A DNA stretch of 32,000 nucleotides from Trichodesmium erythraeum IMS101 (GCF_000014265.1 NC_008312.1:4230001-4262000), one strand, 5' to 3'; counted from the first letter of the stretch, positions 1 through 32,000 are shown. The notes: a model not told the origin generated them from the letters alone. A program made the numbers and translations.

Positions 1-2294
1 AAAATTAAATCTGGCATCAGGCCTTTTTCAATCATTTCTAATGCTTCAATTCCATTATTAGCTTCAGTAATAGCATAATTTTGTAAAGCCAAATTATTTC
101 TAATAACTTGTAAATTAACTGGTTCATCATCTACAATTAAAACTGTAAAATCTCCCATTTCTGCTTCTAAATATTGTAGTTTAACGTCCTTACTTTTTGG
201 TTCAAAATCTGTAACTAATGGTATTGATGGAGATAATGTAACTTGTGGAAAATTAACTACTTGAGTTTTAGAGATTGGAATAGTAAATTTAAACTGAGAA
301 CCCACACCTACTTCTGATAAAACGCAGAGAGAACCTTTGTGTAATTCTACTAACTTTTTAGTAATAGCTAAACCCAAACCAGTACCACCATATTCTCTAG
401 AAGTAGAGCCATTTGCTTGTTCAAATGATTCAAAAATTTGATCTAATTTATCTGATGGAATGCCAATACCTGTATCACTAACAGTAATCTCTAATAAAGA
501 AACGTTATTACTAGAGTTTTCTAGTTGATTTTCTAAGACTTTAGCCGAGACCTCTATTTTACCTGAGTCAGTAAACTTAACTGCATTACCAACTAAATTA
601 TAAAAGATTTGCTGAAGTCGATTTTCATCAGCATCAACAAAAGGTATATCATAACTAATAGAATTAATTATTTGTAAAGGCTTTGTACCAATCATGGAAC
701 TAGAAAGATTAATTACTATCTCTGCTACTTCTCTCACCCCTACTGGTTTTAATTTTAATTCGATATTGCGATGTTTAAGTTTATAAAAATCAAGAATATC
801 GTTAATTAAATTTGATAATCTTTTGCCAGAAAAAATCACTAGATAAAGATTATTTTTAACCTCAGAAGATAATTCTCCTGCTACCCCATCTATTAATGAT
901 TCTGTAATCCCAATAATTCCATTCAAAGGAGTACGAAGTTCGTGAGATGTATTAGCTAAAAATTCGTCTTTTAATTTATCTAAATTTTCTAATTGTTTAT
1001 TCTTAATTGTCAGTAAATTAAAGGAATTTTGTAATTGAAAAGCCATAGAATTAAAAGCTTTAGCAAGTTCCCCTACTTCATCATCACGATTAAGTTCAAT
1101 TTTCTGATTAAATTCTCCTTCAGATAAGGCAGTAGCTACATCTTTTAGTTTTAAAATAGGTTGCACAACCCAACGAGATGTTAAGATACCAATTACTGTT
1201 GCTAAAACTAATGCCAATAGACAAAGTATAATCGTGATTTTAGTTTGTTTATAAATATTATCTAGAAAGTCTATTTCTGGAATTACTATTACTATTAACC
1301 AGTCTAAACCATACTGATCTTGGAAAGGTTTTATATTAAGAAATTGTCGTTGATTATTAATCTTAAATTGCAGATATTTTCCATCATTAATTAATTTATT
1401 TAAGTCAAATTCTGTGCTTAAATATTTGGCTGTAGCTTGAGTCAAATCATTATAACTTTCAATGGCTTGAACTCTCTCAGCTCCGTATGCTTTATTTATC
1501 GTACGAAAAGGCTTTTCTCCTGTAGAAGTTGCCACTAACATTCCCGAACGCTCAAGAATAAAAATTTGTCCAGTTTTACCAATTTCTAGACTCCCTAAAA
1601 AGTCACCAATTTGTGATAGATTAATATTTGTTAATAGTACACCCTGCAATTTTCCCTGGTCATTATAAAAAGCCTTAGATGCGCCAAGATAAGCAGTGAG
1701 ACCAGCAGTATTAGGATAAATTTCACTCCAAGTAGGTTGACCACTAGCTACAGCAGCTTTGTACCAAGGTCGAGTGCGTGGGTCGAATTTAATACTATTT
1801 AATAGTTGGACTCGCTCACCAAATTGATTTGTGGAATAAGTTTCAAAAATATAATTGCTTTCTTGGGTTGAAATTCTCAGATGTAGAGTATCCTGAGTAA
1901 GTCTTTCGGCCCCCAAATTAACTTTATTTTCTAATCCTAATCCTGTAAAACCAAGAACATCAAATATTTGTAGTTGTTGCCAAAAGTAATTTTCTAATTG
2001 AGAAGTATTTTCTAAATCTAATTGACCATTACGAATAGTAGTAGCATTAATTTGATTAACCTGATGGGGAACACGAAGGTAAGCTTCTAAATTTTGTTCA
2101 ACTCTAGCAACCTGTTCATTCAAAAGTTGATTAACTACATCATTAATAGCTCTTTGAGAATTTTCTATAGAAATATACCCTATTAAACCTACTACCCCAA
2201 ATACTTGCACTATAAATGGTAGTATTAAAGTTGTACGGAGGGGAACTTTTCCAGAAATTTGAGCAAATAATCTACTCAGGTATTTTAAAGCCAT
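1..2294 (-). CDS. Hybrid sensor histidine kinase (Cache-like sensor, HAMP, HisKA, HATPase_c, N-terminal part of a receiver domain); 3-prime end lies beyond the window start
   Basis: The reverse strand is open from the ATG at 2294 to the window edge (764 full codons). It is absent from the ORF track because it is truncated. My translation starts MALKYLSRLFAQISGKVPLRTTLILPFIVQVFGVVGLIGY (TM). About 280 aa of extracytoplasmic region follow, then a second TM (ITIILCLLALVLATVIGIL) and a HAMP-like linker. The H-box is FLANTSHELRTPLNGI and the G-boxes are SDTGIGIP and YGGTGLGLAI. The receiver domain begins VLIVDDEPVN...MPDLI at the edge. Confidence 0.85.
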   Translation of the reverse strand, partial: MALKYLSRLFAQISGKVPLRTTLILPFIVQVFGVVGLIGYISIENSQRAINDVVNQLLNEQVARVEQNLEAYLRVPHQVNQINATTIRNGQLDLENTSQLENYFWQQLQIFDVLGFTGLGLENKVNLGAERLTQDTLHLRISTQESNYIFETYSTNQFGERVQLLNSIKFDPRTRPWYKAAVASGQPTWSEIYPNTAGLTAYLGASKAFYNDQGKLQGVLLTNINLSQIGDFLGSLEIGKTGQIFILERSGMLVATSTGEKPFRTINKAYGAERVQAIESYNDLTQATAKYLSTEFDLNKLINDGKYLQFKINNQRQFLNIKPFQDQYGLDWLIVIVIPEIDFLDNIYKQTKITIILCLLALVLATVIGILTSRWVVQPILKLKDVATALSEGEFNQKIELNRDDEVGELAKAFNSMAFQLQNSFNLLTIKNKQLENLDKLKDEFLANTSHELRTPLNGIIGITESLIDGVAGELSSEVKNNLYLVIFSGKRLSNLINDILDFYKLKHRNIELKLKPVGVREVAEIVINLSSSMIGTKPLQIINSISYDIPFVDADENRLQQIFYNLVGNAVKFTDSGKIEVSAKVLENQLENSSNNVSLLEITVSDTGIGIPSDKLDQIFESFEQANGSTSREYGGTGLGLAITKKLVELHKGSLCVLSEVGVGSQFKFTIPISKTQVVNFPQVTLSPSIPLVTDFEPKSKDVKLQYLEAEMGDFTVLIVDDEPVNLQVIRNNLALQNYAITEANNGIEALEMIEKGLMPDLI

Positions 2295-3581
2295 AATGTT
2301 TATTTGAGAGTGGAATTACCTAGCAAACATATTTCCTCTAGCAAGGATATAATAGAGTTTGAGGATACTTCTTTGTGGGCAATATAACAACTCAGTCAAA
2401 TATATTATAACTCTTCAGTATGATGTATAATATATAGTTGATTGGCATAAGACTTTTTTTACTTTTTACTGCAATGAATCAAAGGTTTCCGTACAATAAT
2501 ATCAATATCCAACTACCCAGTCTAAAATATCTTTTTTTTAGTTATGTACGGCTTTCCATATTCAAATATGACATTGGTGCATAGAAAGATGAAATTAACC
2601 TGTCAAAAGCTATGGATAGATTAAAGCATTCAAGTACCTAAGAGTAAAAGCTTCATTAGTCAACCTACCCTTTATTCCCAAGGCTATTTTATTTTAGGTT
2701 TTAGATACAGAAAAAATAGTTTAACTTTGTCTGAAAACCTTTAATCGTCAACTGTTTTTTTTATGAAATTATGTATATAAATATTTTAATTGAAAAAAAC
2801 TTAAAAAAGTAAATTATCCACCAAAATATTAGTGTAAAATACATGGATAATGGTTAATATTAGTAATAACTATTTCTAGCCTTGTGTGAATAGATATCAC
2901 ATAAATATATTGGATATTTCACCTTAGCTAATCTATCAAGTATTATAGAAGCTTTTAATATTTATCCAAGATTACCATTATATTCAACAACCAGGGCAGA
3001 AAAAAAAGAGTGCTTTTTATTGACTTACTTCATCAATTCAATGAATAGTCAAGATAATTATCTAAGGATGATTCATTACAAAAGTGGGTGTATATTAATG
3101 GTAAAAATTTACGGAATATTGTTACTAAATTGAACGATAATCAGCAAAATTTTGTTAAAATAATTTCATCGTTTAATCGCAATAGTGGAATAATTTTAAA
3201 TTTAAAATTATTGGGATCATAATTGTTAATAAATTAACCAAGCTCAATAATTTATAAGATCTTCCTCACTAAAGAATACTATTTTTACCATAAGTAATTT
3301 ACATTGCTATCAAAAAAACTACTGAATTAATTACAATTACAAATAAAAATAATGATTATTTAATTGCTTTAAAAAGAATAAACCTACTTTATCTCGACAG
3401 ATAGAACAGATCAGTAATAATCGCAATAAATTAATTTTTTCATGAAAAAGATCATAGTCATGATTGAAATACAGAAAGAATAATTTCAGTTTTTTAACCT
3501 GCATTAAGCATGGCTAATTTTTGGAAAAATGTTCAAAATTTTATTAAAGTATAAAGACTTTAATTTAGAGGTAAAATATTA

Positions 3582-4694
3582 TAGCAATCCTAAGTAGGTT
3601 GCGGCAAAATTTCATACTGAAAAAGTTTTGGGAAATTGAATATTTGACCATCCGCAAAAAACTTAAATAGCCACTTAACTACTTTAAAAGAACTGCAAAG
3701 ATGATAAAAAGTAATACTGAAATTTTTGGTTTGTAACCAAATATCTTCAACAGGATTTTGCTCCGGAGCATTGGGAGCAAATCTTGTACAATTTATCAAC
3801 AATTCTTCTTCTGATAAGTATTGATTAATTGTCATTAAATATTCTCGAAATTCTTGAGAGTTATGGTAAGTTGCCCCATCCCAAAATATTGCCAATTTGT
3901 TGCCCGGTCTTTGCTTCTGCAAATATTTAATAAATTCAATAGTATTTTTAGTATTTCCACTCTCATATTCTTGCACAAGAAATTCCTTGGTTTTATAGTC
4001 TAAAGCTCCATAATAAGTCTGTCTTTCTTTTTCATTTTTAATTGCAATTTCTATTCTTTCATCTGTTTTTCCCCAAGCATAACCTAATATGTCTCCCCAT
4101 AGAAGATGACATTCATCAATCATAAACACTGTAAGCTTTCCAGTTTCTATTTCTGGTTGCCATTTAGCTAAAAATTCCTCTATTTCTTTTCTTTTAACTT
4201 CTACTAATTCATCATTTTTAGCAGGATTCTTTTTTTGAGTTTTTTTCCAACTTATGCCCGCTTCTTTAAACAAGTTATAGTAACTTTGATTAGACTCAAA
4301 AACCACATCATATTGCTCCTGTAAGTAGTTTTTTAAATCTGATAACCTAAGATAATCTTGTGCTCTCAACCACTCAATTGTTTTCTCTTTTTCGACCGTT
4401 TTTAAGTAACCTTGTCTCCCTTGATACTGAAGCCTTAAACTTTCTACACCATGAAATAATGCTTGGTTTTTCCATTCACTAATAAAACTGTGAGAAACAT
4501 TTAATAATTCTTTGACTTCATGGTAGGATTTTCCTGACAAGGTCATTTTTACGGCCAAGGCCCTTTTAATTTCTTTAGACTCTTTTGTTTGATTAATAAA
4601 ATCATTTAGTTTATCTATAATATTCATTTTTTGTCTTTTTCTTAGATCTGTTATTCTTACTATTATATCTGTTGCGACCAATATGGGATTGCTA
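3582..4694 (-). mobile_element. IS630-family insertion sequence, apparently intact, with imperfect terminal inverted repeats and TA target duplication
   Basis: The left end is ta|tagcaatcctaagtaggttgcggc (3580-3605). The right end is gttgcgaccaatatgggattgcta|ta (4671-4696). The outer 9-11 nt are perfect inverted repeats (tagcaatcc / ggattgcta) with partial matching further in. A TA dinucleotide flanks both ends, as expected for IS630/Tc1-mariner elements. The element carries a single transposase ORF. Confidence 0.85.
3590..4627 (-). CDS. IS630-family DDE transposase (HTH plus DDE_3-type catalytic domain)
   Basis: This is the track ORF 3590..4681. The likely real start is the ATG at 4627 (MNIIDKLNDF...), because the upstream TTG start lies inside the terminal repeat. 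It has an N-terminal HTH-like region (SYHEVKELLNVSHSFISEWK). The catalytic region contains FMIDECHLLWGD, IFWDGATYHNS and NAPEQNPVEDIW (DDE triad context). The stop codon lies inside the left inverted repeat. Confidence 0.85.
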   Translation of the reverse strand: MNIIDKLNDFINQTKESKEIKRALAVKMTLSGKSYHEVKELLNVSHSFISEWKNQALFHGVESLRLQYQGRQGYLKTVEKEKTIEWLRAQDYLRLSDLKNYLQEQYDVVFESNQSYYNLFKEAGISWKKTQKKNPAKNDELVEVKRKEIEEFLAKWQPEIETGKLTVFMIDECHLLWGDILGYAWGKTDERIEIAIKNEKERQTYYGALDYKTKEFLVQEYESGNTKNTIEFIKYLQKQRPGNKLAIFWDGATYHNSQEFREYLMTINQYLSEEELLINCTRFAPNAPEQNPVEDIWLQTKNFSITFYHLCSSFKVVKWLFKFFADGQIFNFPKLFQYEILPQPT

Positions 4695-5500
4695 TATAAA
4701 TAAACTGTTTTTTTATATAAGTATTATAATAGAAATATCAAGTATTTTTTCTTCTAAAATTCGAGAAAATTGGAAGATATCAAATCAATTGCATTAGGTA
4801 AAATATTTCATTTTTCAGGAAAATATATCTCTAATTTATGAACATCAACTAGCAATAAACATATCTATTAAAAAAACTATCGCCATTCATTTAATAAGAT
4901 TAATTTTTTTTCAGTAACTGAAGCTCGAAGATAGCTTAATAAAAAAAATCAAGGTTTTGGTTTTATTTAAATTAAATAATTCTACTGCCCCAAGAATTAA
5001 AATTATAGTGTTTAATAAGATTCAACGATTCAGTAAGTATTTATCCTTAATATTTCATTGAAATTTTTACCCCTGATCAAGGTAAATGAAGATAATTTTT
5101 ATAGTATAAATATTTAAGCAAGCTACGGATTTTATACTATTTCTTATATCACTATTTTAATTACAGAATGTGGGCTATAAGTTCTTTTAGCTATAATTTG
5201 TCAATACTTAAATGTGTAGCAATATAGCTCTTGTTTAACAACTTATCCACTTTTTGACCCAATTCATAAAAGTACTGTGGTGAATTTTCTGACTCGAGGA
5301 TTAAGATTAGTGAAGGGTATCTTGAGCCTGATGGCCTAGAATTATCTCATTGACACATTTCGGTTAAAGATTCATTTTTTAATCATTTTTATGACTTCAT
5401 CATAGTAGCTCTGATGAAATTGATAACAGTCAATAAATTGACGAAAAAAGTTGAGGCAAAATTTTGTTGTGTTACCTATTGATTTCTGCTATTTTTAGGG

Positions 5501-5802
5501 ATATGATAAAAAATATATTCTGAATACTTACCCATCTAACATCTCAAAAAAAATATTCTTATATTATTCTAAATTCATAGTTCAATTTACCAAAACTATA
5601 AATCCTAAGATCAATTTTTCCAGGGATTTTTCGATAAATTAGGATTAGAATATATGACAAAAAATATATTCTAAATACTTACCCATCTAACATCTCAAAA
5701 AAAATATTCTTATATTATTCTAAATTCATAGTTCAATTTACCAAAACTATAAATCCTAAGACCAATTTTTCCAGGGATTTTTCGATAAATTAGAATTAGA
5801 AT
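5501..5802. repeat. Two-copy tandem direct repeat, period 151 bp (5501-5651 and 5652-5802), 4 mismatches
   Basis: I aligned the two copies by eye. They differ only at t/c (5507/5658), g/a (5522/5673), t/c (5611/5762) and g/a (5643/5794). Copy 2 contains the last 47 nt of the CYTH CDS including its stop codon. Confidence 0.9.
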
Positions 5803-6223
5803 ATCTGTAATCCTGAGAAACTTCTTCTCCTATCCATTCAGGCAATTCAACTTTTTGGTTTTCATCATCAAGTTCAACTTCAGCGACAATTAAGCCTTCA
5901 TTGTCTTGGACAAACTCATCAACCTCCCAGACTAGCTCACCATGATGAACCTTATATCTAATCTTTTCAATTAAACCGGAACTACACAAACTATTCAACA
6001 TCTCTTCAGCATCTTCCAGAGGAATTTCATACTCATATTCCGCTCTAGAATTACCAAATGATGGTCCTTTAATAGTTAAATAACCTTGATCCCCTACCAC
6101 TCTTGCCCTTAATGTTATACCATCTTCTGTAGACATATAACCTTGACGATAGACTTGTCCAACAGCTTGATTTTTCCATCCATTGCCTCTAACTAAAAAC
6201 TTGCGTTCTATCTCAATTGCCAT
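5756..6223 (-). CDS. CYTH domain protein (CyaB/ThTPase-type triphosphate tunnel metalloenzyme)
   Basis: 155-aa ORF. The N-terminal signature is MAIEIERKFLV (the EXEXK motif of CYTH). Alternating acidic and basic beta-strand motifs (LRARV, YEYEI, WEVDEF, AEVEL) are typical of the family. Confidence 0.8.
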   Translation of the reverse strand: MAIEIERKFLVRGNGWKNQAVGQVYRQGYMSTEDGITLRARVVGDQGYLTIKGPSFGNSRAEYEYEIPLEDAEEMLNSLCSSGLIEKIRYKVHHGELVWEVDEFVQDNEGLIVAEVELDDENQKVELPEWIGEEVSQDYRYSNSNLSKNPWKNWS

Positions 6224-6268
6224 TTAAACACTTCAGAAATCTTGAGAATTAACATTTAATATTGTATA

Positions 6269-6781
6269 ATGATTATAATCATAATGGGAGTTTCTGGTGC
6301 TGGAAAATCTACCATAGGAAAATTACTAGCCAAATCTCTAGATTGGCATTTTTTTGATGCAGACCTTTTTCATCCCAAAGCTAATATAGAAAAAATGAGC
6401 AATGGAATTCCTTTAAGTGATGCTGACCGAACTCCTTGGCTAAAAAGGATAAGAAATGCAATTAATGAATGGTTAGGAGAGCATAAAAATGTTGTCTTCG
6501 CCTGTTCTGCTCTTAAAAAGACTTATCGTAATTACCTTGTAACAAACACAAAAAATGTCAAAATAGTTTATTTACAAGGGTCTTTTGATTTGTTTTCCCA
6601 AAGACTAACAGCTAGAAAAAATCACTTTATGAAAGTTGAGATGCTAAGAAGTCAATTTGATATTCTTGAGGAACCAAGAGAAGCAATAATAGTAGATGCT
6701 GCAAAATCTCCAAAAGAAATTATCAAATACATTAGGAAAAAATTATATGATCTAAAATTTCTTACTTTTAGTAAGTCCTAG
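6269..6781 (+). CDS. gntK: Gluconokinase (gluconate kinase, GntK/IdnK family)
   Basis: 170-aa ORF with P-loop MGVSGAGKSTIG. The family-typical block FFDADLFHPKANIEKMSNGIPLSDADRTPWL and ACSALKKTYR are present. It is divergent from the CYTH gene with only 45 bp between the start codons. Confidence 0.8.
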   Translation: MIIIIMGVSGAGKSTIGKLLAKSLDWHFFDADLFHPKANIEKMSNGIPLSDADRTPWLKRIRNAINEWLGEHKNVVFACSALKKTYRNYLVTNTKNVKIVYLQGSFDLFSQRLTARKNHFMKVEMLRSQFDILEEPREAIIVDAAKSPKEIIKYIRKKLYDLKFLTFSKS

Positions 6782-6853
6782 GTAGTAGGTGAAAAAGTTA
6801 ATTTTATTAACATATAATCTAACACCTACAACCTAAGAACTAAAACCTTTCTT

Positions 6854-7354
6854 TTACTTCAAGAAACCTCTAGCTATTCCCATCAAATTATTTATATCAA
6901 CATCTCCACCAGCATCTAAAAAACTACTTAAAAAATTATTAGATGCTTGTTCAGGATCTTGAGTATCGTTATTAGTTTTGAATAAATTTAGAATTACCGG
7001 AACTATAGTAGGCAGTAAATTCTGAATTTTTGAGTAATCAAAATCTTTTGTTTCAGATATCTTGCCAAGAATATCAGTAACTTTATCACTGGAAAATAGA
7101 GAGTCAACTGCTTCGGGGTTGGGAGTTGTGCCTGCAAATTTATTGATAATTTCTTGAACTCCTTCATTACCTAACTCTTCTCGTTTTTCCTGCAAAGCTG
7201 AACTTACATAATGCATAACAATTTGAATTTGGCTAGCACCTACTCCTTGAGTTCCGCTAAGTTGATTCACTATATCAAGAATATTGAACTTTTCACCAGT
7301 ACCCTCTTGATTAAGATTATTGACAGCACCGACAATTTCATCGAAAATTCCCAT
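6854..7354 (-). CDS. Conserved hypothetical protein, DUF937-like
   Basis: 166-aa ORF. The N-terminus MGIFDEIVGAV and the C-terminal LDAGGDVDINNLMGIARGFL resemble DUF937 family proteins. I made this assignment from memory of the family pattern only. Confidence 0.5.
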   Translation of the reverse strand: MGIFDEIVGAVNNLNQEGTGEKFNILDIVNQLSGTQGVGASQIQIVMHYVSSALQEKREELGNEGVQEIINKFAGTTPNPEAVDSLFSSDKVTDILGKISETKDFDYSKIQNLLPTIVPVILNLFKTNNDTQDPEQASNNFLSSFLDAGGDVDINNLMGIARGFLK

Positions 7355-7607
7355 ATTTTTTTCACCCTAATTTAAATTGACAAAAAGTTAAGATAGTTTT
7401 GTAGTCTCACTGAACTATTAATATATTTTCCATGTTAGCTATTTGAGATATTCTCCGGCCTTTAGTTAGAGAGATTCTCCTGAAATGAGGATTCTTGGTT
7501 CATTGATTCTACTTAAATTAAACATCCTGAAATACTTAATTCATAGATAATCATTTTACCAAGCATTTTATCTGTTTCAAAAGCCTATAGATTTATGTTC
7601 TACGGTA

Positions 7608-7714
7608 AAGTTTAAAACTAAAAGAAACTTGGTTTTTTGGTACTTATTGTTTAAAGTTTTTGTATACAGAAACTAACAAAAATACAAAACCCCATAACTT
7701 TAGTTTTTAAGGTG
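7608..7714. repeat. Short MITE-like element sharing termini with a second copy at 27158-27245
   Basis: gtttaaaactaaaagaaactt (7610-7630) matches gtttaaaactaaaagagactt (27160-27180) at 20/21. tagtttttaagg (7701-7712) is identical to 27232-27243 and is an imperfect inverted copy of the first arm (10/12). The internal sequences differ. Confidence 0.3.
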
Positions 7715-7848
7715 AAGTGCCCTATTAATTAGATAACTACAGGCTCTTAGAGTAGTTGGGTATTTAATACCTTCCTGCTCTACCTACTCATAACACAAAT
7801 GATAATAACACAAAATGGCCTAGCTTACTTAATGGCGAAACTTTAAAA

Positions 7849-8832
7849 CTAATTTTTTGGTAAATAGCTACCTAAAAAGGCTTCTACTTCAGATTCAGTA
7901 GGTTGAGCTGTAACTGCTCCTAATTTAGTAGTAGTTATTGCCCCCACAGCACTAGCATAAGTAACAATTTGTTTTGCTACTCCTGGTTGCTGTAAACGGC
8001 GAATACCATATTGGCGCAATTGATGTATAAAACCTGCTACAAAGCCATCTCCTGCACCGGTAGTATCTACAGCATCTACTGAAAAAGCAGGTACTTTTCC
8101 TTCATTTTCTGATAAGTAATAAGCGCAGCCTTGATTACCGGCAGTTAATAGTAAACCTTCTACTGAATCTAATCTATAAGTAATTGCAGCAGGGTCGGTA
8201 CAGTCAAATAGCCACTCAGCTTCTTCTAGAGAAAGCTTGACAAAATCGGATCTTTTTAAGATCGACTGTATCAGTGGTTTAGCATCATCAGGATTAGGCC
8301 AAAATGAAGGACGCCAATTGACATCTACCATAATCTTAAGATGATACCGATCAGCCAAATCAAGGGCCTGATAAATAGCTTGTCTAGTTTGAGGATAAGC
8401 TAGTCCTAGAGTTCCTAAGATTAAAAATTCACCATTCAAAAACAAAGATTCTGGCAGAAGTTCAGCTTTGAGGTAGGTATCGGCAAACTCTGTTGTTGTC
8501 TGTTTTCCAAAACCAGCAAATTCACGCTCCCCAGTTTTAGAACGTAAAACATATACTTTTCGTGTTTGTGCATAAGGATGTCCCTGAATACCTGAAGTAT
8601 CTACCCCTATTTCCTGTAAAATTTGTACTAGTTTTTTACCTTCTGTATCCTCACCCACAGAACTAATGAGGGCAGCAGTTGTACCCAAATTGACTAAACC
8701 ACAGGCAACGTTAGCAGGTGCGCCACCAGGGTAGGTTGTCCAAGACTCTACTTTATTAAAAGTTTTCTCAGCTTGGTCCGCTAGACAATCAAATAAAATT
8801 TCACCAAGGCAAATAGCATAAGGATGGGTCAT
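7849..8832 (-). CDS. PfkB-family carbohydrate kinase, probable fructokinase
   Basis: This is the track ORF 7849..8913. The likely start is the ATG at 8832 (MTHPYAICLGEILFDCLADQ), since the 27-aa upstream extension is low-complexity. Motifs are GGAPANVACGL near the N-terminus and DTTGAGDGFVAGF (PfkB signature 2) near the C-terminus. Confidence 0.8.
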   Translation of the reverse strand: MTHPYAICLGEILFDCLADQAEKTFNKVESWTTYPGGAPANVACGLVNLGTTAALISSVGEDTEGKKLVQILQEIGVDTSGIQGHPYAQTRKVYVLRSKTGEREFAGFGKQTTTEFADTYLKAELLPESLFLNGEFLILGTLGLAYPQTRQAIYQALDLADRYHLKIMVDVNWRPSFWPNPDDAKPLIQSILKRSDFVKLSLEEAEWLFDCTDPAAITYRLDSVEGLLLTAGNQGCAYYLSENEGKVPAFSVDAVDTTGAGDGFVAGFIHQLRQYGIRRLQQPGVAKQIVTYASAVGAITTTKLGAVTAQPTESEVEAFLGSYLPKN

Positions 8833-9073
8833 ATTGATTTGAGTCTTGTAAAAATATAAATCGGTAATAAAAAATTTAAAATCACTAATGATCTTGATGG
8901 TGATCAAAATCAAAAATTTATTGATATGTAAATGACAAAAAGAAATTTATTCCATTCTCTGGAGACTTTCCTGTCGTTTTAGCACTTAAATAGATTTCAT
9001 TAACGTGATTTTTGTCAAGATATCCCTAAAATTATAATTAAGCAAATATACTTTCTGTATATAGGAAAAATTT

Positions 9074-9337
9074 ATGACTCGTTGCAAGTCTAAAACCCAT
9101 ACGTCTCTTTCTGAGAGGGAGCTACAAGTTATAGAACTAGTAGCAGATGGGTTGACCAATGAAAAAATAGCCTCTCGGCTAGAAATTAGCAAGCGAACAG
9201 TAGACAACCATATCAGTAATATTCTCAGTAAGACTTCAACTCATAATCGAGTAGAACTTGTACGCTGGGCTTTACAGTGGGGTAAAGTATGCTTCAATAA
9301 TATTAATTGTTGTAATGTCAAACAGCTAACTGAATAG
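9074..9337 (+). CDS. Small stand-alone LuxR/GerE-type HTH regulator, PedR-like
   Basis: 87-aa ORF consisting almost only of a GerE domain (LSERELQVIELVADGLTNEKIASRLEISKRTVDNHISNILSKTSTHNRVELVRWALQWG). A Cys-rich tail follows (C73, C79, C80). Its size and layout match the small cyanobacterial LuxR regulator PedR (Ssl0564). Confidence 0.75.
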   Translation: MTRCKSKTHTSLSERELQVIELVADGLTNEKIASRLEISKRTVDNHISNILSKTSTHNRVELVRWALQWGKVCFNNINCCNVKQLTE

Positions 9338-9495
9338 TTGGTATATCTTAATAGTTAAGAGAATAAAGAATAGTATTACAATCTACCTCACTATCATCAA
9401 AAGTTATTTAAATAGCTATTATTAGGTCATTTTACCATACTAATAATACTAATTCTGGTAAGATATTTAGGGATTAGACCTAATATAGTTCTTCA

Positions 9496-9789
9496 ATGGG
9501 AAATACTATAATGGAGACTGGGAAACACAAACAACAACGTTATCAAATTAGCTGTAAGGGACTTTCACTAGCAGTCTATAAAGAACTAGAGGCTCATTTA
9601 CGCCAAGTAGGCAAAGTACAAGTGGGTTTATTTTCTCCTCCTTCCTCAGAGCTGTTTGACTACAACAAAAGCCAAGTAGGAGGATTATGGTTAGAGTATG
9701 CTGAAGATGCTGAGGATGCTATTCGTGAAAAAGTTAACCAAATATTATCTTATTATGAGGAAATCTTTGGTTATTGGGAAGAAAATTAG
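9496..9789 (+). CDS. Hypothetical acidic 97-aa protein
   Basis: Clean ORF in a region of protein-like composition. I recognised no motif. The C-terminal half is strongly acidic (WLEYAEDAEDAIREKVNQILSYYEEIFGYWEEN). An alternative start is at 9511 (METGK). Confidence 0.55.
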   Translation: MGNTIMETGKHKQQRYQISCKGLSLAVYKELEAHLRQVGKVQVGLFSPPSSELFDYNKSQVGGLWLEYAEDAEDAIREKVNQILSYYEEIFGYWEEN

Positions 9790-9992
9790 ATGATAGTTAG
9801 TCAAATACCAGGGACTTTCATTAGTCCCACTGTAACCCTGATTTTTTAGTCATTTTGTTTTCATCTCTGGTTTCAATACCCCTTTAGATATTAAATAAAA
9901 TTCTTAATTAGGGAATAGGGAACTAAGATTTAATGATCAATTAATCATGCTTTAATCCCACGCCAAAAGCAATAGCTGATCATATCTGCCGA

Positions 9993-11480
9993 ATGCTTAC
10001 CATAAAAAATTCTACTATGCCACTAATACCATCTTATTTAATACCTCTAATAATTATTTTAGTAATCATACCATCTTTTGTAGCTATCTTACTCAGGATG
10101 GTACTTTATTTTGACTTAGCAAATCAGGAAGATAAAGTTAAGAGACTTATTAGTCAGCAGTTAGTAAATAATAAGCCTAAATTTATCAAGTATTTAGAGG
10201 AGAGATTTGCTGATGCTAGTAGTAAACTAGAGCAAGTTAATACAGGAGCATTAATAGACCAAGTTTATAGTAGACAGCGATTATTAGGATTAGTTTCTTT
10301 AAGGCAAGTTGAATATTTTTGTAGAATTTTACCGAATCTACTTGTATCTTTTGGATTATTAGGTACTTTTGCTGGTATTACCATTAATTTAACATCTCTG
10401 AGCCAAACAATTAGTGATACTAATGCTACGGATGTTAGTAGTTTACTGAAGGAATTAGAAGTACCTTTAAAAGGTATGGGAATTGCTTTCGTTACGAGTT
10501 TAGTAGCAATATTATTTAGTGCTCTAGTTACATTAATTAATTTAATTTTTAATGCTAGTTTGGCAAAAACTAGACTAATCAGTTTACTAGAAGATTATTT
10601 AGATAATATTTACTTACAAACTATCCAAGGTCAAACTCAGCTTGACAAAGTAGTAAAAACTATTGCCTATTCTTTTGAAGAATTTTTAACAACATTTGGT
10701 CAAACAGTTAGAGTAGGAGTAGAGTCAGCTCTACAAGATAAAATTCAAGAAATTTATAATGCTAATGCTACTGCAAATAAATTAGCAGAACAGACTTTTG
10801 TAAGATTAGGAGAAGCTGCTGCTACTATTGCTAACAGTTCTCAGGATTTTCAGATAGCTTCCGATAAATTTCTAGAGGTCGCACAAATATTTGAACATAG
10901 TCAGTTTCCCCAAAGTTTAGCTAATTCTACAACGGAATTAGCTAATATTCAAAGTAATTTTTCTCAGTCAACTTCAACTCTAGCTGCTGCTGTTCAAGCA
11001 ATTGAAATAGTAGTAATTGAACTACAAGGATATAGTAAAAGACTAGCTAGGTTTGGAGAACAAATTAGTAATAATAATCAAACTTCATTAAGAATATTAG
11101 AATCTCATCAAAGTAATCAAAAATCTTTTTCTGAGGTGATTAGGCAACTACAGGAAGCATCACAAAGTTTCCATTTAGCTGTCGGTACTTTGGATACTTT
11201 ACAAAGAAGAGTAGTATCTAAAGCGGATAATCTAGAGGAAGTACAAATTCAAATCAAAATGTTAGTAGATACCTTCAATAATTCTACAGATGGTATTGGT
11301 GAGGGGATTAAATATTTAGGAGATCAAATAAATCAAAGTATAAGCACCCAAGCTAATCTTAATAATTCTCATTTAAGTGTTATTGCTACAAATTTACAGA
11401 AATATATTAATGAAATGAATGCAACTAAAAATAAAATTGATAGTTTGACACAAATTATTGATGGCTTAGCTAATCAATAG
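9993..11480 (+). CDS. MotA/ExbB/TolQ-family proton-channel-like membrane protein with long C-terminal helical tail (ZorA-like architecture)
   Basis: 495-aa ORF with three hydrophobic segments. These are LIPLIIILVIIPSFVAILLRMVLYF, LPNLLVSFGLLGTFAGITINL and GMGIAFVTSLVAILFSALVTLINLIF. The FGLLGTFAG and AFVTS..A...S motif pair matches the conserved last two TM helices of MotA/ExbB channels. About 300 C-terminal residues follow. They are rich in Q/N/S/A/L/I with almost no Pro or Gly, consistent with an extended helix or coiled coil. Confidence 0.65.
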   Translation: MLTIKNSTMPLIPSYLIPLIIILVIIPSFVAILLRMVLYFDLANQEDKVKRLISQQLVNNKPKFIKYLEERFADASSKLEQVNTGALIDQVYSRQRLLGLVSLRQVEYFCRILPNLLVSFGLLGTFAGITINLTSLSQTISDTNATDVSSLLKELEVPLKGMGIAFVTSLVAILFSALVTLINLIFNASLAKTRLISLLEDYLDNIYLQTIQGQTQLDKVVKTIAYSFEEFLTTFGQTVRVGVESALQDKIQEIYNANATANKLAEQTFVRLGEAAATIANSSQDFQIASDKFLEVAQIFEHSQFPQSLANSTTELANIQSNFSQSTSTLAAAVQAIEIVVIELQGYSKRLARFGEQISNNNQTSLRILESHQSNQKSFSEVIRQLQEASQSFHLAVGTLDTLQRRVVSKADNLEEVQIQIKMLVDTFNNSTDGIGEGIKYLGDQINQSISTQANLNNSHLSVIATNLQKYINEMNATKNKIDSLTQIIDGLANQ

Positions 11481-11743
11481 CTAAGTCAGTTATCAGTTAT
11501 TATTAGTAATCAAAATCTTATAAAAAACTAGCTATATTTTAATTCAAAACAACAATATTCTGTGATTTGTGAGATAGTTTCAAGTTTTAGGAAAGAGGTA
11601 AAAAAAAGTTCAATTATCACACTTAATTTCTGATAGTTATATTTCCTGACAACTTTATCCTGAATAATAGTTTTTTTTAGTGTCTATACTATACTTCTTA
11701 TTCCCTATTCTTTCTTTGTTATATTTTAATTTCTAATTTAATT

Positions 11744-12589
11744 ATGCGTCATCGTTCACGAATTATTGAGGATAACCGGGAGCTAGAAATTTGGCCAGCT
11801 TTTACAGATTTAATGTCTAATTCTTTTATGATATTAAGTTTGTTATTACTCTTAGCTATTATTAAATCTCTGTTCATAGAATCAATTTCTGATGCCAACC
11901 AAAATCGCGCTATGAAACTTCAACAAAAGGTTAATAATTTACAAAGTCAACTGCAACAAAAGAGAAATGAAGTGATAGGTTTACAAGGAACAGTTGGAAA
12001 TTTACAAAACCAAGTTACACAACTTCAAGGTAAATTAACTACTTCTAAAAAAGAGTTAGAGCAAAAATCAAATAGGGTGACAGAGTTAGTAATAGAAATC
12101 GACAAGTTAAATTCTCCACCTGTGATAGTAATTAGAGATTTAAAATCTCGGAGATTTGAGTCAGGAAGTGCCAAAATATCAGGAAAATTAAAAGGTTTTA
12201 TAGAGTCAGATTTAGTTAAGCAAATTGAGAATTTTGCTAAAGAATACCAGGGTTATATTGTTGAAGTAATTGGTCATACTGATGGTCAAATAAATCAAGG
12301 AAGTGTTAGTAATTTAGATACCCAGTTAGAACAGGTTACTAAGGGTAATGGATCTGTTAGTATTTTGGCAGCAGGATCGAATGCAGATTTAGGTTTAATG
12401 CGAGCTTTAGCAGTAGTACAAAAACTCCAAAACAATTCTCGCCTGCAAGAGTTGGGTTTACAATTTAGAGCTTATTCTGCTGCACAATTATATAATTCTA
12501 CTGGAGATTATGCTGAGGTAAATAGAAATCCTGATCAGAGTCGGCGAAGGATAGAAGTTCGTTTTACTCCTAGTGCAGTGGAGAGATAG
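11744..12589 (+). CDS. MotB/ZorB-like protein: N-terminal TM helix with conserved Asp, coiled-coil linker, C-terminal OmpA-like peptidoglycan-binding domain
   Basis: 281-aa ORF. WPAFTDLMSNSFMILSLLLLLAI is the MotB/ExbD-type plug-TM motif, with Asp22 at the position of the proton-carrying Asp. Residues about 50-122 are heptad-like (LQQKVNNLQSQLQQKRNEVIGLQGTVGNLQNQVTQLQGKL). The OmpA-like motifs are RFESGSAKIS, VIGHTDGQ, LGLMRALAV and SRRRIEVRF. Confidence 0.75.
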   Translation: MRHRSRIIEDNRELEIWPAFTDLMSNSFMILSLLLLLAIIKSLFIESISDANQNRAMKLQQKVNNLQSQLQQKRNEVIGLQGTVGNLQNQVTQLQGKLTTSKKELEQKSNRVTELVIEIDKLNSPPVIVIRDLKSRRFESGSAKISGKLKGFIESDLVKQIENFAKEYQGYIVEVIGHTDGQINQGSVSNLDTQLEQVTKGNGSVSILAAGSNADLGLMRALAVVQKLQNNSRLQELGLQFRAYSAAQLYNSTGDYAEVNRNPDQSRRRIEVRFTPSAVER

Positions 12590-13099
12590 TATAATACCAT
12601 TGATCAAAAACTTTTCAACTTGACTACTGAGTGGGAGAGTAGGGGTAGACACCTTGTATACATCTGACTTATAACTAAAAATTTTATTCTATTTGTATTA
12701 ATTATTTAATAACTGAAGTTTGAGAAAAAGTTAGCATTAATGCATCGTAACTTATCTAAGTAAATTTAGAAACAGCGAACTTAAAAACCAAAAGTAATAT
12801 CTGAGAAAAAAATTAGTTATCCTACCTCTTTTAACTAACCTCTTTGCACGTACTTATTAATATCCAAATTGCTAAAGGAGATAACTTATGCGTTTAGAAA
12901 TTAATCAAAATTTCGGAATAGTAAATGTATTTAAAAATTAATTAAAATAAGTTTTTTTAGATTCCCTATCTTTATTGCTTTTCTTGCTCTCTATTCCTAT
13001 ATATCCCCACCTTCGTGCTCAAAAAAAGGGTTTAAGAAGTTCCCTATAATGGGTAGGAATAAAACCAGAAGTACTATAATAGTGATAACTGAAATGACT

Positions 13100-13852
13100 A
13101 TGGCAAAACACAAACGAGTGTTAATTCTAGGTGGTATTGGGGATAGCTTGAAGCTAACATCTTTAGCCTCTACTATACCAGGGTTAGAGGTAATAAGCTC
13201 TCTTGCGGGTCGTACTAGTAAATCAGTTATGCTCTTCAAATGTACACGAATTGGCGGTTTTGGTGGTGTGTCTGGTTTGAAAGACTATTTAAGAGAACAA
13301 AAAATAGATTTGTTAATTGACGCAACCCACCCTTTTGCATCCAAAATTTCCTGGAATGCAGCGATCGCCACTTCACAACTAAATATTCCTCATTTAATGT
13401 TAGTCCGTCCTGCTTGGAAAAAAATTGAAGGCGATCGCTGGCTAGAGGTGAAAAGTAATAAATTTGCTGCCAAAGTTTTACCAGAATTAGGATCACGAAT
13501 ATTTCTAAGTATTGGTAGACAAGAACTAGCAAGTTATGCTCACCTTAAAGACCTCTGGTTTCTGATGCGGATAATTGAACCACTCCAACCACATACCTCA
13601 GTACCCCCTGGAAAAATATTGACTGAGCGGGGACCTTTTTCTCTGGAAGAGGAGCGATCGCTGTTGCAAAAGTATAAAATTGGAACACTAGTCAGTAAAA
13701 ATAGTGGTGGTGATGCTACTTACCCGAAGGTTATTGCTGCAAGAGAACTAAGTATTCCAGTAGTAATGATACAGCGTCCGCCTCTTCCTGAAGGAGAGCA
13801 GGTCAGTGATGTAGAAAGTGCAGTTTCTTGGCTCAGAAATTATAATAATTAG
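13100..13852 (+). CDS. cobK: Precorrin-6A / cobalt-precorrin-6A reductase
   Basis: This is the track ORF 13049..13852. The likely start is 13100 (MAKHKRVLILGG), or possibly 13094. Motifs RVLILGGIGD, LLIDATHPFA and SKNSGG are typical of CobK/CbiJ. Confidence 0.85.
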   Translation: MAKHKRVLILGGIGDSLKLTSLASTIPGLEVISSLAGRTSKSVMLFKCTRIGGFGGVSGLKDYLREQKIDLLIDATHPFASKISWNAAIATSQLNIPHLMLVRPAWKKIEGDRWLEVKSNKFAAKVLPELGSRIFLSIGRQELASYAHLKDLWFLMRIIEPLQPHTSVPPGKILTERGPFSLEEERSLLQKYKIGTLVSKNSGGDATYPKVIAARELSIPVVMIQRPPLPEGEQVSDVESAVSWLRNYNN

Positions 13853-15028
13853 TTAGGGTTTGCTGAAAAAGTTAAAGAAAGAAGGCACCTTTGTGGGAAA
13901 TAGTTGGAAATAGTTGTACCCTACATTCTTTATCAAGGCATTAGTGAATTAGGGTATAATTTGAGTTCATAGCGATCGCCGTAAATATCTATAAGGAACT
14001 GAAAAATCCAAAAATTTTAGATAATGAATAATTAAGGGAATTAAATGCTTTAACATCTCTAGAGATTTTGAGTAGCAAATAGTCCTTCGATGATGTAATC
14101 TTGATAGAGTTGTCACTAAATAGATGGAAAAAATTTTCAACTTTAGATACAGCAGTAGTTAGAGAAATTATGATTAATAAAAAGCTAAAATTCTTACATA
14201 ATTTTGGTTTGCCCAAAAGTTTTTTTGAGTTATAAAGATACAAAATTAATATTAAGCTATTAACAATTTTAGTAAAACAATAAATTTTTTTTTCCTTTCC
14301 AAAAACCAACTAATTAGAATAAAATTTAGTAAAACTGCTGGTGTCCTTAAAATACAAGTTTTGAAGTACTTAATTCCTGATACTTCATGCTTTGCTAAGG
14401 CTACCTAAAATTGCTAATCCAAGTTTTTAGATGAGATATTGCAAAAGTACAATTACTAATCTAATGGGTAAAGCGATCGCTCCACTGTACAAATTTACAA
14501 GCATTATATATTTATTATTCTTTTGCCCCAAAGCTTCCTAAGTGGTATAATTTGTAATTATCAGCAAAAATTTTAAAATTCCATACAGATAGTGAAATAA
14601 AATAATCACTCAAACTACTGCTGCTAAATATCGAAGGTTGCTTAAATCACATAGAAAGGCACTATACACAATACATAAACCCACCAAGAGAAGCATCATA
14701 TTCGGAAAAACACTTTACTAAAAAGTTTGTAAAAGGGAGGGTTTAACACTTTGATACTGAGATAGTAAGTCAAGTTTATAGATTCTTGTAGATTAGTTAA
14801 GTTTAGCTGTAGAAACTATTTGGTGTCTTTGTATGCAACGTAGCTTTTTGGCGAAGAAGTCAGGATATCCAGAAATAGAATAGGTAAAAAGAAAAGACTA
14901 GAAACATCTCCCTATCCTTTTGGGAATAAAAAAAGAGCAAGATTTTGAGTTGCTAAAGCTCATATATATTATTGTTTTGAGCAGAACCCAACCTCCCCAC
15001 CTTCTGTTTTTTTTGAGAACCCTACTTA

Positions 15029-15688
15029 TTATTTATTTTGTGATCTGCGTTCATCCAACTTCCGATATACATCCCGTAACTCAACATTATGGTAAGCTAG
15101 AGTAACTAAAGTATGGTAAAACAAATCCGCCACTTCTGCAGCGATCGACTCTTTATGATCATCCTTGCAAGCCATTACCACTTCTGCGGACTCTTCCCCT
15201 ATTTTTTTGAGAATTTTATTATCTCCTCCAGCAAACAATTGGCAAGTATAAGAACCTTCTTGTGGATGGTCTCGGCGATCCCTAATCACATCAAAAAGCT
15301 GAGACAAGATATCCGCCGGTGGTGGAACAACCTTCCCATCCACAAGATGAAAACAACTCCTTTCCCCCATATGACAAGCAATATTTCCCACCTGTTCCAC
15401 TCCCACTAATAAAGTATCACTATCACAGTCATAGCGCAGCCACCTAATATTTTGAAAATGACCAGAAGTTTTACCCTTATGCCAAAACTCTTGCCGAGAA
15501 CGACTCCAAAAGCAAGTTTGCCCAGTTTCTAGAGTTTTTTGTAATGATTCTTGGTTCATCCAGGCCATCATTAACACCGTACCATCTAAATAATCCTGAA
15601 TAATAGCGGGTACAAGTCCTTGTTCATTGTAACGAACCTGCTTCACTGGAATTGATTCACTTAAAACTACTGCTTGGGAGTTAGACAT
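15029..15688 (-). CDS. hisIE: Bifunctional phosphoribosyl-AMP cyclohydrolase / phosphoribosyl-ATP diphosphatase
   Basis: 219-aa ORF. The HisI part contains [51 protein letters not shown] and [10 protein letters not shown]. The HisE part contains [19 protein letters not shown] and [11 protein letters not shown]. Confidence 0.92.
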
Positions 15689-15972
15689 TATGTGTCCTCA
15701 AAAATTAGTTTACACAAATTTTAGTATATTTTTCAGGTATTTTTTTAATGTTTAATCTTCAATTTTAATTTACTTTTACTTTTTTTTTCATATATATCAT
15801 AGAATAGATAAATTATCAAAAATTAACTTCATAATTCTCCATAATTTACTGTAAACATACATCCACTGCAATGCTAAAATTAGCCAGATTTCATAGATAT
15901 AACTTTATATTAATTTGGTGATCATGCAAAAATCCCCCTATTGGGATTGAAATAAACACAAGGAGACTAAAA

Positions 15973-17271
15973 TTGGTAGTTACTACACTCAATACCACTA
16001 AATCCGAAGAAATTTTTGCAGCAGCCCAAAAACTCATGCCAGGCGGAGTTAGTTCTCCAGTCAGAGCATTCAAGTCTGTTGGTGGTCAACCTATAGTATT
16101 TGATAGAGTTCAGGGAGCTTACATTTGGGACGTTGATGGCAACCAATATATTGACTATGTTGGTACTTGGGGACCTGCTATTTGTGGTCATGCTCATCCA
16201 GAAGTATTAAATGGTCTGAAAGAAGTTTTGGAAAAAGGTACAAGTTTCGGTGCCCCCTGTGCTTTAGAAAATACTCTCGCTAAAATGGTTATTGATGCTG
16301 TACCTAGCATTGAGATGATCCGCTTTGTCAATTCTGGAACAGAAGCTTGTATGGCAGTACTCCGTTTAATGCGAGCCTTTACAGGTAGAGATAAAGTAAT
16401 TAAATTTGAAGGTTGTTATCATGGCCACGCCGATATGTTTCTTGTCAAAGCTGGCTCTGGTGTAGCAACCCTGGGTCTACCAGATTCTCCCGGAGTGCCT
16501 AAGCATGTAACTAAGAATACTTTAACTGCTCCTTACAACGATTTGGAGACAGTTAAAAAATTGTTTGAGGAAAACCCTGACCAAATTTCTGGTGTTATCC
16601 TGGAACCCGTGGTTGGGAACTCTGGATTTATTGTCCCAGATGCAGGATTTTTGGAAGGGCTACGGATGATTACAAAGGAAAACGGTGCATTACTTGTGTT
16701 TGATGAAGTAATGACTGGTTTTCGTATTGCTTATGGTGGTGCTCAGGAAAAATTTAACGTTACTCCAGACTTAACAACTTTAGGCAAAATTATTGGTGGT
16801 GGTCTACCTGTAGGAGCTTATGGCGGTCGTCAGGATATTATGTCGATGGTTGCTCCAGCAGGTCCGATGTATCAGGCTGGTACTCTTTCTGGTAATCCCT
16901 TAGCTATGACTGCTGGTATTAAGACTCTGGAACTCCTAAAGAAACCAGGTACTTATGATCAGCTGAATAAGATTACTAAAAGACTTGCTGATGGGTTATT
17001 GAATATTGCTAAAGAAACTAATAATGATATTTGGGGTGGGCATATTAGTGCAATGTTTGGTATCTTTTTCAATAAAGGACCTGTTCACAATTATGATGAT
17101 GCGAAAAAGTCTGATTTGACCAAATTTAGCAAGTTCCACCGAGGAATGTTGGAGCATGGAATTTATTTAGCTCCTTCTCAGTTTGAAGCAGGGTTTACTT
17201 CTTTAGCCCATACAGAGGAGGATATTGATCGGACTTTGGCTACGGCAAAAAAAGTTATGTCTAGTCTTTGA
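15973..17271 (+). CDS. hemL: Glutamate-1-semialdehyde 2,1-aminomutase
   Basis: 432-aa ORF with a TTG start at 15973, preceded by aggaga (15961-15966). Motifs are [32 protein letters not shown] and the PLP-lysine context [17 protein letters not shown]. Confidence 0.95.
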
Positions 17272-18053
17272 AATACTTTAGACCTTGCGCTTACAAAGGC
17301 AAAGCAAAATCCTTCAGTATACGAAACCCTGCCGGCAATTTTGAAGTTAAGCAATTTTCTCCCTCTCTCTTGTGTATTGGTAGTAAATTCTACTCACCCT
17401 TTTGGTCTTCTCCCACCGAGAGGATGGGGGTACTTAGGACTGGGTAAGTTATATCCCCTGTCTAGTTCCTGTCCAAAATTACTATACTACAGGAATGCCA
17501 GGGTTCATATCAGCTTTTAGAGACTTTACTCAAATATTTCCAACAATATTGAGATGTACCTTTTGGTTTAAATTTGATAACTTGCTTACTTAATTTACTC
17601 CCCACATACTCTAAAAACTTAATTAGTATAAAGATAGTCATTTCAAATAAGAATAAAACACTTTTTTATCTGAAACACTTTCACAGTAACAAAGCCTTGT
17701 CTGAATCTTAACTGAAATGACTATAATTGCTGCATCTTTTGACATTCTCCTAGGCTGTTAGGCAGTTGGGGAGTTCTGCCGATCCTAAGCTTTTGATGGG
17801 ATAGCTAAAAGAATTATCGTTAATTATAGTTATTAAAGTTCTCTTATGTCCTAATTAGGCTATTGTAGCGTCAGTAAAAGTGCATAGAAAATCTCAGATA
17901 GCTTCTCACAGATAATATATAAGACAAGGCTTTCCCTAATAAAGCTCTTCTAAAAGGGGAGCACCGAACTTCCCAGGAGAGTTAAAAACTATTTGCTACA
18001 CTTCAATTGGAGTTCTTTTAGCTTATATTTTACTTTATATACTAACCAAAAAA

Positions 18054-19226
18054 ATGTTTCGCAGAATTTGGCAATGGCTGAAAAGTTTATGGGGAAACTT
18101 TTTGGGGTTATTCTCCCGACCTCAAATAAAACCAACAGACCCTAAACCACTCTCTGAGTCTCTCCCACCTTTAACAGATACAGATTATGATTTTCTCTTT
18201 GGTCAACTATTAGAAGGTATTGCCCAAGGTTGGTACCCTGAAAGAGTAAAGAATTTTTTCGATGACTTGGGGGAGCGAGGCAAAGCTGAATCTTGGCTTG
18301 AATGGCTACAACGTTTTGGAAAAAGATTATTAGCATCCCCCAAACCTAATGATGAGTTAGCTCAGAGAATGGTTAGGTTTGCTCACTTGACTCAAACGCT
18401 TCCTTCTCTGCATACTCTGGGAGATCTGGCTAATAATATTGGAACTGAACTTTTAAGTCGGGATAATAGTGGAGCAATTTGGGAGTATGATGGGCCTGAT
18501 TCTAATTTCTCCCCTCCTCCCCAAGCATCTTTAGGAGAAAATCAAGAAAATGAAGATTTGGAAAATTTAGTAGTTAAGCTTCAGGAAAATCCTAATTTAT
18601 TAGCTACTGTTGCTCAACAATTGGGGATACAGACAAGTGACCCAAGAGTAGTTATTCAGGCAATGGTTAGTGAGCTTGGTGTGGGAGTGGAAATTCAGCA
18701 GTCTGCCGAGCAAAATTCGGAAATATGGGCTAAGTTGGGTTTAGAGCAAGCAAAAGCTGGTGATTTTGCGGGAGCAGTTGATAGCTGGGAAAGTGCTTTG
18801 GTTTTGAAGCCTGATTATCATCAAGTTTGGTACAATCGAGGTAAGGCATTAGTACAGTTAGGAAGATATGAGTCGGCGATAACCAGCCATGACAAGGCTT
18901 TAGAAATTAAGTCTGATGACTATTTGGCTTGGAATAACCGTGGGGAAGCTTTGGGAAAATTGGAGAGATGGGAAGAGGCGATCACTAGTTGTGACAAAGC
19001 TTTAGAAATTAATTCTGATTATTATTTGGCTTGGTACAATAAGGCTAATTTTTTGGTTAGTTTAGGAAATTTGACACAGGCAGTTAATTGTTATGACAAA
19101 GCTTTAGAAATTAAGCCTAATTTTTATGACGGTTGGTATGAGCGAGGGAATGTTTTCAAAGATTTGGGTTTAATGGCAGAGGCTTATGAAAGTTGGGAAA
19201 AGGCAGGGGAAATTCAACCAGAGTAA
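18054..19226 (+). CDS. TPR-repeat protein with an uncharacterised N-terminal half
   Basis: 390-aa ORF. Residues about 215-390 contain five consecutive 34-aa TPR units. Each ends in a variant of A(I/V)xxxDKALE(I/L)K/NxDY and is followed by WYNRG, WNNRG or WYNKA. Confidence 0.8.
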   Translation: MFRRIWQWLKSLWGNFLGLFSRPQIKPTDPKPLSESLPPLTDTDYDFLFGQLLEGIAQGWYPERVKNFFDDLGERGKAESWLEWLQRFGKRLLASPKPNDELAQRMVRFAHLTQTLPSLHTLGDLANNIGTELLSRDNSGAIWEYDGPDSNFSPPPQASLGENQENEDLENLVVKLQENPNLLATVAQQLGIQTSDPRVVIQAMVSELGVGVEIQQSAEQNSEIWAKLGLEQAKAGDFAGAVDSWESALVLKPDYHQVWYNRGKALVQLGRYESAITSHDKALEIKSDDYLAWNNRGEALGKLERWEEAITSCDKALEINSDYYLAWYNKANFLVSLGNLTQAVNCYDKALEIKPNFYDGWYERGNVFKDLGLMAEAYESWEKAGEIQPE

Positions 19227-19606
19227 GTTATCGTGATATTTTTTACCTTTTGTTCCAATTTAATTTATAACTTAAAAAGGTCACCAAACTTTTACCTATT
19301 GCTTTTTCCATATAAGTCATCAGCATAGTCACTAACCCTTATTAAAGATTTTCATTATAATTAAATATTAACTTTCCCCCTCTCAAAATATTTGCAGTTC
19401 TCCGAAAGTTTATCGTAGTGCTACATAGTTATAGTAATTGTAGATGTGGATGATAAAAACATAGTAAGGGAGCAATATACTCCCATTTCATCCCTTAACC
19501 ACAATAATTACAATAGACCACCAAGTTGACTCTGGTTAGATATTTCAAATAATAAAAAATAAAACAAATTATCGCTCATAAATCATCAAATTTTTTCCGT
19601 TACCCT

Positions 19607-19634
19607 GTAGGGACATTCCATAAAACGTCCCTAC
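19607..19634 (-). terminator. Hairpin 25 nt downstream of the yajQ stop (GTAGGGAC-12 nt loop-GTCCCTAC); possible terminator or dispersed hairpin repeat
   Basis: gtagggac (19607-19614) is perfectly complementary to gtccctac (19627-19634). No U-run follows directly on the minus strand, so terminator function is uncertain. Confidence 0.3.
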
Positions 19635-19659
19635 CTGCAACCTACTCCTTCTTTTCTAC

Positions 19660-20151
19660 TCAACGATAGTTAGTAAATTGCAATGGCATGGGAAAATCTT
19701 CTGCTTTTAATCTTTGCATTACTGCTTGTAATTCATCTTTAGACTTAGCAGAAACTCTAACGGCATCACCTTGAATAGATGATTGAACTTTTTTAAATTC
19801 ATCCTTAATCAACTTAGTAATTTTTTTAGCATTTTCTTGGCTAATGCCTTTTTGTAATTTAACTTCTTGCCTAACTCTATTGCCACTAGCAGATTCGACT
19901 TTACCAAAATCAAATATTTTTAAAGATAAATTCCGTTTAGCTGCTTTAGTTTGTAACACAGTATGAACCGCATCTAAACTAAATTGACTACTAGTATTAA
20001 TCGTAATTGTATCTTCGCCTAATTCTAATGATGTATTAGAATCTTTCAAGTCGTAGCGAGCTTTAATTTCTCGCTCTGCTTGGTCTATAGCATTAACTAA
20101 TTCTTGCCTATCAAAATCGCTGACTATATCAAATGATGATGTAGATGCCAT
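19660..20151 (-). CDS. yajQ: YajQ-family nucleotide / cyclic-di-GMP-binding protein (UPF0234)
   Basis: 163-aa ORF of typical length. The family N-terminus is [34 protein letters not shown] and the C-terminus is [15 protein letters not shown]...LQFTNYR. Confidence 0.85.
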
Positions 20152-20198
20152 AATTTTTTCATCTATTATTTTGATTTTACCTAATAAAACAAGGTTTA

Positions 20199-20621
20199 CT
20201 AAAAATTATTGGCACTAATTAAACTGAGAATAAACAAAATAGCTGTACCAGAAGAACTAATAGCAAACATGAGCGATCGCCCGATAGGTATATCCAAAAT
20301 ATAGAATATCGAATAAAAAAATCGCCCAATTACAAAAGCAACTGATGCTCCTATGGCTAAAGCAGAATCAAGTTCAGTTAAATAAGCCATAAAAGAAGCT
20401 GCTGCAAATAAAATAAAAGTTTCAAAAGAATTTTGATGTGCCCAAGTTGCCCTTTTAGCATAACCAGGCAATTTTTCAAACATAGCACGAGGCGCACCCA
20501 TATCATAGCCTACTGTAACACGACCGTAGGCTACTACCAAAAAAGGTGCATAGACCAGGATTGAACCTAAAACTATACAATCTAAAAAGATTGATGATGG
20601 TGGTAATTCCAGGAGACTCAT
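20199..20621 (-). CDS. MAPEG-family membrane protein
   Basis: 140-aa ORF with 3-4 hydrophobic helices. The segment [15 protein letters not shown] resembles the MAPEG core. I assigned it by pattern memory only. Confidence 0.5.
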
Positions 20622-20638
20622 TTTTATAGTAGAATTAA

Positions 20639-21142
20639 CTAATCAAGATAGAACAGAGTTACTACTTTACGTTGTTCCTCAGCATCTTGACAAGTTTTCA
20701 ATAAAGTATGGCTATCATGAAAAGCAAAACAGATTAACTGTTGACATCTAGATACAATTTCTTGGTTACAAATAGAACTCGCTTCAGCTAAAGATAATTG
20801 ATTGTTTTTTGGATTTTCCACCACATGAATTACTTTTTCTAATTCTTTACGAGATTCTCTTGGTTGTCGTTCTAGACTTTGAGGTAGAATTACAGTAACT
20901 AAATTAGGGTCAGCTCTCATTGCCCCCCGAACCACTGCTAAATTAGTACCCGTTGCACCTGAGGTAATAATATGATTTGAACCTAATACCAAAGCATAAC
21001 TTAACAACTCAATTAATTGTTGATGAGTAATAGGAACATGACGAGAACCCAACATAGCAATTCTTTTAGAACCTGTTTGTTGGATTGCTAAAAGTTCCTC
21101 TAAAAAATCATCTACTTTAGGTATATCAATTGATTGACTCAA
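20639..21142 (-). CDS. DprA/Smf-like Rossmann-fold (SLOG-type) protein
   Basis: 167-aa ORF. IAMLGSRHVP...IITSGATGTNLAVVRGAM...VTVILPQSL follows the GSR...SG.A.G.D...H pattern of the DNA_processg_A fold. It is short and has no C-terminal winged helix. Confidence 0.55.
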   Translation of the reverse strand: MSQSIDIPKVDDFLEELLAIQQTGSKRIAMLGSRHVPITHQQLIELLSYALVLGSNHIITSGATGTNLAVVRGAMRADPNLVTVILPQSLERQPRESRKELEKVIHVVENPKNNQLSLAEASSICNQEIVSRCQQLICFAFHDSHTLLKTCQDAEEQRKVVTLFYLD

Positions 21143-21244
21143 AGATTTTATCTATTGTAATAAAACTGTCAAAGGGATTATAACAAGTAAATATGTTTTT
21201 GTACAATAAAAACACATCTGAAAAATTAATCAATAGAAAGATGA

Positions 21245-22676
21245 GGATGGGCTCAAGCTTTGGCCCAACTATCTAGAGAATTTCTTCTTACTCCCCTTTC
21301 CATTATTTTCGGTGCAGTAACCCCTGGATAAAAAGGGTCTTTATATAGAAATAGGCCTGCAAGATGATCACGCTATGGACAACAATTAGGACATTGGTTT
21401 GATGAAGATGGTGCTATCCTAGTAGTACATTTTAATTTATCTGTTTTGGGAGCTCAAGAACTAAAAGCCATTTACCGCTATATGTAAACATTAGAATATC
21501 AAGAAGAAACAGAAAAAGGAATATCTATTTTTGGTGTTCATAGAATGAACCCTTTAGGAAAATTTTAGGATTAATTAACTAAATTTGTCAAAAATGCTGC
21601 TAATACTTTGGTTTTGGTTTTGCCAGATAGACTTTTAACTTTATGGGAAGGTGGGCATCCTTATTGTATTAACTGAAAGACTTTAGAAACTTTGGGTATG
21701 AAAAATTTAGGGAATTTAGAAAACCACCAAAGCTATTCAGCACATCCTAAAAGAGATAATATTACAGGAAATATCTATAATTTAGGAGTTACTCCTCAAT
21801 ATTTGTAGTTCATTAAATCTATACTGTAGTAATAGTAGGGAAAAAATTCCGCAAAAATTTGTAATACCTATGTCAGGAGTTCCTCTAATTAACAATTTTG
21901 TTTTAGCAAGTCTATATCTGATATTTTTGGTTTCACCTGTAAGTTTACAATTATTGTCAGCTTTGACACAAGTAAAGACCCTTAGTGATGCTTGAAGTTG
22001 GCAAACAGATAGTAGTTACAAATTTTTATTTGTGAGTGTTAATACCTATAGGTAATTAGTAAGAAACTGAACTTTAGTTTCAGCAGTATTTTGGTAATGG
22101 TTATCTAGATCATAGGGCACGGTAGTAATTACTTTAGTCCGCTATGCAGATTTTGAGCAAACAAATAACTACCTTCAAGAAGTAGCTAGTGGTCAAAATC
22201 ATACTGTTGCTCAAGGCATTTTTTGTCATTGGGTCTTCTAGTTCAAGAGGGTCGTATTATTGATAATTATAAATTGCTAGATATCCCCTGTAAATTTCCC
22301 ACAGTTGCTCAGAAGTGAAGTAGGAAAATATCCTGCTTTACTTATCTGTGAGTTCATCAACCATCAAGTAGATATTAGTAAAGAAATGTTTGGGGCGATC
22401 GCTCGTTTCGACCATCAAACCAATGCTCTCACTAGACTAAACTTACCATCTAACTGTTAGCCAATGGAACCTATCTATGATCCTAATACTGAATAAACCC
22501 AGACAGGATGGATCTTAACAGTTGTCTTTGATAGTCAGTATAATCGTAGTGAGGTTTGGATATTTGATGCTTCACACTTAGATGATGAACCTGTTTGTCA
22601 TTTAGTGTTGCTAGGAATCATACCAATTAGTTTTCATAGTATTTGGAATCTATGCCTATACCTTCTATGTATCTAA
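21245..22676 (+). pseudogene. Carotenoid (apocarotenoid) cleavage oxygenase pseudogene
   Basis: One frame from 21275 to 21808 reads REFLLTPLSIIFGAVTPG*KGSLYRNRPAR*SRYGQQLGHWFDEDGAILVVHF...YRYM*TLEYQEE...NAANTLVLVLPDRLLTLWEGGHPYCIN*KTLETLG...YSAHPKRDNITGNIYNLGV. Stop codons lie at 21329, 21365, 21485, 21566, 21572, 21674 and 21806. The C-terminal remnant is GWILTVVFDSQYNRSEVWIFDASHLDDEPVCHLVLLGIIPISFHSIW (about 22508-22650). These are hallmark carotenoid oxygenase blocks. Confidence 0.8.
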
Positions 22677-22778
22677 TTGAATAAGTGAATATACTTATTG
22701 AGCCAATAAACAAGATTTTAGAGCCCTTAATTACACTCCCAAAATATAAGATTACTAGTTTTTGCAAATAAACACTAG

Positions 22779-23852
22779 CTATACTCCCAACTGAAAATGA
22801 CTGAGCAAGCGTTCAAAATCAAAGTGTTGTGCGATTAGTTTTTTGACGAATTCTACTTTAACAGGTTCGTGTAAACGAACACTTCCGAAAGCTCTATTAA
22901 TTATTTCTACTGTAGAAAGGGTTTCATACTCTACTGATAATACAGGGACTTCGGCATCATCAGCACGACTTAATACTAACTCATCTGGTGAAAGTTGTCC
23001 AGTTAAAATTAGACAATGGGTCGAAGTTTCTAAAGCTGCTAACTGAATGTCTGTGCGATCGCCTCCTGTAACTACAGCCATATTTGTAGCCTTACGAAAA
23101 TATTTGATAGCTGAACTAACATTCATTGCACCAATTGTCAAGCTCTCTACCATTAAATCTAGGCGGTCAGAACGACAAAGCACATGAGCTTTTAACTGCT
23201 TCACTAATTCTTCAACTGTAACACTGCGTAATAGATTACTTCTGGGCAATATTCCTAATACAGGTATATTTCTAGCTTCCAGAAAAGGTTTTACTAAAGT
23301 CGTCACTGTTTCTTGCGCTGGGAGTGGCACATCATTAATAATTACACCTATAAGGGAATTACCTAAACGTTGTTTGGCGGAAAGTAAAGAGTCTATATAA
23401 GAATGTGAGTTTGGACGAGTTACCAGAATTACAGCAGAATTAAGAATTTCAGAAACTTGTGGCAGTGATAATTCAAACAAACTACCCTCATCTAGGTTGC
23501 TAGGTCCTTCTAATATTACCAAATTTTCTCCCTTTACCTGTAGATATTGTGTTAGAGATTTTTGATAATCAGTTTTTTCTTCTGCCAGCAACCGCTTATT
23601 TATAATACTTTCATTCAGCATCAACAAAGTTGGTTGAATACTATTGTCTGAAAGTTTGAGAGTGTCAGTTACAAACTGAACATCAGCATCTGTAGAAATG
23701 GATCTTGTGGCTAAACAGTTTCCCAAGAGTTTTCCATAACCAATGGCTATACCTTGTTCTTGTAACTTATGAGCTAATCCTATAGCAATTGTAGACTTGC
23801 CACTGTAGGCTTCAGTCGATCCAATTAGCAAATAATTTGCAGATTTTGGCAC
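22779..23852 (-). CDS. Phosphotransacetylase-family protein lacking the PTA catalytic domain (AAA_26/CobQ-like N-terminus plus DRTGG domain)
   Basis: 357-aa ORF with a P-loop-like N-terminus LLIGSTEAYSGKSTIAIGLA. The C-terminal half carries AVVTGGDRTDIQLAALE, the DRTGG-domain signature. Confidence 0.6.
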   Translation of the reverse strand: MPKSANYLLIGSTEAYSGKSTIAIGLAHKLQEQGIAIGYGKLLGNCLATRSISTDADVQFVTDTLKLSDNSIQPTLLMLNESIINKRLLAEEKTDYQKSLTQYLQVKGENLVILEGPSNLDEGSLFELSLPQVSEILNSAVILVTRPNSHSYIDSLLSAKQRLGNSLIGVIINDVPLPAQETVTTLVKPFLEARNIPVLGILPRSNLLRSVTVEELVKQLKAHVLCRSDRLDLMVESLTIGAMNVSSAIKYFRKATNMAVVTGGDRTDIQLAALETSTHCLILTGQLSPDELVLSRADDAEVPVLSVEYETLSTVEIINRAFGSVRLHEPVKVEFVKKLIAQHFDFERLLSHFQLGV

Positions 23853-24241
23853 ATCCTCACTCCTGCCATAAATATACTTTTAATAATTATTGCATTTTTA
23901 GGGCAAGGATGACTGTTTGATATTCTGCTTTATAAAACTTATATAAAACGTCACTAGTCATGATATTTTAATGTTTACTTCCTGGTCAATAAAATTTGTT
24001 AATGGAATTTGTACAGGAATTCATAGGTATTGCCTAATCACATTTATCAAGTTTATTTATATTTGCATCTTATCTCTATAGTTTTGTATCTTTTTGCAGC
24101 TAAATACCCTTACTTAGGGTTTGCTGAATAAATCTAAAAAAATTACACGATAATGATTTTAGGTATTTTTCATCAGAAATAGTACCCAATTTTTAGCTAC
24201 AATATACCAAAAACCAAGTATTTATACATAATACATATAAC

Positions 24242-25757
24242 ATGTGCAGAAAAGTAGGCTAACGTGAAACGCCACCAGAAAATTTTAAGCTGCCGTTCAA
24301 TGGCCAATTATCCCCAGAAAATCCTTGGGTAGTGATGGCTAGTTTAATTCCTTCTGAGAAATATGAAGATGTATATGCAATCTTTTTCTGTACCATGCAT
24401 AGGAGCACCTGGATTAAATTTGAGAATAGAATTAGGGGTGTTAATTATTAAAGAAAAATTAGGTATAAGGGATAGGGAAACAGTAGAAAAAATTAAGGAA
24501 AACCCCTATTTACAATAGTTTATTGGTCTGGAATCCTATAAAGACCAGGATACCTTTGATGCTTCAATATTGGTTCATTTTAGAGAAATAATAGGTGCAG
24601 ATTTAATCAATGAAATTAATTCAGATATGGTGAAAAATTAGAGTAAAAATCAGGAATATGAAGCAAAAAAAAGAACCTTATTAGAAGAAATCAAGGAGTA
24701 TAAAAATCAAGGTAAATTAATTTAATATGCTACCTGCGCTCCCAGCTATCTGACGGACTTAAATCTATTAAATTGTGGCAGAATTAAAACCAAAATCATC
24801 TAAGATATTCTCTTAAAAGGCTGTTAAAAGTCAGTTTCGCTCAAAACCCATTATTCACCGTAAAACAGCAAAAAAAGAATATTTAAAGGTAGGCAAAAAA
24901 AAGACGACCAATTCCTAAGGCTATCAGGAAAGCTATCAAAAAATAACTGAAATATGTAAGTAAAAACTTAAGCACTCAAAAGGCTGTTAATCAAGAATGG
25001 TGCCCGTCATGAAAGTTTGAGTACTAGACAATATAAAAGATTTTGATATTTCCGTGAAATTTAGCGTCAACAACAATTGATGTGGGATAACAAAGAACAA
25101 CGAATAGATGACACAATAGTAAGTTTAAATCAACCTCACATGCGTCCAATAGTAAGAGAAAAAAGGGGAAAAAATAGAGAATTTGGAGCTAAAATATCTG
25201 TAAGTTGTATAGATAGATATATATTTTTACATAGAATAAGTTGGGATAAGTATAAGGAATCTTGAGATTTAAAGGCTCAGGTTGAAGAGTGTAAAAACTG
25301 TATGGTTTATTACCTAGAGTCAGTTCATACAGACCAAATTTAGCTGACATGAGAAAACCGAAAATTCTGTAAAGACAAAGGTATTATAATCAGTGGTTTA
25401 TTAGGAAGAAATACTCAACAATTTTGATAAAGAACAGAAAAATAAGCTCAGGAGTAATGAAAGATTAGGTCACTATATTGAAGGTAAATTTGGCAGGCAG
25501 CAAAAGAGGATTTAGTCATAAAAAAGTAATGGCTAAACTTTCTAAAACTTCTACAACTGCAATCGCAATTACTTTTTTTGCTTTCTTAGTAATCAACCTT
25601 TCTACTCTCTTAAAAGAGGTTTTTTCTCTTTTTTTATATTTTTTGTATGGGTGTTTTTAATAATTTTAACTTCTAGTTGAATAAATGATGATAATTTTTG
25701 ATAAGCATCAATTTTTTATTCAAAAAAAAATCAACTATTTTCCTACTTTTTGCACAT
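24242..25757 (+). mobile_element. Degraded IS5-type (IS4/IS5 superfamily) insertion sequence with both terminal inverted repeats retained
   Basis: The left end atgtgcagaaaagtagg (24242-24258) is the inverted complement of the right end cctactttttgcacat (25742-25757), matching 15/16. The interior encodes a fragmented transposase. Confidence 0.7.
24262..25660 (+). pseudogene. IS5-type transposase pseudogene (DUF772 N-terminal domain plus DDE domain), broken by many stops and frameshifts
   Basis: The fragments read LSPENPWVVMASLIPSEKYEDVYAIFF, then GAPGLNLRIELGVLIIKEKLGIRDRETVEKIKENPYLQ*FIGLESYKDQDTFDASILVHFRE. Further fragments are DATCAPSYLTDLNLLN, RIDDTIVSLNQPHMRPIVREKRGKNREFGAKISVS (track ORF 25077..25265), ISWDKYKES, ESVHTDQI and MAKLSKTSTTAIAITF (track ORF 25478..25660). 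Confidence 0.7.
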
Positions 25758-26447
25758 AACCTACTTAACTCTGTTGTGTCATGAGCAATTTCTGGGAAAA
25801 GTAAATTATAGATAACTAAACTATTTATGCCTATGATAATTCAACTAAGAAACAGGGTCAGATCGTCTGAACAATTATTGACAAATAGTATCTTTTCTGA
25901 TGTTGGTTATCTTATTTTTTTTGAGATTAATGTAGTGACGAAAATACATTCCAATTGTTAAGCCACAAAAACCGATAATATGAAAATTATGTGATATTTG
26001 TAATTCTTTGAAAAGATTACATGGCAAGCAGATCATAAAAATATTTATTTGTCAATAAAATTTTAGATTATCTTGGTCTGAACCAAGGAACTGTAAGTTA
26101 TTATTAAGCAAGGAAATATAAAATGCTTTACAAGAAACCACGATTGTATTTGAGCAATCAAGGATAAATTGACTTAGTATTATATTCAAAGTTTAACTAA
26201 ATGCACCCTAACAAAGTTAATGACTCACAAATTGCAAGTTGTTTCTTCCTAACAGACACAAAATAGTTAAGTTTTTATTGATTTAGGTATAGATTGTATG
26301 AATATAAAGATTGAGTCTAATTAAATCATAATGTATTTTTTTTAAAAAAACCGTTATTCTTGGGTAATTCAAAATCCTCTTTAAAAGGTAATAGTTTAAA
26401 TGCACTCTTTTCACTATTCTTTGCTGAAAATGATCATTAAACCTAAA

Positions 26448-26819
26448 TTACTCATAGCGGAGTAGCTTGCCGTAGAAACTCTGAGAAAAATCTATTGTAC
26501 GAGTACGATTGTAATTCAGTAAAACATCTATTAAAAAATCAATAAATTCGTAATTGGCCATTGTTAATTCATAACTGAGTTCTTGATTACCATTAAACTG
26601 CATTCGAAAACGAGTTATATCTGCAGGTAATATAGAAACATTCCAGGTAATAATAAAAGGAATATTTTCGTTCCCTTCAATACTTCTTGCTCCTTCTAAA
26701 CTTTTTTGTTTATACAAGCTAATAGCATGACCTAAATATTTACGTCTTTTTTCTGGGTAATATGGACTATAAACGGCTATTTCCCCTTTGTCTGCTGGCT
26801 TTAATTGATTAATTGACAT
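26448..26819 (-). CDS. Hypothetical protein, no recognisable family
   Basis: 123-aa ORF with ordinary non-repetitive amino-acid composition, isolated between AT-rich spacers. I recognised no motif. Confidence 0.45.
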   Translation of the reverse strand: MSINQLKPADKGEIAVYSPYYPEKRRKYLGHAISLYKQKSLEGARSIEGNENIPFIITWNVSILPADITRFRMQFNGNQELSYELTMANYEFIDFLIDVLLNYNRTRTIDFSQSFYGKLLRYE

Positions 26820-27313
26820 CTAAATATACTCTATATAATTAATACTATAATTAAACTTTAGTTATTTTTTTATTGATCAACTACACGACTTAGCAAGTAT
26901 ATTTACAATATACTTACACATATAGCAATTTGAGCAAATGGTTGTCAACATTCAAACACTAGCTGGGAAGCTCCGAAACCTTTTCCTGTTGCCCCAATTC
27001 CTTCAAACTCCTATCCCAAAAAGCTGTGCGCCTTAGTATGAAGCTCGCCAAAGCTGAATATCAGTTAGTTGAATGCTTGCTATAAATTAGATTATTCCAA
27101 CAAATTTATGAGTGGCCGAAAACACTAAATAGATATCTCCGAAAAATAATTGTATGACCGTTTAAAACTAAAAGAGACTTAATTCCTGAAACCGTTAAAA
27201 ACTAAAAGCCTCAACTCTAGAGGTATATCTATAGTTTTTAAGGCGGAATATAGGTTAGTCTTTTAAACATAAGAAAATTATTAGTAGTTGGATATTTTAA
27301 GATTAGTTGAATT

Positions 27314-28822
27314 ATGCCGGACAGTTATTTACCCAAAGACAGTTACTATCAGGAAACCAAAATTTATCAAAACGATACCTCAGATAATGAACAGGAAAAT
27401 TATCAGGTATCAGAAAGGCAGAAAACTTTAGATGTTAACCAGATAGAGCAAAAAATAGAAGTGGTGGAGAAAAAAAAGTTTCAGGATATTTATGATGGTC
27501 GTAGATGTAAAGCAGCACTTATGCTATGGCTTATCTGGACTACTACTATTATCCTACATTTGCTTTCGTGGGGATATTGGATAATTCTGGGTTTGACAGG
27601 TTTACTGTCAGTTCAATTTTTGAGAATACTATTTGCTAAACCAAAATTAGCTCCAAAAACTCTGTCAGAAGAAAATTTTACTGAATGGCCTTATATATCT
27701 CTGTTAGTAGCCGCTAAAAACGAAGAAGCTGTAATCAGAAAGTTGGTAAAAAATATGCTGGCTTTAGATTATCCTACTAATAGTTATGAACTTTGGGTGA
27801 TAGATGACAATAGTACGGATAAAACCCCTTTATTATTAGAACAATTGGCCCGGGAATATGAACAGCTAAAAGTGATTAGAAGAAGTCCAGATGCTGGGGG
27901 TGGTAAGTCAGGGGCTCTAAATGCTGCTATACCTTTTGTGAAGGGAAAAATTTTAGGAGTATTTGATGCAGATGCACAAGTAACACCAGATCTACTCCAA
28001 AAGGTAGTACCACTTTTTGCTAGGGAAGAAGTAGGAGCAGTACAAATCAGAAAGGCGATCGCTAATGCAGGTATAAACTTTTGGACGAAGGGACAATCAG
28101 CAGAAATGGTTGTGGATGGTTTTTTTCAGGAACAGCGAATTGCCATTGGCGGGATTGGAGAGCTCAGAGGAAATGGCCAGTTTGTACGAATGAATGCTCT
28201 GGAAGAATGTGGAGGGTGGAATGAACAGACTATTACTGATGATTTAGATTTAACTATTCGCCTACACTTAAACCAATGGGATATAGATTATCTGGCTTTT
28301 CCGGCAGTAACGGAGGAGGGAGTAACTAGCCCTATAGCTTTGTGGCATCAACGCTCGCGATGGGCAGAAGGAGGATATCAACGGTATTTAGACTACTGGA
28401 AATTGATTTTGCGTAACCGGATGAGATTTAGTAAAACTTGGGATTTATGGCAATTTTTGGTAACACAATATCTATTATCAGTTGCTGCTGTGCCTGATTT
28501 TTTAATGTCAATAATCTTACGTCGTTTACCAATAACAAGTCCTTTAACTGTGTTTACTGTTATGGTCTCTTTGCTAGGTATGTTTATAGGTTTACGCCGA
28601 ACTCGGAAACAACAGATGAACTTAGCAAAGGAGGAAAAGGTGATGGAGTTTAATTCGAGTAAAGATAATCCATTGTCTTTATTTCTAACTTTACTAGAAA
28701 GTGTGCGGGGAACTTTTTATATGTTGCATTGGTTTGTAGTTATGGGTGTTACTATTGCTCGAATGTCTATATTACCCAAGAGACTAAAATGGGTAAAAAC
28801 AGTTCATAGAGGTGATGAATAA
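27314..28822 (+). CDS. Membrane-bound family-2 glycosyltransferase, possibly the cyanobacterial monoglucosyldiacylglycerol synthase type
   Basis: 502-aa ORF. The GT2 catalytic motifs are SLLVAAKNEE, VIDDNSTDKT, GGKSGALN, FDADAQ (DXD) and WHQRSRWAEGGYQRY (QxxRW). TM helices flank the catalytic domain on both sides. The specific lipid-synthase assignment is tentative. Confidence 0.8.
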   Translation: MPDSYLPKDSYYQETKIYQNDTSDNEQENYQVSERQKTLDVNQIEQKIEVVEKKKFQDIYDGRRCKAALMLWLIWTTTIILHLLSWGYWIILGLTGLLSVQFLRILFAKPKLAPKTLSEENFTEWPYISLLVAAKNEEAVIRKLVKNMLALDYPTNSYELWVIDDNSTDKTPLLLEQLAREYEQLKVIRRSPDAGGGKSGALNAAIPFVKGKILGVFDADAQVTPDLLQKVVPLFAREEVGAVQIRKAIANAGINFWTKGQSAEMVVDGFFQEQRIAIGGIGELRGNGQFVRMNALEECGGWNEQTITDDLDLTIRLHLNQWDIDYLAFPAVTEEGVTSPIALWHQRSRWAEGGYQRYLDYWKLILRNRMRFSKTWDLWQFLVTQYLLSVAAVPDFLMSIILRRLPITSPLTVFTVMVSLLGMFIGLRRTRKQQMNLAKEEKVMEFNSSKDNPLSLFLTLLESVRGTFYMLHWFVVMGVTIARMSILPKRLKWVKTVHRGDE

Positions 28823-29400
28823 AGTTAAAAATTGAGGTTACTATTATCCTCAGCATTCCGATTTGATATTTATTATAAAAGTTACTGTAACTGTTGACAA
28901 TTGAATATCAGAGATCAAATATATAGTGTTTCTATTTCTATGTTGTGAAATCTAAATTTTTAGTAACATTAATTAGCTGAAATAATGCTGATAAATTGTA
29001 ACTGTTAGAAACAGCTTCATAAGGTAAATATTATACTAAATTACTATTTGTTTGTTAATAAAAAAAATGTGATTGTCAAAGTTATTGTAGTCACAATAAT
29101 GAAGATTGATAATTTCTATAGTTGAATAATGTTTATATTTTTATACTCATAACAAAAAATGAGTTATAAAAATAAAATTGCTATAACAGATAAAAAATCG
29201 GCAAAACTAGATAATAGATAGAACCATTTATTGGTAAAAGAAATTCCTAATTTATACTAAGCACAATAATTTTAATAAACTTAGCATTATTAAGACTATT
29301 TTATTGATAATTATTTTGCAAAATGTAGTTTTCAAGTTAATTTGCTAAAATAAAATATCTTAACTCTTATTAACTAGAGAAAATTAAAGGTTAAGTTGAT

Positions 29401-30618
29401 ATGGATTTATTAGAATATCAGGCAAAAGCATTGTTTAGTGAGATGGGAATACCTGTTTTGCCATCTCAAAGAATAGATTATCCTAAAGATTTAAAAAAAT
29501 TAAAAATCCCTTACCCAGTTGTACTAAAGTCTCAAGTTCATACTGGGGAAAGAAGTAGCTTAGGGGGTATTAAATTTGTCGAAAATACAATTGATGCTGT
29601 AGCAGCAGCTCAGACAATTTTTAATTTGCCAATTAAAGATGAGTATCCAGCAGTTTTGTTGGCAGAGGCAAAGTACAATGCTGACCAGGAATTATATTTG
29701 GCAGTTGTTTTAGACCCAATAGTACGTCGCCCTGTACTTCTTGGTTCAAAACAAGGGGGTATTGATACAGAAACAGCGATTAAAAGTATGCAAAAGGTGG
29801 TTGTTAATCAAGAATTTTCTCCTTTTTATGCACGTCGTTTAATGGTGAAAATTGGACTGGAAGGAAAACTAATAGAATTAGTCAGTCATATAGTGGAAAA
29901 AATGTATCAATTATTTGTTGAAAAGGATTTAGATATGATAGAAATTAATCCGCTGGGTATTAGCCCAAAAGGAGAAGTAATGGCTTTAGATGGTAAGGTT
30001 AGTGTTAATGATTACGCTCTAGGTCGTCATCCAGAATTATTAAGTATAGTAGGGCAAAATATTAGTGATAATTATGAAATTAAACAGAAAGAAGTTAAGG
30101 AAATAGAGGATAGTTCTTTATTAGTGTTCAACAATATTAATGCTGTCAGTAATAGAAAAATAATTCCAGACTATCGACTGAAATTTAAAGAATTACAGGG
30201 AAATATTGGAATTTTATGCAATGGTAAGGGTTTAACAATGGCTACTGTAGATATGGTTATACAAGCTCAGGGAAAACCAGCTAATTTTCTAAATATTAAG
30301 CTAGGTGATTATTTGGAAGTTAAGAATAGTTTACGATCGCAAATGTTTACAGCTTTGGATTTAGTTAGTCAAAGAGACAATATTAAGGTGGTTTTAATAA
30401 ACGTTATAGGTATAGTTGAAACAAGTGATGAGTTAATTACTATAGTATATGAATATTTGAATAAATTAACAAGTATAGACCAGAAAAAAATTCGGTTTGT
30501 GCTGCGTTTATTAGGAGGTAGAATTAGCAAAGCTAGGGAACGTTTATCAGATCTACCTGTAGAGGTTATAGAAAACTTAGAGGATGCAGTGAGCCAGGCT
30601 GTTTATTTGTCTAAATAG
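29401..30618 (+). CDS. sucC: Succinyl-CoA synthetase beta subunit-like (ATP-grasp) protein, divergent in glycine-rich motifs
   Basis: 405-aa ORF. MDLLEYQAKALFSEMGIPV is the canonical SucC start. DMIEINPL, ALDGKVSVNDYALGRHPE and GNIGILCNGKGLTMATVD are also present. However, the E. coli-type GGRGKAGG is GERSSLGG here, FLDVGGGA is FLNIKLGD and NIFGGI is NVIGIV. Confidence 0.75.
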   Translation: MDLLEYQAKALFSEMGIPVLPSQRIDYPKDLKKLKIPYPVVLKSQVHTGERSSLGGIKFVENTIDAVAAAQTIFNLPIKDEYPAVLLAEAKYNADQELYLAVVLDPIVRRPVLLGSKQGGIDTETAIKSMQKVVVNQEFSPFYARRLMVKIGLEGKLIELVSHIVEKMYQLFVEKDLDMIEINPLGISPKGEVMALDGKVSVNDYALGRHPELLSIVGQNISDNYEIKQKEVKEIEDSSLLVFNNINAVSNRKIIPDYRLKFKELQGNIGILCNGKGLTMATVDMVIQAQGKPANFLNIKLGDYLEVKNSLRSQMFTALDLVSQRDNIKVVLINVIGIVETSDELITIVYEYLNKLTSIDQKKIRFVLRLLGGRISKARERLSDLPVEVIENLEDAVSQAVYLSK

Positions 30619-31157
30619 TGATAAGCACCTACACAAAATACTTGATAGAGTTTAATGTTTGCACAAGGATTGGATGTAGACTTCAATCAATATATAATTT
30701 ATCTTATGTACTTGTTTAAAAAGAGAATAAATTACATGTAAATAATTTGAACTCAAATATAATTGATAGGTTATATAATTGCTGTTGCGTTATTATTTTC
30801 TTGTTCTAATTAGGACTTGCTGAATATATTTATGGGTGAGGGTAAGAGGTATAGACCTACGAAATATTAAGGATCACCAGGCACGAACAATGGGAATGAC
30901 GAACAATTTTTATGCCTTTAATAGCTCAAAATTAATTATTTTGAGACTTGTTTGTCCTAAAGACTGAACATTACATTTTTTCGACAAAAAAAAGCTCAAG
31001 TAATATTTGAGTAAGTGTTTTCCAGTTTTTTTGAGCTCATTCTCATTATTTGAGCTCATAAGAAGGCCAAGAATGTAGCTTGTATAGATGTGTAACTGAC
31101 TATTTAGTAATTTCCATATTGGTAATGTACACCTATTTGTTTTTTGCGTAGTAGTAG

Positions 31158-31184
31158 GTAGGGAAGTTGCTGCAACTTCCCTAC
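31158..31184. repeat. Perfect 12-bp-stem hairpin gtagggaagttg-ctg-caacttccctac in the sucC-sucD spacer
   Basis: I read the self-complementarity directly from the sequence. The arms share GTAGGGA / TCCCTAC with the hairpin at 19607-19634. Confidence 0.6.
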
Positions 31185-31307
31185 GGTGATAATAGAAAAG
31201 AAAAAATAACTTTACCTCAGTAGCTTGAGAAATGCTATAAATAAAAACCTTTGATATGATAAATGATTGTTTGTGTAATAAATGCCTATATAAATAATGG
31301 CTAAAGT

Positions 31308-32000
31308 ATGATGAATTTAACTAAATATAGCAAAGTTATAGTTCAGGGTGTTACAGAAAAAATATCTACCCAGATAGCTTTAACAATGAGGTCTTGTGGG
31401 ACAAATGTGGTGGCAGGTATTAGTCCAGGAGAAGGGGGAGAAGAATGGCTAGGTATTCCTGTCTTTAGTTTGGTAGAGCAGGCAGTGGCAAAGATGGGTG
31501 TAATTGATACTAGCGTAATAGTTATGCCTGCTTATCAGGTATTAGATGCTGCTTTAGAGGCGATCACTTCGGGTCTCAAACAAATTGTGATTATTACAGA
31601 AGGTGTGCCTCCCCTGGATATGGTTAAGCTATTAAGAAAAGCTGAGACTACGGAAACTTTGATTGTTGGGCCAAACTGTGCAGGTATTATTATACCAGAG
31701 AAGCTGTTACTGGGTACTCATCCAACTCAGTTTTATACTCCAGGTCCAATAGGCATCATTAGTCGTAGCAATACTCTGACTTATGAGGTTGCCTGGGAAC
31801 TAACAAGGTCAAGGTTGGGACAGTCTATTTGTGTGAGTCTTGGTTGCGATCCAATTGTAGGTTCTTCTTTCTTGCAGTGGTTGCAAATATTAGATGAGGA
31901 TGACCAGACAGAGTTAATTGTGTTAGTGGGAGAAGTTGGTGGTGTAGCTGAAGAACTAGCAGCTTCTTATATTTCAGAGACAATTGATAAACCTGTAATT
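31308..32000 (+). CDS. sucD: Succinyl-CoA synthetase alpha subunit-like protein; 3-prime end beyond the window
   Basis: Open frame from the ATG at 31308 to the window end (231 codons), absent from the track because it is truncated. The translation is MMNLTKYSKVIVQGVTEK...GTNVVAGISPGEGG...IPVF...VIITEGVPPLDM...IVGPNCAGII...GIISRSNTLTYE...GCDPI...LVGEVGG, which is collinear with SucD. Confidence 0.8.
   Translation, partial: MMNLTKYSKVIVQGVTEKISTQIALTMRSCGTNVVAGISPGEGGEEWLGIPVFSLVEQAVAKMGVIDTSVIVMPAYQVLDAALEAITSGLKQIVIITEGVPPLDMVKLLRKAETTETLIVGPNCAGIIIPEKLLLGTHPTQFYTPGPIGIISRSNTLTYEVAWELTRSRLGQSICVSLGCDPIVGSSFLQWLQILDEDDQTELIVLVGEVGGVAEELAASYISETIDKPVI

What the first reader, a model, noticed from the sequence alone, without database searches (positions are those of the whole stretch)
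9993..12589. Orphan ZorA/ZorB-like (MotA/MotB-type) two-gene stator module with a long helical tail and no recognisable effector
Seen in the sequence: the first gene (495 aa) has the MotA/ExbB-type channel core (FGLLGTFAG helix and AFVTSLVAILFSALV helix). About 300 residues of Pro/Gly-poor, Q/N/S/A/L-rich sequence follow, which should form a very long helix or coiled coil. The second gene (281 aa) has the MotB-type TM plug (WPAFTDLM, Asp22), an unusually long heptad-like linker and a complete OmpA-like peptidoglycan-binding domain (GHTDGQ, RRIEVRF). Established knowledge: cyanobacteria have no flagella, and ExbB/TolQ partners (ExbD/TolR) lack OmpA domains. The combination of a MotA-like channel with a long cytoplasmic tail and a PG-anchored MotB-like partner is the defining architecture of ZorA/ZorB, the membrane motor of Zorya antiphage systems. 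Inference: this could be a minimal or novel Zorya-like envelope-sensing motor. Its effector may be encoded elsewhere, lost, or unlike ZorC/D/E, because no helicase or nuclease gene flanks it. The neighbours are cobK downstream and a LuxR gene plus a small ORF upstream. The two genes are separated by 263 bp (11481-11743) rather than overlapping as in typical motAB/zorAB operons. The context is housekeeping rather than a defence island, so a non-defence role such as envelope mechanics is equally open.
Basis: partly seen in the sequence, partly recalled or inferred. Interest (0 to 1): 0.75.

Follow-up and report, generated by a model that had tools for sequence, protein, structure and literature searches.

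The report
ZorAB-like membrane motor, tubulin-system paralogue
These two Trichodesmium genes encode a peptidoglycan-anchored, ion-driven membrane motor resembling the Zorya phage-defence motor, and they are a detached second copy of a motor that many cyanobacteria (34 of the 80 related loci examined) encode next to an uncharacterised tubulin-like GTPase gene.

Summary
ORF A (9993-11480, 495 aa; likely start 10017) has three TM helices and a roughly 300-aa Pro-poor helical tail. ORF B (11744-12589, 281 aa) has one TM helix with an invariant Asp22, a coiled-coil linker and an OmpA-like domain. Among solved structures, ZorA is the only specific sequence match for A and a ZorB is the best match for B. 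All scores lie far below Zorya family cut-offs, and no ZorC/D/E-like gene is nearby.

The window is Trichodesmium erythraeum, not Nostocales. The pair is not a true orphan. It belongs to the "B7" + COG1360 gene pair that Makarova & Koonin (2010) catalogued beside the tubulin-like FtsZl1 (Pfam Tubulin_2) and a vWA protein. In 34 of 80 related cyanobacterial loci, vWA-FtsZl1 lies directly upstream of A-B. T. erythraeum holds a complete four-gene cluster elsewhere (Tery_1705-1709), so the window pair is a second copy.

Detached copies form one clade, with a shorter A and a longer B linker. The context is housekeeping, and no copy was found on plasmids or phages. Function is untested. My best reading is a PMF-driven envelope-coupled motor that probably serves the FtsZl1 system in trans.

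The parts
9074..9337 (+). 87-aa GerE/LuxR-type HTH gene. It is a conserved upstream neighbour in the Trichodesmium/Okeania/Hormoscilla/Roseofilum lineages and a possible regulator. Functional linkage is not shown.
   Evidence: Pfam GerE 2.1e-21. Present upstream in 24 of 46 detached loci and 0 of 34 FtsZl1-linked loci.
9496..9789 (+). Conserved small ORF 's97' (97 aa, core about 80 aa) of unknown function. It is a syntenic marker of the ancestral cluster position.
   Evidence: Homologous to the small ORF upstream of vWA-FtsZl1-A-B in Nostocales (42% identity, 5.7e-18). Alignment A4 has 18 invariant columns. Found in 28 of 46 detached and 8 of 34 linked loci. No Pfam, NCBIfam or PADLOC hit.
9993..11480 (+). 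Gene A: ZorA-like A-subunit of a 5:2-type ion-driven motor, belonging to family 'B7' of Makarova & Koonin 2010. The probable true start is 10017 (Met9).
   Evidence: PADLOC ZorA1 2.3e-10. NCBIfam ZorA models 8.5e-9 but 34 bits against cut-offs of 100-750. PDB profile hit to ZorA 8qyd 1e-8. Foldseek top hits are ZorA, then ExbB and TolQ. A 93%-identical homologue carries a weak PF28082 ZorA-like_t1 hit.
10029..10565 (+). Membrane and membrane-proximal core of A. It comprises TM1 (aa 13-40), cytoplasmic helices plus a beta-hairpin (aa 63-102), TM2 (aa 112-134, GLLGTFAG with invariant T125) and TM3 (aa 157-191, AFVTSL with invariant S169).
   Evidence: Hydropathy. AF2 of aa 1-245 gives pLDDT 78.4, with helices 63-78 and 84-94, a hairpin at 95-102, and helices 103-142 and 148-185. 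Invariant columns. The ZorA layout of three TM helices, H1-H3 and a beta-hairpin is from PMC11946911.
10578..11477 (+). Cytoplasmic tail of A (aa 196-495). It is Pro/Gly-poor and predicted all-helical, with a conserved EDYLDN motif at its base (aa 200-205) and a conserved SQFP kink (aa 303-306). It would be about 40 nm long if extended as a coiled coil (inference).
   Evidence: Composition. DSSP helix 188-493 with breaks at 302-304, 320-325, 410-413 and 454-458, all at low pLDDT. Invariant tail columns F231, L232, F235, L264, F286, F293, S303, F305, P306, L309, L316, Q320, F323 and S326.
11481..11743 (.). AT-rich 263-bp spacer between A and B. No feature was found in it.
   Evidence: Sequence. 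No + strand terminator-like site, and promoter-like matches are at the chance level. Long spacers are typical of this clade.
11744..12589 (+). Gene B: ZorB/MotB-like B-subunit (COG1360 family).
   Evidence: PDB profile hits: ZorB 8vvn_B 4.3e-6, PomB 6.1e-6, MotB 6e-3, ZorB 8qyd_F 9.5e-3. NCBIfam MotB family 2.4e-8, far below cut-off. Pfam OmpA 8.8e-5, below gathering score. Adjacent to A in 76 of 80 loci.
11792..11896 (+). TM helix of B with the WPAFTDLM motif. Asp22 (11807-11809) is the presumed ion-binding residue.
   Evidence: W17, F20, T21, D22 and M24 are invariant in 16 sequences. Hydropathy places the TM at aa 19-51.
11897..12115 (+). Periplasmic heptad-rich linker of B (aa 52-124). It is long in the detached clade and short or absent in FtsZl1-linked copies.
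   Evidence: Coiled-coil families hit this stretch. Alignment A2 shows gaps here for the Nostocales, Gloeocapsopsis (L077), Planktothrix (L082) and B2 rows. The distance from the Asp motif to the PG domain has a median of 100 aa against 38 aa.
12116..12586 (+). OmpA-like peptidoglycan-binding domain of B (aa 125-281). It carries GHTD 177-180, SNADLGLMRA 212-221 and RRRIE 267-271, with an insertion of about 25 aa between the first two motifs.
   Evidence: Invariant columns. HMMER aligns SNADLGLMRA with PomB SNWDLSAQRA and RRRIE with PomB/ZorB NRRVEI/NRRIDI. The corresponding H/T, L and R residues are needed for PG binding in ZorB (PMC11890865).

Best explanation
Genes A and B encode the two subunits of a ZorAB-type inner-membrane motor.

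Proposed assembly (inferred from homology; stoichiometry not tested): five A subunits, each with three TM helices, surround two B TM helices that carry Asp22. Ion flow past Asp22 turns the A ring relative to B. B is fixed to peptidoglycan by its OmpA-like domain, which here sits at the end of a coiled-coil periplasmic stalk of about 70 aa. The five A tails bundle into a cytoplasmic rod of about 40 nm that carries the signal or torque inward.

The pair is a member of the cyanobacterial gene family ('B7' + COG1360) whose usual place is immediately downstream of a vWA membrane protein and the tubulin-like GTPase FtsZl1. The window locus keeps the ancestral upstream marker s97, but vWA-FtsZl1 are absent from it.

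T. erythraeum holds a full vWA-FtsZl1-A2-B2 cluster elsewhere in the genome, so the window pair is a second, derived motor. I infer that it still works with the FtsZl1/vWA machinery in trans, coupling envelope state to that cytoplasmic polymer. Whether the final output is membrane or envelope remodelling or anti-phage action is unknown.
For: Shown:
- ZorA is the only specific solved-structure sequence match for A. A ZorB is the best match for B.
- Only ZorA models hit A in PADLOC and NCBIfam.
- Foldseek on the pLDDT-78 core model ranks ZorA first (8qyd_A 7.2e-3, 8vvn_D 1.2e-2, probability 1.00), then ExbB and TolQ.
- The model has the helices-plus-beta-hairpin layout between TM1 and TM2 described for ZorA.
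- Asp22 and the PG-binding motifs are invariant.
- A and B are adjacent in 76 of 80 loci; the four exceptions are loci where the contig ends or almost ends just after A (L002 has only about 600 bp downstream).
- vWA and Tubulin_2 (4.9e-107) lie directly upstream of A in 34 of 80 loci.
- The same four genes occur in T. erythraeum 21-75 (L083). A2 is 38% identical to A (5e-97), and B2 is 59% identical to B over the PG domain.
- In IMS101 these are Tery_1709, 1707, 1706 and 1705 (Makarova 2010 supplement).
- Detached copies form a single clade nested among linked Oscillatoriales copies (NJ tree).
- s97 is shared by both locus types.
- Arthrospira platensis has vWA-FtsZl1 without an adjacent B7 gene, and another A. 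platensis strain carries a detached pair (L030). This is compatible with a split system.
- Deinococcus FtsZl1 operons carry genes annotated MotA/TolQ/ExbB membrane protein and OmpA family protein.
Against: - No experiment exists for any member. No paper mentions Tery_1705-1707, alr2043 or Ava_1849.
- 5:2 stoichiometry, ion flow, PG binding and tail bundling are all inferred by homology. Identity to ZorA is only about 15%, and every Foldseek E-value is above 1e-3 with TM-scores of 0.3-0.5.
- Action in trans with FtsZl1 is inference. The detached clade has changed geometry (A median 486 vs 548 aa; B 275 vs 219 aa), which could equally mean a new partner or an independent role.
- Lyngbya sp. PCC 8106 has a detached pair (L035) but is absent from the 2010 FtsZl1 list. 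If that absence is real, the pair can exist without FtsZl1.
- The NJ tree is a simple distance tree with midpoint rooting and no support values.
Confidence: 0.6

Rival explanations
1. The pair is a minimal or novel Zorya-type anti-phage system. It senses phage-induced envelope damage and activates an effector encoded elsewhere, possibly FtsZl1/vWA acting as the effector in place of ZorC/D/E.
For: - ZorA and ZorB are the closest characterised relatives.
- Long tails and PG binding are the features required for Zorya defence (PMC11946911 and PMC11890865).
- Tubulin + vWA + GTPase gene systems of Firmicutes and Actinobacteria were interpreted as conflict systems enriched in multicellular prokaryotes (PMC7159879).
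- A NACHT gene is inserted inside the FtsZl1 cluster of an Okeania-like contig (L084).
Against: - Scores are far below the curated ZorA cut-offs (34 bits against 100-750). ZorB models hit B only at 1e-3.
- There is no ZorC/D/E-like helicase or nuclease in the window. The neighbours are PfkB, CobK, HisIE, HemL and similar genes.
- vWA and FtsZl1 have no PADLOC hit.
- The family is chromosomal, syntenic and tracks cyanobacterial phylogeny in at least 229 species genomes.
- No homologue was found in 72,556 plasmids or 50,697 phage records. This is unlike typical patchy, mobile defence islands.
Confidence: 0.2
2. The pair is an autonomous housekeeping envelope motor that no longer needs FtsZl1. 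Possible roles include tethering or energising the thick peptidoglycan and outer layers, or gliding-related functions of filamentous Oscillatoriales. The long B stalk would then be an adaptation to a wide periplasm.
For: - The detached clade is monophyletic and has a distinct geometry, with a shorter tail and a B linker about 60 aa longer.
- The context is housekeeping.
- The pair is retained intact at 80-86% identity across Trichodesmium, Okeania and Dapis.
- Lyngbya PCC 8106 may lack FtsZl1.
Against: - No third conserved partner gene was found apart from s97 and LuxR.
- The tail keeps many invariant positions shared with FtsZl1-linked copies, which suggests the same binding partner.
- Trichodesmium, Okeania, Hormoscilla and Arthrospira all retain at least one of vWA and FtsZl1 (Trichodesmium and Arthrospira both; for Okeania SIO3B3 and Hormoscilla only vWA was seen).
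Confidence: 0.15
3. The pair is a redundant duplicate drifting towards loss, a non-functional paralogue of Tery_1706/1705.
For: A second full cluster exists in the same genome. The A-B spacer is unusually long.
Against: - Both ORFs are intact.
- All invariant functional residues are kept.
- Orthologues are conserved across a whole clade of genera at 44-86% identity.
- Long spacers are general in Trichodesmium and Okeania loci.
Confidence: 0.03

Closest known systems
ZorA/ZorB of type I Zorya (E. coli 8QYD; Shewanella 8VVN)
   Same: - The A subunit has three TM helices, membrane-proximal helices plus a beta-hairpin, and a long helical C-terminal tail.
- The B subunit has one TM helix with a conserved Asp and an OmpA-like PG-binding domain.
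- These are the best sequence and fold matches for both proteins.
   Different: - Identity is about 15%, and scores are far below family cut-offs.
- The tail is about 300 aa, against about 500 aa (70 nm) in EcZorA.
- B has a coiled-coil stalk of about 70 aa.
- There is no ZorC/ZorD, ZorE or ZorF/G.
- The pair is chromosomal, vertically inherited and in a housekeeping context.
FtsZl1-associated 'B7' + COG1360 genes (Ava_1849/1850, Tery_1706/1705; Makarova & Koonin 2010)
   Same: Same protein families. Window A is 38% identical to Tery_1706-type A2 and 44-47% identical to FtsZl1-linked copies in Nostocales and Microcoleus. The gene order is the same (A then B), and the upstream marker s97 is shared.
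   Different: - The window pair is not next to vWA or FtsZl1.
- A is shorter and B is longer.
- In 2010, B7 was described only as a 'membrane-associated protein', with no link to MotA or ZorA.
Flagellar stators MotAB/PomAB
   Same: B shares the W..F.D TM motif and the OmpA-like domain; PomB scores 6e-6 and MotB 6e-3. Both are presumed to be PG-anchored ion-driven rotary units.
   Different: - A has three TM helices rather than four.
- A has no MotA or PomA sequence hit, and PomA ranks low in Foldseek.
- No torque-generating loop was identified.
- Cyanobacteria have no flagella (established knowledge).
ExbBD / TolQR
   Same: The A subunit has the three-TM fold. TolQ and ExbB give the highest TM-scores, 0.45-0.57.
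   Different: ExbD and TolR lack OmpA-like domains. There is no sequence-level hit, no TonB or TolA partner, and no long tail.
Deinococcus FtsZl1 operon genes DR_0537 (MotA/TolQ/ExbB, 411 aa) and DR_0536 (OmpA family)
   Same: The same kind of association between a tubulin-like FtsZl1 and a MotA-like/OmpA-like pair occurs outside cyanobacteria.
   Different: The sequences were not compared here. A is shorter (411 aa), and the accessory genes differ (LRR protein, Ser/Thr kinase).

Membership tests
MotA/ExbB/TolQ/ZorA superfamily (A subunit of 5:2 ion-driven motors) | Detectable homology of the TM2-TM3 channel core to family profiles | tested here: met
   PADLOC ZorA1 2.3e-10. PDB ZorA 1e-8 over profile positions 65-213. 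Foldseek hits are almost exclusively ZorA, ExbB, TolQ and PomA. Pfam PF01618 itself gives no hit at E <= 1.
MotA/ExbB/TolQ/ZorA superfamily (A subunit of 5:2 ion-driven motors) | Adjacent B subunit with a single TM helix carrying a conserved acidic residue | tested here: met
   D22 is invariant in 16 sequences. A and B are adjacent in 76 of 80 loci.
MotA/ExbB/TolQ/ZorA superfamily (A subunit of 5:2 ion-driven motors) | A5B2 stoichiometry and ion-driven rotation | not testable with these tools
   No multimer prediction or experiment is available.
Zorya anti-phage system (types I-III) | ZorA and ZorB scoring above curated family thresholds | tested here: not met
   The best NCBIfam ZorA model scores 34.3 bits against a cut-off of 750. 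Other ZorA models score 22-32 bits against cut-offs of 100-500. ZorB models hit B at 1.1e-3.
Zorya anti-phage system (types I-III) | Co-located effector genes (ZorC+ZorD, ZorE, or ZorF+ZorG) | tested here: not met
   The neighbours are GerE/LuxR, s97, CobK, PfkB, HisIE and HemL. s97 has no PADLOC hit. Across 80 loci, the only recurrent neighbours are vWA, Tubulin_2, s97, LuxR and housekeeping genes.
Zorya anti-phage system (types I-III) | Long helical cytoplasmic tail on the A subunit and a PG-binding domain on the B subunit | tested here: met
   PG binding itself was not tested.
Zorya anti-phage system (types I-III) | Protection against phage | not testable with these tools
   Needs experiment.
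FtsZl1-centred system of Makarova & Koonin 2010 (vWA, FtsZl1, B7, COG1360/OmpA-like) | A and B homologous to the B7 and COG1360 genes found beside FtsZl1 | tested here: met
   FtsZl1-adjacent A copies are 43-53% identical over the aligned part, with E about 1e-120 to 1e-140. The Tery_1706-type A2 is 38% identical (5e-97) and B2 is 59% identical (2.5e-60). B7 is assigned to Ava_1849 and Tery_1706 in the supplement.
FtsZl1-centred system of Makarova & Koonin 2010 (vWA, FtsZl1, B7, COG1360/OmpA-like) | Physical linkage to FtsZl1 (Tubulin_2) and vWA genes | tested here: not met
   tblastn of FtsZl1 and vWA against the 32-kb window found no match. Linkage exists for the paralogous pair elsewhere in the genome.
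Flagellar MotAB/PomAB stator | Four-TM MotA with a cytoplasmic torque-generating domain, in a flagellar gene context | tested here: not met
   A has three TM segments. There is no MotA or PomA sequence hit. No flagellar genes are in the window.
ExbBD / TolQR | B subunit of ExbD/TolR type, without an OmpA-like domain, and a TonB or TolA partner | tested here: not met
   B carries an OmpA-like domain matching PomB, MotB and ZorB. No ExbD or TolR hit was found.

The most novel reading that the evidence does not exclude
Cyanobacteria, and perhaps Deinococcus, use a ZorAB-type peptidoglycan-anchored rotary motor whose cytoplasmic tail acts on a tubulin-like GTPase (FtsZl1) and a vWA membrane protein instead of on nucleases. 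That would be either a new Zorya type with a cytoskeletal effector or a PMF-powered membrane or cytoskeleton-remodelling machine. The Trichodesmium-Lyngbya-Moorena clade would have evolved a detached, re-proportioned version of the motor (shorter tail, long periplasmic stalk) that works in trans or has taken on a new partner.
Probability: 0.35. Interest if true: 0.8.

Novelty: new variant of a known kind. Interest (0 to 1): 0.55.

Why it matters
ZorAB is so far known only as the sensor motor of Zorya phage defence, where it signals to nucleases. This work shows three things:
- A ZorAB-like motor family is a conserved, chromosomally inherited part of many cyanobacterial genomes.
- Its usual neighbours are a tubulin-like GTPase and a vWA protein that have lacked a function since 2010.
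- One clade has uncoupled the motor from those genes and changed its proportions.

If the link is functional, it gives a concrete and testable mechanism for the FtsZl1 system: envelope-anchored, PMF-driven input to a cytoplasmic polymer. It would also widen the known outputs of 5:2 motors. Trichodesmium is a globally important nitrogen fixer, and any envelope, defence or membrane-remodelling machine in it is of ecological interest. For the window pair alone, the result is more modest: it is a paralogue of an already catalogued but uncharacterised family.

Tried and rejected
- Pfam on A gave only noise and no MotA_ExbB hit. Pfam on B gave OmpA below threshold plus many coiled-coil false friends.
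- The full-length AF2 model of A was poor (pLDDT 52.8, tail below 50), so the core was re-predicted alone (pLDDT 78.4). Foldseek E-values still never reached 1e-3, so fold evidence is supportive but not decisive.
- The vWA partner has no Pfam, PDB or NCBIfam support beyond weak VWA_2 hits (0.089). My impression of an FHA-like C-terminus found no support and was dropped.
- Literature searches for locus tags, ZorA + tubulin-like, and CeaR/coiled-coil proteins of Anabaena found nothing relevant.
- Plasmid and phage searches with A were empty.
- The promoter and terminator scan of the A-B spacer was at chance level.
- Exact look-up of the 495-aa product failed, probably because the gene is on record with the 487-aa start.
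- The genome scan used the patterns EDYLDN[IV]Y and GTF[ILV]GIT[IL]N, which miss A2-type copies. It therefore cannot say which other genomes hold two pairs.
- Rejected: flagellar stator, ExbBD/TolQR, and pseudogene.


Full report
**1. What is in the sequence**

The window has low GC (about 0.26-0.42). Protein A is 100% identical to a protein of Trichodesmium erythraeum IMS101 on a 7.75-Mb contig (P0001). The organism is therefore an Oscillatoriales cyanobacterium, not a member of the Nostocales.

Most homologues begin at the second Met (487 aa), so the real start of A is probably 10017.

Features of A:
- Hydropathy gives three TM segments at about aa 13-40, 112-134 and 157-191.
- The last 300 residues contain 0.3% Pro and 4% Gly.
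- AF2/DSSP calls aa 188-493 helical with four short breaks, though at low confidence, as expected for a monomer model of an oligomeric coiled coil.

Features of B:
- It has one TM segment (aa 19-51).
- In 16 diverse homologues W17, F20, T21, D22 and M24 are invariant, as are GHTD 177-180, SNADLGLMR 212-220 and RRRIE 267-271.

The 263-bp spacer has no + strand terminator-like site, and promoter-like matches are at chance level.

**2. Which superfamily**

- Pfam does not recognise A at all, and it recognises the OmpA domain of B only below threshold.
- PADLOC and NCBIfam hit only ZorA models (best 2.3e-10 and 8.5e-9). These hits cover the TM core only and score 34 bits against curated cut-offs of 100-750.
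- A profile of 12 family members searched against all PDB sequences finds E. coli ZorA (8qyd) at 1e-8. It finds no MotA, PomA, ExbB or TolQ at E <= 10; the other hits are generic coiled coils.
- A profile of B finds 8vvn_B first (4.3e-6), then PomB, MotB and the E. coli ZorB. 8VVN comes from the Zorya modularity paper and is the type I ZorAB of Shewanella.
- An AF2 model of the first 245 residues (pLDDT 78.4) shows TM1, two short helices, a beta-hairpin, then TM2 and TM3. This is the layout reported for ZorA: three TM helices with H1-H3 plus a beta-hairpin on the cytoplasmic side (PMC11946911).
- Foldseek ranks ZorA chains first (7.2e-3 to 1.2e-2, probability 1.00), followed by ExbB and TolQ, with PomA lower. 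No E-value passes 1e-3, and TM-scores are 0.3-0.57.
- A 93%-identical homologue carries a weak precomputed hit to Pfam PF28082 'ZorA-like_t1'.

Taken together, A/B is a ZorAB-like member of the 5:2 motor superfamily. It is not a flagellar stator or an ExbBD/TolQR pair, and it is not a Zorya family member by the curated criteria.

**3. Distribution and neighbours**

A has more than 745 homologues in the large protein collection, and all named ones are cyanobacterial. An exhaustive search with the N-terminal 235 residues finds only 505 cluster representatives at E <= 1e-3 among 1.84 billion proteins. The most distant ones that carry names come from Thermostichales, Thermosynechococcaceae and a Halanaerobiales firmicute. 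These too hit only ZorA models, and only weakly.

A scan of one genome per species confirmed 229 loci, of which 80 were kept. A and B are adjacent in 76 of the 80; the four exceptions are loci where the contig ends or almost ends just after A (L002 has only about 600 bp downstream).

Clustering all neighbouring ORFs showed the following:
- In 34 of 80 loci, the gene directly upstream of A is a protein of about 1084 aa with a Tubulin_2 domain (PF13809, 4.9e-107). These loci come from Nostocales, Microcoleus, Kamptonema, Aerosakkonema, Chroococcidiopsis and Gloeocapsopsis.
- That gene is preceded by a protein of about 380 aa that NCBI calls a VWA domain-containing protein.

This is the FtsZl1 system of Makarova & Koonin (2010, PMC2875224). 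Their supplement lists the same cluster in several genomes:
- Ava_1847 vWA, Ava_1848 FtsZl1, Ava_1849 'B7' and Ava_1850 COG1360.
- The same for Cyanothece 8802, Nodularia and Microcystis.
- For T. erythraeum IMS101 itself, Tery_1709, 1707, 1706 (563 aa) and 1705.

B7 was described there only as a 'membrane-associated protein'. Deinococcus FtsZl1 operons carry genes annotated 'MotA/TolQ/ExbB membrane protein' and 'OmpA family protein'.

**4. The window pair is a second, detached copy**

The window contains no FtsZl1 or vWA gene (tblastn). Searching with the vWA protein led to T. erythraeum strain 21-75, whose A protein (a partial, 406-aa record) is identical to the window's over the part on record. 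Its contig L083 carries vWA, Tubulin_2, a 563-aa A2 and a 214-aa B2. A2 is 38% identical to window A (5e-97). B2 is 59% identical to window B over the PG domain. An Okeania-like contig (L084) and Planktothrix agardhii (L082) show the same cluster.

In a neighbour-joining tree, all copies that lack FtsZl1 upstream form one clade nested among FtsZl1-linked Oscillatoriales copies. This clade contains Trichodesmium, Okeania, Dapis, Hormoscilla, Roseofilum, Limnospira/Arthrospira, Lyngbya, Limnoraphis and Moorena. The Trichodesmium and Okeania A2 copies sit on a long separate branch. This is a distance tree with midpoint rooting and no support values.

The small ORF upstream of A in the window (9496-9789) is a real conserved protein. 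It is found upstream of the detached pair in 28 of 46 loci, and upstream of vWA-FtsZl1-A-B in 8 of 34 linked loci. This suggests that the window locus is the ancestral position from which vWA-FtsZl1 were removed.

Other observations fit a split system:
- In Hormoscilla a vWA gene lies 6.6 kb downstream of the pair.
- In Arthrospira platensis, vWA-FtsZl1 lack an adjacent B7 gene, while another A. platensis strain carries a detached pair (L030).

Detached modules are re-proportioned compared with linked ones:

| Feature | Detached | FtsZl1-linked |
|---|---|---|
| A length (median) | 486 aa | 548 aa |
| B length (median) | 275 aa | 219 aa |
| Asp motif to PG domain (median) | about 100 aa | about 38 aa |

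**5. Defence island or housekeeping?**

- The window neighbours are PfkB kinase, a shikimate-kinase-like protein, CYTH, HisIE, HemL, CobK, a TPR protein and DUF520. One DDE transposase lies 5 kb away.
- vWA and FtsZl1 have no PADLOC hit.
- No homologue of A is found on 72,556 plasmids or in 50,697 phage records.
- Identities track cyanobacterial relationships.

These points argue against a typical mobile defence island.

On the other side, the closest characterised relatives are defence motors. Tubulin + vWA + GTPase systems of Gram-positive bacteria have been read as conflict systems typical of multicellular prokaryotes (PMC7159879). A NACHT gene is inserted in the Okeania-like cluster. No paper links ZorA with tubulin-like proteins or mentions the relevant locus tags.

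**6. Mechanism proposed**

Shown:
- homology of both subunits to ZorAB;
- conservation of the ion-binding Asp, the TM2 Thr and TM3 Ser, and the PG-binding motifs;
- obligate pairing of A and B;
- family-level linkage to FtsZl1 and vWA;
- presence of a full cluster elsewhere in the same species.

Inferred:
- A5B2 assembly and PMF-driven rotation;
- anchoring to peptidoglycan through a coiled-coil periplasmic stalk;
- a pentameric cytoplasmic tail of about 40 nm;
- communication with FtsZl1 and vWA in trans.

The biological output (envelope or membrane remodelling versus phage defence) is unknown.

**7. Verdict**

The ZorAB-like reading is supported at the level of architecture and closest relatives. 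'Orphan without partner' and 'possibly minimal Zorya' are not supported as stated.

The pair is a derived paralogue of an already catalogued but uncharacterised family. What is new here is the recognition that this FtsZl1-associated family is ZorAB-like, and that a whole clade carries a detached, re-proportioned version.

Noticed in passing
window 9496-9789 (+): A 97-aa ORF with no family hit is a real conserved small protein (18 invariant columns in 12 sequences). It lies upstream of the motor pair, or of the whole vWA-FtsZl1-A-B cluster, in 36 of 80 loci. Its function is unknown.
   Followed up: partly
window 9074-9337 (+): An 87-aa protein consisting only of a GerE/LuxR HTH domain lies directly upstream of the small ORF. 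This adjacency is kept in 24 of 46 detached loci (Trichodesmium, Okeania, Hormoscilla, Roseofilum) and in none of the FtsZl1-linked loci. It may regulate the pair.
   Followed up: partly
window 3590-4681 (-): A DDE_3 / HTH_33 transposase gene is the only mobile-element gene seen among the 13 ORFs of at least 120 aa that were scanned (5 others were not).
   Followed up: no
L084 7409-9595 (-): In an Okeania-like metagenome contig, a 728-aa NACHT-domain gene on the opposite strand is inserted between A2 and B2 of the FtsZl1 cluster.
   Followed up: no
L083 8829-13557: In the T. erythraeum 21-75 draft, the vWA and FtsZl1 genes are each split into two ORFs. IMS101 is listed with intact genes of 379 and 1090 aa. 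This could be frameshifts, assembly errors or decay.
   Followed up: no
L035 (Lyngbya sp. PCC 8106) and the supplement of PMC2875224: Lyngbya sp. PCC 8106 carries a detached A-B pair but does not appear in the 2010 list of FtsZl1 proteins. It may be a genome with the motor and no tubulin-like partner.
   Followed up: no
L056 1926-2747 (+), L039 3689-4684 (+) and 12 other loci: A Pro-rich, lipoprotein-like gene of about 290 aa with a conserved C-terminal domain precedes the small ORF in Nostocales and Moorena. It has no Pfam hit.
   Followed up: no
window 11481-11743 and the A-B gaps in L001-L018: Spacers between A and B are greatly expanded in Trichodesmium, Okeania and Dapis (up to 1746 bp), against a median of 46 bp in FtsZl1-linked loci. 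This is in line with the long AT-rich intergenic regions of these genomes.
   Followed up: partly
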